From Candidatus Latescibacterota bacterium (GTDB taxonomy: Bacteria > Latescibacterota > UBA2968 > GCA-2709665): a stretch of DNA of 64,000 nt. The notes under the pieces are model-generated. The model searched no databases. It worked only from the letters and a program-made list of their open reading frames with translations, and was not told the DNA's origin. Positions within the stretch are counted from its first letter, which is position 1. Each line of letters opens with the position of its first letter. The stretch covers positions 2,944,001-3,008,000 of the forward strand of contig OZ244744.1 in the NCBI GenBank assembly GCA_965219455.1, given 5' to 3'. A program made the position numbers and the translations under genes. Shown here in pieces: positions 1 through 64,000 of this stretch.

Positions 1-81
1 TCGTGTATGCGATTGGCTCTCAAATGGGAACGGCGACTGAAATATAATGACTCTACACGGCAAACAAAACACAACTATGAG

Positions 82-155
82 TCAGCGATCAGCTATCAGC
101 TGTCAGCGTTCAGCCAAAACCGGTTGGCGATAAGGCCCGGTGATGGCAATTTGCA
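82..155 (+). repeat. TCAGC-heptamer repeat plus AACCGGTTRGCGAT motif (dispersed family D)
   Basis: tcagcgatcagctatcagctgtcagcgttcagccaaaaccggttggcgataaggcc; similar copies near 3629, 26088-26625 (reverse) and 44808; heptamer-only runs near 24522 and 42668. Confidence 0.8.
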
Positions 156-172
156 ATTTCCGCGCCATTAGG

Positions 173-197
173 GGGCAACCACAAGGGTTGCCCCTAC
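173..197 (-). repeat. GTAG-type REP palindrome (family C)
   Basis: Reverse complement gtaggggcaacccttgtggttgccc is identical to 26037-26061 and 42815-42839. Confidence 0.85.
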
Positions 198-211
198 AAG
201 ACCAATGACGG

Positions 212-405
212 CGCACGGTGGTGGCGTTGGGGGTTTTTCCGCGCTAGTCCGTTCAGCAATGTGGTACGGGATCGCTCCAATGGGCCACAGGGCAACGACG
301 CTGGCAATCTCCTGTGAAGCGATTCGTGGAAAAACCGGCCCCGTGCCGAACGGCGCCGTTCTTTTTGGTCCTTTTTCTTGCGTACAAGAAAAAGGACGTA
401 AAAAA
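212..405 (+). repeat. Structured dispersed element family A, copy 1 (MITE or ncRNA candidate)
   Basis: Conserved blocks shared with 24054-24248(-), 18182-18291 and 26198-26357; stem ggtttttccgcg/cgtggaaaaacc and perfect 13-bp terminal hairpin 368-397. Confidence 0.8.
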
Positions 406-577
406 AGAAAAAACAAGATGATGCGAGAAAAATGCCCCACGGGCCCGGAGCATAAGCATTTTTCGCCGTTTGCATTGTTGCCCCGCCTCCGGCGGGTGCG
501 GCCGGATGACAATGCCTTTCAGAAAAAGAAAATGGTTGGCGCATCAAGCGAATTCCGTATATTTGTCACCCGGATGT

Positions 578-988
578 ATGACCCGGAGTCAACCCGAATT
601 AAAGACGGTCCCTGGTTTGCCCAGAATTTTGCTCGCGGAAGATGGTCCGACAGCCATGACCCTCGCCGTTGGTCTGTTCGATCATCGAAACGTCGAACTG
701 GACGTGGTCACCGACGGTCGCAGCGCCCTGGAAACCCTCGCCGAAAATCCCAGGGCGTACGCCCTTGTCATTCTCGCATACGATCTACCGGAAATCAGCG
801 GGCTTGATTGCATTCGTTTCATTCGGAAAATGCTCGCCCGTCTTCCAATGCTGGTTCTCATAGAAACCCCAGGTCCGGATCGCCTGGAGGAACTTGCCGG
901 TCTCGGTATCTCACACGGGCACATCCTGGAAAAGCCCGCAACGCCCGAGTCCCTCGCCGCCCGCGTGGGGAAGATGCTGAATATCTGA
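578..988 (+). CDS. Single-domain response regulator receiver protein (atypical)
   Basis: RILLAED...LVILAYDLPEISGLD...ILEKP receiver fold motifs; ATG at 578 in frame with ORF 470..988. Confidence 0.8.
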   Translation: MTRSQPELKTVPGLPRILLAEDGPTAMTLAVGLFDHRNVELDVVTDGRSALETLAENPRAYALVILAYDLPEISGLDCIRFIRKMLARLPMLVLIETPGPDRLEELAGLGISHGHILEKPATPESLAARVGKMLNI

Positions 989-1080
989 GAAGCTTTTTTT
1001 GAAACAAAATACACTCTTGAGAATCATATATTTACGAACGAGCGGTCAGTTCTTGTCAGCGCAATTTCAAAGGAGTTTTC

Positions 1081-1473
1081 ATGTCGCGGCACTTTGATAC
1101 CGTAAAGGCTTATCTTCAGGACCTCGAGCTGGTCATTGAAGAAGAAGATTCCGGCGAGGAACTGGTGGTCGTCACCGACGAAGACCGGGGGATCCACCGG
1201 CTTATTGTCGATTGTGAAGATCCCATTCTCATCCTGGAACAGGCCATCATGCCTATCCCGAAAATCCCCGGCGACCTCTACAAGCGTCTGCTGGAATTAA
1301 ACCGGACACTCATCCACGGCGCCTTCGCCCTCGACGAGGAAACCGGAACCGTTCTGTTCCGTGATACACTTCGCCTCGATACGCTGGACCGGGCGGAAAT
1401 CGAAGGCACGATCAGCGCGCTGGGCCTGGCCCTGGGCGAGAACGCCGAAGAACTCTTGAGTTACAGCAAATAA
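1081..1473 (+). CDS. YbjN/CesT-type chaperone-fold protein
   Basis: Acidic 130 aa, LYKRLLELNRTLIHGAFALDE pattern; AAGGAG RBS; directly upstream of pspA. Confidence 0.75.
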   Translation: MSRHFDTVKAYLQDLELVIEEEDSGEELVVVTDEDRGIHRLIVDCEDPILILEQAIMPIPKIPGDLYKRLLELNRTLIHGAFALDEETGTVLFRDTLRLDTLDRAEIEGTISALGLALGENAEELLSYSK

Positions 1474-1564
1474 TAGTGAGAGCGGGGATCGAACTCACGG
1501 AGATGCAATCCATTACGTTTTCCGATCCCCGGCCTCTGAATTTCATTTCAGACAGGAGCACGAC

Positions 1565-2266
1565 ATGGGCGTCTTTCAGCGCATCTTTCGCGTGGGCAAG
1601 GCCGAAGTACACTCAGCCATCGACAAACTCGAAGATCCGATTCGCCTGACGGAACAGGGCATCCGGGATCTCAAGAACGATCTCAGTAACGCGATGACCA
1701 GTCTTGCCGAAGTCAAGGGGCAGGGCATCCGTCTGCGTAAACAGGCATCGGACGGCAAGAAAGCCGCGGCGGACTATGAACGCAAAGCCATGGCGCTGCT
1801 CCAGAAAGCCCAGAACAGCGATATCGACTCCGCGGAAGCCGACCGCCTGGCCGCCGAAGCGCTCGCTCGTAAAGAGGAAAACGTGAACCGGGCGGCCACG
1901 CTGAGCCAGAACGCCAAACAGCAGGAGGAAATGGCCGCTCAGCTACAGACCCAGGTGGACAAACTCAAGTCCTCCATCGCCGGGTACGAAAACGAGCTGG
2001 TTACACTGCGCGCCCGTGCCCGGACGGCGGCGGCAACAAAGAAAATCAACAAGCAACTCGCGAAAGTGGACTCTAACGGCACGCTTGCCATGCTCGAACG
2101 CATGAAGGAGCGGGTGGAAGAAGACGAGTCCCTTTCGCAGGCCTACGGCGAGGTGGCCGACGCTTCCAAGAGCGTGGACGAAGAGATTGACGCCGCGTTA
2201 CAGGAAAAGAACCCCGGCTCCGACAAACTGGCCGAACTTAAAAGTAAAATGGGAATTCAAGCGTAA
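1565..2266 (+). CDS. pspA: PspA/IM30 family protein
   Basis: MGVFQRIFRVGKAEVHSAIDKLEDP start, long coiled coil, C-terminal LAELKSKMG. Confidence 0.9.
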   Translation: MGVFQRIFRVGKAEVHSAIDKLEDPIRLTEQGIRDLKNDLSNAMTSLAEVKGQGIRLRKQASDGKKAAADYERKAMALLQKAQNSDIDSAEADRLAAEALARKEENVNRAATLSQNAKQQEEMAAQLQTQVDKLKSSIAGYENELVTLRARARTAAATKKINKQLAKVDSNGTLAMLERMKERVEEDESLSQAYGEVADASKSVDEEIDAALQEKNPGSDKLAELKSKMGIQA

Positions 2267-2323
2267 ATCCGGCACGTCGTCGTCGCCGGGAATTCAGGTA
2301 CCTGGTGCGGGGGTGGTGATCCC

Positions 2324-2857
2324 ATGAACTGGAATCCCTTCAAGAAAAAAAGGGACGAATCCGACCCTGTGGTCGACTTCACACTGTCCGACCTCAAGCC
2401 CGGCTACGTGGTCGATTATGACCTCAAGACCTGGAAGGTCACCGCACAGAATTATTACGATTACGACGGAGACCGCGTGGACGAATGGGAATTGACCTGC
2501 GCCGATGATGTCGTGTACCTGGAACGGGAGGAGGACGACGGCCTTTGCTGGACCCTTTCACGCAAGGTGCCTGTCTCCCGGCTTGACGGCGACCCGCAGT
2601 CCCACGTCGTCGAACACGAAGACCCGCCTGAAGAGGTAACCTGCAACGGTACCACCTATTTCGCGGAATCCTCCGACGCCGGTGAGTTTTACAAAGACGG
2701 CGCAGAGACCCCGCGGGAATTGATCGTATGGGAGTACCTGGACGATTCCGAACGAAAGACCCTGTCCATCGAACAGTGGGGCGAGGACGACTTTGAAGCC
2801 TCGATCGGCGAAATCGTAGAGGAATACCAATTCAGCGATATCCTGCCAATCGAATAG
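2324..2857 (+). CDS. DUF4178 domain protein
   Basis: Acidic beta-rich protein with EW, YLEREEDD and LSIEQW motifs; typical pspA neighbour. Confidence 0.7.
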   Translation: MNWNPFKKKRDESDPVVDFTLSDLKPGYVVDYDLKTWKVTAQNYYDYDGDRVDEWELTCADDVVYLEREEDDGLCWTLSRKVPVSRLDGDPQSHVVEHEDPPEEVTCNGTTYFAESSDAGEFYKDGAETPRELIVWEYLDDSERKTLSIEQWGEDDFEASIGEIVEEYQFSDILPIE

Positions 2858-2929
2858 ACGTTTTTGGATAAGCAAAACAGGGCAGACGACATCCCGTCGT
2901 CTGCCCTGTTTTGCCGTCACACGTTCCGG

Positions 2930-3601
2930 TCAAACCAGGAACCGCAATCTGCTCTCCCGGCCGGCGCGTATTTTTGCGCAGTGATCGTCGAGGTTCAGCA
3001 TCTCGACCAGACTCACGCCTCTCTCCATTTCCGCAATCATGTGCGCCTCTTTCCTCTGCACCTCTTCCGCAATGGGTATTACCTCGGCTATCTCCTCGTC
3101 AGCCGCCACGATCAGTCCGTCGTCGTCTCCGAATACGATTTCGCCCGGATGGACGCGAACGCCGCCGCATAAAACGGGGATCTGCGTCTCAAAGACTCGA
3201 TCCGTTGTGCCGGAAACCGGGCTGACCGACCGTGCGAAATAGGGAAATCCCAACTGACGAATTACGGCCGTATCCCTGCACGGTCCGTCGTTGACAATCC
3301 CCGCCAGCCCCTTGCGCCTCGCCTCGGTTGGAAACAATCCCCCGGTCAGCGCCTTCCGGCTCCCCTGGGAATCGATCACCAGGACCTCCCCGGGCAAGGC
3401 ATCGCGCAGGGCCAGGATCACGGTCAGAAAGTCCTCGCGGCAGGTCACCGTATGCGCGCGTCCGATCAGCCGGAGGCCGGGTGTGATGGACCGGACAGCG
3501 GGGTCGACGGCCCTGACGGGTCGACCGAGCGCCTTGTATCCATCGCAGACACACGCGGCGTCCAGGCGGGAGAGGCGTTGCCTGATTTCGTCGAAATTCA
3601 T
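2930..3601 (-). CDS. RraA/HMG aldolase family protein
   Basis: GRAHTV, GEVLVID, DGPCRD, VHPGEIVFGDDDG motifs. Confidence 0.85.
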   Translation of the reverse strand: MNFDEIRQRLSRLDAACVCDGYKALGRPVRAVDPAVRSITPGLRLIGRAHTVTCREDFLTVILALRDALPGEVLVIDSQGSRKALTGGLFPTEARRKGLAGIVNDGPCRDTAVIRQLGFPYFARSVSPVSGTTDRVFETQIPVLCGGVRVHPGEIVFGDDDGLIVAADEEIAEVIPIAEEVQRKEAHMIAEMERGVSLVEMLNLDDHCAKIRAGRESRLRFLV

Positions 3602-3628
3602 CCTGTGTCCCCTTCCTGGTCTTACAAA

Positions 3629-3683
3629 CAGCTATCAGCGGTCAGCCAAAACCGGTTAGCGATATGGCCTGGCGAAAACAATT
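3629..3683 (+). repeat. Family D repeat copy
   Basis: cagctatcagcggtcagccaaaaccggttagcgatatggcc. Confidence 0.75.
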
Positions 3684-3722
3684 AACAGATGACCTCGTCT
3701 TCCCTCTCACCGAAATTCGCGT

Positions 3723-5327
3723 TTACCAACCCCACTCTCCCTCCCGGTAATACCGATCCACAACCGGCGCCAATTCCGTATTCACGTCCACGTCCGCAAC
3801 GCCATCGAACATCCCCTTCCAGAAATGCAACATGCCCGCCATTGCCTCGCGGTTCAGGAAGACCGTTTCGACGTCCGAAAAACGCAGCGCCAGCGCCCGG
3901 CGTTTCAGATCCGGTTCCGAAATTACCTCTGCCTTCATGCTCAGATGCCATCCCCAATCTCCCATGGTCGGAATCGCGTTGTGATAGGGCACGACGTGGA
4001 ACCCTGCCGCCTTCAGGGTCCGGTACACGCACAGAAAAGCCCGTCTGGCGTGGAGGGGGCTCGAACTCTGCGTCACGAAAATTCCGTACCGGGAGAGATG
4101 CCGCTTGCAGGCCGTATAGAACTCCTTTGAATATAACCGGGCGAGGTCCGGCCCCTTGGGGTCCGGCAAATCAACCAGAATGACATCGTAAATTTCCTCG
4201 GCATCTGCCAGAAACCGTCCCGCGTCCCGGTTCACGACTTCGACGCGTTCATCGTCCAATGCCCCTGCATTGGCATCCATGAACACAGGATGGGTTCGCG
4301 CCAGCCGGATCACTTCAGGGTCCAGGTCCACCAGCGTCACCCGTTTTACGTCGCCGTATTTCAATACTTCCCGGAGTGCCAGTCCATCGCCCCCACCCAG
4401 AATCAGCACCCGCTCCCTGGATGCCGCCAATCCCATTGCCGGATGCACGAGTGGTTCGTGGTATCGTTCTTCGTCGTACGTGCTGAATTGCATACCGCCG
4501 TTCAGGTACAGCCAGTGATACCCCTTCCACTCCGTCATCACAATCCGCTGATAGGGGGTTTGCGTCTCAAATATCACGCGGTCTCGATGTCGGCTCTGCT
4601 CGCCGAACCGCACAATCGGCTTCATGTATGCGCCCAGGGTGACCAGTCCGGCCGCGGTGACCCAGAACGCGGCGATCAGCGCCCGGCGCCGCGCCAGCAG
4701 GCCTCGATAACGCCACAACAGCGCTGACGCAACGGCGAAATTCACCGTTCCCAGCGCAATGGGCGTATAGGTCAGTCCCAGCTTCGGCAACGCGAAAAAC
4801 GCAAATAGCAACCCACCCGCCAGCGCGCCGTAATAGTCCTTCTCCATGACGGACGCGATATTGGTTCGCAGCACCTCATAGGCGTTGTTCATGCGCGTTA
4901 CCAGTGGAATCTCAAGTCCAATCAGAAATCCTATGGCTCCCGCGTAACCATAAATAATGGCGCTCGTCTCCCCGACGAACGCCGTACCCCAATAGGCCGC
5001 TGCGGCGGGCGTTGCACACAGCGCCGAAAGAATGAACTCTATTGCAATAAACCGGTCCAGCAACCGCTCCGACAGATGCCGGCTCAGCCGGCTTCCGAGC
5101 CCCATCGTAAAAAACATCAACGACATCACCAGCGTCCACTGCAACGTCGTGTTTCCGAGCAGGTAACTGGCCAGCGTGGACAACACAAATTCCGCGACGA
5201 TACCCGCCAGCCCGGTCGCGAACAGGCACGCCTTCAACAGCCGGCCTCTTCCCGAACCGCCCGACGTTACCGCATGGGTCGCTTCGATGGCTCCACGGTC
5301 TTCGGGGACGCTGTTTTTTGCCGCCAT
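3723..5327 (-). CDS. speE: Polyamine aminopropyltransferase (spermidine synthase-like) with N-terminal membrane domain
   Basis: About 7 hydrophobic helices, then YHEPLVHP, LILGGGDG, VDLD and DLPDP motifs. Confidence 0.88.
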   Translation of the reverse strand: MAAKNSVPEDRGAIEATHAVTSGGSGRGRLLKACLFATGLAGIVAEFVLSTLASYLLGNTTLQWTLVMSLMFFTMGLGSRLSRHLSERLLDRFIAIEFILSALCATPAAAAYWGTAFVGETSAIIYGYAGAIGFLIGLEIPLVTRMNNAYEVLRTNIASVMEKDYYGALAGGLLFAFFALPKLGLTYTPIALGTVNFAVASALLWRYRGLLARRRALIAAFWVTAAGLVTLGAYMKPIVRFGEQSRHRDRVIFETQTPYQRIVMTEWKGYHWLYLNGGMQFSTYDEERYHEPLVHPAMGLAASRERVLILGGGDGLALREVLKYGDVKRVTLVDLDPEVIRLARTHPVFMDANAGALDDERVEVVNRDAGRFLADAEEIYDVILVDLPDPKGPDLARLYSKEFYTACKRHLSRYGIFVTQSSSPLHARRAFLCVYRTLKAAGFHVVPYHNAIPTMGDWGWHLSMKAEVISEPDLKRRALALRFSDVETVFLNREAMAGMLHFWKGMFDGVADVDVNTELAPVVDRYYREGEWGW

Positions 5328-5348
5328 ACCCTCTTCTTCTGTCCCTCG

Positions 5349-6158
5349 CTATACCGCCTTACACGTCAACCCGCCGTCCACGACGAGTTCGGCGCCGGTG
5401 ACGTATTTCGCCTCGTCCGAAGCCAGATACAAGGCGGCGTAAGCCACGTCCCAGGCATCGCCCATCCGGCCCATGGGACACTGACTGTCGCGGATTTCAA
5501 TCATCTTCTCCGCGTCGCCCTTCGCGTAGAATTCGGCCAGCGATTTCGCCACCATGGGCGTATTCATGAATCCGGGCAATATGGAGTTGGCGCGGATATT
5601 CTTCCTTGCATACTGCATGGCAATACTCTGGGTGAGTTGATTCACTCCACCCTTGGTTGCGCTGTAGGAAACATAGGGCACGCCCAGCCAGCGGATCGAG
5701 GTGATTGAAGAAATATTCACAATCGCCCCTCCGCCCTGGCGTTCCATCTGGGGAAGCACGTGCTTACAGGTCAGAAACATACTCTTGAGATTCACGTCAA
5801 CCACGCGATCCCAGGTTTCCTCGCTGAGTTCAACGCAACCGCCCACCTGCAGGATGCCGACGTTGTTGTGCAGAATGTCAATTCGGTCGTACGTGTGAAG
5901 GCACCGCGCGACCATTGCTTCCACGTCTTCCGACCGCGACACATCCGCCGTGTGGGCCACACATTCCCCTCCCTCACGCGCGGTCATGTCACGGGTCTCC
6001 TCCGCCGCCTCGGAATTGATGTCGACGGCGAATACACGGGCGCCTTCTCGCGCAAAGAGAACGGACGTCGCCTTGCCGTTACCCCATCCGGGCCCGACCG
6101 AACCGGCCCCCGTTACGATCGCGACCTTGTCCTTCAGCCGATTTCCCATTGTACCCAT
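5349..6158 (-). CDS. SDR family oxidoreductase
   Basis: TGAG...GNG, NNVG, YSATK, VDGG. Confidence 0.92.
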   Translation of the reverse strand: MGTMGNRLKDKVAIVTGAGSVGPGWGNGKATSVLFAREGARVFAVDINSEAAEETRDMTAREGGECVAHTADVSRSEDVEAMVARCLHTYDRIDILHNNVGILQVGGCVELSEETWDRVVDVNLKSMFLTCKHVLPQMERQGGGAIVNISSITSIRWLGVPYVSYSATKGGVNQLTQSIAMQYARKNIRANSILPGFMNTPMVAKSLAEFYAKGDAEKMIEIRDSQCPMGRMGDAWDVAYAALYLASDEAKYVTGAELVVDGGLTCKAV

Positions 6159-6161
6159 TTT

Positions 6162-7007
6162 CTACAAGGCCCACACGATCAGCAGCGACGCACCCACGTA
6201 TGAAAACGCTTCAATACATCCGGCGCCCAGGTGCGGTTTCTCGGGATCCGAAATTTCCGCCGACAGATTCAAACCCGGCAACAGGATCTTGTCCGTGGCA
6301 AGACGCACTACGAGAAGCAGGACGATCCCGATGACCACCTCAAGCGCGAAGTCCTGCAGGCTCGTCGTCCAGGAAATAAAGTCTCCGGCAACCGCGTGCC
6401 GCACCACAATGCCGACACCCACCAGCGCGCCCGCAAAAGCCACGCCCGCCGCCACGTTGTCCCGTTCGATTTCCGTATGCAGATCGTAAGGCGTCACCCA
6501 GTTGTAGGCGATGCCCGCCAGCACCAGCGCCGCCTGTCCCAACACCCAGAACACGACCGTTGTGCCCACGCCGCCCAGTTCGCCCGACACGGCTCCGAAA
6601 ATCACCAGACCGGTGGCGATGTAGGAGGCGCATACAACGGCTCCAGTGCCGGCATTCTGATCCCGGATGATTTCATCCCGAATCGAGAACTGGTGCAGGA
6701 TCAGCCGGTCGTTGATGATCCGTGACAGATTCATCAGCACAATCGACAAGGGGCCGTAAATGAGCACGTCGATCAGGTCAAGCTCCAGCCCATGCGACGG
6801 CCCGGAAATCACCCCTCCTATGGCCATCACCAGTCCGAAAAAGTACCCCACCATTGCCACGGACAGGGCGGTGTTGTCCTTCTCCACAAGCTCTTCCTTC
6901 ACGCGGTAGCTCGGCGTGGTCCAGTCGTATACCAGCTTGCCAATCCAGAACAAGACATACGCGCAGACCAGATAAATCCCCGATTCCAGCAAACTGTCCC
7001 ACATCAT
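6162..7007 (-). CDS. DUF350 (YjfL-like) membrane protein, two repeats
   Basis: EELVEKDNTAL and EIERDNVAAG repeats between TM helices; start overlaps the upstream stop. Confidence 0.8.
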   Translation of the reverse strand: MMWDSLLESGIYLVCAYVLFWIGKLVYDWTTPSYRVKEELVEKDNTALSVAMVGYFFGLVMAIGGVISGPSHGLELDLIDVLIYGPLSIVLMNLSRIINDRLILHQFSIRDEIIRDQNAGTGAVVCASYIATGLVIFGAVSGELGGVGTTVVFWVLGQAALVLAGIAYNWVTPYDLHTEIERDNVAAGVAFAGALVGVGIVVRHAVAGDFISWTTSLQDFALEVVIGIVLLLVVRLATDKILLPGLNLSAEISDPEKPHLGAGCIEAFSYVGASLLIVWAL

Positions 7008-7690
7008 TTTCCAAACCTCCCTCTGCTGCGGCTGCCAAAGCCCGACCTGTTGCGACCGGACCGGTCCCGGACTCTCTGGGAGAAGGACCGCTGCCTGTTT
7101 GCCATCGCCTGTTTCCGGCGCTGGTAGAACGCCGGCCTTTGCTTCTTGGTGACTGACCCTTCGGTACCGTACTCGCGGTTGCGCCCATAATACGGACGCC
7201 GCCGATCGCGGTTGTTGCGATAGTCGGCGTAGTCGTTCCGGTATATTTGCTGCCCGTAGCCCCCACCCATTAAACTCCGCATCATCGCGTATTGACCGTA
7301 GAACGCCCAGAAACTCCCTCCGCTTCCGTGACTCCACTGCCCGTAATGCGGGTTTCCGACATAGTGGTATCCGGGCGGATGGGGCGTATTGTTCACCCCT
7401 TTGTCGGATTTGGCCACAATGGCCATACCAAGAAACGCCTGGTGCCGGCGATAAACCTTGTAGGGTACCTCGATCCAATCCGTCGTGCGCCGCCGCTCTC
7501 CCTGCACCACCGTATACTTATGGTAATAGTCCGTGGAGAATGTACCCGCTTCTCTCATATCTTCCAGAATGATCATATACTCGGGCGCGTTTGCCAGGCT
7601 TTTCTGCATTTCCTTAACGGGATCCCGCGCGCTGCACCCCCCAATCCAGAGTACAGTGAATACGATTACCGGCCATCGAAACTGTTTCAT
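7004..7690 (-). CDS. Lipoprotein with Gly/Tyr/Arg-rich tail
   Basis: MKQFRW + hydrophobic stretch + IGGC lipobox; YVGNPHYGQW...SFWAFYGQYAMM; GAGGAG RBS. Confidence 0.75.
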   Translation of the reverse strand: MKQFRWPVIVFTVLWIGGCSARDPVKEMQKSLANAPEYMIILEDMREAGTFSTDYYHKYTVVQGERRRTTDWIEVPYKVYRRHQAFLGMAIVAKSDKGVNNTPHPPGYHYVGNPHYGQWSHGSGGSFWAFYGQYAMMRSLMGGGYGQQIYRNDYADYRNNRDRRRPYYGRNREYGTEGSVTKKQRPAFYQRRKQAMANRQRSFSQRVRDRSGRNRSGFGSRSRGRFGK

Positions 7691-8092
7691 AAGCATCTCC
7701 TCAAACGCAAGTCTGGGGAAACGTGTCTTGCACCAAGACACGGATATTCAAAGATATCAGAAGTCCGTTGATGGGGTCGGGACACCACCGGCGTGATGAG
7801 CGCATATCGCGTTTTCGTCTCTCTTGCAAAGATACCCCTGTGCCGTCGGCATGTCAAGGCGCTTGCCCGCAGCACACGGGGGATGCTATATTGTGCCCAG
7901 CACATCGTCAGTACGGGACGATTTCACCTTCTTTCGGCCGCGCATCATTGCGTTTTACAGTTTTGGTTGCGGCTGAGCAGAGCGAATCCGCGCCAGGCGC
8001 GGATGCATCTGTTGATCGTCGCCGGGGCCGATGCGTACTGCCTGAGCAGGTCCCGAACCCTTTTACGTCGATCTTACATTGGAAACCAGCGC

Positions 8093-11000
8093 ATGGCTTT
8101 TGCCGTCGATACGTCGCCGCCGCCGGACCGCCACCCGCCGATTACACCCGCCGACGGCGCCGTCGTGGTCCAGAATCCCCCTTCCCTGATCTGGCGCGCA
8201 GATGACAGGGCCACCACGTACATCGTGGAGTTCTGCAGGAATCCCGGCTTCCGGAAGGAGGTCATCCGCTGCACGGGAATCGACATGCCATTTTACAATC
8301 CGTCGATCGAACTGGCCTACGGAACGTGGTACTGGCGATACTTCGCGGTCACCTCCGAAGGCGAGGAATCCCGATCCGGACCGGTCCGCAGCTTTCGCGT
8401 CACAACCGAATCGGTCCCGCTTCCCGTACCCCCGACAGAACACATTCTCGACACAATGCCGGACCACCCGCGCATCTTTGTCACCCCTGAGACCCTGGAT
8501 GGGTTTCGCGCGCGCAGGCATGGTCCCGGCCGCGAGGCATGGCGCCACCTCAAGCACCGGGCGGACGCCCTGGTCCGGAGCGAACCACCCGGCTTCAACC
8601 TGCAATCCGTGCCCGCCAACCTGGGCGAACAGCGCGGTCTGGTCTTTCATTTGAAGAACGACTGCCTTGCGTTCCCGGCCGAATACCAGATCGCCGAACT
8701 CAAGCGAGGCGCCGATAACGTCAATGCGCTCTCGTTCGCGTATCAAATCTCGGGCGACGAAGAATACGCCGAGGCCGCGCGACGCTGGATGGCGTTCCTC
8801 TCCAATCTCCGCGTCGACATCCACCTCGATGACCGTGGGCAGCACGATACCGTTGTCTACTGCTACGAATTCGGGCTGAAGGGGATGGCCCTCGCTTACG
8901 ATCGGCTTTACGCCCTCCTGAATCCCGAAGAACGCGCAAGTGCGCTGGCCCACATCGAATTCCACTGCGAAGCCGCCTACGGGTGGCTCAGAGATGGACT
9001 TCAGATTCACCTGAACTATCAGAATTCCCACGGTCAACAGTGCATGCATGCGCTGCTCACCACGGTCCTGGCGGTTGCCACCGAGACCGTCCGGACCCGG
9101 AAGTGGGCCGACTACCTCATCCGCCAGTACGCCAATCGGGTCGCGTGGGGAAGCAGCGACGGTGGATACACCGAAGGCCAGAAATACGGCCACAAAGTGC
9201 AGTTCATTCTGGAAGCCCTGGCCGCCCTCAGGACCGCAACGGGTCTGGATGTCTTCCGCGAACCCCGGTGGCAGAATACCGGCGCGTTCTGGTCGTACTG
9301 CATGTCCCTCAATTACTGGTGGAACCACTGGGGGGACTGCTATTCCCTGATCGACCCCAACTTCGGCAGCGATGCCGACACCTACGTTTCCGCGTTCCTG
9401 GCCGCGATGACCGGGGATCCCGCGGTCAAGTGGTGGAGCGATACGCGGGTATGCAACCCGGTCCATCTCCCGCTCCAGTACCTCTCCGACGGCGGTGTCT
9501 CATCCAGACCGCCCGTGGATATCGCGCAGGCCCGCCTGTTTCCCGACGTCGGCCAACTCGCCGCGTACGACCGGTTCTACGACCACGGAAGCAGCCGCAT
9601 TTTCTTCCGAAGCAGCCCGTGGGGCGATCACAGCCACGCCCACCAGGACCAGAACGGATTCGTCATCCACGCGGGCGGTGAGATCCTCTGTTGCGATGCG
9701 GGTTATTACACCTATTCAGGTGATACCTACCATTCCCAGTGGAGCCGAACCACGCAGGCGCACAATTCCGTCCTCGTCGATGGCGAAGGCCAGTGCCGGG
9801 GCATTGCCCACAAGGGAAAGATAACGGCTTTTTTCAATACACCCGACGCCTGTTACTTCACCGGAGACGCGTCAGGCGCGTACGGGGAACGGCTCGATAA
9901 GTTCCGCCGCCACGTCCTCTTCATTCGACCGGACGTCTTCGTGATCTGTGACGATCTGAAGGCGCCCGAACCTCGGGAATACACCTGGACGCTCAACACG
10001 TTCGAACGCGCAGACATAGATGAAAGCAGTCAATCCATAACCGTCCGGCAACGGGACCAGCGCCTTCTGGTTCGGCATCTGACGGACGGGCCCCTGAAAT
10101 ACGCCCAGAACAACGACCGGCCGTTTCCGTTGAAAACGCGTGACTGGTGCCGCTTCACCGAAGCCTTCCCCCAGCAATGGAACATCCGCGCCACCACAGA
10201 AAAAAGGGCCAGTGCGCAAATCCTGTCCGTTATGAATACTTTCGGAAAAACGGCGGGGGCGGGTGTCTATGACATCAGCCGGGTCGATGCGGACGGCGCC
10301 GAAGGCGTCTGTTTTCAGTCCGGGAACGGGTCCGAATGCGTGCTTTTCCGGACCCGACGGGGCGGCACCATTGAAGGCGCGGGTATTCAGACCGACGCCC
10401 GGATGGTCAATGTCAACCGCAGCGGGGATCGACTTCAACGCTGGCTGCTGCACGGGGGCACGCGGCTCAGGCTGGAAGGCGAGATTCTGTTGATCGCCGA
10501 TGCGGAATGCGACGCTGCCGCGAACTACAACCCGCGCAGCGCAGGTGCGCGGATCCACGTCCGGCACCAGGCATCCGTACGTCTCGCCATCCGCCTTCCC
10601 CGTGCGCCAGAATCCGTGCATATTTCGCCGCCGGAGCGTCCTCGGAACGCGAAACCGCTCGATTTCAAATGGAATGACGGGAAGGTCGAAATCAAGTTGA
10701 GCGGGGAAGGCGAGGCCGTCCTTTGGATTGACCCTGTCGCAGATTTTTCGACAGCCCCGGAACGGCTTCAACTGGCGCTTACGGACGGCGGAGGGCGCCA
10801 GTCCGTGGGTCTGCAGACAGCCATAGCGGATAACGGGGACGTCATTGCCTTTGCCGAGATTGCGCCGCGTGAGCCGGGCATCTATGAACTCTCCGCCGGT
10901 GACGCGGAATTGCTCGTGCAGGACCGGTGGGACCCGGACATGAGCGCGCACGGGACAGGCCGCGCCACTGCTTGTCTGAGGGAGGGCGCGGAAGTCTTCG

Positions 11001-11515
11001 TCCGATATCCTCGTGCGGGACGACCGCGTCTCCGGGCAACCCTTGTTGAGAGCCACAAGGGCAGACTCGTCAACCTGCTTTGCAATGGCGGCTTTGAAGC
11101 CGGTATCGTGGATTATCCGCCGCGTTACTGGAACGTACAGCATCCCCGTACCCACGACCCCGGCTGGCCGGCATGGAGCACTGAGGACGCCGCGGGCGGC
11201 GGCGCCTGCCTCAAGTTTACGAGGCCCCGGGACCCCATTTCACTCAAAAGCCGCCCGATGCGTCTTCGCACCGCCGGACGCTACCACCTGCGGTTCAAAG
11301 CCAGGGGCTCCGCCACCCATGCGCACGTTTCCGTGTCCGGCCAGCAGGACACCCATCTTGTCGTCCCGATCCAACCCAGCGAGGCGTGGACCGGGTACCG
11401 GGCGGAACTGGATGTCCGACCGGGCTACACAACCGTCTCCATCGCGTTCGATCGAGGAGGAGAGCCCGATCAGGTCCTGTGGATGGACGATATGGAATTC
11501 GGGTATATCGCGTAG
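8093..11515 (+). CDS. DUF4962/heparinase II/III-like polysaccharide lyase with C-terminal carbohydrate-binding-like domain
   Basis: QNPPSLIW N-domain, FRSSPWG-HSHAHQDQNGF, AHNSVLVDG; C-terminal NLLCNGGFE; start chosen at ATG 8093. Confidence 0.8.
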   Translation: MAFAVDTSPPPDRHPPITPADGAVVVQNPPSLIWRADDRATTYIVEFCRNPGFRKEVIRCTGIDMPFYNPSIELAYGTWYWRYFAVTSEGEESRSGPVRSFRVTTESVPLPVPPTEHILDTMPDHPRIFVTPETLDGFRARRHGPGREAWRHLKHRADALVRSEPPGFNLQSVPANLGEQRGLVFHLKNDCLAFPAEYQIAELKRGADNVNALSFAYQISGDEEYAEAARRWMAFLSNLRVDIHLDDRGQHDTVVYCYEFGLKGMALAYDRLYALLNPEERASALAHIEFHCEAAYGWLRDGLQIHLNYQNSHGQQCMHALLTTVLAVATETVRTRKWADYLIRQYANRVAWGSSDGGYTEGQKYGHKVQFILEALAALRTATGLDVFREPRWQNTGAFWSYCMSLNYWWNHWGDCYSLIDPNFGSDADTYVSAFLAAMTGDPAVKWWSDTRVCNPVHLPLQYLSDGGVSSRPPVDIAQARLFPDVGQLAAYDRFYDHGSSRIFFRSSPWGDHSHAHQDQNGFVIHAGGEILCCDAGYYTYSGDTYHSQWSRTTQAHNSVLVDGEGQCRGIAHKGKITAFFNTPDACYFTGDASGAYGERLDKFRRHVLFIRPDVFVICDDLKAPEPREYTWTLNTFERADIDESSQSITVRQRDQRLLVRHLTDGPLKYAQNNDRPFPLKTRDWCRFTEAFPQQWNIRATTEKRASAQILSVMNTFGKTAGAGVYDISRVDADGAEGVCFQSGNGSECVLFRTRRGGTIEGAGIQTDARMVNVNRSGDRLQRWLLHGGTRLRLEGEILLIADAECDAAANYNPRSAGARIHVRHQASVRLAIRLPRAPESVHISPPERPRNAKPLDFKWNDGKVEIKLSGEGEAVLWIDPVADFSTAPERLQLALTDGGGRQSVGLQTAIADNGDVIAFAEIAPREPGIYELSAGDAELLVQDRWDPDMSAHGTGRATACLREGAEVFVRYPRAGRPRLRATLVESHKGRLVNLLCNGGFEAGIVDYPPRYWNVQHPRTHDPGWPAWSTEDAAGGGACLKFTRPRDPISLKSRPMRLRTAGRYHLRFKARGSATHAHVSVSGQQDTHLVVPIQPSEAWTGYRAELDVRPGYTTVSIAFDRGGEPDQVLWMDDMEFGYIA

Positions 11516-11690
11516 GACCTTGTGTCCTGTCCCGGAAATATTTCACCATTCTCCCGCCGATTCATCCCGTCTCGTCGGCCGAATTCAGGCAACCTATTTC
11601 CGGGACAGAACACTAGCCGCTGCCGGCCCCGGCGAACGGGCTTCAGTCCGGATTGCAGCGGATCGACGACGACACGGACGGAGGTATAAC

Positions 11691-12440
11691 TTGAATACGC
11701 CAGTACTGTTTGAAATCTGCGTCGGATCCGCGCAGGGCGCCATTTCCGCGCAGGAGGCCGGCGCAAATCGCGTGGAGTTGTGCGACAACCTGATCGAGGG
11801 CGGCACCACGCCCAGCGGGGGCGCCGTTCAGGTTGCCCGAAAGCATATCGACATCGGACTCAACGTCATCGTTCGGCCGCGCGGGGGAGACTTCTGCTAT
11901 TCCGGGGTGGAGTTCGAAACGATGTTAAGGGACGTCGAACTGGCCGCCGGATGGGGTGCGGACGGGATCGTGATCGGCCTCCTGAATCCGGACGGTTCGA
12001 TAGACGCCGAGCGCACTGGTGTTCTCATCGAACGCATCCGTCCGCTTCCGGTCACGTTTCACCGCGCCTTCGATATGGCCGCCGACCCTCACCGGGCGCT
12101 GGAAGATCTGATTGCGCTTGGCGTTGACAGGGTGTTGACGTCGGGCCGGGAGAATTCCGCGCTCGAAGGCGTCGACCTCATTTCGGATCTGATTAGGAGG
12201 GCCGACGGCCGCATCGCGGTCATGCCCGGCGGCGGGATTACGGAGCGCAACGTCGCGAAAGTCGTGGCCGGTACCGGCGCCAGCGAAATCCACGTCGCCG
12301 CCCGGAGCAGCGTCGCCAGCCGTATGACCTACCGTAATCCGAACGCCTTTATGGGCGGCGAGTTTCGTCCCCCGGAATTCTCGCATGAACTCACCGATGT
12401 CAACCGCATCAAATCCTTCATACAGGCCGCCGGCCGATGA
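11691..12440 (+). CDS. cutC: Copper homeostasis protein CutC
   Basis: FEIC, RVELC, GGTTPS, RPRGGDF, TFHRAFD, LTSG, MPGGG; GGAGG RBS before a TTG start. Confidence 0.93.
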   Translation: MNTPVLFEICVGSAQGAISAQEAGANRVELCDNLIEGGTTPSGGAVQVARKHIDIGLNVIVRPRGGDFCYSGVEFETMLRDVELAAGWGADGIVIGLLNPDGSIDAERTGVLIERIRPLPVTFHRAFDMAADPHRALEDLIALGVDRVLTSGRENSALEGVDLISDLIRRADGRIAVMPGGGITERNVAKVVAGTGASEIHVAARSSVASRMTYRNPNAFMGGEFRPPEFSHELTDVNRIKSFIQAAGR

Positions 12441-12528
12441 TACGGTTCGTCCTTCCCGGCATGTTTTGTTTATCCGGTTTCCGTCCGTAGTCGAACGCGA
12501 ATATTCACTTCATTGAGGAGATTTCACC

Positions 12529-13155
12529 ATGCGCATCATCGCCATTGGCTGTGAATACACCGGAAAAACGACCCTTTTCGACGGTCTCATGCAGTGGGGG
12601 CGTGACCGGGGCATCGTCCACCACCTGGACGACCACTTCAGCATTCCCGACTGCCAGATGCTCAAAACGGAAGGCGACCAGCGAATCATGCTGGGTCTGC
12701 CCGAAGCCATTAAGGAACGTTACCAGCGCTTTCAGCTTGCCTACCACGTTCGGCTGATCAACAAATACGAACACATTCTGCTGGGCGGGTTTCACATCGA
12801 GGAATACATCTACGGCCCCCGGTACTATTACCCCGCCGTCGGCCGTCTTTCCGAAACGCCCAGAGCCTGGGAAGCCGAAATGCCGCGGGACACCATCCTG
12901 GTCCATCTCAAAGCCCGCGCCGATGTCATTGAAAGACGCATGGAGGAAGACCGACATACCTATCACATTGTCCCCAGGGAGGACATCCAGGAGATCCAGG
13001 ATGAATTCCAGGCGGAGTACGGCGCCTGCTGGTTCATGCGCAAATTTGAAATCGATACGTCCGACCTGCCACCGGAAGACCTCCTCCAGGCCTTTCTGGA
13101 TGCATCCGTCCCCTATCTCAACGACCGGGATATGCTCACCCGGATGAACACGTAA
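12529..13155 (+). CDS. P-loop nucleotide-kinase-like protein
   Basis: N-terminal GCEYTGKTT Walker A, LVHLKA...IERR lid-like segment; GAGGAG RBS. Confidence 0.65.
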   Translation: MRIIAIGCEYTGKTTLFDGLMQWGRDRGIVHHLDDHFSIPDCQMLKTEGDQRIMLGLPEAIKERYQRFQLAYHVRLINKYEHILLGGFHIEEYIYGPRYYYPAVGRLSETPRAWEAEMPRDTILVHLKARADVIERRMEEDRHTYHIVPREDIQEIQDEFQAEYGACWFMRKFEIDTSDLPPEDLLQAFLDASVPYLNDRDMLTRMNT

Positions 13156-13190
13156 CTGGTAGATCCCCATAATACGACTTTCCGGACTCC

Positions 13191-13219
13191 TTGACACTGC
13201 ATGGGGGTTTGCGTACTTT
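13191..13219 (+). promoter_or_regulatory. Putative sigma70 promoter
   Basis: TTGACA-17 nt-TACTTT. Confidence 0.5.
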
Positions 13220-13373
13220 TGTCAGATCATCCAAACAGGTATAGCGGTCTTGCGGTGTAATTTCTACGCAAAATGGGTTCATGTTTGTTCATACTACCTA
13301 CCCCGCCAAGACATCACGCATTACGCCCCCATTGAGGAGGGTTGACATCCCCCCACCGCATCAGCCGTCGCCG

Positions 13374-13650
13374 GCCCTTCGACAGGCTCAGGGGACGGGC
13401 TCGGCTTCTGCGACTCCACCTCAAGGGGGGAGTGATTAAACCGTCGAACGGGCTCCGCCGGTCCGGCTGGCAGGGGGCCTGCGACCTGAGCCGCTCCCTG
13501 AGCTTGTCGAAGGGTCGGCGAAGGGCGTTGAAGAGCGACAAACAGGTTACGAAACGCGGACATTTCGACAAGCCGTTTCGACAGGCTCAACGCAAGCAGC
13601 ACAGGCATTGACCACGTTTCGTTCGGCTCGCCTCGACAAGCTTAGCGCTA
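13374..13650. repeat. Cluster of CCCTTCGACAGGCTCAGG-type palindromic repeats (family E)
   Basis: cccttcgacaggctcaggg, ccctgagcttgtcgaaggg and ttcgacaggctcaa copies; also at 30677-30727. Confidence 0.75.
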
Positions 13651-13766
13651 GCAGCGCATGTAACGCGGCGAGACGGGATGAACAGCCCGCAGAATGGTGA
13701 CAAATTTCCGGGCCGGGAAAACAGGGCGAATATCGTACATTTCTTGGAAGTGGAGGAGGCCCTATA

Positions 13767-14006
13767 ATGAATGATCGCATTGTTATTGATCCGTCAATTC
13801 GTCATGGCAAACCGGTGATCAGGGGAACGAGAGTACCTGTACATAGAGTAATCGGGAGTCTCGCGAGTGGATCTGATCCGTTCCAGGTCTGTAAGGAATA
13901 TGCTATCACAGACGAAGATCTCAGAGCGGCGCTCGCTTATGCCGAAGAGTTGGTAGAGCACGAAGAAGCACATCCTCTGCCACGGTCCGGTTGTTTTGTC
14001 TGTTGA
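13767..14006 (+). CDS. DUF433 antitoxin-like protein
   Basis: RIVIDPSIRHGKPVIRGTRVPV...ITDEDLRAALAYA; GGAGG RBS. Confidence 0.88.
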   Translation: MNDRIVIDPSIRHGKPVIRGTRVPVHRVIGSLASGSDPFQVCKEYAITDEDLRAALAYAEELVEHEEAHPLPRSGCFVC

Positions 14007-14116
14007 GGGATCGGACCGGATGTGTCAGGGCTGTTTACTCAAAGCCGAGGAATCCTGAAGACCATGCCAGAGTAATCCGCCGGTCCGTTGAACGGTGCCC
14101 GCACCACGCGATATAG
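13988..14116 (+). pseudogene. C-terminal remnant of a small HicA-like toxin
   Basis: Frame reads RLFCLLRDRTGCVRAVYSKPRNPEDHARVIRRSVERCPHHAI*; no plausible start or N-terminal half seen. Confidence 0.55.
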
Positions 14117-14142
14117 GCGGCAGCTTCGAAAGGATGTACACC

Positions 14143-14397
14143 ATGGCAAAGTACGAGTTTGCCTTGATATTGAAGGTTCAATTCGAACTGACCGAAGAGA
14201 TCGCGGACGAATTGTACAAGGCCGGTTGCGACGATGGATCGCCAGGATTGTGCAACGGGGTTTTCTCAATTGATTTTTTCCGTGAGGGAGATTCTCTTGA
14301 AGCTGCCATTCTCTCGGCAATCGCAGATGTGAAGTCGGCAGGTTACGACGTAGACCGTGCGGAGATCGAAGCAGAAGCCATTGCGCATAGTGTGTAA
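14143..14397 (+). CDS. HicB-like antitoxin/DNA-binding protein N-terminal domain
   Basis: MAKYEFALIL...ADELYKAGCDD...IDFFREGDSLEAAILSAIADV. Confidence 0.65.
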   Translation: MAKYEFALILKVQFELTEEIADELYKAGCDDGSPGLCNGVFSIDFFREGDSLEAAILSAIADVKSAGYDVDRAEIEAEAIAHSV

Positions 14398-14454
14398 CGA
14401 TTTATCCAAGACGATATTTTAAAGAAATCCTGTCTTGAATAGAAAGGAAGTTCT

Positions 14455-15750
14455 GTGGATCTGACTTGCCAACCTCCTCGCCGTCCGTCCAATGTTTCCA
14501 TCGCCGGCATCGTCAACCTCGCGCGCATGGCGGACAAAGCCCGCGCATACAACACGCGGACGCTGGGTGAATTCTTGTACGGCGACGACTCGGGCCTGGA
14601 CAAGATCCTGCTGGATTTTCTGGGCGTCTCACACGACGGCTTTGCCGACGCCGCCGGACGCTATGGCGATTCGGACCTCGGGCGCTGGGTACGGGAGGCT
14701 TCCGATCGGACGGACGAGGAGATCGACGCATTCAATCAGCATCATCTCAAGCGCGAGCCGGACGACGAAGCCGGCAAACAGCGTCTCAAGGATCGCCTTG
14801 AAAAATACGCCCCGGGGCGAACGGATATCGTCACCGTATTCCAGTCCATCGAACTGGACGACTGGGCGGGCTTCAGAGACGCCGACCTCACGCAGCGAGC
14901 TCCGCGGTCGCCGTACCGCCGGGACGTCGCCGGGATCTTCGGCCTCGCGCGGATGGCGGACAAAGCCCGCGCGGACAGGGCCGGGCTGCTGGGCGAATAT
15001 ATCTACAACTGCCCCATCGACCAGGCGATTACCGACTTTCTCGGTTTTGCAGCGGAGGACTACCGGGAAACGGCCTACCTCAATCCGAACGATCTGGAAC
15101 TCGGGGATTGGGTACGGGAACACACCGGCGCAACGTCCGGTGAGATCTCCGAATTCAACTATCGGATCTCCAGGAAGCGTCCGGAGAACGAAAAGGAACG
15201 CACGATCTTCCAATCGGCGCTGAATGACGCCGCGCGGGACCGTACCGACGTTTACACCTGGTTCGACCTGCTCGACCTGGACGACGAAGCATCCTTCGAC
15301 GTCGTGGATCTGTCGCGCCACGCGCCAAGAAGCCCATTCGACGCTTCCGCGGTAGGTATCTACGGCCTCGCCCGGATGATCGACAAAGGCAGGGCGGCGA
15401 TTCACCGGACGCTGGGCGACTACTGGTATGGCGAGGATTCCGGCGTGGACCGTAAGATTGCGGAATTCCTGGGGGTGTCCGCAGGAGACTTTAGCCACGC
15501 ACTCGCAGCCCATCGCACCGATGAAGAGGTCCTTTCCTGGCTCGATACACAGAATAGTAAATCCGAGGCTGAGATCAGCAATTTCAACCGTCAAATCAGC
15601 ACGATTGGACCGAAAGATGGGAAGCGTCAGGCCTGGTACCGCCGGGTAATCGCCGAACTGGATCCGTCCCGCACCGACGTCACGACGTACTTCGCCCTCA
15701 TTGAACTGGACGACACCATCAGTTTTGCCCGCCGTAAGACAGGCGTTTGA
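14455..15750 (+). CDS. Protein of three tandem DUF5069 domains
   Basis: DLT..PRxP...LARM.DK.RA...LG.Y.Y...D.....FLG occurs three times. Confidence 0.8.
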   Translation: MDLTCQPPRRPSNVSIAGIVNLARMADKARAYNTRTLGEFLYGDDSGLDKILLDFLGVSHDGFADAAGRYGDSDLGRWVREASDRTDEEIDAFNQHHLKREPDDEAGKQRLKDRLEKYAPGRTDIVTVFQSIELDDWAGFRDADLTQRAPRSPYRRDVAGIFGLARMADKARADRAGLLGEYIYNCPIDQAITDFLGFAAEDYRETAYLNPNDLELGDWVREHTGATSGEISEFNYRISRKRPENEKERTIFQSALNDAARDRTDVYTWFDLLDLDDEASFDVVDLSRHAPRSPFDASAVGIYGLARMIDKGRAAIHRTLGDYWYGEDSGVDRKIAEFLGVSAGDFSHALAAHRTDEEVLSWLDTQNSKSEAEISNFNRQISTIGPKDGKRQAWYRRVIAELDPSRTDVTTYFALIELDDTISFARRKTGV

Positions 15751-15776
15751 ACCCAATCCGTTGACGTCAGCGCCGT

Positions 15777-15931
15777 GACCTCTCCCCCCGGCCCCCTCTC
15801 CTAAAGGAAAGGGGGAGACAAGCATTGACCCTGCACAATATGACGCCTGGATTTTTTCATCGATCAATCTGTCTTCAACCGACGACAGTTTCCCCCTTCC
15901 TTCAGGAAGGGGGTTAGGGGGTAGGTCTCGC
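15777..15931 (+). repeat. REP-doublet-like element family B
   Basis: Imperfect inverted ends, each a purine/pyrimidine hairpin (ccccctctcctaaaggaaaggggg; cccccttccttcaggaaggggg); copies at 24279 and 25863 in reverse. Confidence 0.85.
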
Positions 15932-16137
15932 GCTCCGCTACGCAATCCACTTCCCGTTTCGCACAACGAGTGCCCATTTGCGGGCGAGTGATAAGGAAAA
16001 GTAACTAACACGGCTTACCTGTTCCTTCTTTCGTCTCCCCGCCTTATTACAACGCAGCGAGAAGGGATGGACCGCCGAAGAATGGTGACATATTTCTTGG
16101 ACAACAGACTAGCCAGGTCCAAAAAAGGAGAACAAAC

Positions 16138-16890
16138 ATGTCCAACCAGGAAGTCACGCTGGCCAAATTCACCCGCAAGGAGTTCCGGGAAGCCCTGGAA
16201 GCCGGTCGGTTCGGAACCGCAATTATTCCAACGGGGAGCAATGAACAGCACCTTGAGCACCTGGCCATGGAATACGATATCCGGGCGGCCACCCACGTGG
16301 CCACCGCGGCCGCCAAAAGGCTCTACCCCCAGGTTGTCGTGAACGTGCCCATGGCGGTCGGCATCTCGGAACATCACATGGTCCATAAGGGTACGGTCAC
16401 CGCCAAACCCGGCAGTTGGCTGTCGGTGCTGTTCGATGCCGTGGAGAGCCTGGTGCGCCACGGCGTCAACAATGTTCTCATCCTGAACGGACACGGTGGC
16501 AACGAAGCCCCCATGATGGGCATCCTCCGGCAGTGGCAACTCTTCTTTCAGATGACGGCGCCGGAGGCCAACGTGCAGTTCCACTCCTACTGGAACCTGA
16601 GTCGCGAAATTGCCGAGCAACACTGCACGAGCAGGGTGCCCGGTCACGCCGGCGAGTACGAAACCGCCATGGCCATGGTCATCTGTCCCGAGAACATCCG
16701 CCACGATGCAATGCAGGAACAGGAAGCCCAGGAGCCTCTGAAAGCGAATGAAGAACTGGGCAAGATTCTGGTTGAAGCCGCGATTCAGAAAACCGTCGAA
16801 TACCTCGAGGGGATGATTGAAGCCGCAAACCGTGAAATGCAGCCCCATGTCTTTTCGAAGGAAATGTACGCCGCGAAGGGGAAGAAATAG
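16138..16890 (+). CDS. Creatininase family amidohydrolase
   Basis: PTGSNEQH, GISEHH, NGHGGN, GHAGEYET. Confidence 0.9.
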   Translation: MSNQEVTLAKFTRKEFREALEAGRFGTAIIPTGSNEQHLEHLAMEYDIRAATHVATAAAKRLYPQVVVNVPMAVGISEHHMVHKGTVTAKPGSWLSVLFDAVESLVRHGVNNVLILNGHGGNEAPMMGILRQWQLFFQMTAPEANVQFHSYWNLSREIAEQHCTSRVPGHAGEYETAMAMVICPENIRHDAMQEQEAQEPLKANEELGKILVEAAIQKTVEYLEGMIEAANREMQPHVFSKEMYAAKGKK

Positions 16891-16925
16891 CCTCCGGGAA
16901 GCGTAACTGCCAGAAAGGATGAACC

Positions 16926-18167
16926 ATGACCGTAGAACGGGCCAGATACGGCGCGGATGCGGCCGCCGGGCTTGCGGGCACGCTGCCCCAACCCTTTCCC
17001 CGCACCATCGGACCCAACGCGATGACCTATCTCCGGGAGGTGGTCGACTCCGGTCTGACGTGCAACATGATCGGGCGATTTGAAGACACATTCGCGGAAG
17101 AGATGGGCGTAAAACACTGCATTGCCACGCCCGGTTGTACGCCCGCCCTGGCCGTTCTGGCCTGCGCGCTGGACTTCGATCCGGGGGATGAGATCATCGT
17201 GAGTTCGGTGACAGACTACGGCACCGTGCAGGGTCTCATAAGAGAGAACTATATCCCCGTTTTCGCGGATACGGACGCGGGTACCCTGGCCATCAGCGCG
17301 GAAACCATCGCACCCTGCATCACGGACCGCACGCGCGCCATTCTCGCCGTGCATATGACCGGGACAATCTGCGATATGGATCCCATCGTGGAACTCGCGG
17401 ACGAACACGGTCTCATCGTTTACGAAGACGCCTGCCAGGCCGTCTTCGGGGAATACAAGGGTCGTCTGGCCGGGTCTCTATCCACAGCGGGCGCGTTCTC
17501 CTTCGACTCCGAGAAAACCATGGGTTCGGACATTGGCGGCTGTGTGGTGACAGACGACGACGACCTGGCTGAGCGCATGCGCTTCATCGGCCACAGCCGC
17601 GGCGGGCAGGTGCTCGCAGGGTTCGGGAGGCAGCACGTTGTCCCCGGATTCGCCCACCGCATGCCCCAATGCACCGCTGCCGTCTCCCTGGCGCAGCTCG
17701 AGATCATCCGTCCCAACGTGCAACAGCGCGACGGGATGATCCGCCTGCTCACGGAGAGACTCGAGGAAATCCCCGGCATCACTCCACTTCCCATCCCGGA
17801 CTACATGAACGTCTATTCCTGCTGGATGGCCGGTTTCAGCATCGACCCCGACGCGTTCGTCTGCACGCCGGACGCGTTTGCGCAACAGGTCGCGGATGGG
17901 GGTATCCCGGGCGCGGGCACGGGTCGCTATTACTTGTTACCCGCGGCCTTGCCCTTTCTTACCGAAAAGGCGGAAAAGAAGCTGCATCCCTATTCAACGC
18001 CCCCCGCTTCCAGGGAATATTCGTACAACGGGGATACCTGCCCCAATGCACAGACCTTCCTGGAATCCTTCGTTCGCTGGTCGTCGTTCTGCGAACGCTA
18101 TGAACCCGAACACTGCGAACTCGCCGAGCAGATCGTCCGGGAAGTGGCCGATCACAATCGCGCGTAG
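16926..18167 (+). CDS. DegT/DnrJ/EryC1/StrS PLP aminotransferase
   Basis: EDACQA, FSFDSEK (PLP Lys), GG-VVTDD. Confidence 0.9.
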   Translation: MTVERARYGADAAAGLAGTLPQPFPRTIGPNAMTYLREVVDSGLTCNMIGRFEDTFAEEMGVKHCIATPGCTPALAVLACALDFDPGDEIIVSSVTDYGTVQGLIRENYIPVFADTDAGTLAISAETIAPCITDRTRAILAVHMTGTICDMDPIVELADEHGLIVYEDACQAVFGEYKGRLAGSLSTAGAFSFDSEKTMGSDIGGCVVTDDDDLAERMRFIGHSRGGQVLAGFGRQHVVPGFAHRMPQCTAAVSLAQLEIIRPNVQQRDGMIRLLTERLEEIPGITPLPIPDYMNVYSCWMAGFSIDPDAFVCTPDAFAQQVADGGIPGAGTGRYYLLPAALPFLTEKAEKKLHPYSTPPASREYSYNGDTCPNAQTFLESFVRWSSFCERYEPEHCELAEQIVREVADHNRA

Positions 18168-18181
18168 AGGCGTTGCCCGTC

Positions 18182-18291
18182 GCACAAAGGCGCCCGTCGA
18201 CGCCACTGAGGTGGTTCGTGGAAAAACCGGCCCCGCGCCGAGCGGCGCCCTTCTTTTTCGCCCTTTTTCTTGGCGAAGCAAGAAAAAGGGC
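18182..18291 (+). repeat. Family A, 3' half copy
   Basis: ttcgtggaaaaaccggccccgcgccgagcggcg plus 13-bp hairpin gccctttttcttg/caagaaaaagggc. Confidence 0.8.
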
Positions 18292-18453
18292 AAGGGAATA
18301 GGGAAGTTTAGGGGGAGGGAGTTATTTTCTCGGCGATAGCTAAACACAGTCACTTCGACAGGGTCAGCACAAGCAACGCAGCGAGATGGGATGAATCGGT
18401 GCGAGGATGGTGTGGTAAATTTATTACGAGACATCAGGTCCGAGGAGGTTCAG

Positions 18454-19509
18454 ATGTCAGACACACGATACCGTGAGATCGAAGTCGCCGGATCGCCGTT
18501 TGAGATGGGGCGCCAGATCGGCGAGGCCGCCCGTGAAGAAATCCGCGGCTTTGCGCATATCGCCCTCGAACGGGTGAACAAGAGCGTTACGGTCCCCGTT
18601 GAAAGGGCAATGGCCGTCGCCCGGGACTGCATTCCGTACGTGGAGGGATACGCGCCCCACATGCTCGACGAGATGCGAGGCATGGCCGAGTCCTCCGGCG
18701 TCCCTATGGACGATCTCATGATGCTCCAGGTCCGAAATCAGCTTCAGGCGAAGGCCGACGCCGGATGCACGTCCTTTTCAGTCACCGCGCCGGCCGGAGG
18801 GGCCAACATTGTGGGTCAGAACTGGGATAACGACCCGGCACTCAACCCCTTTACCATTGTCCTCAAGCGCCGCCCGACGGGAAAGCCAGCCATCCTGAAC
18901 ATTACCCAGGCCGGGATCATCGCCTACATCGGCGTGAACAGCGAGGGTATCGGGCTATGTCTGAATACCCTTCCGTCGCCCAGCCGGGCCGTGGGCGTGC
19001 CGCACTACTTCACGGTCCGGGGCATTTATGAAACAGGCACCCTGGAAGATGCCGTGCAGGCGGTGCGCCGGGCGAGGCGCGCCATCCCGGCCAACATCAT
19101 CCTTGCGACGCCCCAGGGGCCGGCGGACCTGGAGGTCACCCTGGACACCGTGCATGTGATCCGGGACGACGGCGTGGGCCTGGTAACACATACCAACCAC
19201 TGCGAGCATCCCGAACTGGTGCATAACAACAGCGTCTTCCCCGAACTCATCCAGTCCGGCGGGCGGAAAATCCGAATCCGGAAACTCTTCGATGAAATGG
19301 AACGTCCCTTTGCGATCGAGAGCATGAAGGCCGCGCTGAGCGATCATGAAAACCACCCCACCTCCATCTGTCGCCATCCCAACGATGACCCCACGACAGG
19401 GTACTGGGCGACCGCGTTCTCCGTCATCATCGAAACCGATGCCGGCCGCATGCACGTGAGCCGAAACAACCCCTGCCAGAACCCGTATGAGACCTATGCG
19501 CTGAACTGA
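18454..19509 (+). CDS. C45 family autoproteolytic acyltransferase/peptidase
   Basis: GCTS nucleophile site, GQNWD, GVNSEG, HTNH. Confidence 0.88.
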   Translation: MSDTRYREIEVAGSPFEMGRQIGEAAREEIRGFAHIALERVNKSVTVPVERAMAVARDCIPYVEGYAPHMLDEMRGMAESSGVPMDDLMMLQVRNQLQAKADAGCTSFSVTAPAGGANIVGQNWDNDPALNPFTIVLKRRPTGKPAILNITQAGIIAYIGVNSEGIGLCLNTLPSPSRAVGVPHYFTVRGIYETGTLEDAVQAVRRARRAIPANIILATPQGPADLEVTLDTVHVIRDDGVGLVTHTNHCEHPELVHNNSVFPELIQSGGRKIRIRKLFDEMERPFAIESMKAALSDHENHPTSICRHPNDDPTTGYWATAFSVIIETDAGRMHVSRNNPCQNPYETYALN

Positions 19510-19560
19510 TCGGCACGCGCGCCGCATCGCTTTCCACCCGGTCTTTCAGGAATCATCTCC

Positions 19561-21432
19561 ATGTCTCTCACGTCCAACCAGATCGCGTACGCGCTATCGC
19601 GCAAACTCCTGCGCAACCGGCATACCCGTATCATGATGGATTACTATACGGAAAAACTGCCGCGTCTCGAAACGCCTGGATCTCCTGCGCAATGGAAGAG
19701 GCTGACCGCCAGGGTCCGTCGGGACCTCCTGAAGAAGGTCTACCTGACCGGACTCGATCCGAGCGTCAACGATCGCCCGCCGGATGTCCGCTGGCGTGGC
19801 GTCCTGGAGGGCAACGGCTACCGAATCCGGAAGCTCCACTACGAAGGGTATCCGGGCATGAGGATCCCGGCGCTGCTTTACGAGCCTGAGAATCTGAGGG
19901 ACAAGGCGCCGGTCGTGCTCAACCCCAATGGCCACCATCGCGGCGGCAAGGCCATGGACTATAAGCAGGCGCGGTGCATCAACCTGGCCAAACGCGGCAT
20001 GCTCGCCCTCAACTTCGAATTCATCGGCATGGGTGAACTTCAAGGCTCGGCCAACCACATGCACCAGGCCCACATCGACCTGTGCGGTGTAGCCGGCGTC
20101 AGCGCCATGTATCTGGCCATGAAACGCGGTCTGGACGTCCTGCTCGCCCACGAACATGCCGATCCCGACCGGGTGGCCATGACCGGTCTCTCGGGCGGCG
20201 GATGGCAAACCGCCGTGCTCACCGCAATGGATGAACGCATCGGCGTCTCTGTGCCCGTTTCCGGACACTCCCCGATCTGGCACCGGGCGACCAAACGATG
20301 GCAGGACCACGGCGACCTGGAGCAGACACCCGTCGATCAATGCACCGTGGCCGACTACGACACCCTCACCGCGATGTTCGCGCCCCGTCCGGCGCTGCTT
20401 GTACACAGCGTCAACGACGGTATTTTCCGACCGGAATTCATGCGGCCGGCCCTGTATACACCCGCCCGGAGGGTATACGAACGGCTCGGCGTACCCGGCC
20501 GCATCGGTTTTTACGCCAACAAGGATCCAGGCACTCACAACTACGAGAAAGATATCCGCGAGCAACTCTACCAATTCCTCAAGACTGCCTGGGACCTTGA
20601 CATCTCCACCCGGGATATCCCGTGCGACGACGAAATACGCTCCGAGTGGGAACTCAACGTGGGGCTGCCGCCGGACAACCCCACGTTCCTCTCGATCGCC
20701 TCCGAACTCGCCGGGCGGCTGCCCGAGAAACGATCGACCACAGATACAAAACAACAGGATCGAAGACGCCTTACCAGAGTGTTGCGGCTGCCGTCTGCGT
20801 ACACCGTCGACGCGCGATCCGTGCGTAAGACACGAACGCTGGACGGAGTACAAATCTCGCACCATCTCCTGGAGATGGACCGCTGGAATATTCCCGTCAC
20901 GGAACTCCGCCCGAACGGTTCGAACGATGTCCTGCTTATCCTCCCGGAAAACGGCCGGGCCGGCGCAGCGAGGGCGGTAGACAGCGCCCTCCAGTCCGGT
21001 AAGCGCGTTTTTGTGGCCGACCTGTTGGCGTTTGGCGAACAGATCATCGCGGACGGCGCCTACCACTACCTGTTTATGGAATGCATCTCCGCGGCCGGGG
21101 ACCGCCCCCTGGGCATCTGCACGGCCCAGTTGCTCGCCCTCCGGCGCTGGATAGAGTCGACAACCGGCATGCATTCCCTGAACATAACCACCCAGGGTCT
21201 CTCCACCGGGCTGATTGCCATCTGTGCGGCGGCCTTGCGCCCCCGGGGCGTCGACGCACTGAGCGCCAACCTGCCCGACACCCTCCGCCGGCTCATCGAC
21301 TGGAGCGTCGACTTCGCGAAAGAGCCCGTTCCGTTTTGTTTCGGCCTGCTCGAGCAGTTTGACATCGAAGACCTGATCCTGCTTTCCCACCCCGTAGACA
21401 TTCTTATGGACGGCCGCGGGCCGATGCGTTGA
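19561..21432 (+). CDS. Alpha/beta hydrolase, acetylxylan-esterase-like
   Basis: GLSGGG nucleophile elbow, APRP, GTHNY; second degenerate hydrolase domain. Confidence 0.8.
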   Translation: MSLTSNQIAYALSRKLLRNRHTRIMMDYYTEKLPRLETPGSPAQWKRLTARVRRDLLKKVYLTGLDPSVNDRPPDVRWRGVLEGNGYRIRKLHYEGYPGMRIPALLYEPENLRDKAPVVLNPNGHHRGGKAMDYKQARCINLAKRGMLALNFEFIGMGELQGSANHMHQAHIDLCGVAGVSAMYLAMKRGLDVLLAHEHADPDRVAMTGLSGGGWQTAVLTAMDERIGVSVPVSGHSPIWHRATKRWQDHGDLEQTPVDQCTVADYDTLTAMFAPRPALLVHSVNDGIFRPEFMRPALYTPARRVYERLGVPGRIGFYANKDPGTHNYEKDIREQLYQFLKTAWDLDISTRDIPCDDEIRSEWELNVGLPPDNPTFLSIASELAGRLPEKRSTTDTKQQDRRRLTRVLRLPSAYTVDARSVRKTRTLDGVQISHHLLEMDRWNIPVTELRPNGSNDVLLILPENGRAGAARAVDSALQSGKRVFVADLLAFGEQIIADGAYHYLFMECISAAGDRPLGICTAQLLALRRWIESTTGMHSLNITTQGLSTGLIAICAAALRPRGVDALSANLPDTLRRLIDWSVDFAKEPVPFCFGLLEQFDIEDLILLSHPVDILMDGRGPMR

Positions 21433-21501
21433 GATCCGGAACACACGGCGCAGCCCGGTCCGATCCTTTCGTTTCGTCGTCGTTCCCGAGAGGCGTATGC
21501 A

Positions 21502-22272
21502 ATGTCCGACTCCGCAACCATCCATTTGAACGCGCGTTATTACCGCGCCCTGCCCATCGACAGTCCCGGGTACGAATCGGTCACGTTCGAACTCCCCATC
21601 GCACGGACGGCCCTCGTCGGCATGCACTGCTGGAATATCGGCTGTCCCGGTGGCCCTCCCCTGAACATGGACTACTGCGTGGACCTGGGTTGGCCTGAGG
21701 CCACGGCTGAAGGCTACCGCATCATGTGCGAGGTGATGCGGCCGGCCATGGACGCGGCACGGACGATCGGTCTCCCCGTAGTACACGTGGAGGCCGACTG
21801 GATGGACGAACAATACCCGCACATTCCTTCCAGACGGGACAGAACAAACGTCTGGAAACCCACCGGCCGCCAGAAGGAAATGCTGGACCGCGCCCACGGC
21901 CCCGATTACATGACAAACTCCCCGCTTGCAAAGATGCGCCGGGCCGAAGTCGTGTCTCCCATTGGCGATGAGCCCATGGTCTTTTACACCGACACCATGG
22001 ACGCATACCTGAAAGCCAACAACATCGACACCCTCATCTACACCGGATTCGCGGCCGATATGTGCGTTCTGGGCTCCGAAGGCGGCGGACAGGCGATGCT
22101 CTCCCGCGGGTACCGCTGTATACTGATGCGAAACGGTACGGTAGGCGTGGAACGTCCGGATACCTTTGACGAACGCCTGGCCACGCGCTACGGCATCCAC
22201 ATTTTCGAATGGAAGATCGGGTACACCACCACGTTCGAGGCGTTCATGGAAGCGGCGGGGACCGGTCAATAG
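21502..22272 (+). CDS. Isochorismatase/cysteine hydrolase family protein
   Basis: IDTLIYTGFAADMCV with nucleophile Cys. Confidence 0.75.
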   Translation: MSDSATIHLNARYYRALPIDSPGYESVTFELPIARTALVGMHCWNIGCPGGPPLNMDYCVDLGWPEATAEGYRIMCEVMRPAMDAARTIGLPVVHVEADWMDEQYPHIPSRRDRTNVWKPTGRQKEMLDRAHGPDYMTNSPLAKMRRAEVVSPIGDEPMVFYTDTMDAYLKANNIDTLIYTGFAADMCVLGSEGGGQAMLSRGYRCILMRNGTVGVERPDTFDERLATRYGIHIFEWKIGYTTTFEAFMEAAGTGQ

Positions 22273-22314
22273 GCCTGAAAGTCATCCGACGAAGCGTCAA
22301 AGAAAGGAAAATCA

Positions 22315-23307
22315 ATGGCCATCGGAATTTGTGACTGGAAACACGGCAAGAAATGGGTCTATTCCATCACGTACGACGAAGCGCTCATCGAATTGCACGA
22401 ACGCGCCGTGCCGATCCATGAAGCGTTCAATATACCTGGACATATGGAAGCGGTGGCCGGCCACATCGGCGAAATACGGCGTCTCGGCAACTCCAGTTAC
22501 AACGGCTTCCGGCACATGACCGGGGAGGAAATGAAGGAGATGGTCGACCGCGGCTGGGGTGTGGGAAACCATTCATGGAGCCACGAAGTGATACAGCCGG
22601 ATATGCTGGACCGGGAGTTGCGAGAGGCCAAGGAGGTAATGGAAGAGGCCATCGACGGTCCGGTGGATCTCTACTGCTCGCCCGGCAACAATACCAATAT
22701 GGCGGACCACGTACTGGAAGCCTGCCGGGAATACGGCTATCTCGGAGCGATGAGCCTGACGGACGCGCTCAACCGGCCCGGTGACGAACTCTTCTGGCTG
22801 AACCGCACGGCACTGCACGACCAGTTCTACGAACCCTTCTACAGCGAATTCGATCCGTACAGGAACATACGCCATGCGCAAGTCGACAACGGGTGGATAA
22901 TCGACTACTGCCACTGCCCGCTGGATGAAGTGGTCCATCGTAACAAAGACTGTACCGCCGACCAGCTTCGGCGGCGTTTTGAAGCGGTCCTCAGCGAAGG
23001 CGGGGAAGATGTATGGTGCGCCGTGCCCGAGGAAGCCATTTTCTACCATCTCACCCGGCGCCATACCGAGGTTACAACCCTCGACGATACCGCCGACGAA
23101 AGGCGCTACCGCCTGAACCTTGACGGGTTGTCCGACCGGGTCACGTGTCGTGCTCTAACCCTGGACGCCGACGTGCCCGCGGCCTGGTGCCGGTATCCCC
23201 GGGTTCGCGTCGGCAATCAACCCATGCCCGCTTCCCTCGTCCGCCCCGGCGTTCTGCGCATTACCGTGGACGTTGAAGACGGGATGGAACTGGCGTATTC
23301 GGCTTAG
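22315..23307 (+). CDS. Polysaccharide deacetylase family protein
   Basis: YSITYDE and GNHSWSH NodB-type motifs. Confidence 0.8.
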   Translation: MAIGICDWKHGKKWVYSITYDEALIELHERAVPIHEAFNIPGHMEAVAGHIGEIRRLGNSSYNGFRHMTGEEMKEMVDRGWGVGNHSWSHEVIQPDMLDRELREAKEVMEEAIDGPVDLYCSPGNNTNMADHVLEACREYGYLGAMSLTDALNRPGDELFWLNRTALHDQFYEPFYSEFDPYRNIRHAQVDNGWIIDYCHCPLDEVVHRNKDCTADQLRRRFEAVLSEGGEDVWCAVPEEAIFYHLTRRHTEVTTLDDTADERRYRLNLDGLSDRVTCRALTLDADVPAAWCRYPRVRVGNQPMPASLVRPGVLRITVDVEDGMELAYSA

Positions 23308-23357
23308 AGCTGAGACCCGATACAGACCGCGACACAGAGAAAGAAGAAATCCGGAGA

Positions 23358-23915
23358 ATGGGCAACTTCGCGGGTCACAACGTTCACCTGGAGACGGCGC
23401 GCCTGAGTCTGCGGCCATTTGAGGAGGTGGATTTCGATCTGGCCGTTCCCTTTTACAGGGATCCCGATTTTCTCGCCGCGATGGAGGGCGAACCGCCTGA
23501 CGCACCTGTGACTTCCGACTATCTCAAAGGCGCGGGCAGGGCCATGGCCGAACAGGGTTTCCTGTTCGCGGTCGTTGAAAAGGCCAGCGGCCGCACCATC
23601 GGTGAAGTGTGTCTTCAGTGGATGAATTTGGAGCGCGGTAAGATTATGGGCGAGAAGGTGATGCGCCTGCCCATTGGAATCTGGGACAAGTCTTTGTGGG
23701 GAAGGGGTTACGGAAAAGAAGTGGTGCGGTGCCTGATGGCGTATGCGTTTGAGGACTTGGGAATCGATCGGTTCTGTCCGATGGACGTTTCCGCCGACAA
23801 TGTCCGGTCAGTGGGGTTGTGGCGGTCGCTCGGCCTGGTCGTCGCGAGGGACGTGGACGGTGGAAAGGTGCTGGATTTTGAGATTACGAGGGAGGTCTAT
23901 GAGCGGTTGAGGTAA
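23358..23915 (+). CDS. GNAT N-acetyltransferase (RimJ/RimL-like)
   Basis: LETARLSLRP, WGRGYGKE, N..S..L. Confidence 0.85.
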   Translation: MGNFAGHNVHLETARLSLRPFEEVDFDLAVPFYRDPDFLAAMEGEPPDAPVTSDYLKGAGRAMAEQGFLFAVVEKASGRTIGEVCLQWMNLERGKIMGEKVMRLPIGIWDKSLWGRGYGKEVVRCLMAYAFEDLGIDRFCPMDVSADNVRSVGLWRSLGLVVARDVDGGKVLDFEITREVYERLR

Positions 23916-24053
23916 GGAAACCACCGGCCGCAGTAATTGAAGAACCCGTTCTCACACAAAGACACGAAGACACCAGGAATAACCTGGGAAGATGGGCGAT
24001 GGGTCTTGCTATAAGCACGCCCATATATTTCTTGTAAGTTTTTTATTTTTATA

Positions 24054-24248
24054 TTTTTACGCCCTTTTTCTTTCTCGCCAAAGAAAAAGGGCCAAAAAGA
24101 ACGGCGCCGTTCGGCACGGGGCCGGTTTTTCCACGAATCTCGTCAGTGGCGAAACCTGACGGTTGTGCCCTACGTACGCATCCGGACCCCTGGCGCTTCG
24201 GTGCTGAACGGAATAGCGTGGAAAAACCCCCCACTCCACCACCGTGCG
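24054..24248 (-). repeat. Family A, full copy
   Basis: Reverse complement aligns with 212-405 in the conserved blocks, with an identical 62-nt core length. Confidence 0.85.
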
Positions 24249-24433
24249 GATGAGGGGCTAAAGCGAAATGCCGCGCGGGCGAGACCTACCCCCTATCCCC
24301 CTTCCTGAAGGAAGGGGGAAACTGTCATCGGTTGATCACGCCTCTATCGATGATATAATCCACCTGACATATTGTGACGGGACAACGCTTGTCTCCCCCT
24401 TTCCTTTAGGAGAGGGGGCCGGGGGAGAGGTCC
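24229..24433. repeat. ~205-bp near-identical direct repeat (with 25813-26018) containing a family B element
   Basis: ccccactccaccaccgtg...gagaggtcc present twice with few mismatches. Confidence 0.9.
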
Positions 24434-24581
24434 TGGGAGCGAGGGCATCTTGCCCTCGTTGCGCCACTTCTGGTTCTGCCTATTCATCGGGCTGATGTCA
24501 ACGGATCGCATTTCTGGTTCAAGCTGACAGCTGTTGTTCCTGACCGCTGATTGCTGATTTTACCCTTTGTGTGAGATGATT

Positions 24582-24798
24582 TCAGGTTCCTTCCCCCATC
24601 CCAGCGATTGCGGGTGCGACGTATTCGTCGTCGGGATTGACGAGGTACGTGTAGCCGCTGGGGAGACCGGCGCCCTTCATAAGCCCCTTGACAATCGTAA
24701 TGTCGCCCGTTGAGACGCCCCGGGTTGTGACGGCCGCGATCCTGTAACTCGTGTCCATCGGCAAATCGTTCATGAAATGGATGGTTCGACCGGCGAGG
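24582..24798 (-). pseudogene. Duplicated 3' end of the heparinase gene at 26650-29628
   Basis: Encodes LAGRTIHFMNDLPMDTSYRIAAV...GEGT*; about 90% nt identity to 26650-26866 by eye count. Confidence 0.9.
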
Positions 24799-25778
24799 CG
24801 ACCCCGGAGCTTTCTGCCTTGAAAGACAAACAGACAGCTAAACAAGGCTTCTGGGCTTATTATCTGGGCGGTCTGTTTGTCAGGATGAGCGACAACCACC
24901 TCTTCCTGTTCGCCGCCGGCCTTGCCTTTGCAACCCTCCTATGTCTTGTGCCCTCGGTCTTCCTCATTTTCTTTGTGCTCGGAGCAGTCCAGGACGCGGC
25001 CTCCATAGCCGACCAGGTCAATAGGACAGTGGAGGTGTTCATCCCTTATGAAGAACATGCCGCGTACCTGAAGGATGCTTTATCCTCGCGCATCCCCGAC
25101 GTCGTCGAATTTAAAGAGGCGTACGGCGTTTCCGGCCTGTCAATCCTGCTGCTGAGTGTCAGCAGCCTGTTCAGCAGCATGAGAACCCTCCTCAACACGG
25201 TCTTCCGAGCCTCCGGGGACGAGCATAACCTGGTGGCGAGACTGTTCAAGCAGTGGCCGGAAGCGGTGGACAAACTCAAGAATATGAGTACTTCAGGTCT
25301 CCGGTTGAATTTCTTGCGCATGACCCTGCCGGTAGCGGTGGGCAAATTGAAAGACCTCGCTATGGTACTCCTGGTAATGTACGCTTTTTTGCTGTTGATC
25401 CTCTCTCTGCCCATTTTGGCCGCGGTCCTCAACGCCGTCCTGTCGCCGCTGCACTCCTATGTGACCTACTTCTACGACCTCGCCTCCTTTGCGGTGATCT
25501 TTGCCGTATTCCTTGGCCTGTACTGGCTGGTGCCTTATGAGGCACCCCGGATAAACGTGCTGGCTATGGGCGCTTTTTGGGCCGCCCTGCTGTTGAAACT
25601 GGCCGAATGGCTCTTCGGCTATTACCTGGGCCATTTCGCCTCCATCTGGTATTTGTACGGGGCTTATACGCTGCCGTTGGCCGTGGCCCTGTGGATCTAC
25701 TTTTCAGCCATCGTCTTCATCGCAGGTGCCGAGGTCGCCCAACTCTGCCATGAAAAACGCGCTGCCGTTCGAGGCTGA
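24777..25778 (+). CDS. YihY/BrkB family membrane protein
   Basis: AAGLAF...CLVP, LYGAY...LWIYFSAIVFIAGAEV; start uncertain. Confidence 0.88.
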   Translation: MDGSTGEATPELSALKDKQTAKQGFWAYYLGGLFVRMSDNHLFLFAAGLAFATLLCLVPSVFLIFFVLGAVQDAASIADQVNRTVEVFIPYEEHAAYLKDALSSRIPDVVEFKEAYGVSGLSILLLSVSSLFSSMRTLLNTVFRASGDEHNLVARLFKQWPEAVDKLKNMSTSGLRLNFLRMTLPVAVGKLKDLAMVLLVMYAFLLLILSLPILAAVLNAVLSPLHSYVTYFYDLASFAVIFAVFLGLYWLVPYEAPRINVLAMGAFWAALLLKLAEWLFGYYLGHFASIWYLYGAYTLPLAVALWIYFSAIVFIAGAEVAQLCHEKRAAVRG

Positions 25779-25812
25779 TGGTGAGCGGCACGTTTCTAGC
25801 CGCGAACAAACT

Positions 25813-26018
25813 CCCCACTCCACCACCGTGAGGGCGAGGGGCGAAAGCGAAAGGCCGCGCGGGCGAGACCTACCCCCTATCCCCCTTCCTGAAGGAAGGG
25901 GGTAACTGTCATCGGTTGATCACGCCTCTATCGATGATATAATCCACCTGACATATTGTGACGGGACAACGCTTGTCTCCCCCTTTCCTTTAGGAGAGGG
26001 GGCCGGGGGGAGAGGTCC
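25813..26018. repeat. Second copy of the ~205-bp direct repeat / family B
   Basis: See 24229-24433. Confidence 0.9.
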
Positions 26019-26036
26019 CGCGCCGTCATTGGTCTT

Positions 26037-26625
26037 GTAGGGGCAACCCTTGTGGTTGCCCTCTTCGTGGCGGGCATATCGCTGGTTGGAATCGTCAGGC
26101 CGTATCGCTAACCGCTGTTGGCTGATCGCTGATTGCTTCTCGCCGAGTGGAAGCCAATGAATATTCGGTCGAAGGGCCTTTCGTGAGGGCAACCAGAGCA
26201 GAGCGCGTGGTTCCGTTCAGCACAGAACACCGATTTCCAAAATTACTTGCAGGGCAGTAGACCTTGTGGATGCGCCGTGGAGATTCGCGCTGTGCATATC
26301 GCAGGCCCCGCGCCTAGCGGCGACTTTTGGTTCCTTTTGGTCGCTTCAAAAGGAACCCGCCGGAGGCAGGGAATTTGGGGAGGTCTGGATTTGGAGTATG
26401 TTTTCTTTCGTAATTTTAATCTACGCCGGTTTTCTTACGCGAATTGATATCGTGAGTCCGTATCGTTAACCGCTGTTGGCTGACTGCTGTTTTTCCAGCA
26501 ACGAGGGCGACCGGCCGGTCGCCCCTACGAAAACCAGGCGTTCGTGAATTGATATCACAATGCCGAATCGCTAACCGGTTTTGGCTGATAGCTGACCGCT
26601 GATCGCTGGTTTTCCTGATTGCTGA
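26037..26625. repeat. Composite repeat cluster: GTAG REPs (26037, 26505), family D x3, diverged family A (26198-26357)
   Basis: Direct sequence matches to the other copies in this window. Confidence 0.75.
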
Positions 26626-26649
26626 ATTTACCCTTTGTGTGAGATGATT

Positions 26650-29628
26650 TCAGGTTCCTTCCCCCGTCCCGGTAATCGTCGGTACGACGTATTCGTCGCC
26701 GGGATTGACGAGGTAGGTGTAGCCGCTGGCGAGATCGGTACCTTCCCTGAGACCCCTGACGATCGTAATGTCGCCCGTTGAGACGCCTCCGGTTGTGACG
26801 GCCGCGATCCGGTAGCTCGTGTCCATCGGCAAATCGTTCATGAAATGGATGGTTCGACCGGCGAGGTCGCGATTCCGTGGCAGGGGTGGATCGAGGTCGA
26901 TCAGATTGTTCGCCGGGTCGGAAGCGTCGATCCGCGCCACCTTCCCGCGCCAGGCGGCGCGTTCCGCCGTCAGTTCAACGGTGCCGAAGGCGAGTAACGT
27001 GCCGCCGACCATTCGCATCAGCTTTACTTCATCCCCGACCAGGCGGATCATTCCGAATGTGCCATTGAACGTGATCCCGCCTTCCACCGTGACTTCCATC
27101 GCCTCCTCGCAGCTGATCAGTATATCCGTCCTCCCTCCGGCCATCTCCACGGCCACGGCGGCAGCCTCGACCGCATCCCCATCGGGTCTCACCTCCAATT
27201 CGCGCACCCCAACGATGAACGGCCTGGTATCGTAGGGCTCAAGCACGTTGACAAACTGGCTTTGCAACGCCTCGCCCAGCCTGCTTTGGATGAGATACCT
27301 GGGCCGCTGCAGCCTTCGGGGCGAGTCCCCGGTGGCCAGCGCGACTTCGTCACAGGGCGTTAGCGCGTGCAGCCGAAGATGGGGTTCGCGGCCTTCCGGA
27401 ATTCGGCCGCGGATATCTTCGATCTTCCAGTCGACGGTGTAAGGCTGCTGAACCGGCCCGGCGGAGCGCGTCACGTCGTACAGGTAGGTGAAACCGCTCT
27501 CCTTGTAGAATTCAGCGTTCTCGCCCTCCAACGTCGCGAACGGAACATCCGGGCCCGCGAAGGTGCCGCCTTCCTGCCCGACAAGTTCAATGCCGGTAAC
27601 CTGCGCCGTTTCCGCCGCTCCGTGCCAGGAAAGACGGTGGTTCCTCCCGCCCCGCGCGCGGAACACATCCAGAACGTAGCTGTTGTTTTCGTCCACGTCC
27701 ACGAGCGCAACGGTGCGCCGGTAGGTTTGCAGGCCCACATAAGCGTCGTGCGCATCCACCTGTATGGCGCGCAACGGGGGTTCCACGGCGAAGAATTCGA
27801 TCTGCCCGCCCGGACTGTACTCCGACCCCGTATCGCCCACCACCAGCGTATTGTGGCTGATCGTGTTGGCCGTCCATGCATGTCGCTTCGGCCAGGATCC
27901 GGTATATTCGGGATAGCCCAGATCCGGAAAAATCGCGACGTTTTCCGCCAGCAATCCCAGGTTGAGACAATCGTGGTGCGAGTGCCCCTTGCCCTGTCCG
28001 TAGTGGATGAACACGGCCCGGCCATTCTCCGCTCTTTCGGTCTGGAGGTGCGCCTGTCCGTACCTGCCGAAGTGCTCGCTTTCCAGGCTGGCCGGACCCG
28101 TATGTCCGATCTTTCGTATTTCCCGGGTCAACGCGTCCGGATCCTTACGGTAAATGTCGCCTTCGAGGCGCAGGGATGACCCATGAGCCCCGTGCTCGTG
28201 CCACGCCAGGGCCGCGAAACGCGGGTCTCCGTACAGTCTGTACGCCAGGACATAGGTCTCGGCCGCGCCTTGCCGGCCCCACGCGCCCACGGCGCCGCTG
28301 TCTCCCGTGTTGGGCATCATCCCGTCCAGCACGTTTATCCGGGATTCAACGAGATAAGCCTGTTTGAGCTTCGGGTAATCCGCAACCAGGTTGTGTCTGG
28401 TATATTTGGGATAGTGCGACAGAATCTGTACGAGTTCCCGCATATGGCGGGTCCAGATGAGACCGTAACCGCCGCATTCTCCGCCCATGCCGTCCCGGTC
28501 GAGACCCTCGGTCAACACCCACGGTACGGGATCCTTCTGATTCGTGTGGTCTCCGGGAAACCCGGGATGGAACAGCCAGTCCAGCCACTCCGGCGTCAAT
28601 TCCGGGTCGTCCAATGCAATTGCAGCGGTGGCGAGGGAGGAGTGGTTCATGCCCGTGTTGCCGCTGATCCGGCCGTCCTTCACAGACTTGAGCGCTTCCA
28701 GCAACAGGTGATCGTGAATATGCCCGCAGATCGCGGCGGTGCTGTTCTTGTCCCCCAAGTTGTATTGTTTGGCATGTTCCGAGCAGAAGGACACCAGGTC
28801 GTCGTCGCCCTGGAGTCCGTCGAAGACGATATCGTAGCTCCGGGCAAGGCCCTGCGCGACGAACGTCTCCCAGATGCAACCTTCGATGCGGCCCCTTCCC
28901 GAACCGCCCTGGCTGTGCTGAAAACCGAGTTCGTGGAGTGGAAGGTAGTCCATCTCGGGATAGACGTCTGCGATCCGGTCCAGCAGCACGCCCGCCTTGT
29001 GGGCGTAGCGCCTGTCGTCCGTGAGGGCATAGGCATCCGCCAGCGCGGCAACGCCTCGCTGGATCCGGCGCCACACCGCCTCGAAATTGTAGTATGCGAT
29101 AATGTCGTGCCTGTTTCCCTGGTCGTCGAACATGCCATATCCGTCGTCTACATAGAGTTCGTGCATCGGATCGGCCGGATCGGGATGATCTGCATTGAAA
29201 AGCAGCGACCGGTCCCCCAACTCGCGCCGGAACATCCCCTGCGCGTCGAGGGCCGTCCCGTAGAACGCCCCGAAGTCGTTTTTCGGATAGACCTCCCTGC
29301 AGTGTTCGCACCAGATCTTCCACGGCCTGGCGTCGTCGAATTCCCACCATTCGCGCCCCGATTTCGCAGGCGCCTCCTCCCCGCAGCCGGGACAGTAGGG
29401 CTTCTGGCCCTTGTATGTCACGCCTTCGTTGGTGTAGATTGTCCGCGGTAACTCCTGTGCGGTTACCATATCCCACAACGCATCGTCCGTGCGGCCCACC
29501 CACTCCTCGGCAGCCGCAACCGCGCGTTCCTGCTGTTCCCGCGCCCAATCGTGCTTCGCTGCATTTGCCTGCGCGTTCGACCGCATCGCTGCACTGACGA
29601 ATCGGCTTCGCTTTTTCCCGTTTGACAT
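26650..29628 (-). CDS. Heparinase II/III family protein
   Basis: GHSHHDCLN, PDLGYP, WTANTISHNTLVV; N-terminal CxxC...CxxC. Confidence 0.82.
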   Translation of the reverse strand: MSNGKKRSRFVSAAMRSNAQANAAKHDWAREQQERAVAAAEEWVGRTDDALWDMVTAQELPRTIYTNEGVTYKGQKPYCPGCGEEAPAKSGREWWEFDDARPWKIWCEHCREVYPKNDFGAFYGTALDAQGMFRRELGDRSLLFNADHPDPADPMHELYVDDGYGMFDDQGNRHDIIAYYNFEAVWRRIQRGVAALADAYALTDDRRYAHKAGVLLDRIADVYPEMDYLPLHELGFQHSQGGSGRGRIEGCIWETFVAQGLARSYDIVFDGLQGDDDLVSFCSEHAKQYNLGDKNSTAAICGHIHDHLLLEALKSVKDGRISGNTGMNHSSLATAAIALDDPELTPEWLDWLFHPGFPGDHTNQKDPVPWVLTEGLDRDGMGGECGGYGLIWTRHMRELVQILSHYPKYTRHNLVADYPKLKQAYLVESRINVLDGMMPNTGDSGAVGAWGRQGAAETYVLAYRLYGDPRFAALAWHEHGAHGSSLRLEGDIYRKDPDALTREIRKIGHTGPASLESEHFGRYGQAHLQTERAENGRAVFIHYGQGKGHSHHDCLNLGLLAENVAIFPDLGYPEYTGSWPKRHAWTANTISHNTLVVGDTGSEYSPGGQIEFFAVEPPLRAIQVDAHDAYVGLQTYRRTVALVDVDENNSYVLDVFRARGGRNHRLSWHGAAETAQVTGIELVGQEGGTFAGPDVPFATLEGENAEFYKESGFTYLYDVTRSAGPVQQPYTVDWKIEDIRGRIPEGREPHLRLHALTPCDEVALATGDSPRRLQRPRYLIQSRLGEALQSQFVNVLEPYDTRPFIVGVRELEVRPDGDAVEAAAVAVEMAGGRTDILISCEEAMEVTVEGGITFNGTFGMIRLVGDEVKLMRMVGGTLLAFGTVELTAERAAWRGKVARIDASDPANNLIDLDPPLPRNRDLAGRTIHFMNDLPMDTSYRIAAVTTGGVSTGDITIVRGLREGTDLASGYTYLVNPGDEYVVPTITGTGEGT

Positions 29629-29871
29629 GCCGTTGACCCCTTTCAGTTCGCAAGAATAAGTCGAATTTCAGGCCGCGTCCACGCCTAACCTGTTTTTAGA
29701 GAGGCCCGGAGCGCCTTTACCCGCGCACTTTGACGGACCGCTCGACGTGTATCGGGTCGCGGTATACGGGTTGAAATATACCCTGTGGAGGTTATATTAG
29801 GCGGGATTTCTGCGTTGCCAGCCGCCAGGACATGCCTTTATTCACGACGCACACAATCGGAGGAGAGCACG

Positions 29872-30609
29872 ATGAGCGAATCCACAGACCCAGGGAACGT
29901 TGAAAGCGGTCAAGAAATGGGGATTGGCGGGCGCATGGTCGGTGCCTTGTTTTCGCCCGGGCGGACGTTTGCCGCCGTTAATGCGCATGTCGAACACAGG
30001 GACTGGTATCTCCCCATGATCTTTATTGCAGTCGTCGGCATGTTTTCCGCTTACCTGCTGATGCCTACCGCACAGACGGCCGGGATGGAGGCCGTGCAGG
30101 AGCAACTCGCGAAAGATGAATCCCTTACGGAAGAACAGCGGGCGATGGCCCTGGAAAGCGCACAAAGGGTGATGGGCTTAGGCGCCGTTATCCTTCCGTC
30201 CATCGGTACGGCCGTGGCGATTGTTGTCCAGGCGGCAATTTTTCTCGCACTTTCGAATTTCGTATTCGGTGGCGACGGTACCTATAAAAAGACAATGGCC
30301 GTCGTGAGCTACAGCTCACTGGTGGCCATTCCCGCCGCGGTTATTACGGTGCTGCTTACCATGGCCACGGGCTCGACGACGTTCCAGGTCGGCCTGGGTC
30401 TGCTTGTGCCGGGATCCATGGAAGGGAGTTACATAAACCACTTCCTGTCCATGATCACCGTCTTCGCTGTCTGGAAGTACTTATTGATTGCGGTCGGTCT
30501 GGGGGCCGTTGCGGGTATTCGGACAAAGCTTGCGGGGATCGGCATTTTCGGACTCTGGATTCTCTATGTTCTTGCCGCCGCCGCCGCGCGGACCGCTGCG
30601 ACCATGTGA
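29872..30609 (+). CDS. YIP1 family membrane protein
   Basis: GALFSPGRTF, about 5 TM helices; GGAGGAG RBS. Confidence 0.8.
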   Translation: MSESTDPGNVESGQEMGIGGRMVGALFSPGRTFAAVNAHVEHRDWYLPMIFIAVVGMFSAYLLMPTAQTAGMEAVQEQLAKDESLTEEQRAMALESAQRVMGLGAVILPSIGTAVAIVVQAAIFLALSNFVFGGDGTYKKTMAVVSYSSLVAIPAAVITVLLTMATGSTTFQVGLGLLVPGSMEGSYINHFLSMITVFAVWKYLLIAVGLGAVAGIRTKLAGIGIFGLWILYVLAAAAARTAATM

Positions 30610-30676
30610 CGGCAGGGTACCTATATCACATAGAGCACCGACAGTTTACGTTATTACACATCATTGAAACGGCGCC

Positions 30677-30727
30677 CTGAGCCGCTCCCTGAGCTTGTCG
30701 AAGGGTGTCGAAGGGTCGGCGAAGGGT
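30677..30727. repeat. Family E repeat
   Basis: cctgagccgctccctgagcttgtcgaagggt identical to the copy near 13485-13514. Confidence 0.75.
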
Positions 30728-30816
30728 CAAAAACCCACCGAAACGCGGCCAGATCGTTGAGGTCTCGGATATACCGGGCACATTCAACCATCTGGCCGCG
30801 ATGTTTTTCTAAGCAA

Positions 30817-33800
30817 CTACGTCAATTGGTTTTCGATTATTTTTTCTATGTAGTCATATTGCTTGTTTCTTTCCTGAAACAAAATATGTGCCTTTGAGAA
30901 AAAGCGCTCGCGGTCCCAGGTACCATCGTCGTAAATCTTGAAAAGGTCGTCATAGGCAGTTGCCGAAACAATGTACGAATCCAGCGTAACGTCTTTCCGC
31001 TGGCTTCTCTCGCCAATCTCTTGGGCCAATTTCGGCAGTCTTGTGTGAAGCGTAGCTTTGTCGTCGTGTCGGTACGCGCTTGCGTGGCGCATACCGTGCG
31101 GCTCGACAAAGACGATGTGTTGTTTCTTTCCTTCTTTGATCCATAGGATGAAGTCCGGATAGAAGCCGCTCGACTCGAAAAAGCCGACGCCGGTACCCCG
31201 GCTCTGATTTCGCAGTAGAAATACCTCCTGTCCAGACAGTGTGCCGTCGTTCTCCTCCATCCAGTAGTCCTTCAAATCCTTCACAAACCGTTTCTCGCTA
31301 TGATTCAATGCGGGAGGAGTCGTCTTGAGATTTTCATCCTCTGCCTCAAGGAGTAGCGGCTGATAGAGATGCCGGTCAAAGTGGAGGCGCGGCAACTCAT
31401 CTGTTTCCTTTTCGTAGAGGCGCTCGCAGTCGGAAATCAACTCTTCGATCTTCTCCATTAATTCGCGCTTGGAGCGCTTGATACTGACAACGTACTGGCC
31501 CTTGTCCTCCGACTCACGGCCAAAGCTCAGATTCGGATCGCGCTCGTCGAGGGTCTTGTACACCATCTGTTTCGACTCCCAGCGATCCCGGTGTACGCGG
31601 TAGAATGCATCAACGTATTTTTGCAGAATTGAAGTTACGGCTTTCTGAAGACGTTCCACGTCCGTAAATGACTGAGGTCGTACGACCGCCTCATCGGCAA
31701 TCAGGCTGTAGCGCTCGCCGTCCACCATAATCCGTTGCGGTGCGTCAGGCAATATGCACAAATTGCTTAGGCCCTTCTGTTCCTTATATTCGATCAGGTC
31801 GAGATAGGCCTGTTGCCAATCTACTAGGTCCAGGCTCTCATGGGGCAGCACCCGCTCGTCTCCAAAGTGTGCGTCGGAGGTCAATACTCCGTCTTCGCTG
31901 CTTTCCAGCGACTGAACCTTTAGCGACAAGTCGACCCTTACTTTCCTTAATTCGGAATCCGGCTCCAGGAGACGACTTTGAGTCTTGACGAATTCGCCAC
32001 CGTCTTGTATCCGTGGAACGACGAGCCCCGCTTCGAGCAGCTTCTTATCTGGGCGGACAAAAAGAGGTAGCTCATCGTACCCTTCTGTATCCACGCCCTC
32101 CCGCTCCAGGTACTTTCTGAACTCGGCCATGTAGTTGGCACGCACCGCAAAGATATTGAGCGTCTCCAGCAGGCCGATACGTTCCGGATGCGATCCATCC
32201 ACCGCCGCGCTCCGCTTGAGGCTTGCGTCCCTGCCTCGCAAGCGCACCCCGCGGCCAAAGAGTTGGATAATCTCCGAACCTTCGCTGCTACCGATGTTCA
32301 GGAGTCCCATGTTCGACACGCGCCAGGAGTTCCATCCCTCCATAAATTTCTTTGCGCCAATGAGAACCTGAATCCCAGTCTGCGGATCATTGATACTCTC
32401 GAATAGTGAGCCGGACAGAGCGTCTTCTTCCAGTGTAATTCCAGTCTCATCATTTTCTACCAGTTTCTTGAATGCGCTGACGTCCCCGATGTAGATAAGG
32501 CCGAAATAGTCATCGGCGCCGCTCGCTTTGAGGCCCAATTCGCCGTCGACGCCTCGGATTGCACAGAGGTGCAACCCGCCACCGGCCGGAGCATGGAATA
32601 CCTTTTTTAGTATGTCATCGTAAATTTCCCTGGCGAGGCGTTGAAACTCCCGGAGATATGTAAACTTGCCAGCGAATACGTCTCTTCCGTCCGGCGTTAC
32701 CAGGTCGCTGTCGCCCTTAACGAGTCGATTAATCGCACCGATAGTCCATTCGCGCCGGCTTAAGACGCGATGCAGGAACCGCGCCACGGTCAGCACGTCA
32801 CTGCGTTTCTTCCTGTTCTTGCTGTACACAGCATTTACCGTGCTGCCGACGAAGACCCATAGGGGCTTTTCCAGATTGTATAGACGTAATTCTTCGGCCG
32901 ACTGAGTGAAGACACATTGCTGCTCGTAGAAGGACAGCAAGTTGCCGAGCAGTAACGTATCCGTCTTTTCCTCGGTAGTCTCGTCGACGAGATTGAGTAC
33001 GCGGAAGTCCTTGCCGTAACCATCGCCGTGGAAATATCTATACGAATAATCGAATGCAATGGCCTTTCCGTATTCCATTGTAAGCGTGTCATTGGAAACC
33101 GCTCTCAATGCCTGGCCAAAAGTGGCGCTGTATTCAAACGTAAAGCCACTCTTGCCGAGGTCGTCGCGGTAACGTCGCCATACGTCGCCGCCAGAACCCT
33201 TATGCCCTTCATCGACGAAGATCAGGTTGTTGCCTTCGAATGCCTCAACGGGTACGCTAACGCCTCCGCCTTGCTTCTGCTCGACCAGCTTGGTGATTTC
33301 AATGACCCTCACATCGTCTTTTTTGCCGCCCTCGTTCATGTCGAACGGACCGCAGCGGATGTTCGAGGCCACCATTTCGCTCATGTGCTGTTCACTCAGT
33401 CCCTCGTTGGGCGTAATCAGCAAGACGTTGTCCAGGGTCTGGTTGTTGTAGTGCAGGAATTGACGATAGTTGAGGTGCATAATGAGGGTCTTGCCGCTTC
33501 CGGTCGCCATCCAGAAGGCCAGCTTCTTCAAGTCGGATTCGCAGAACTCTTCACCCCTATTGCGCTCGGCGGAAAACGCATTCAGGGAGCTAAGCATCCG
33601 GCCCCGTTGGTTGAAGTACCGATGCAGGAACAATTCCGCGTATATTGCCGCGAGGTATTGGAAGTATCGGAGATGGATCGGTTTAGATCGATCGGCATTC
33701 ATAGCCTTCAGGTGGTTTTGTACGTTGTCGTCGTATTGCACAAGAACTTCCTGTGCGATATTCACCGCGTCGCCGCGTCCTATCAGTCGATTATAGACAT

Positions 33801-33939
33801 GACTGTGACTCTCAGTGAACCCCTCCGCATCCTTCATGTCGGCCAGTAATTCGCGGTTGCTTCGGTAGCCGAACTGCATGTTTAGCCACGCCAACAACAC
33901 GAGGTGCTGGTCCAGACCGGTGTTTTCTACGGGTGGCAT
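30817..33939 (-). CDS. res: Type III restriction enzyme Res subunit (SF2 helicase + PD-(D/E)xK nuclease)
   Basis: MATGSGKT, VDEGH, YSAT, EGW, QLFGRGVR; FYPDF...FVEPHG. Confidence 0.92.
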   Translation of the reverse strand: MPPVENTGLDQHLVLLAWLNMQFGYRSNRELLADMKDAEGFTESHSHVYNRLIGRGDAVNIAQEVLVQYDDNVQNHLKAMNADRSKPIHLRYFQYLAAIYAELFLHRYFNQRGRMLSSLNAFSAERNRGEEFCESDLKKLAFWMATGSGKTLIMHLNYRQFLHYNNQTLDNVLLITPNEGLSEQHMSEMVASNIRCGPFDMNEGGKKDDVRVIEITKLVEQKQGGGVSVPVEAFEGNNLIFVDEGHKGSGGDVWRRYRDDLGKSGFTFEYSATFGQALRAVSNDTLTMEYGKAIAFDYSYRYFHGDGYGKDFRVLNLVDETTEEKTDTLLLGNLLSFYEQQCVFTQSAEELRLYNLEKPLWVFVGSTVNAVYSKNRKKRSDVLTVARFLHRVLSRREWTIGAINRLVKGDSDLVTPDGRDVFAGKFTYLREFQRLAREIYDDILKKVFHAPAGGGLHLCAIRGVDGELGLKASGADDYFGLIYIGDVSAFKKLVENDETGITLEEDALSGSLFESINDPQTGIQVLIGAKKFMEGWNSWRVSNMGLLNIGSSEGSEIIQLFGRGVRLRGRDASLKRSAAVDGSHPERIGLLETLNIFAVRANYMAEFRKYLEREGVDTEGYDELPLFVRPDKKLLEAGLVVPRIQDGGEFVKTQSRLLEPDSELRKVRVDLSLKVQSLESSEDGVLTSDAHFGDERVLPHESLDLVDWQQAYLDLIEYKEQKGLSNLCILPDAPQRIMVDGERYSLIADEAVVRPQSFTDVERLQKAVTSILQKYVDAFYRVHRDRWESKQMVYKTLDERDPNLSFGRESEDKGQYVVSIKRSKRELMEKIEELISDCERLYEKETDELPRLHFDRHLYQPLLLEAEDENLKTTPPALNHSEKRFVKDLKDYWMEENDGTLSGQEVFLLRNQSRGTGVGFFESSGFYPDFILWIKEGKKQHIVFVEPHGMRHASAYRHDDKATLHTRLPKLAQEIGERSQRKDVTLDSYIVSATAYDDLFKIYDDGTWDRERFFSKAHILFQERNKQYDYIEKIIENQLT

Positions 33940-33941
33940 TT

Positions 33942-34286
33942 CTATCGCTCGTCCTTGACGATTAATTCGAGTTTTTCTATCAGCGGCGGCAGGTCGTTGT
34001 CTATTTTGTCCCACAACCCTTCGAGGCTCAATTCTTCGCATTTCGGAACGAGCCGACTGCGCATCCCAACAGTTTGTTGCCAGGGAATTTCCGTGTACCG
34101 GTGTCGGGTTGAAAATGAGACACGGCTGGCCGCCTCACCGACAATCTCGACCAATTTCAGGAGCGCGAGTTCCAGGAGCCGATTGTCCGCTAACTCGTTA
34201 AGACTTGTACCGCGGAGCAATACAACAGCTTCCCTTGCGTGGTTCCGCATATCTACGAGGCTTGCTCGGTCATCATATCTGCCCAT
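33942..34286 (-). CDS. DUF86/HepT-like HEPN protein, catalytic His missing
   Basis: EIVGEAA...IPW...GMRSRLVPKC where RNRLxHxY is expected. Confidence 0.8.
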   Translation of the reverse strand: MGRYDDRASLVDMRNHAREAVVLLRGTSLNELADNRLLELALLKLVEIVGEAASRVSFSTRHRYTEIPWQQTVGMRSRLVPKCEELSLEGLWDKIDNDLPPLIEKLELIVKDER

Positions 34287-34438
34287 ACACGTGCTCCGCT
34301 GGGCCGGAATTCTCCTCAATATACCGCGCGCTGTGCCCGCTGGTTACTCCTTGAGGGTGCGAATACACTCATCACTCCCGTGGATGTGTCCAGCTTCATC
34401 TCCAATCTTAACAACCCTTGTCGCGCTCAATGCTACCG

Positions 34439-35608
34439 CTATGTTGCCCTGGTCGGTACCCTAAACGGCCGGAGATTCAGCATTGTTTCCTTATTGGCGA
34501 AGTAGCTATTCCCTTCCCTTGAAATCCAACCATTATCTGTGAGCCACTGGAGATCCTTCGTGATGATGAATGGATTCTTCTTGTACGACGGTCCTAAACT
34601 TTCAATTGTCATAATAAGCGCTAATTCGTCTACTGCTCGATCGCTGCTTGATATTTTCAGCAGCAGATCGCGGCGCCTTTTGCCAGCGACTGTATCCTGT
34701 CTCGGGAAATGTTGATAAACATGGTGCTGCCAGACAATGTCCAGATGCTGTCTCCAGATCATCTGCAATTGACCTTGAAGCCCGTCGAGGAATCCCTGCA
34801 CGGCATAATAGAGAAAGGGTACGATCTCTCCTCCGGATTGGCTGGTCCGCGCGAGTTGGCGCGCGTATTCGGCACGCGTCGCACTATAATGGCTACTCAA
34901 CAGGTGACAGGCCGGTACCGGTATACCTGAGCGCAACAAAATAGCGAGTTCCAGGAGTCTCGCTGTGCGACCGTTTCCGTCGCCGAACGGATGGATCCAG
35001 GCGACGTAGAGATGAGCTAATACTGCTTTAATGATTGCGAATGTAATCTCCTCGCCTTTTGGTACGTCAACTCCGTCTCTTAACCACTGACATAGCCTCT
35101 CCAGCAGGTATTCGCAATCCACTGCGGGTGCTCCTCGATACCTCCCGCCCACGCCCACGGAGTGGGTGCGAATCGTACCCGGTATGGAACCCTCTTGTTG
35201 ACTGAGCTTGTCGAGAACGGCCCCATTCATCTCCCTGATCCACTCAATATCCAGGGGTTCGACCGACCCTTCGCGCATTCCGTCGATAGTGGCGTTGATG
35301 GCCTTAATAATGTTGTCGACCTCCTGCGCCAGATACTCACGGGAGGGAGGCAGTTCCAGTTCGCCCTCTATATGCCGCAAAACGTCCTCTTCGGAGAGTG
35401 TATTACCTTCGATTGCGGTGGTGGCATGGACGCCCTTGGCCAAATAAATCTTATAGAGGTCCTCAGCCGAGTCATGAACCAATGGTACCCTGGAGATGTG
35501 CTCGATTTTGGAAGCGCATTCTCCGAGCTTCATCCATAGCAAATAGGGCACTTCCCGGAGATCGACTTGAAAGGTGATCCAGGGGTGGGTCTTCTCGTAT
35601 TTCCTCAT
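34439..35608 (-). CDS. Fic family protein (class II)
   Basis: HPFGDGNGRTAR; N-terminal TTAIEGN inhibitory motif. Confidence 0.92.
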   Translation of the reverse strand: MRKYEKTHPWITFQVDLREVPYLLWMKLGECASKIEHISRVPLVHDSAEDLYKIYLAKGVHATTAIEGNTLSEEDVLRHIEGELELPPSREYLAQEVDNIIKAINATIDGMREGSVEPLDIEWIREMNGAVLDKLSQQEGSIPGTIRTHSVGVGGRYRGAPAVDCEYLLERLCQWLRDGVDVPKGEEITFAIIKAVLAHLYVAWIHPFGDGNGRTARLLELAILLRSGIPVPACHLLSSHYSATRAEYARQLARTSQSGGEIVPFLYYAVQGFLDGLQGQLQMIWRQHLDIVWQHHVYQHFPRQDTVAGKRRRDLLLKISSSDRAVDELALIMTIESLGPSYKKNPFIITKDLQWLTDNGWISREGNSYFANKETMLNLRPFRVPTRAT

Positions 35609-35654
35609 GGTTGGCCAATGCCTAAATTTCGCGCGTTATAGTCCATTCTTTTCG

Positions 35655-36980
35655 TTATCCCTCATCCTTCTGGTCGTCAGGAATCTCTGAGAGCCTTGTC
35701 ATAAGTTGTCTAATCATTTCGTTAACCATTCTCTTTAGCACTTCCAGGTCTTGTCCCGCATATTCTTTTTCGTAATCCAGTTTATAGGACGTAAACTGCC
35801 AGATGGAGCCCATTGATTTCAATTCATTCTCAATTCGGAAATTATAATTCGCATCTTGCTTCGCCTGAAATTGATCGAAGTCGATTCCGATGTTAGTAGA
35901 GACAAAGATCGCTTTATCCGGCCAGGCTCTTGCCTTATCCTCTCCGAGATCAAGACTTGATACTGTACCGTCAACATTTCGCACAGAACAAACACCATAA
36001 TCTGCATCAACACTCTCGAACACGTCAGAAAATGGCTCGCACTTTGCATTGCAATAGCAAAAAAGCGGATACAGCACTCTCTCGGCATATTCTCTCGCTT
36101 GAATTAACTCACCTGTGCCGGATTGTATTGATCTTTTGAAAAGCGCGATTTCTTTGTCTATGTCCTCTACGTCTTCGATATCCTCTCCACGAGCGGCTCG
36201 CAGATGGAGACCGAGGGTGTATTCACAGCAGCCGGTAACGTAAGAGATAAAGTCGGCAAGGTCTTCTGACTTGTCGGCCTTCTCCAGCGAGTCGATATAT
36301 CGGTTTCTTTCCTGAATTGGAAAAATAGCCACCGTGTAGCCGTGCTTGATGAGAATCATATTCATCAATAGCCGCGCCATGCGACCGTTCCCGTCGTCAA
36401 ACGGATGGATACGGACAAAGCGATAATGAAACGTCGCTGCGATGAAGATCGGATGCTCGCTCGCATTCTCGGCGCGCCTATACCAGTCGATAAGATCAGT
36501 CATCTCCGGCTTTACCTGATCGGGTGGGGTGTAGTAATATGTCTCGCCGGTCGAGGTCTCGACGTTATTTGGTTGGGTTTTATATTGTCCAATGGTAATG
36601 AGTCGCTTCGTGGGTTGTCCATCCGGTGTAATTGCGTCAATTTCATAGGGTTCTTTCAACAATACCCTGTGGAGATTTCGGATAAAGACTTGGTTGAGAG
36701 ATTCGTTTCGTTTTATTGCATCCTCGATCGCCTTTACTGCTTCGTCGTGACCCTCAATGTCCAGATGATCGCGCATTGGTTTACCGTGCGCGGTGAGTCC
36801 GTGCAGAATAAGGCTTCTCGTTTCTCCAAGAGTCAGGCTGTTGCCTTCTATGGCGTTGGAGTGGTAGTTCGACTCGATTCTTAGCTTCTGTTCAATCCGT
36901 CCCACTACGTCCGATGGCAATGGCCGCAGTGCGTCCAATTCAGCTTTAAGCAGATCGATTTCATCAATGATATTTGACAT
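35655..36980 (-). CDS. Fic family protein (class II) with C-terminal extension
   Basis: HPFDDGNGRMAR; SNAIEGN; start may lie further upstream. Confidence 0.92.
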   Translation of the reverse strand: MSNIIDEIDLLKAELDALRPLPSDVVGRIEQKLRIESNYHSNAIEGNSLTLGETRSLILHGLTAHGKPMRDHLDIEGHDEAVKAIEDAIKRNESLNQVFIRNLHRVLLKEPYEIDAITPDGQPTKRLITIGQYKTQPNNVETSTGETYYYTPPDQVKPEMTDLIDWYRRAENASEHPIFIAATFHYRFVRIHPFDDGNGRMARLLMNMILIKHGYTVAIFPIQERNRYIDSLEKADKSEDLADFISYVTGCCEYTLGLHLRAARGEDIEDVEDIDKEIALFKRSIQSGTGELIQAREYAERVLYPLFCYCNAKCEPFSDVFESVDADYGVCSVRNVDGTVSSLDLGEDKARAWPDKAIFVSTNIGIDFDQFQAKQDANYNFRIENELKSMGSIWQFTSYKLDYEKEYAGQDLEVLKRMVNEMIRQLMTRLSEIPDDQKDEG

Positions 36981-37238
36981 GCTTGGATTGTCTACCTGAT
37001 CAAGAGTCTGTTGGTTTGTTTCCTGATGGCTTATCTGTTCCGTGTTTTCCGTGGGTATGACTGGATGCATAGATTCCCCGCGCGGTGCATCCACCACGCC
37101 ATCCGGGGCTGAGCGTTCGCCACCCAGCCATTTCTTTAAAATACCCAGACCTTTGCAAATGTTCCCTCGTTTGCCATTTATCGCACCGTTTCAGCTGACA
37201 GGAGCGGCTTGAACTCGTTGTTCTCACAGAAGTGTTGA

Positions 37239-37991
37239 CTACCGTCTTTCCACAGTTGGCACATCTGAAGACACCGTATGTCCCAAGACAAGGCTTCGAA
37301 AGGACGCCATGTGCTCAGTTGCATTTTTCACCATGCTGCGGTGTTCCGTCAACTCTTCTTCTGGCAATAAACGAGCCAAATTCCCACTTTTGCCATCCTC
37401 CAAGATCGCAATACTAATCGGTTCATTTATTCCCCCAGGATTGACTTCACAGGCATGGATCAAAGCCCAAAGCGCGGTGAATATCGCGCCGCGGAGGTTT
37501 GGGGGTTCTTCTTTCCAAAAAATAGAACGAAAAAAAGCCAACAGGGGATCGAGAATTGGCTGACCACTTCCAGCGGCTACCCACCAATTATTCTCTAGCA
37601 TCTTGATTTCGGGCTGAAATCCGGTAATTGACGGCAGTTCACATAAGGACATTCCATCGGTGGCGGAATAGGCCACCAAAGCTGAAAAATCAAGATTGCT
37701 AACCTTAGTTTCTTGAAAGTCCGCGATCCCAGATTGAGAAAGCATCTTGCCTATTTCAATGGAGTCTTTGCCTCTAAATGCTCGGCCTCTCCACAGCTTC
37801 CGAACAACATGGCAGAATCTTTGAGCGTGGCCAACATAGCCGGATCCCGCAACGATCAGATGACTATCGATGATTTCTATCTTCTTGGTCGGCTGCTCGA
37901 TTGTGTGATGCTGCCCGTGGACAAATGTTGCAGAACCGTCGGCACCTATCACCACGCCGTCCTTGCATCGAATACCTATTAATGCAGTCAT
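37239..37991 (-). CDS. Proteasome beta/HslV-like Ntn protease
   Basis: M-T1ALIGIRCKDGVVIGAD17, KI Lys, AGSG and second AAGSG. Confidence 0.82.
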   Translation of the reverse strand: MTALIGIRCKDGVVIGADGSATFVHGQHHTIEQPTKKIEIIDSHLIVAGSGYVGHAQRFCHVVRKLWRGRAFRGKDSIEIGKMLSQSGIADFQETKVSNLDFSALVAYSATDGMSLCELPSITGFQPEIKMLENNWWVAAGSGQPILDPLLAFFRSIFWKEEPPNLRGAIFTALWALIHACEVNPGGINEPISIAILEDGKSGNLARLLPEEELTEHRSMVKNATEHMASFRSLVLGHTVSSDVPTVERR

Positions 37992-37999
37992 GCCTATTC

Positions 38000-38452
38000 C
38001 TAAAAAATGCTGTTTTCGCGCATATTCGGATACGCTCTATAAATGGCGCCTACGAGTTCCGCAAAAGACAAACTCCGAACCCACTCTGACAGTTGTTTCA
38101 GATAATTCTGCACGTAAGTGGGCAGATTAGCGATCGCCCTTTCGCCCTGTCCCTGACCTGCATAGGTTAGCGAGTAGGACCGACCGGTAATGCTCGTGCT
38201 CGATCCCTGTGCCGTGATTTGTACGAGTCCCCGTTCCTGAAGCGCCTCAAGTTCCGCATATACCGCCTTATCAAATGGACCGTAGTCATATGGTTCAAAA
38301 GCAAACTGCTTACCATGCATTTCATCAGCGATCTTCTCATCCATGAGGAAGAGCAACTTCTGGACCTGAACAGGTTCAAACGAGGAATCAGGCACAGCGG
38401 AAAGACCTGCTAGGACCATCTTCTGACGGTGCGAAAGCTCGTTTGGCATCAC
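38000..38452 (-). CDS. Panacea/SocA (DUF4065)/YwgA-like winged-helix protein
   Basis: VQKLLFL...FEPYDYGPF...YSLT..G; AGGAG RBS. Confidence 0.7.
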   Translation of the reverse strand: MMPNELSHRQKMVLAGLSAVPDSSFEPVQVQKLLFLMDEKIADEMHGKQFAFEPYDYGPFDKAVYAELEALQERGLVQITAQGSSTSITGRSYSLTYAGQGQGERAIANLPTYVQNYLKQLSEWVRSLSFAELVGAIYRAYPNMRENSIF

Positions 38453-38522
38453 AATCTCCTTTTCTTCGACAAACGCGATGGTATTGTCTCAGCCGAAAAG
38501 CAAATGGCCTTCGGTGAATTAC

Positions 38523-38553
38523 TGAACATATGTTCATCATTCGTCCATGTCAA
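38523..38553 (-). promoter_or_regulatory. Sigma70 promoter with overlapping perfect palindrome TGAACATATGTTCA (LexA-box-like operator)
   Basis: Minus strand TTGACA (38553-38548), 17 nt, TATGTT (38530-38525); palindrome 38523-38536 contains GAAC-N4-GTTC. Confidence 0.7.
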
Positions 38554-38665
38554 GAAAATATGTGGATGCGTTCACGGGTTTATTTAGTTGCACGTGAGTC
38601 CGCACTGGTACGGTCGGTATCTCGTAGGAGGCCATTCGGCTCGCCGCTAGCGCGTGCGATTGCCT

Positions 38666-41600
38666 TCATTCTCCTACTCCCGCGAACATCCGCCGCTTGA
38701 ACAATGGTTCCAGAGCTTTCGCCTCGTGTATCAGCGAGTCGCCGTTAACGTATACATTGTCTACGCCTTCAGTCAACTTCTGTTCGACAACAAAGTCTCT
38801 ATCGAGTACAAAGTCCGGCTTCTGCCAATCCTCCGTTTCTCGCCAGATCACTGCAACCCGCGCCTGGTCGATCTGGCCACGATAGACAAGGTATCGCCGG
38901 TCGTCGTCGTAATGAACTCGCCTCGTCTGCACGTTAAGGCCGATCAGGTAGTTGAAGGTCTCAGGGATGTCGGCCATGTTCTGCCGCGTCTCTCCGTCGG
39001 AGTGGATGTTCAGTTGGTAGGAGAACGGCTTCGAGAGCTTTTCTACGTTCAGCAACGTATGGCTACGTTTTGTTTCCCATTGTAACATGTAATTGATAAG
39101 GTAGTCTTGGAATGCCAATGTCTGCTGTGCGGAGCCCTCGTCGAAGTCGATGTTATTCAGAGCGTCCTCATAACTCTCAAGACGCATATACTGGACTATA
39201 CGTGGGCTACGCTGGACGTCTTGTGGTGTGGTGTTCTTGGGTTTACCTCCATTCCATTCAGGCGCAAATGTAACTTTCTTGATCCGTGGAAGTAGTACAG
39301 TGTCGAAATAATCCCCCATCTCTACGAGGATGAACTTGCGCTTTCCATCGTCTTCACGGTTGAGGTTGATGACGGCATGGCCGGTTGTACCCGAGCCGGC
39401 AAAGAAATCAAGCACGACCGATTGCGAATCACAACGGGACGCACGTAGGCAATCCTCTACCAAGGCAATCGACTTGGCGAAGTCGAATTCCTTCTCTCCC
39501 AAAATGTCTTTTAGGGCCTTTGCACCAAGATTGGCTGAAGCGTATTTGCTATTGTCCCACCATGTCTTAGGCATTGAACTCATGTCGATTCGTATCTTAA
39601 AATCGATGTTAATTCCGTTGTTGTTATCGCGAGCGTTTCCGGTCCTCCGAACTCTGTACTCGGATGGATCGCTTTTTACAAGGCTAAAACCTCGGTGCCA
39701 GTTTTTTTCTATTACCGTCCCACCCTGAATTCTGATCGGCCAAACGGCAATCTCATTTTCACCTACCTCCTCTAATACGTCATATTCACTCTTATCCGAA
39801 TTCCATCTAATTTCAGGAACACGGATTTCATCGTCATCACCAACGTAAATCGGATAATGCATCTTCGGACGATCCTGTCGCCGATCATTTGACCCGTGCC
39901 TTATGAGATTATTCCATGCAAATCTGCCTTTTTTATCGACATGCGGATATCGTGCGAGTTCGTTCTGCGTTTTATGGATAGTTCCGGGAACTGAGGTTGT
40001 GTTACCGAAAAAAAGTGCATATTCATGAGTGGGAGAAAACTGCCCCTTTGATTTGCGTCCGGCAGGATTTGACCTAACTGCAACAATACCTAAAGTCCTT
40101 TCAAAGAGTCCTGCCATTATTGTGCGGAGTTGGCATACTTCCTCGTCGTCAATCGCGCAGCACAAGATTCCCTCATTCGATTGTAGATTCAAGCAAAGTG
40201 ACAGCCTATTTTCCATTAGCGACAGCCACGAGGAATCCTTGTAGTTATTCTTATATACAATCGCTGAAGCGTCTGTGTTGTATGGCGGATCTATGTACGT
40301 GCACTGAACCTGACCACGAAAGCGGGCTTGTAGTAAATTTAGCGCTTGCCAATTTTCGCTATGAATTAGCACACCATCAGTCATTCCATGTAGATCGTCA
40401 ATACTGCCCAGCAGCCGGTCCACGAAGTCTTGGTCGAAGTGTCTCGTATCGAGGACCAGCGTGGGATGTGTTTTCAGGAACGCAACGCGCTTGTTTGTCT
40501 TATTCGTGCCCGAGTTGAACAGGTTGGTTTGATCTTCGTCAATGCCGAACAATTCTCGCCACTCGACCCACTGCGCGTCGCACAGGGCGATCTCCCTAAA
40601 GAAATCTTCATCTATGCATCTTACCGAAATACAATACTGTGTCTCAGTTACGAACTTACGCTTCTCCCAGAGCATCTCTTGAAAGTTTTCTATCTGCTCG
40701 AGGAAGTAAATGATCTCGCCACCGATTGAGCGGATTGTCCGCATTGTCTGGAACCAGGTCTCGGACTTTTCCTCGCCTGACGCTTCCATCTCGTCAAGAT
40801 TCAACACTTCGTTCTTCAGGTAGAAATCGAGTTCACGAGTCAGGAAGCCCTTCAGGTCTTTGTGGATGAAGAAATCCGAAGTATTGCGCCGCGTGTACTG
40901 CACAAGGTGATGTTCGAAGAAAGAGACCGACTTACCATCACTATTTTTTCGCCTTTCGGCCATTAGTGCGGCGGTCGCCTCGCTGGAGTGGTTCAGGCGA
41001 CCTGGAATTTCGGACACCGCTTTATTGATGATGTTTTCCTGATGATTGGTTTTGCCGTAAGTGATTTTTTCCTGAGAAGTCAGCGGACGGTATTCAAGCG
41101 ATATTGCTAACCGCCCGGACGGTTCGTCCCAAATTGGCGCCTCGTTGCACGGCACAAAATAACGTTTGTCACTCTTGACGTTATCCTGTTTGACGTCAGC
41201 AGCCTTCAGCCTGAATTCCACCGTGACTCTTCGCGACTTGAAGGCATAGTTCTGGAAGTGCTCGCCAGTCTTCACGTAGTATTGGTCGCTGTTCGCCCAA
41301 TGGAGGTGTACTTCTTCGCCGTTGTACGGAATGGCGTAACGATGACGTTTCGAATAACGGCGTTTCGAGATGAAATCACCGTCCTGGTAATACCGGCTAA
41401 AGAAAGCGTAAAGATGATTGAAGATCACCGCTTCGAGCGCATCACGTCCCTGTGCGCCTGAGGCTTTCGCTTGGTGTTCTAGGTATTCTTTGCCGAGCGG
41501 GATACAATGATGTACCTCCAACAGATTTCCGTCAGCGTCGATGGCATTGGAACCAAGGGCTTGAACGACTCGCTGCCGACATTCGTTCAATTCGTCGATT

Positions 41601-41794
41601 GCGCGTGATTGCGTGGCCAGAGCATCCCGTTCCAACTCTGAAGCTACGGATTTTGGTAAGTCCGCAGCAATAAATCGCTCGATAACGTCCCGCTTGTGAT
41701 TCATAATGCGGTAGATACCAAAGTCCAGCTCTGCGCAGTCGAATTGGAATAACTCTCGCAGAAGATTCTGGAATTTTTCGAGCGATGTGCTCAT
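38666..41794 (-). CDS. mod: Type III R-M Mod subunit (N6-adenine methyltransferase)
   Basis: LDFGIYRI N-terminus, IDPPY, TRD region, DFFAGSGTT, LESYEDALNN. Confidence 0.93.
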   Translation of the reverse strand: MSTSLEKFQNLLRELFQFDCAELDFGIYRIMNHKRDVIERFIAADLPKSVASELERDALATQSRAIDELNECRQRVVQALGSNAIDADGNLLEVHHCIPLGKEYLEHQAKASGAQGRDALEAVIFNHLYAFFSRYYQDGDFISKRRYSKRHRYAIPYNGEEVHLHWANSDQYYVKTGEHFQNYAFKSRRVTVEFRLKAADVKQDNVKSDKRYFVPCNEAPIWDEPSGRLAISLEYRPLTSQEKITYGKTNHQENIINKAVSEIPGRLNHSSEATAALMAERRKNSDGKSVSFFEHHLVQYTRRNTSDFFIHKDLKGFLTRELDFYLKNEVLNLDEMEASGEEKSETWFQTMRTIRSIGGEIIYFLEQIENFQEMLWEKRKFVTETQYCISVRCIDEDFFREIALCDAQWVEWRELFGIDEDQTNLFNSGTNKTNKRVAFLKTHPTLVLDTRHFDQDFVDRLLGSIDDLHGMTDGVLIHSENWQALNLLQARFRGQVQCTYIDPPYNTDASAIVYKNNYKDSSWLSLMENRLSLCLNLQSNEGILCCAIDDEEVCQLRTIMAGLFERTLGIVAVRSNPAGRKSKGQFSPTHEYALFFGNTTSVPGTIHKTQNELARYPHVDKKGRFAWNNLIRHGSNDRRQDRPKMHYPIYVGDDDEIRVPEIRWNSDKSEYDVLEEVGENEIAVWPIRIQGGTVIEKNWHRGFSLVKSDPSEYRVRRTGNARDNNNGINIDFKIRIDMSSMPKTWWDNSKYASANLGAKALKDILGEKEFDFAKSIALVEDCLRASRCDSQSVVLDFFAGSGTTGHAVINLNREDDGKRKFILVEMGDYFDTVLLPRIKKVTFAPEWNGGKPKNTTPQDVQRSPRIVQYMRLESYEDALNNIDFDEGSAQQTLAFQDYLINYMLQWETKRSHTLLNVEKLSKPFSYQLNIHSDGETRQNMADIPETFNYLIGLNVQTRRVHYDDDRRYLVYRGQIDQARVAVIWRETEDWQKPDFVLDRDFVVEQKLTEGVDNVYVNGDSLIHEAKALEPLFKRRMFAGVGE

Positions 41795-41829
41795 GGATGA
41801 CGTCCCTCGCGGTAAGTAGGGTTTCCCAA

Positions 41830-41858
41830 TGTATACACAATGACGTGGAGGTCGTCAA
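41830..41858 (-). promoter_or_regulatory. Putative mod promoter
   Basis: TTGACG-17 nt-TATACA, preceded by TG dinucleotides. Confidence 0.5.
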
Positions 41859-41882
41859 GGGGAAGGCGGATCGGACGGGGTC

Positions 41883-42635
41883 TCAGCGACGGACCTGGAA
41901 ACCCTGGGCCGTAAGGAATTCATCCAGTTCGGCTCGGGCGTGAAACTGCCCTGTGCGGTCCGCCATGACCGTTGTCCATCGCTGGTCTCCCTCGTGCATC
42001 CCCTGCGAGGTATAGAAGTCGACCATGGATCTGTCGTATTCCTCCATGGCCAATCGATGCGTCTCGTCGCAGAGATACCGTTCGCGATGCAAGACCGCAT
42101 CCAGGGGCAAACGCGGTTTGACTTCCGGGGCCTGCGCCGGATACCCAATGCAAAAGCCGGCCACGGCAACGACATACGGGGGCAGGTCCAGCAATTTGCC
42201 CACCGATTTCGGGTTGTTCCGCATCGCGCCGATCATGCAGACTCCCAATCCCAGAGACTCCGCGGCGATGGCCGCGTTCTGCATCATCAGCGCCACGTCC
42301 ACGGTCGCGATCATCAACGCCTCCGCATAGTTCCCGTCGAACCGCTCGGCCCCGTGCATCCGGTTGGCCATCCTGTCCCGGTGCAAATCCGCGCAAAAGG
42401 CCAGAAACGCCGCGCTCTGGTGTATCTGCACCTGATCGGCGCACAGTTCGGCCAGTCTCTTTTTCCGCTGTGGATCCGCCACGTGGATGACGGTGTAAGC
42501 CTGCAGATTGCTGGACGTGCTCGCCTGCTGCCCACACCGGATCAGTGTTTCGAGGACGCCATCGGGAAGCGGCCGATTCTCGAAACTTCGGATACTCCTG
42601 TGCGATAGCAGGAGATCAATTGTGGAATTGGACAT
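41883..42635 (-). CDS. NfsA-like NADPH-dependent nitroreductase
   Basis: HRSIR, ASTSSNLQ, AAESLGLG..IG..RN, KPRLP. Confidence 0.9.
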   Translation of the reverse strand: MSNSTIDLLLSHRSIRSFENRPLPDGVLETLIRCGQQASTSSNLQAYTVIHVADPQRKKRLAELCADQVQIHQSAAFLAFCADLHRDRMANRMHGAERFDGNYAEALMIATVDVALMMQNAAIAAESLGLGVCMIGAMRNNPKSVGKLLDLPPYVVAVAGFCIGYPAQAPEVKPRLPLDAVLHRERYLCDETHRLAMEEYDRSMVDFYTSQGMHEGDQRWTTVMADRTGQFHARAELDEFLTAQGFQVRR

Positions 42636-42814
42636 ATTGAACCTCTTAAAAGCGGTGAGAATAAGAACAGCTATCAGCTGTCAGCCGTCAGCAGTCAGCT
42701 TGAAACAAGAGCGAAGACCCAAACAACCGAAAATCAAAACCTGAGACGGGAGACAACGCGAAACCGGGGTGGGGCGGACCACATACCTCTCGCCGCCCGT
42801 CGTGTTTCGTATTC

Positions 42815-42839
42815 GTAGGGGCAACCCTTGTGGTTGCCC
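42815..42839 (+). repeat. GTAG-type REP (family C)
   Basis: gtaggggcaacccttgtggttgccc. Confidence 0.85.
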
Positions 42840-42934
42840 GCCTGAACGCCGATTGCTTAAAGCTAAAAAAATAGGGCGGGTTTCAGAACCCACCCATGCG
42901 GTAACGACACTGACGCCTTGTTTTCCGGGGCGTT

Positions 42935-43339
42935 CTATTGGTCCCCGATCCGAAGCCGGTTGATCGCCCGCGTCAGGGCCAGCCTCGCCCGTGTCTCGTC
43001 GACCTGTTGATCCCGCTTTCGCGCCAGCCTTTGCCGCGCGCGGTCTCTCGCGGCTTCAGCGCGAGTCACGTCAATTTCCTGCACGAATTCCGCCGTCTCG
43101 GCCAGCACGGTCACGCGGTCTCGCTGGACTTCCGCGAATCCGCCACTGATCGCCACAGTTTTTGATCCCTGCTGCTGTTCGGAAAAGACTATCTGTCCGA
43201 CGCCCAGGGCGGCCAGCATCGGATGGTGCCCCGCCAGCACGCCGAAACCGCCTTCGGTTCCCGGCGCCTGCAGGCTCTGCACTTCGCCCGAATAAACCGT
43301 CTTTTCCGGTGTTACAATATCAAGCTGATACGTCGGCAT
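42935..43339 (-). CDS. atpC: ATP synthase epsilon
   Basis: IVTPE, GVLAGH, SGGFAEV. Confidence 0.95.
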   Translation of the reverse strand: MPTYQLDIVTPEKTVYSGEVQSLQAPGTEGGFGVLAGHHPMLAALGVGQIVFSEQQQGSKTVAISGGFAEVQRDRVTVLAETAEFVQEIDVTRAEAARDRARQRLARKRDQQVDETRARLALTRAINRLRIGDQ

Positions 43340-43397
43340 CGTATTCCCGCACGAAGTTGGGACCCTGACAGCCCGTTGAAGAAGTCCATCCGGGCTG

Positions 43398-44885
<1,488 letters not shown>

Positions 44886-45737
44886 CTACGCCACCGCCTC
44901 TGCACCACCGATGATGTCCATCAACTCCAGCGTAATTGAAGACTGGCGCTCTTTGTTCATTTCGCGCGTCAATTCTTCAATCAGGTCACCAGCATTCTTC
45001 GTCGCGTTATCCATAGCCGTCATACGGGCAGCCTGCTCCCCTGCATTGGACTCCAGCAGAGCACGCCAGACCTGGAAGTTCACATGCCGGGGCACCAGCG
45101 AATCCAGCAACTGCTCGGGTTCAGGTTCAAAAATATACTCACCGGCAGGGGTCTCTTCGTCGGCATCCTGGGGTACAATCGGCAAGAGCCGGTTAATCAC
45201 GGGCTCCTGCCGTCCCAGCGAGACGAACTCGTTGTTGGCAATCCACACCTGATCCACGTCGCCGGACATAAAACGACCTGTCAGGTCACGCGCGATGTGG
45301 ACGGCCCGGCCTAGATTCAGGTCGCCGAACACGTCGAGATATTCCCGGCTGATCGTATATTCGCGTTTGCGAAAAAAATCCCGCCCCTTCCTGCCGATAG
45401 CGACCAATTCGACCTCGTCATGGTTATCCAGTTCCGAGAGCACCTTCCGGCAGATTCCGGCGTTAAAGCCTCCGCACAGACCGCGGTCTGACGTCACCAC
45501 AGCGACCGTGATCCGCCCGGATTCCCCCTGGCGGAACAGGGGATGCCGATCCGCGTCGATGCTCGCGGTAAGCCGTTGAAGAATGCGGTCCAGTTGTTCG
45601 GCATAGGGCCGGGCAGCCAGAATGGCGTCCTGGGCTTTGCGCACCCTGGCCGCGGCCACCAGCTGCATGGCGTGGGTCACCTTCTGTATATTCGTGACGC
45701 CGGTCACACGGTTTCTGAGCTGACGCAATGTTGCCAC
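44886..45737 (-). CDS. atpG: ATP synthase gamma
   Basis: SDRGLCGGFN, ARMTAMDNAT, RQSSIT.E. Confidence 0.96.
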   Translation of the reverse strand: MATLRQLRNRVTGVTNIQKVTHAMQLVAAARVRKAQDAILAARPYAEQLDRILQRLTASIDADRHPLFRQGESGRITVAVVTSDRGLCGGFNAGICRKVLSELDNHDEVELVAIGRKGRDFFRKREYTISREYLDVFGDLNLGRAVHIARDLTGRFMSGDVDQVWIANNEFVSLGRQEPVINRLLPIVPQDADEETPAGEYIFEPEPEQLLDSLVPRHVNFQVWRALLESNAGEQAARMTAMDNATKNAGDLIEELTREMNKERQSSITLELMDIIGGAEAVA

Positions 45738-45756
45738 CGGCTACTCCCCCATGCTC

Positions 45757-47277
45757 CTACGCGGAAACCTGAAAGCCGCGTTTCACGCTTTCAATGGCGG
45801 CGTCGATGACGCCCCGCGCCTCGTCGCTTAACGCTTCGCTGCTCGTAATCGCATCCACCACATCCTTGTGGTGGTCGCGCATATACGCAAGCACCTCGGC
45901 TTCAAATCGTCTTACGTCCTCCGTGGGCAGCTCGTCGATGCCCGCACCAACGGTAAGAGACACCACCTGTTCACCGAGCGACATCGGCGCGTACTGGTCC
46001 TGTTTGAGGATCTCGATAAGTTTCTCGCCGCGGTTCAGCAGGTTGCGGGTTGCCGTGTCCAGGTCCGAGGCCCCGAATTGCGCAAAGGCCTGAACCTCGT
46101 TGTAGCGCGCGATATCGCCGCTCAAGGTGCCGGAAACCGCCCTCATCGCCCGCGTTTTGGCCGAACTGACCCTGGAAACGGAAGCGCCGACGTCCATGGC
46201 CGGGCGGATGCCGGAATAGAACAATTCCGGTTTCAGCAGAATCTGCCCGTCCGTTATCGAAATCACGTTGGTCGGCACGAACGTGGATACGTCCCCCTCC
46301 AGAATCTCGATGATGGGCAGTGCCGTGAGAGAGCCCGCGCCCTTGTCGTCGCTCAATTTGCAGGCGCGTTCAAGAAGACGCGAGTGCAGGTAGAACACGT
46401 CGCCGGGATAGGCTTCCCGCCCAGGGGGCCGGCGAAGGACCAGGGCCATTTCCCTGTACGCCCATGCCTGCTTGGAGAGATCGTCGTACACAATCAGTGC
46501 GTGTTCGCCCTTGTCGCGGAAGTACTCGCCCATTGAACATCCGGCATAGGGGGCCAGGAACTGAAGCGGCGCCGGATCGCTGGCCGTTGCCGAAACCACA
46601 ATTGTATACGCCAGGGCGCCGTTTGCCTCGAGTTCGGCAACGACCTTGGCCACCGACGACGCCTTCTGACCAATGCCCACATAGATACATTTGACGCCGC
46701 TGTCTTTCTGGTTGATGATTGCATCCAGTGCGATGGCCGTCTTCCCGGTCTGCCGGTCGCCGATAATCAACTCCCGTTGCCCGCGCCCGATCGGCGTTGC
46801 GGCATCCACCACCTTGACTCCCGTCTGTAACGCTTCATCCACCGGCTGGCGCTGGATCACCCCCGGTGCAATCCGTTCTACGGGCAACGTCATCGAGGTG
46901 TGAATCGGCCCCTTTCCATCCAGCGGCTCACCCAGGGGCGTAACCACCCGGCCCAGCAATTCGTCTCCCACGGGCACTTCGACGACGCGTCCGGTCCGCC
47001 GGACCTGGTCGCCTTCCTTGATTGCCGTGTCGTCCCCGAAGAGGACGCAACCCACGTTGTCCTCTTCCAGGTTGAACGCCATGCCCATGATGTTATTGGG
47101 GAACGCCACCAGTTCACTGGCCTGCGCGTTGCCCAGCCCGTGAACGCGCGCCACGCCATCGCCCACCTGCAGCACGGTCCCGGTTTCGTAAACGTCGATA
47201 TCCCGTTCGGCCTCCAGAATCTGCTGTTTGAGAATATCGGAGACTTCATCGGGGCGAATCTGTAAGTTCATCGCCAT
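45757..47277 (-). CDS. atpA: ATP synthase alpha
   Basis: [31 protein letters not shown]. Confidence 0.97.
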
Positions 47278-47294
47278 AAGTGTCTACACCTCGG

Positions 47295-47840
47295 TTATGG
47301 TAACCCCAAGACCAGCCTCCGGCGCATCCGGTTCAACTGTGCTTCAAGGGTTGCGTCGAACACGTGGTCGCCCATCCGGGTCACAAAGCCCGCTCTGAGT
47401 CCCTCGTCGACTTCCACGTCGAGACGGACCTGCTTCCCCGAATAGGCCGACAGCCGCTGTGAAAGCCGCGCGCGTTGATCCTTCGAGAGTTCCTGCGCCG
47501 AACGCACATATGCGGTAATCAGGCCCCGGCGCTCGTCCAGGAGCATCAGGAACGCTCGAATGATGCCGTCGAGCCCCCGCTCCCGTCTTTTGTCGCACAA
47601 GAGCAGCAGGAAGTTCAGCGTGAGATCCCCGATCCGACCCGAAAAAAGCCTCCGGACGGCCGTCCGCTTCTGTTCAGGAAAAATCAGTGGATTGCTCAAA
47701 AAGGCGCGCAGGTCTTCCGATTCCCGGATCAGGTTCAGAAGTCCTTCCAGATCCTCATGGACTCGATCCAGCGCGTCTCGCTCTTCGGCCGCCTGGATAA
47801 GCGCCCTGGCATAACGCATTGCAACGGGAGTTTCGTTCAA
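47295..47840 (-). CDS. atpH: ATP synthase delta
   Basis: A.RYARAL, FLSNP, operon position. Confidence 0.93.
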   Translation of the reverse strand: MNETPVAMRYARALIQAAEERDALDRVHEDLEGLLNLIRESEDLRAFLSNPLIFPEQKRTAVRRLFSGRIGDLTLNFLLLLCDKRRERGLDGIIRAFLMLLDERRGLITAYVRSAQELSKDQRARLSQRLSAYSGKQVRLDVEVDEGLRAGFVTRMGDHVFDATLEAQLNRMRRRLVLGLP

Positions 47841-47855
47841 GCTCCGCTCCGGAAA

Positions 47856-48353
47856 TCAATTTTGGTTCGTATCAGGAATGCTGTCTATAAACTCGTCGAC
47901 CAGCTTCCGGTTTCTGGCATTGTCCAGGTTTTCGTCCAACACTTTACCGGCGGCTTCGATGGCCAGACCCGCGGCGTGGGTTCTCAACTCCTGGATCGCC
48001 TGCTCCTTCTCCTGCCGAATCGTTCGCCGGGCCTGTTGCAGCATCTGCTGGGCTTCGTCCGCCGCGCGCGCACGTACTTCCGCCGCCGCGCGCTCGGCCG
48101 CCTCCCGTCCTTCCGAAACCGCCTGCCGGGCCTCGGCCTGGGCATGCGCCATAGTGCGCCGGTTTTCGTCGGCCGCATTCTGAGCCTCCTCCCGGGCCTT
48201 TTCGGCCTGGTTCAAAGACTCCCGAATACGCCTTTCACGCTCGTCCAGCATGGCCAGCAGCGGCTTCCAGGCAACCGCCTTGAGAACAAGCAGCAGTAAG
48301 ATGAAGGTAATAATGGTCCAGATTATCAAACCTTCATCAATATTTAACAACAT
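47856..48353 (-). CDS. atpF: ATP synthase b
   Basis: TM helix + WKPL...LDERE + coiled coil. Confidence 0.93.
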   Translation of the reverse strand: MLLNIDEGLIIWTIITFILLLLVLKAVAWKPLLAMLDERERRIRESLNQAEKAREEAQNAADENRRTMAHAQAEARQAVSEGREAAERAAAEVRARAADEAQQMLQQARRTIRQEKEQAIQELRTHAAGLAIEAAGKVLDENLDNARNRKLVDEFIDSIPDTNQN

Positions 48354-48399
48354 ATGATACCCTTTTCTCCAGTATTAACGTGCGGACGTTATTGCAGCC

Positions 48400-48651
48400 T
48401 CATCCCCCCTGTGTTGCCAGAAGAAAACAGATCACCTGGCCGAACAGGGCCACACCCTCTATAAAGGCCGCCGTAATGAGCATAGAGGTACGGATATCGC
48501 CGGCCGCTTCCGGCTGGCGTGCTGTACCCTCCATCGCCATTCCGGCCAACCGTCCGATCCCGAGACCCGCCCCGATCGTCACCAACCCGGCGCCAATGCC
48601 GGCGGACAAATAACCGTATGCTTCAGCTGCCACGGATGTTACGTCTGCCAC
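48400..48651 (-). CDS. atpE: ATP synthase c
   Basis: GAGLGIG, ARQPE, IEGVALF. Confidence 0.95.
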   Translation of the reverse strand: MADVTSVAAEAYGYLSAGIGAGLVTIGAGLGIGRLAGMAMEGTARQPEAAGDIRTSMLITAAFIEGVALFGQVICFLLATQGG

Positions 48652-48713
48652 AACACACCTCCTCGGCTAAAAAGTTAAGGTATAACAATGGAAAATTGAA
48701 CACACATTCCGCA

Positions 48714-49514
48714 TCAATGATCCTGATGCACGGCCATACCGATAAAAACGGCCGTTAGCAAAGTAAATATATAAGCCTGCACCAATGAAACGAAAATTTC
48801 CAGCAAATAGATCGCCAGCGCAAAAAGCACGGACACAGGTGCAACAGCATACGACTTGAACAAAAAGATCAAACCGAGCAACGCAAGGATAATCACATGT
48901 CCGGCGGTCATATTCGCGAAGAGACGGATGCAGAGCGCGAACGGTTTTGCAAGGAGACCGATGAGCTCAACCGGGATCATCAGGATCGTGATTGGCAGTG
49001 GCAGTCCGTGCGGCACCAGTCCCTTGAAGTAACCCAGCAAGCCGTTGTGAAGAATTCCACCCATCTGTATAACCAGAAAGGCGGAGAGCGCCAGCCCGGC
49101 GGTTACGCTCACATTGCCGGTGGCGGTAGCGCCATAGGGTACCAGGCCCAACAGATTGCAGGTCAGAATGAAGAAAAAAACGGTAAACAAAAAGGGCAAA
49201 AACCGTCCGGCTTCTTTTACCCCGATGTTGGGAACTGCAACATCATCCCGGATAAATACAACGACCGACTCAAGCAGGTTTGCCAGTCCGGACGGAACGA
49301 GTCCCCGCCGCCGGGTTGTCAAGAAAAAGACAACCAGGAGAAACAGTGCGGCAACCCACATCATGACGACATGCCGCGTGATAGATAAGTCAATTCCAAA
49401 CAACTCAAAATGAGGCAGTTCGACATGCCCCCAGGGCAGATGGAGTTCCGAAGAATCGAGCAGGTGTTCCATAATGTAGTCGTTTTTTTCTTCAGCGGCC
49501 CCTTCTGAAGCCAT
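48714..49514 (-). CDS. atpB: ATP synthase a
   Basis: NLLGLVP, IRLFANMTAGH, QAYIF. Confidence 0.95.
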   Translation of the reverse strand: MASEGAAEEKNDYIMEHLLDSSELHLPWGHVELPHFELFGIDLSITRHVVMMWVAALFLLVVFFLTTRRRGLVPSGLANLLESVVVFIRDDVAVPNIGVKEAGRFLPFLFTVFFFILTCNLLGLVPYGATATGNVSVTAGLALSAFLVIQMGGILHNGLLGYFKGLVPHGLPLPITILMIPVELIGLLAKPFALCIRLFANMTAGHVIILALLGLIFLFKSYAVAPVSVLFALAIYLLEIFVSLVQAYIFTLLTAVFIGMAVHQDH

Positions 49515-49518
49515 CGTC

Positions 49519-49923
49519 TCAAACCCCCTCGCTTGACCTCCGCCGCGCCTCAATGCGCCTTACGAAGAGTCGAACCTCTAAAATCTGAAAAAGCACGTAG
49601 AAAAGAAAAAGAGAAAAAACCAATCCGTAAACCGAAAGCGTTGTCAATTTAATCAACAGGACCAGAATGATACAGATAACGACCATCCGAATGGCCATCC
49701 CACCCAGCAACGTCTTTAAAAACACCGCCTGAGGCTTGTCGAACGACCATATTGCCGATAGCGCTCCAATCAGCACGTTCACAGTGCTGATGCCGCACCC
49801 TATGGCTGCCGCCCAGGCAATTTCAACGCCATAGTAGACGAAAAGCGGGTACCCTCCCAGAACTGTTGCGAGGACCAGGACCCATCCGACCTGTTTAAGA
49901 AATCGGGCAAACTCCGTCTTCAC
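49519..49923 (-). CDS. atpI: ATP synthase protein I-like
   Basis: Four TM helices upstream of atpB. Confidence 0.7.
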   Translation of the reverse strand: MKTEFARFLKQVGWVLVLATVLGGYPLFVYYGVEIAWAAAIGCGISTVNVLIGALSAIWSFDKPQAVFLKTLLGGMAIRMVVICIILVLLIKLTTLSVYGLVFSLFLFYVLFQILEVRLFVRRIEARRRSSEGV

Positions 49924-50195
49924 GCTCCACCTCCGGACCGCCCTTCCCTCTTCTTCTGCTCTTCCTGGTCCTGGAGCCGCATCACCGTACGGTACAGGTT
50001 TAAAAAACCGACCGTCATGCCCAGAAACAACCCACCCAGCATCAGAAAAGGATTTGTACCAAGTTTATCGTCCAACCACCGCCCGGCAAACAGACAGAGC
50101 AAGATAGAAGCCGCAAACTCAATACCCAGGTTCAGATAGGGGCCCGCTTTCCGATAGGCTGCCGCCAGGCCCGGTTGTGTTTTTTCGTCCGCCAT
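49920..50195 (-). CDS. AtpZ/AtpI family protein
   Basis: G.WLD.KLGT.P...G..LG motif. Confidence 0.85.
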   Translation of the reverse strand: MADEKTQPGLAAAYRKAGPYLNLGIEFAASILLCLFAGRWLDDKLGTNPFLMLGGLFLGMTVGFLNLYRTVMRLQDQEEQKKREGRSGGGA

Positions 50196-50270
50196 CGATC
50201 CGTGTGATGCGTTAAGGATGGAAGGGCGTCGGGGCCGGAGTTTCCCCGGACATTGCAAGCCGCGGCATGC

Positions 50271-51719
50271 TTAACTCCCTATGAGGTTAACCACCGTCTG
50301 CCTGGCCAACTCGAGAAACCGTGCGGGGGCGAGGCCTAAATAGAGGGTCGCCAGGGACGTCACCAGCAGCGCGGTTCGTGCAAACGCGGGAAAAGATACC
50401 ACCGGCTCTTTATGCGCGGGTTGTCTCATATACATGCTGACAACGACACCAAGGTAGAAGTAGACCGACACCAGGCTGTTGAGCACGCCGATAACGGTCA
50501 GTGAGATTAAACCGGCGTCGACAGCCGCGCTGAATATGTAGAATTTCCCGAAGAAACCCGCTGTGGGCGGCAGTCCGGCCAGGGAGAGCATGAATAACGT
50601 CATGGACAGCCCCAGAACCGGATGTTTGAAACCCAAACCCGCATAGTCGGAAATATCCAGGTTCTCTTCGCCTTTCCGCGCAACGAGAATCAGTACCGCA
50701 AAGGCGCCAATATTCATAAACGTATAGGCAAACAGATAAAACAACGCCGCGGAAATGCCCTTTGCGCTGGCCGAGGTCAGCGCGATCAACACGTAGCCGG
50801 CATGGGCGACGCTGGAATAGGCCAGCATCCGTTTGAGGCTTCTCTGGGACAGCGCGCTCAGGTTTCCTACCGTCATCGTCAACACGGCCAGAACCCATAG
50901 AATCGCGGTCCACTCCGTTTTCAGCGATCCCAGCGAAACCATCAATACGCGCAAAAAAGCCACAAACGCGGCCGCCTTGGGGCCTGCGGAGAGAAACGCT
51001 GTAATCGCTGCGGGCGCGCCTTCGTAGACGTCGGGAGCCCACATGTGAAACGGAACCGCCGCTACCTTGAAGGCAAAGCCCACAACCAGCAACACCATGC
51101 CGGCGTATAACATCAGGCCGCCGCTTTCCACACGTCGGGAAAGCATCCCGCCGACCTGCTCGAGGTTTGTTGTACCGGTCGATCCGTAGATCAGGGCAAT
51201 CCCATAAAGCAGAAACCCGGTTGCGAACGCCCCCAGCAGCAGATATTTCAGCGAGGCCTCGTTGGATTCGGAACGTGACTTGAGGAATCCTACCAGGATG
51301 TAGAGCGATAGAGACATCAGTTCCAGACCCAGGAAGATCACAATCAGGTCCGTCCCCGCGGCCATGAGCATCATGCCCAGCGTCGCCGTCAGCAGCAGCA
51401 GATAGTACTCGCTGCTGCTGCTGTGTTCCCGCTTCAGATAACCGGTGGAAACGAAAATGGTCAGCCCCGTGCCAACCGTAAATATGATGTTGGAAAAGAG
51501 CGCGAAATTGTCCAGCGCGAGCATGCCGCCAAAGGCCTGTTCGGATCGGCCCCACAGACAGGCTGAGGCCACCGCCGCCAGTCCCGTTCCGACGAGGGCC
51601 GCATATGCCGCTCCGACGCCACGATTTCCGGGCCTGACGATGTCGAAACACAGAATCAACAGCGCACTCGCCGTGACAATCAGAGAGGGAAGGAGAACAG
51701 TCCAGCTCAGGTCGGGCAA
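50271..51719 (-). CDS. nuoN: NADH-quinone oxidoreductase subunit N
   Basis: EASLKY, FKVAAVPFHMWAPDVYEGAP, KRMLAYSS, GFFGK. Confidence 0.94.
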   Translation of the reverse strand: MPDLSWTVLLPSLIVTASALLILCFDIVRPGNRGVGAAYAALVGTGLAAVASACLWGRSEQAFGGMLALDNFALFSNIIFTVGTGLTIFVSTGYLKREHSSSSEYYLLLLTATLGMMLMAAGTDLIVIFLGLELMSLSLYILVGFLKSRSESNEASLKYLLLGAFATGFLLYGIALIYGSTGTTNLEQVGGMLSRRVESGGLMLYAGMVLLVVGFAFKVAAVPFHMWAPDVYEGAPAAITAFLSAGPKAAAFVAFLRVLMVSLGSLKTEWTAILWVLAVLTMTVGNLSALSQRSLKRMLAYSSVAHAGYVLIALTSASAKGISAALFYLFAYTFMNIGAFAVLILVARKGEENLDISDYAGLGFKHPVLGLSMTLFMLSLAGLPPTAGFFGKFYIFSAAVDAGLISLTVIGVLNSLVSVYFYLGVVVSMYMRQPAHKEPVVSFPAFARTALLVTSLATLYLGLAPARFLELARQTVVNLIGS

Positions 51720-51909
51720 GGCAGAAATCCCCCGTGAAAATTATTAGCAACATTAATTAACAGGGATGCGATAAAAAAGTCAAGCCTAAAGTTCGGCAAT
51801 CGCACGCAGGCATTCAAACAGGTGAACGACCCAATGGTTTCTGTACGCAAAATGTATACTTAACTAATTATTTTTCGGATTCTTAAGCAAATTAGCTCCG
51901 TCGCGAATA

Positions 51910-53598
51910 TCAGAAGCAAACGAACAAAAACACGGCAAGGAAGATTGTCACCAGCAGCACGGCATTGCCGGTAAGCCAGGTTCGACCAAGAACGCCGTGG
52001 GGGCCGAGGTAATGACGGAAGCCTGAAATGATTGTCGTAAGAAGAGCCTGGCCACCGAGCAGCACCGAATCCCGTACCGGCCCGCCCGCCCGCGCGCCAA
52101 TCCGGACCATACCCGGCAGCAGCCTGCGATATGCCCAGTCGGTATCCAGATTTACGGACCTGAGTTCGGGCGGGTATATCCCGGTAAGCTTCAGAAAGGT
52201 GAAGGCCAGAGCGGAGAAAAACAATAGCTGGTACTGGGAAATTATATGGGCCGCGGTATACGGCTCGTAATTCACGGCATAGGGCAGAATATCGTACAGC
52301 GGCCTGGGAAAGACGCCTATCAGGACGCACAGGGCGGCGGCGCCTCCCATCGCAACGAGCATATTCAGCGGCGCCTCCCTGCAGCGGATCCCTGAATCAT
52401 GGGCAAAGAAGGCGAAAAAGGGGATCTTGATGCCCGAATGGTGAAATACACCGGCTGATGCGAACAGCAACACCAGCCACGTCAGGGTGTAGTGTCCGTC
52501 GGTGGTTGCAAAAATCACCAGCGATTTACTGATGAAGCCACTGAAGAATGGAAAGGCCGAAATCGACGCCGCTCCAATGATGCAGAAAACCGTTGTCAGA
52601 GGCATGGATTTGTACAACCCGCCCAGTTCCGAACCATTGGCGGTACCGGTTCGGTACAACACCGCACCCATCGACATGAACAACAGGGCCTTATAGAGAA
52701 TATGCGTGAAAGCGTGGGCGGCGGTTCCATTCAGGGACATCTCCGTTCCGATCCCTATGCCGACCACCATAAATCCCAACTGGTTATTCAGACTATAGGC
52801 CAGCACGCGCCGGAGGTCATTTTCGATGACCGCATAGAAAATTGGAAACGCGGCCATCGCCGCCCCGATCGGGATCAGGATCTCCGTGCCGGGAAAGCCC
52901 CGTGCCAGGGCATATACCGCCAGCTTGGTCGTGAAAGCGCTCAGGAACACGGCGCCGGTCACCGTTGCCTCGGGATAGGCGTCCTGCAGCCAGTTGTGGA
53001 GCAGCGGGAAGGCGCATTTGATCCCGAACGCGACAAAGATAAGGGTCGTTCCCAGGCCATTCAGCCCCATTCCGGTAAAGGCAATCGAGCCGGTCTCTCG
53101 CAGATGGATCAGAATACCGGCAAGCAGAATCACGCCCGATCCGACCTGTACGATCAGGTAGCGCATCCCGGCGGCATAGGCGCGTTCGGTCCGACGGCTC
53201 CAGATCAGAAATACGGAGGAAATCGCGGTCAGTTCCCAGTAGACGAACAGGGTAATCAGATCGCCCGCGAAGACGGCGCCTATGGCGCTGCCCACGTAGA
53301 TCAGGCCCGCGACGTGCTGCGTGTTGTCCTTCACATGGAGCGCATAGATGACGTTCAGAAAGGCAGCGATATGGAAAATATAGCCGAAGACCAGGCTGAG
53401 CTTGTCGATTCGAACCAGCGTAAGACTATAATCGAAGATCGGAATCTGCCAGTATTCGCCCTGGGAAAGGCCGAGCAGTTGGACGAATCCGACAACCGGA
53501 AGCAACAGCATATAGACCGCCTGGAATCGGCCGCGGAGAAACGGTATCAGCAACGAACCGAGAATCAGGATCAATGCAGGCGGAAACTGATCAATCAT
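51910..53598 (-). CDS. Mrp Na+/H+ antiporter subunit D/A-like
   Basis: LHNWLQDAYPEA, RRVLAYS, FSGFISK, C-terminal helix extension. Confidence 0.85.
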   Translation of the reverse strand: MIDQFPPALILILGSLLIPFLRGRFQAVYMLLLPVVGFVQLLGLSQGEYWQIPIFDYSLTLVRIDKLSLVFGYIFHIAAFLNVIYALHVKDNTQHVAGLIYVGSAIGAVFAGDLITLFVYWELTAISSVFLIWSRRTERAYAAGMRYLIVQVGSGVILLAGILIHLRETGSIAFTGMGLNGLGTTLIFVAFGIKCAFPLLHNWLQDAYPEATVTGAVFLSAFTTKLAVYALARGFPGTEILIPIGAAMAAFPIFYAVIENDLRRVLAYSLNNQLGFMVVGIGIGTEMSLNGTAAHAFTHILYKALLFMSMGAVLYRTGTANGSELGGLYKSMPLTTVFCIIGAASISAFPFFSGFISKSLVIFATTDGHYTLTWLVLLFASAGVFHHSGIKIPFFAFFAHDSGIRCREAPLNMLVAMGGAAALCVLIGVFPRPLYDILPYAVNYEPYTAAHIISQYQLLFFSALAFTFLKLTGIYPPELRSVNLDTDWAYRRLLPGMVRIGARAGGPVRDSVLLGGQALLTTIISGFRHYLGPHGVLGRTWLTGNAVLLVTIFLAVFLFVCF

Positions 53599-53845
53599 AA
53601 TAGTCTTCCCTGCGTCCCAGAATGACGCGCAACCCTTTGGCGGCCAGCACCAGCAGGACGCATGCTACAAATCCGTAAAACCCATGAAAGCCAAACCATT
53701 TCTCCACAGGATAATGTGCCTGCTCATGGTAGAACAGATCCATCGATACCAGCAGTGCACAGATCACGTACAGCGCCCAGCGAATCTTCCTTACATTTCC
53801 GGGCTCGTCCAGCCAGTATTTCCTTTTGTCTTCCATGGACTCCAT
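53591..53845 (-). CDS. Small Mrp-cluster membrane protein
   Basis: WLDEPGNV...FHGFYGFVACV...R.EDYYD; overlaps the next gene. Confidence 0.75.
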   Translation of the reverse strand: MESMEDKRKYWLDEPGNVRKIRWALYVICALLVSMDLFYHEQAHYPVEKWFGFHGFYGFVACVLLVLAAKGLRVILGRREDYYD

Positions 53846-53848
53846 CCC

Positions 53849-55315
53849 TCAGAGTCGGGCAATTGGCGCCAGCAACCGGTAAATCTCATCGGCATAGAAG
53901 AAGAGCACCAGGCACCCGAGGGCGGTCAGACACAGGGGAACCACGCAGAACGCCGGCGCTTCCTTAATCGGAGTCGCATTGGAGGACGCCGAGGCGGGCG
54001 TCACAAAAAATGCGCGGGCGACGATCGGCATCAGGTACGCGACGCTCAAGAGCGAACTGATCATCAACACGGCCACGAGAATGAACCGGTCCGTCTCCGC
54101 CGCGCCGAGCACCAGGTACCACTTGCTCCACGAACCGCCAAGCGGTGGCAGGCCGATCACACTCAGCGATCCGATAAAAAAGGCGAACATGGTAATTGGC
54201 ATTGTCTTGCCGATGCCGGCCATGTCGCTGATTTCCGTCTTGTGCGCGGCTACCATGATCGCGCCGGCACAGAAGAACAGCGTGATCTTGCCGAAAGCGT
54301 GCATCGCAATATGCATGGCGCCGCCAATGATCCCCCAGTTGTTGGCAAGGGCCGCGCCGAGTACCACGTAGGACAACTGGCTGATTGTGGAATAGGCGAG
54401 ACGCGCCTTGAGATTATCTTTGGTTAATGCCACCAGGGACGCAAACAGCAGGGTTGCGGCGGCCACGTAGGCCAACCACACGCTCATGCCGCTGATGCTG
54501 AGCAGATCGATGCCAAAGATGTAAACCACAATCTTCATCACTGTAAACACGCCTGCTTTTACAACGGCCACCGCGTGCAGCAGGGCACTCACCGGCGTGG
54601 GCGCCACCATTGCCGACGGCAGCCAGCGGTGGAACGGCATCAGCGCGGCCTTGCCGGTTCCAAACGCGTAGAGCGCCAGCAATATGCCCACCACGGCCGG
54701 ACTCGCTTTGCCCTCGAGGATCCCGCCGGGTACGAATTCCAGCGTGCCCGTCAGATTCCAGGTCCACACCACTGCCAGCAGCATCAACCCGATCGACGTG
54801 CCGAGCAGTATGCCCATGTAGATCCTGCCGGACCGGAGCGCCTCTTGCGTCCGATGGTGGGTGACCAGCGGATAGGTCGACAGGGTCAGAACCTCGTAGA
54901 AGATAAACAGCGTGAACAAATTGCGGGCGAATGCGACGCCTAAGGCGCCCGTAATAGCCACGGCAAAGAAAACGTAAAACCTGGTCTGGTTCGGTTCGTG
55001 GTGACCGCGCATGTACCCGATTGAATACAGAGACGTCAGGATCCATAGCCCCGAGGCGATCAACCCGAAGAGCATGCCCAGGGGTTCAACTTCAAAGGCC
55101 AGCGCCAGGCCTGGCATCACCTCGAGAATTTCTATACCCGGCCTCGCCCCTGAAAGAACTTCCGGAACCAGGGAGAGCACCACGAAAAACAGCACGCCTC
55201 CCGTGGCCAGTGTCGCCGCCTCGCGCAGATTGGGCCTTTGTCGAAGAAGACCGATCAGCGGGGCGCCGAGCAGGGGCAGCAAAACGGCGAGCAGCGTGGC
55301 ATGCGATGCGGTCAT
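53849..55315 (-). CDS. Mrp antiporter subunit D family
   Basis: WLPSAMVAPTPVSALLHAVAVVKAG, RLAYST. Confidence 0.88.
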   Translation of the reverse strand: MTASHATLLAVLLPLLGAPLIGLLRQRPNLREAATLATGGVLFFVVLSLVPEVLSGARPGIEILEVMPGLALAFEVEPLGMLFGLIASGLWILTSLYSIGYMRGHHEPNQTRFYVFFAVAITGALGVAFARNLFTLFIFYEVLTLSTYPLVTHHRTQEALRSGRIYMGILLGTSIGLMLLAVVWTWNLTGTLEFVPGGILEGKASPAVVGILLALYAFGTGKAALMPFHRWLPSAMVAPTPVSALLHAVAVVKAGVFTVMKIVVYIFGIDLLSISGMSVWLAYVAAATLLFASLVALTKDNLKARLAYSTISQLSYVVLGAALANNWGIIGGAMHIAMHAFGKITLFFCAGAIMVAAHKTEISDMAGIGKTMPITMFAFFIGSLSVIGLPPLGGSWSKWYLVLGAAETDRFILVAVLMISSLLSVAYLMPIVARAFFVTPASASSNATPIKEAPAFCVVPLCLTALGCLVLFFYADEIYRLLAPIARL

Positions 55316-56829
55316 GGCGCGATTCCCATCAGCCATCCGGCGGCCTGGCGTGCAATGCCCAGGGTGAGGGAGGTCGAAACCCCGAAATAGAGGGCGGCTG
55401 CGATCAGAATCCACATCGGAATGTGCATCAGCAGCGGCGCCTCGGTCACACCTGAAGACTTGGCGGGCTCCCGGAAATAGGCCACCTCAACCACCCGCCA
55501 AATATAGATTACCGCGAGCAGCGAACCCAGCAGGACCAGGACCGCGACCGGCCACCAGCCCTTTTCCAGGGCCGCCAGGACCAGGTACCACTTGCTGATG
55601 AAGCCCACCGTGAGAGGGACGCCGATCAGGCTGAGTCCGCCAAGCACAACGGCGGCCATCGTCACCGGCATTCGACGTCCGAGACCGTGCATATCGTCAA
55701 GTTGCACTGAGCCCACGCGGAGGGCGATACAACCCATACCCAGGAACAGTGCGCCTTTCATAACGGCGTGATTGAAAAGGTGAACGATTCCCGCGGTGAG
55801 ACCATTCAACGACCCCGGTCCGTACCGGACGTCCGGTCCGGCGCCGCTCACCGACACCAGGCCGACCCCCAGCATGATGTAGCCGACCTGGGCAACGCTG
55901 GAATAGGCGAGCATGCGCTTGATGTTCTTCTGGAATATGGCGACCGTTGAGGCCGCGAAAATTCCGAGGAGAGAAAGTGGCAACAGCACGACTTGCAACC
56001 CGACCGTATCAAATGCGAATCGGGGCCCGAAAATGGTGAAGACGAACCGCAGGAAGACATAGATGGAGACCTTGGTCGCCGTTGCCGCAAGTAAGGCCGT
56101 CACCATCGATGGCGCGTAACAATACGCGTTGGGCAGCCACATGTGGAGCGGAAACAGTGCCAGTTTCAAACACAGGCCGACGCCCAGGAACGCGAAGGCC
56201 GACAGCACTGTCCTGGTTTCCAGGACCGGACCCAGACGAACCGCGAGGTCCGCCATGTTCAGGGTCCCCGTTGCCATATAAAGGAGCCCCACGCCGATGA
56301 GAATGAACGTCGCCCCAATGGTACCCATGACCAGGTACTGATAGGAGGCCGTCAGGGCGCGGCGGTCTCTTCCAAGGCTGATCAGCGCATACGTAGAAAG
56401 GGAGGAAATCTCGAGAAAGACAAACAGGTTGAACGCGTCTCCGGTGATGGCGATGCCGAGGAGGCCCGTCAGGCACAGGAGATATGCCGCGTAGAACAGA
56501 TAGTGGCGGTCGTGTGAGATCTCACGGGCCGCGCTGGGAGGCGCGTACAAAAGCACGACGGCGCCGATGAACGCCACCAGGACCAATATGTATGCATTGA
56601 CCGTATCGATCCGATACTCGATCCCCCACGGGGCGCTCCAGCTCCCGAGCGCGTACGAGATCGTACCGGCATCCAGGACCCTTATCAGCAGCAGTACGGC
56701 GATCCCCAGCACGGTCCACCCGACCGCCGTGGCAAAGGCCCAGGCCAGCATCCTTCGTCGAAGCAGCAGGCAGATCGGCGCGGATATGAGGGGTACCACG
56801 ATTTGCAGAATGGGCAAATGGACGGCCAT
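55312..56829 (-). CDS. mrpD: Mrp antiporter subunit D
   Basis: APWGIE, DAFNLFVFLEI, PLHMWLPNAY. Confidence 0.9.
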   Translation of the reverse strand: MAVHLPILQIVVPLISAPICLLLRRRMLAWAFATAVGWTVLGIAVLLLIRVLDAGTISYALGSWSAPWGIEYRIDTVNAYILVLVAFIGAVVLLYAPPSAAREISHDRHYLFYAAYLLCLTGLLGIAITGDAFNLFVFLEISSLSTYALISLGRDRRALTASYQYLVMGTIGATFILIGVGLLYMATGTLNMADLAVRLGPVLETRTVLSAFAFLGVGLCLKLALFPLHMWLPNAYCYAPSMVTALLAATATKVSIYVFLRFVFTIFGPRFAFDTVGLQVVLLPLSLLGIFAASTVAIFQKNIKRMLAYSSVAQVGYIMLGVGLVSVSGAGPDVRYGPGSLNGLTAGIVHLFNHAVMKGALFLGMGCIALRVGSVQLDDMHGLGRRMPVTMAAVVLGGLSLIGVPLTVGFISKWYLVLAALEKGWWPVAVLVLLGSLLAVIYIWRVVEVAYFREPAKSSGVTEAPLLMHIPMWILIAAALYFGVSTSLTLGIARQAAGWLMGIAP

Positions 56830-57188
56830 CAGGGCGACTCCTCACCCTGGCCGTAGATTTCCTCTTCCTCTATTGTGCCATAGGCTTCCTGAATCCGCAC
56901 CACCAGCGCCAACCCGAGAGACGTCGTAGCGATACCAACGACGATTGCCGTCAGAATGAGCACATGCGGCAGCGGGTTCGAATAGCTCTGCACCCCCTCT
57001 GCGACAATCGGCGCGCTCCCGCCGGAGACCCTGCCCATGCTGATGTAGAACAGGAAGACCGAAGTCTGAAAGATATTCAGGCCGATCAGTTTCTTTACCA
57101 GGTTGCCGCTGGTGATTACCGCATAGAACCCGATCATCATCAGGCCAATTGCGATCCAATAGTTGTATAAACCCGGGAATGCCGTCAT
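56829..57188 (-). CDS. mrpC: Mrp antiporter subunit C
   Basis: NLVKKLIGL, NPLPHVLILTAIVV. Confidence 0.92.
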   Translation of the reverse strand: MTAFPGLYNYWIAIGLMMIGFYAVITSGNLVKKLIGLNIFQTSVFLFYISMGRVSGGSAPIVAEGVQSYSNPLPHVLILTAIVVGIATTSLGLALVVRIQEAYGTIEEEEIYGQGEESP

Positions 57189-57604
57189 GGTCGTTTCCTG
57201 CCGACAAAGGCGAAGAAGACCCCGATAATCACCGAAGCCACGGTGATCCCCACTCCGAGTTCGATTAAAAGAATACCCAAATGCTGACCGTGCACCGGAT
57301 CGGCTCCCAGCACGCCGTAGTCCAGAAAGCGGCCACCCTTTATCATCCCCACGACCCCGGTGCCGGCATACAAGAGCAGACCGAGGGCAATGACAATTTC
57401 TACGACGTCGGGCCTGGCCACCCGCTTCGCCTCATCCAGGCCGTATATCAGCGTGTATAGCACGAATCCCGCGGCAAAAATCACACCGGCCTGGAACCCG
57501 CCCCCCGGCCCGAAATCGCCGTGAAACTGGACGTAGAGCGCAAACAGAAGGATAAGCGGGATGAATAGCTTGGCAATGACACGCGGAATGATCTGATTCT
57601 TCAC
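57185..57604 (-). CDS. mrpB: Mrp antiporter subunit B (MnhB domain)
   Basis: HG..GPGGGFQAG. Confidence 0.9.
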   Translation of the reverse strand: MKNQIIPRVIAKLFIPLILLFALYVQFHGDFGPGGGFQAGVIFAAGFVLYTLIYGLDEAKRVARPDVVEIVIALGLLLYAGTGVVGMIKGGRFLDYGVLGADPVHGQHLGILLIELGVGITVASVIIGVFFAFVGRKRP

Positions 57605-58170
57605 CGCCCGTCCTCCCGGTCGCGGCCCGGCCTGGATCCCTTCAGCAACAGCAACACGCCGATGCCCGCGCAAAGGATCACCGTGGTTTCGCCAAGCGTA
57701 TCGTATCCTCTGTAGCTGGCAAGCACCGAAGTCACAATATTCTCAACGCCGACTCCCTTCGCTGAGCCGCTGACGTGCGGCACGGTATCTTTGAGATATT
57801 CCGGGGCGATATGGGTGTGAACCGGCGCCCCGGCGTCGCCGAAGAGCGGCATGTCCAACGTGCCGTAGATCAGGACCGCCCCGGTCGCCAGAACCACCAG
57901 AAGGGGCAGCGGAGACGGACGGGACGGCTTCTTTTCCTCGCTGGTGGTCAGCATCAGGGTCCCGATCAGCAGCACGGTTGAGATGCCCGCGCCCACGGCG
58001 GCCTCGGTAAAGGCCACGTCGACGGCGTCCATCACGGTAAACATCCCGGCGGAAAGCAAGCTGAAAATCCCGGCCAGGATCACGGAGGCGAGCAGATTGC
58101 GGATCAGGACGACGGCGATGGCGGTGGCCGCCATGAAAGCCAGCAAAACAACGTCTATCAGTTCGATCAT
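57601..58170 (-). CDS. DUF4040 Mrp subunit (MrpA C-terminal/B-like)
   Basis: DVAFTEAAVGAG, NIVTSVLASYRGYDTLGE. Confidence 0.9.
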   Translation of the reverse strand: MIELIDVVLLAFMAATAIAVVLIRNLLASVILAGIFSLLSAGMFTVMDAVDVAFTEAAVGAGISTVLLIGTLMLTTSEEKKPSRPSPLPLLVVLATGAVLIYGTLDMPLFGDAGAPVHTHIAPEYLKDTVPHVSGSAKGVGVENIVTSVLASYRGYDTLGETTVILCAGIGVLLLLKGSRPGRDREDGR

Positions 58171-58484
58171 TGCCGGTGATTGTCCTCCTGAAGCAGTGGC
58201 TTCAACCCGGAGGTGAAAGCGGCCTTTGCGACCGCGTGGGTCGATGCCGGACTGGTCAGAAAGAGAAGCAGGAGGATCAGAAACAGTTTGACGGTTACCA
58301 TGCTGAGTCCGCCCTGTACCATCAGCCCCACAAGCACAAGCCCGGCGCCGAACGTATCCGAAATTCCGGCGCCGTGCATCCGGCTGTAAAAATCGGGAAA
58401 TCTGATCAGCCCGACGCCGCCCACGATACATAAGAACGACCCCAGGAGCAAACAAGCCCAACTCACGACATCGTGAACCATCAT
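58167..58484 (-). CDS. mrpG: Mrp antiporter subunit G
   Basis: GLIRFPDFYSRMH, TSP...HA. Confidence 0.9.
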   Translation of the reverse strand: MMVHDVVSWACLLLGSFLCIVGGVGLIRFPDFYSRMHGAGISDTFGAGLVLVGLMVQGGLSMVTVKLFLILLLLFLTSPASTHAVAKAAFTSGLKPLLQEDNHRQ

Positions 58485-58768
58485 TTGGGGGTTTCTCCGC
58501 TCTCGCCGTCCGCCGAACCAAAACTGCCGTATTGAACGTACTTGAGTACAGCAAATGTCCCGATGAAGTTCAACAGGACGTAGATTAACGCCAGGTCGAG
58601 AAAATCTGGCCGACCGGTCAGAAAACCCAGCACCGCAATCAGGAGTATCATCTTGGTGCCAATCATATTTGCGGCCAGGATGCGGTCGTAAACCGTTGGA
58701 CCCGCGAATGCTCGAATCAGAGCCAGAACCATTGTAACCAGGATGGCCGCCATTGCCGTCGCGAACAT
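58481..58768 (-). CDS. mrpF: Mrp antiporter subunit F
   Basis: GPTVYDRILA. Confidence 0.9.
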   Translation of the reverse strand: MFATAMAAILVTMVLALIRAFAGPTVYDRILAANMIGTKMILLIAVLGFLTGRPDFLDLALIYVLLNFIGTFAVLKYVQYGSFGSADGESGETPK

Positions 58769-59253
58769 CAGGAAGCTCCTTCGATTGCAGTGACGCGGCG
58801 ATCCATCTCGCCTTCCTGGAGTTCCCCGGCGCTTTTCCGCGAGAGCGCGTGAACAAGAATCAGGTCGTCTTCCACCTCCACCGAAACCGTACCGGGAGTC
58901 AGTGTAATGGAGTTGGCGTAAATAACCTTCCCCAGTGCATGTTTCTGGCTTGCCCTGGTACGAATCAGGGTGGGGCTGATGGGCAGTCGTGGATTCAATA
59001 TTCGTAAAGCCACATCTATATTGGACCGGAAAATGGCAAGCAGCAACCACGGTACGTATCCGAGTGCGCGGCCGGCCAGGTGAATCGGATGTCCCTCGGA
59101 ATCGACGATACCCATACGCCGGACGATGGCGACCACCGCCAGGCAGGAGACGATTCCAAGCACGAGAACCAGCCTGTGGTCGATGGAATAGTGCCCCGAC
59201 CAGAGCAGCCATACGCCTAACAACACAACGCCCAGACTCAGGAGAATTCTCAT
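58768..59253 (-). CDS. mrpE: Mrp antiporter subunit E
   Basis: SNIDVA, ANSITLTPGT, VHAL. Confidence 0.92.
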   Translation of the reverse strand: MRILLSLGVVLLGVWLLWSGHYSIDHRLVLVLGIVSCLAVVAIVRRMGIVDSEGHPIHLAGRALGYVPWLLLAIFRSNIDVALRILNPRLPISPTLIRTRASQKHALGKVIYANSITLTPGTVSVEVEDDLILVHALSRKSAGELQEGEMDRRVTAIEGAS

Positions 59254-59313
59254 ACACCGTCTCCTTCGTTCCGTGCCGGGCAATGGCCGAACACATCCGA
59301 TGTTCGAATCGAT

Positions 59314-60834
59314 TTACTTGAATTGCCCATGTGACCGAACCGTCGCGAAGGTATCTTTCAAGCTTTCAATTTGCCGGATGCGCACCTGTTCTATCACCAC
59401 TTTCGCCGACAATTCGGTTTTCTTCAAGAACGCGCCCGGGTACACGCCAATCCAGAACATAAGGACCACCAGCGGCGTCAGGATGAACCATTCCCGTATG
59501 GACAGGTCCGGCAGCTTTCGATTCCGTTCATCTTTCACCTCGCCCCACACCACACGCTGGAACATCCACAACATATACACTGCCGCCAGGACGACACCCG
59601 AAGCGGCAATGATGCCGAATACCTTGCTCGCCTTGAACGCTCCCAGAAGGATCAGAAATTCACCCACAAACCCGTTCAGCCCAGGAAGTCCAATGGAAGA
59701 AAGCGTCGTAATCAAAAAGAACGTGGCGAATACCGGAATGGTTTTGGCCAATCCGCCAAAATCGGAAATCAGCCGCGTATGCCGGCGCTCATATATCATC
59801 CCCACAATCAAAAACAGCGCCCCCGTTGACAGCCCGTGGTTCACCATCTGAATAATGCCACCCTGCATTCCCTGGATGTTCATCGAAAAAATACCCAGAA
59901 CCACAAAACCCAGGTGGCTCACGCTCGAGTAAGCCACCAGTTTCTTGATATCGGTCTGTACCATAGCCACCAGGGCGCCGTATACGATGCCGATCACGGA
60001 CAGTACCATGATATAAGGGGTGAAATCCAACGCGGCCATGGGGAACAATGGCAGGCAGAACCGAATCAACCCGTAGGTACCCATCTTCAGCAGAACACCC
60101 GCAAGGATCACGCTGCCCGCCGTTGGGGCCTCTACATGCGCGTCCGGCAACCAGGTATGAAACGGAAACAGCGGCACCTTGATGGCGAAACTCAGGAAAA
60201 ACGCCAGGAAGAGCCAGTGCTGTTCCGGGTGGAGATAGGTCACCTTCTGAAGAACCATGAGGTCGAAGGTGCCAAACTGCAGGCCCAGATAGACAATCGC
60301 CACGAGCATCAACAGACTGCCGGCCAGGGTAAACAGCACGAATTTCACGGCAGCATAGATCCGGCGTTCACCGCCCCAGACACCGATCAACAGATACATC
60401 GGAATCAGCATGGCCTCCCAGAACACGTAGAAGAGGAACAGATCGAGGGCGCAGAACACCCCTACCATCCCGGTTTCCAGCAGTAGCATCGAGGCCATAA
60501 ACTCCCGCACCCGGGATGTTATTGACGTCCAGGAAGCGAGAATCGCCAGAAACGTGAGCAGGGTGGTCACCATTACCAGCAACAGACTGATCCCGTCGAT
60601 TCCCACGAAATAGGAGATGCCGAACGACCCCACCCACTCCGTCCTTTCTACAAACTGCATCTCCGGGGCGCCCGCTTTGAAATTGGCATATAACAAAATG
60701 GACAGCAGCAAATTCACCAATGCCACCGCCAGAGCGAACACCCGGCTGAACCCGTCTCTGCCGCGACCGAAAAGCAGAACCAATACGCCGCCAATCAGCG
60801 GTATAAAGATCAGGCCTGTAAGGAGTCCGGGCAT
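59314..60834 (-). CDS. nuoM: NADH-quinone oxidoreductase subunit M
   Basis: FWEAMLIPMY, HTWLPDAHVEAPT, GFVGEF. Confidence 0.95.
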   Translation of the reverse strand: MPGLLTGLIFIPLIGGVLVLLFGRGRDGFSRVFALAVALVNLLLSILLYANFKAGAPEMQFVERTEWVGSFGISYFVGIDGISLLLVMVTTLLTFLAILASWTSITSRVREFMASMLLLETGMVGVFCALDLFLFYVFWEAMLIPMYLLIGVWGGERRIYAAVKFVLFTLAGSLLMLVAIVYLGLQFGTFDLMVLQKVTYLHPEQHWLFLAFFLSFAIKVPLFPFHTWLPDAHVEAPTAGSVILAGVLLKMGTYGLIRFCLPLFPMAALDFTPYIMVLSVIGIVYGALVAMVQTDIKKLVAYSSVSHLGFVVLGIFSMNIQGMQGGIIQMVNHGLSTGALFLIVGMIYERRHTRLISDFGGLAKTIPVFATFFLITTLSSIGLPGLNGFVGEFLILLGAFKASKVFGIIAASGVVLAAVYMLWMFQRVVWGEVKDERNRKLPDLSIREWFILTPLVVLMFWIGVYPGAFLKKTELSAKVVIEQVRIRQIESLKDTFATVRSHGQFK

Positions 60835-60925
60835 AGTTTCCGTTCCTTATGTCGCCCCATTGAAAAGTTGTATTCAGGGTTTCGCGGGGACCGCGACGTA
60901 GAACCCGTTCTCGCGATTCCGAATC

Positions 60926-62800
60926 TCAATTCCCTGACACATAATACAGTACCGCAACCACGCCAATCACCATCCAAAGCGCATATGTAGGCGCATTGCC
61001 CGACTGAAAGCGGGTAACGACCCAGCCCGCGCCTTTCACCAGCAGCCCGAGCCCGTTCGCGAGACCGTCCACTACAATCGCATCGAGAACACGCGACAAT
61101 GCAAGCGAAAGCAAATGAATCGGACGCACGACAAGGGCGTTGTAAATCTCGTCGACGTACCACTTGCGGGTCAGCAACCCATGAAGGGGATTCGAGGACT
61201 CCGCTCCCAGCCGACCCGCTCTGTGCATCCGGTACGCGAATCCGATTCCCAACAGGCCCGCGATGGTGGAAATACCCACCAACATGCCCCCGGACAATCC
61301 GCCGGATACCGTAGGGTGGCCCCCTCCAGCCGTATCGCTCAGGAACGCATCTATCCAACCGTGCCCCGGCGGAACGCCCACGAAACCCACCACGGCCGAA
61401 CCCAGCGCCAGTACTACAAGCGGTGCGGTCATGTTCGACGGTGACTCGTGGGCATGGTCGTACAGATGCTGATTCCGGGGTCGTCCATGGAAGGTCATAA
61501 AGATCAGCCGGAACATATAAAAAGCCGTGAGGACCGCCCCCGCAACGCCCAAAGCCCAGATTGCCACATTCCCGGAACGGTACGCACTCACCAGGATTTC
61601 ATCCTTACTCCAGAATCCGGCCAGCGGCGGAATTCCCGCGATGGCCAGCGCGCCGACCCAGAATGTGACGCCGGTCACCCGCATCTTGCCCAGCAGCCCG
61701 CCCATCTTCCGCATATCCAGTTCATCCTGCATCGCGTGCATCACACTGCCCGCGGCCAGAAACATCAATCCCTTGAAAAATGCGTGTGTGAACAGGTGGA
61801 AAATACCAGCCGTATATGCGCCAACCCCCACGCCAATGAACATGTACCCCAGCTGGCTGACCGTTGAATAGGCCAGTATCCGTTTGATGTCGGTATTCAC
61901 CAGCGCGATGGTCGCGGCCAGTAACGCCGTGACAACGCCCACCCAGGCCACCACGGCCCCAGCGGTGGGCGCGAGCGTATAGAGCACATTCGAGCGCGCC
62001 ACCATATAGACCCCCGCCGTCACCATCGTAGCCGCATGAATCAATGAACTCACGGGCGTTGGGCCTTCCATTGCATCGGGTAGCCAGACATAAAGCGGAA
62101 ACTGCGCCGACTTGCCGCAGGCTCCCACAAAAAGCAGAAGCGCAATCACGGTTGCGACCCCCGCGGGCAACATCAGGGGCGCCTTCTCGAATACTTCGGT
62201 GTACTGCACCGTGCCCAGGTAACTTACCATCAGAAAAATGCCAAGCAGGAAACCGAAATCCCCGATCCGGTTCACAATAAACGCCTTCTTGCCGGCATCG
62301 GAAGCGGACTTCCGCTCGTACCAAAAGCCGATGAGGAGATATGAACATAACCCCACGCCTTCCCACCCCACAAACATCAGCAGATAATTGTTCGCGAGCA
62401 CCAGCACCAGCATCGAAAACACAAACAGGTTGAGATAGGCAAAAAATCTGGCAAAACCCGGGTCGTTGCGCATATATCCGATCGAATACACATGGATCAG
62501 GAATGAGATTGTCGTAACCGTGACAATCATGATTGTCGACAGCTCATCGACCTGGAACCCGACAGCGGCCTTGAACGACCCCGCCGCAATCCACGCGTAC
62601 ACGTCTTCGTTCAATTCTCCGCCGCCTATAACCCAAAACAGAACCCGCAGCGACAGCACCCACGAAAGCCCCACCGCCGCGGAGCCGATATATCCTGACG
62701 CCTCTCGCAGCCTATACCCCAACAGTCCGTTAACGGCCGCACCGGCGAGCGGAAAGAGAATGATCAGAATCACTACGGTCAACATTGTAAGCCCACTCAA
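60926..62800 (-). CDS. nuoL: NADH-quinone oxidoreductase subunit L
   Basis: KSAQFPLYVWLPDAMEGPTP, GFWSKD; start 62800 (TTG) or 62785 (ATG). Confidence 0.95.
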   Translation of the reverse strand: MSGLTMLTVVILIILFPLAGAAVNGLLGYRLREASGYIGSAAVGLSWVLSLRVLFWVIGGGELNEDVYAWIAAGSFKAAVGFQVDELSTIMIVTVTTISFLIHVYSIGYMRNDPGFARFFAYLNLFVFSMLVLVLANNYLLMFVGWEGVGLCSYLLIGFWYERKSASDAGKKAFIVNRIGDFGFLLGIFLMVSYLGTVQYTEVFEKAPLMLPAGVATVIALLLFVGACGKSAQFPLYVWLPDAMEGPTPVSSLIHAATMVTAGVYMVARSNVLYTLAPTAGAVVAWVGVVTALLAATIALVNTDIKRILAYSTVSQLGYMFIGVGVGAYTAGIFHLFTHAFFKGLMFLAAGSVMHAMQDELDMRKMGGLLGKMRVTGVTFWVGALAIAGIPPLAGFWSKDEILVSAYRSGNVAIWALGVAGAVLTAFYMFRLIFMTFHGRPRNQHLYDHAHESPSNMTAPLVVLALGSAVVGFVGVPPGHGWIDAFLSDTAGGGHPTVSGGLSGGMLVGISTIAGLLGIGFAYRMHRAGRLGAESSNPLHGLLTRKWYVDEIYNALVVRPIHLLSLALSRVLDAIVVDGLANGLGLLVKGAGWVVTRFQSGNAPTYALWMVIGVVAVLYYVSGN

Positions 62801-62845
62801 TTCAAACAGATAGAAGGGGATTGCAGTAAAGAGATCACCCGGCGC

Positions 62846-63151
62846 CTACCATTTCAGCAGATTCACTTCGCCCACGTCCAATGTCTGTCTGTTCCTGTAT
62901 AGCGCGATTATAATCGCCAGCCCGACCGCCACTTCAGCAGCGGACACAGCCATCACGAAAAACACGAATACCTGGCCGGAACCCGAACCCATATACCGCG
63001 CCATTGTTACGAACAACAGATTAACCGCGTTCAGCATTAATTCGATACACATGAAGATCACGATTGCATTGCGCCGAATCAGCACGCCTGTCACGCCGAT
63101 GGCGAACAGCATCGCGCTCAGTATCAGGTAATATGAAACCGGAACGGCCAT
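62846..63151 (-). CDS. nuoK: NADH-quinone oxidoreductase subunit K
   Basis: [18 protein letters not shown]. Confidence 0.96.
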
Positions 63152-63400
63152 CTCGATCTCACTGTTAAGAAGCTACTTAGAAAATAACATTGGAAACTAC
63201 GAAACACGCGAAAAAAACGAAAAATCCGTGGCTGAAATCAATTGCCACAAGAGGCGCAAAACCACAATGTTGCAGGTCGGCCTGGCAATGCAACGGTTTT
63301 CATCATTATGGGTGCCCCAAAAGGGGCATGACAACTGTTTTAGAATTCGACATCCGGACGAAACCCGGACGGGAACCTGCGCCCAGAATGACTATAGAGA

Positions 63401-63928
63401 CTAACGGGATTGGTTTTCTTCGCCTTCACGATCCCGTTTCACCATTGCCATCACGCCGATCAGCGCCACCAGCAGAATCATGGAAACCACCTCGAACGGA
63501 AACAGAAACCGGGTATATAACAGTTTGCCGATGGCATTGATGTTGTCTGTAAACAGCGGGGCCTCTCCGGATACCGGTGTGCCGACCCAACGCCGTCCTG
63601 CCATGAAGCCCAGTTGCGCAACCAGTACCGCCGCCAGTAACACCACGGCGGCCCGCCTGTATTTTCCCGCGACGCGCTCGAGCGCGTCGGAATGGCCCAG
63701 GTTCAGAAGCATAATCACAAACAGGAAGAGTACCATAATTGCGCCGGCATACACAATAATCTGAACCGCCGCCAGGAAATAGGCATTCAATAAAACAAAA
63801 AGCCCTGCCAGGGCAAAGAACGTAGCCACAAGAGACAGGGCGCTGTAAACCGGATTTCGAAACGCAACGAGGAGCACCGCCGCAACCAGGGCGATTGCGG
63901 CAAAAATAAAAAAGAAGGTCTGCTCCAT
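63401..63928 (-). CDS. nuoJ: NADH-quinone oxidoreductase subunit J
   Basis: NPVYSAL, VYAGAIMVLFLFVIMLL, PFE. Confidence 0.95.
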   Translation of the reverse strand: MEQTFFFIFAAIALVAAVLLVAFRNPVYSALSLVATFFALAGLFVLLNAYFLAAVQIIVYAGAIMVLFLFVIMLLNLGHSDALERVAGKYRRAAVVLLAAVLVAQLGFMAGRRWVGTPVSGEAPLFTDNINAIGKLLYTRFLFPFEVVSMILLVALIGVMAMVKRDREGEENQSR

Positions 63929-64000
63929 TCTACCTCCGGCAGAACACTCAGCTCGCAAGCGTCAAAAACAGCCCGGTTAAGAAGACGTTCAGAAGCGACA

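Follow-up and report, generated by a model that had tools for sequence, protein, structure and literature searches.

A proteasome-like enzyme and an antitoxin-fold partner form a conserved, apparently undescribed two-gene module in bacteria and archaea

Results

The locus and its surroundings

The window analysed here is a stretch of 64,000 nucleotides from the genome of a Candidatus Latescibacterota bacterium (contig OZ244744.1, positions 2,944,001 to 3,008,000), and the features that bear on the gene pair are listed below in window coordinates.

38666..41794, minus strand: type III R-M methyltransferase (Mod), context
38548..38553, minus strand: -35 hexamer, TTGACA, of the promoter predicted for the pair; in locus L001, too, it stands ahead of the box
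38523..38536, palindromic, no strand: putative LexA (SOS) box of the host type, TGAAC-N4-GTTCA, 14 bp, matching the box upstream of host lexA
38000..38452, minus strand: gene 1, the partner, a winged-helix protein of 149-150 aa from the SocA/Panacea/DarG-C clan
37239..37991, minus strand: gene 2, a stand-alone proteasome-beta-like Ntn hydrolase of 250 aa that matches PF00227
35655..37097, minus strand: Fic-domain protein, context
34439..35608, minus strand: second Fic-domain protein, SoFic-like, context
33942..34319, minus strand: HepT-like (DUF86) gene, context
30817..34041, minus strand: type III R-M restriction subunit (Res), context

Gene 1 could start at 38452 or 38449, the ATG at 38449 being the probable start, and both reading frames of the two-gene unit that an earlier note on this DNA had described were found on the minus strand, separated by the reported gap of 8 bp, where an AGGA shares bases with the stop codon of gene 1. 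Along the minus strand type III Mod comes first, followed by the pair, the two Fic genes, the HepT-like gene and type III Res, the true start of Res probably lying about 100 bp downstream of its ORF start. The block from 30817 to 41794 has a G+C content of 50%, compared with 58% genome-wide, and no terminator was predicted between 37000 and 38700. A locus from the same genus (L001) is laid out alike and has a TTGACA and a box of its own. The embedding in a restriction-modification locus holds for this site, where the pair lies between Mod and Res, but it does not characterise the family, being shared by a minority of the other loci only.

As the earlier note had stated, no alpha subunit, HslU or Pup gene was found among the ORFs of the window between 25 and 52 kb. 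The genome does encode a proteasome alpha/beta pair, at a distance of about 620 kb (host positions 2360789-2368479), and by eye the ORFs flanking it look like ARC/Mpa, Dop and PafA, which points to a Pup-proteasome operon. On one side the restriction-modification block is flanked by genes for a heparinase II/III-like protein (26650-29628) and a Yip1-domain membrane protein (29785-30609), and on the other by a nitroreductase gene and the ATP synthase operon. No nucleotidyltransferase ORF was seen beside the HepT-like gene (33942-34319). Contigs from a related strain skip 33945-34423 and 34755-35079, hence the HepT-like/Fic region differs between strains. In one related strain both genes of the pair are covered by contigs from four RNA-library runs of a single study, for which a DNA origin is possible. 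Elsewhere in the host genome, a defence island (L177:7351-16953, genome positions 2717351-2726953) contains Fic, ImmA/RmrA-like, E1-E2-JAB and type I specificity genes.

Promoter and LexA box

The box at 38523-38536 overlaps the -10 hexamer (38530-38525) of a predicted promoter, TTGACA-17-TATGTT, and a box over the -10 hexamer is in the usual position for repression. Taken alone, the promoter scan was at chance level, with two promoters found and 1.6 expected. The 14-bp pattern has ten copies in the 5.84-Mb genome, one of which lies upstream of the best LexA match; a version degenerate in one half-site lies upstream of recA, and the core pattern also precedes a 1443-aa ORF read by eye as an Lhr helicase. 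This host-type box overlapping the promoter suggests that the pair is a member of the LexA regulon in this genome. Host positions 5721483 and 5047180 likely represent the LexA box of this lineage, at lexA and, as the degenerate copy, at recA. Two further LexA-like genes of the host are without the box, and four identical copies of the palindrome at 3782243-3783527, spaced by 321 bp or double that distance, probably lie within a repeat.

The LexA-box-like promoter claimed previously therefore stands for this locus, where the box is matched to the host, but most of the other loci have no box. The SOS-box patterns used for each host group were those that we took to apply. The exact alphaproteobacterial direct-repeat box was found upstream of the partner in 5/25 regions, compared with 0/97 controls, three of the five belonging to one Caulobacteraceae clade. 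A box was also seen in one of 11 loci from the Chloroflexota (a palindrome) and one of four from the Latescibacterota, and in none of 15 from the beta- and gammaproteobacteria; in other groups no box was enriched upstream of the partner, although the patterns tested may not be the boxes of those hosts. An SOS box common to the whole family was considered and rejected. As most loci show no box, SOS control is best regarded as a recurrent add-on and not as a defining feature.

The proteasome-like protease

Gene 2 begins Met-Thr and has Asp18, Lys37, Gly51 and G141-S142-G143, so that the catalytic residues, the GSG motif and the absence of a propeptide given in the earlier note were all found. 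It scores 41.1 bits against PF00227 (cut-off 22.4, E 2e-10) and 39.9 bits against the archaeal beta model TIGR03634, for which the cut-off is 224; alpha models were matched too. The family score of a canonical 20S beta subunit or HslV was thus not reached, and neither an alpha nor an HslU gene was found as a conserved neighbour. The predicted structure (pLDDT 92.5) has the proteasome-subunit fold, matching 20S subunits with a Z of 22.0 (rmsd 3.1, 202 residues aligned) and Anbu with a Z of 20.8 over 215 residues, the longest structural alignment; matches to HslV (Z 17.5), BPH (Z 17.4) and connectase (Z 11.2) were weaker.

Over 124 distinct paired homologues Thr1, Asp17 and Gly47 are invariant, the catalytic Lys33 is present in 123 and Ser142 is kept in 104. 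Threonine is the second residue in all 124 whatever the start codon (85 ATG, 32 GTG and seven read as Leu), from which it follows that the family has no propeptide. The C-terminal helix (211-235) is long, amphipathic and Anbu-like, with a heptad pattern and hydrophobic residues at 214, 221, 224, 228 and 231 in 96-100% of rows. H2 is followed by a 7-residue loop with no helical pore-loop insertion, and the C-terminal helix H5 of the WPH/ACC/Anbu type is present. At 50% identity the family comprises 184 clusters if E is limited to 1e-30, and 631 if the limit is 1e-10. The protein probably belongs to the WPH family or to a group II family such as PMI-1 or PHD; none of the accessions from 20 cluster look-ups equals a listed subfamily representative of Fuchs 2021.

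With this fold the enzyme could be a specific amidase, an isopeptidase, a connectase-like ligase or an addition to the host 20S proteasome, with the partner as its specificity subunit. This we regard as very improbable, as the model keeps helices H1-H2, which are absent in connectase, and its Z of 11 against connectase compares with 20-22 against proteasome and Anbu chains. An addition to the 20S particle is further at odds with the many proteobacterial hosts of the family, since most Proteobacteria are not known to have a 20S alpha subunit.

The antitoxin-like partner

The QKLLF motif and the winged helix that had been read in gene 1 were both recovered, the former in the sequence (QKLLF..F.F.PYDYGP) and the latter also in the predicted structure (pLDDT 92.3), which comprises a winged helix with three added helices. 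The assignment to a Panacea/SocA-like protein held only in a broader sense. The Gly-Pro motif and membership of the wider SocA/DarG-C clan support it, but gene 1 lies below the cut-offs of Pfam Panacea (PF13274, 15.9 bits and 25.7), NCBIfam SocA (NF047745, 17.7 bits and 190) and the DarG model. Among 100 homologues an E of 0.01 was reached by 14 for Panacea, 38 for PadR, 43 for SocA and 41 for DarG. Alignment of the gene 1 profile with one true Panacea protein by hhalign gave a probability of 0.2% (a single-sequence template); for a PDC-M19A protein, whose N-terminus the profile matches, the probability is 96.6%.

The best fold match is the C-terminal domain of DarG (PDB 7YK3; Z 10.4, rmsd 4.3, 138 residues aligned), which Foldseek also ranks first (E 3e-4). 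A Z of 10.4 is modest for a helical fold; the next structure has a Z of 8.4. The motif after the KLL.F/Y helix is of the GPV type, its Gly and Pro being invariant in 124/124 and followed by Phe; a Gly-Pro motif of Panacea is described in the accessible part of PMC8832971. The partner ends in a tail, P.M..NS[VI]F, of which P, M, S and F are present in 98-100% of the 124. Its pI ranges from 5.1 to 9.1 and it is thus not consistently acidic, so it may not share the DNA-mimic mechanism of DarG.

Distant clan members from archaeal and alphaproteobacterial genomes adjoin PIN, DUF3368, HD, TrmB and Cap4-nuclease genes (49 of 149 neighbouring ORFs were scanned), and some are fused to DUF488 or UPF0175. 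Taking together the scores below cut-off, the DarG-C fold match and these varied neighbours, gene 1 is a member of a promiscuous SocA/DarG-C-like clan and not Panacea in the strict sense; the clan presumably also carries the label YwgA, which appears in source names. The weak SocA and DarG similarity and the DarG-C fold of the predicted structure may be counted in favour of a toxin-antitoxin reading of the pair. In the archaea a separate cassette was observed (L232-L236, L240, L242, L245 and L253), composed of a winged-helix protein of the clan (in many cases a fusion with UPF0175), a PIN/DUF3368 gene and a third, likewise conserved protein of 380-410 aa; two of the latter were scanned and gave no Pfam match.

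Similarity to PadR raises the question of whether the partner is a DNA-binding repressor, which upon a signal would be cleaved by the enzyme so that neighbouring genes are switched on, as in CapH/CapP or ImmR/ImmA. The PadR-like matches and the many PadR/MarR structures at Z 7-8.4 agree with this, as does the precedent of ImmA/ImmR in the part of PMC10440598 that is accessible. However, the DarG C-terminal domain fits 138 residues, compared with about 90 for PadR-type proteins, and the charge of the partner is variable. In this genome the pair precedes the Fic, HepT-like and Res genes without a predicted terminator, and in three Caulobacteraceae loci a dCTP-deaminase gene lies within about 1.4 kb downstream, both of which would suit such a switch. 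Against it, few loci share their neighbours, among which housekeeping genes are frequent, and the regulatory box, where seen, is the LexA box of the host. Overall a repressor switch appears improbable.

SocA delivers substrates to ClpXP, and HslU and HbYX tails switch proteases on. The partner might likewise be an ATP-independent adaptor or activator, which would supply the enzyme with substrates or activate it by way of the C-terminal tail, the pair then constituting a minimal targeted protease that would serve in DNA damage or infection. The SocA similarity among its homologues points this way, SocA being described as a proteolytic adaptor in the accessible part of PMC8832971, as do the near-invariance of the tail, the end of the protein only two residues past the tail Phe in 97/124, and the lack of an AAA+ gene accompanying the pair. 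However, no conserved substrate gene lies nearby, and tails of this kind are also seen in distant clan members that have no protease gene next to them, so that the tail is not a protease-specific motif. Together with the evidence from gene order and gene loss given below, we consider an adaptor or activator rather unlikely, if a credible competitor.

Conservation of the pair

Starting from 167 protease-seeded loci, near-duplicates included, one without a protease ORF match and ten with less than 150 bp upstream were dropped. The partner lies beside the protease in 154 of the 156 informative loci: upstream and co-directional in 134, tail-to-tail in 17, divergent in one and split from it by an inserted gene in two. 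The gap between co-directional genes ranges from -4 to +25 bp with a mode of +3. In the tail-to-tail loci (L003-L007, L009, L043, L080 and nine metagenome loci) the genes mostly overlap by 4 bp at their stop codons and each needs its own promoter; in all, 18 loci are inverted and so do not have the form of an operon. The pair has no conserved third gene, the frequent small clusters being shadow ORFs on the opposite strand. A lineage only about 20% identical has the same arrangement in all seven genomes with a match and on one viral contig, whilst three weaker viral matches to this lineage are without the partner. Conservation of the pair, on which the earlier note had made its proposal depend, was thus upheld well beyond close relatives.

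The 17 tail-to-tail loci cannot be one operon and count against a type II reading, as this layout is unusual for type II pairs; for an adaptor or activator they pose no problem. The pairwise identities of the two proteins are correlated (Spearman 0.48, with none of 1000 permutations as high, 124 pairs), which would be expected from co-inheritance and is by itself no sign of contact. Inter-protein mutual information over the 124 pairs gave a top Z of 9.3, compared with 5.5-6.7 in five shuffles; its top pairs share three partner columns and so look like clade signal, and the measure was not used.

Loci with a lost or broken gene

Gene losses were tallied by hand, with kin that are not independent and, for partner-seeded loci, only those with flank: an intact protease is missing in five of 15 distinct partner-seeded loci (L207, L210-L212, L217, L220/L224 and L221), and an intact protease without an intact partner accounts for four events in 139 protease-seeded loci. 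One of these (L071) has no partner within 8 kb on either side; in the others a frameshifted partner lies beside the intact protease (L047, L065 and L120/L125), the lesion in L047 being at homopolymer runs. In a further locus (L118) the protease lacks its N-terminus and the partner is absent. Small lesions fall about equally on the two genes, with four in the protease and three in the partner, and thus show no asymmetry. Within the lineage of about 20% identity, the protease is broken and the adjoining partner intact in three of seven genomes.

This pattern fits an antitoxin able to persist alone, and orphan partners being commoner than orphan proteases speaks against an adaptor or activator. 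On the other hand, L071 suggests that the enzyme is not always lethal when unaccompanied, and together with the loci where a frameshifted partner adjoins an intact protease it counts against the enzyme as a toxin. Without an intact partner a protease in need of an activator would be harmless, which would account for L071, L047, L065 and L125.

At L071 (8001-8999) a small Xre-type HTH gene lies tail-to-tail with the protease in the partner's stead. A viral contig (L217, 3998-5217) has two tandem partner-like genes and no protease, and the phage contigs L210-L212 have one orphan partner near terminase-like genes; these orphans could be phage-borne inhibitors of the module.

Spread and neighbourhoods

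Of 250 confirmed stretches in the collection of species genomes, the best 80 were examined as loci. Their hosts belong to several classes of Proteobacteria and to the Chloroflexota, Acidobacteriota, Verrucomicrobiota, Planctomycetota, Nitrospirota, Nitrospinota, Latescibacterota, Bacillota, Patescibacteria and Methanomicrobiales, and on a quick tree of 74 proteases the phyla are mixed. The module is found in three of 41 related genomes and in two of 401 in one class sample, seed genome included; a search with the protease profile of 200 Acidobacteriota and 200 Chloroflexota genomes found nothing besides the seed genome, and tblastn against plasmid and phage collections gave no match. A tRNA gene lies within 1.5 kb in 11/65 loci and in 6/123 shifted windows (p 0.008; among the genes of the host the figure is 154/4461). 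The module is therefore horizontally spread, rare and patchy, and enriched beside tRNA genes. One Latescibacterota genome has two near-identical copies at distant sites (L037 and L041).

Almost every locus has different neighbours; among them are housekeeping and prophage genes, integrases and transposases, besides defence genes (R-M types I-III, Gabija, Shedu, dCTP deaminase and AbiD). The enrichment in defence islands that the earlier note had proposed to check was not seen: PADLOC-matched neighbours occur in 22/80 loci and in 8/31 control blocks (p 1.0), or in 19/80 and 4/31 once generic ABC-ATPase, methylase, RT and radical-SAM matches are dropped (p 0.16), and by protein in 33/294 neighbours and 10/122 controls, the controls being 31 of 40 blocks picked in the same way from one genome, that of the host, which is rich in defence genes. 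Payne et al. (10.1101/2024.01.29.577857) argue, in the accessible part of their text, that even single occurrences embedded in R-M loci merit testing; for this pair that argument is a lead only. A dCTP-deaminase gene adjoins the module in L010, L012, L052, L100 and L110, and adjoins the orphan partner of L221.

Discussion

The pair is a conserved and coupled two-gene cassette of patchy spread, as is characteristic of type II cassettes, and we put at about even the chances that it is a type II toxin-antitoxin-like module with a threonine protease as its effector. Of the proposal of a toxin-antitoxin or anti-phage module, the mobile two-gene form has stood (154/156 loci, patchy) and the enrichment near defence genes has not. 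Deep et al. reportedly showed in 2023 that the C-terminal domain of DarG binds and inhibits its toxin. For the present pair, direct binding and inhibition of the enzyme by the partner, with triggered release, is a mechanism whose odds we judge to be balanced. Removal of the initiator Met would expose the intact Thr-Asp-Lys Ntn site of gene 2, and the winged-helix partner would bind the proteasome-like enzyme and keep it off. A phage protein, loss of the partner or, where LexA controls the pair, DNA damage might then act as the trigger that frees the enzyme, which would cleave a host or phage protein such that growth is slowed or the infection aborted.

Several known systems resemble the module in part. 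Anbu is usually encoded with a transglutaminase, an ATP-grasp protein and an alpha-E protein, and these operon partners are not conserved neighbours of the pair. Gene 2 shares with Anbu (PDB 5LOY) a stand-alone beta-like subunit with a long C-terminal helix, but is only 11% identical to it. HslVU and the 20S proteasome have the same catalytic residues and fold; however, the module is without propeptide, alpha subunit and AAA+ partner, and is mobile and rare as opposed to housekeeping. RosmerTA, CapH/CapP and ImmR/ImmA are likewise two-gene modules of a protease with an HTH or toxin partner, and use ImmA/IrrE zinc metalloproteases. In RosmerTA, moreover, the protease is the antitoxin, according to the accessible part of PMC10440598. 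The DarTG system provides the best fold match for gene 1, which nevertheless has no macrodomain, no DarT neighbour, only 14-15% identity and no consistent acidity. PanAT/SocAB (Panacea, DUF4065), as presented in the available parts of PMC8832971 and PMC10440598, has a similarly small upstream antitoxin-like gene with a Gly-Pro motif, a coupled downstream enzyme and a patchy spread, the difference being that gene 1 is below the Pfam and NCBIfam cut-offs. The word "proteasome" is absent from the main text and supplementary files of Kurata 2022 (PMC8832971) and Ernits 2023 (PMC10440598), in so far as these were accessible.

Closest to gene 2 are the homologues of Fuchs, Alva and Lupas (2021; PMC8665760), the accessible part of which presents 22 new proteasome-homologue subfamilies. 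Like them, gene 2 is a propeptide-less beta-like subunit that occurs in bacteria and archaea and resembles alpha as well as beta subunits, and it has a C-terminal heptad helix such as is predicted for WPH/ACC. Those authors found no genomic context or co-occurrence suggestive of function, as far as that part goes, whereas the gene 2 family has a dedicated partner in 154/156 loci.

The earlier note knew of no description of this pairing, and we also found none: among the PADLOC 2.0.0 models none matched any of 93 protease homologues and gene 1 matches only the N-terminus of PDC-M19A, and a literature search, with most subscription papers outside its scope, yielded neither a description of the pair nor a report of a threonine Ntn protease as toxin or defence effector. 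The two-gene module is thus real and apparently undescribed, of a known kind of architecture with an enzyme class new to that architecture.

More than 20 prokaryotic proteasome homologues are without a known function, according to the accessible part of PMC8665760, and the pair provides one such orphan with a constant partner that is not an ATPase, the two genes together making a system for tests. Should the enzyme be a toxin or defence effector, it would place a threonine Ntn protease in that role; should the partner be an adaptor, the pair would amount to a minimal targeting system independent of ATP, with a bearing on the origin of proteasome regulators. It is possible, if somewhat short of an even prospect, that the module represents an undescribed class of conflict system in prokaryotes, with a proteasome-type threonine protease as effector and, as its dedicated ATP-independent gate or adaptor, a protein of antitoxin fold. 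An orphan proteasome homologue would thereby gain its first partner and functional context, across bacteria and archaea and, in several hosts, under the SOS box of the respective host.
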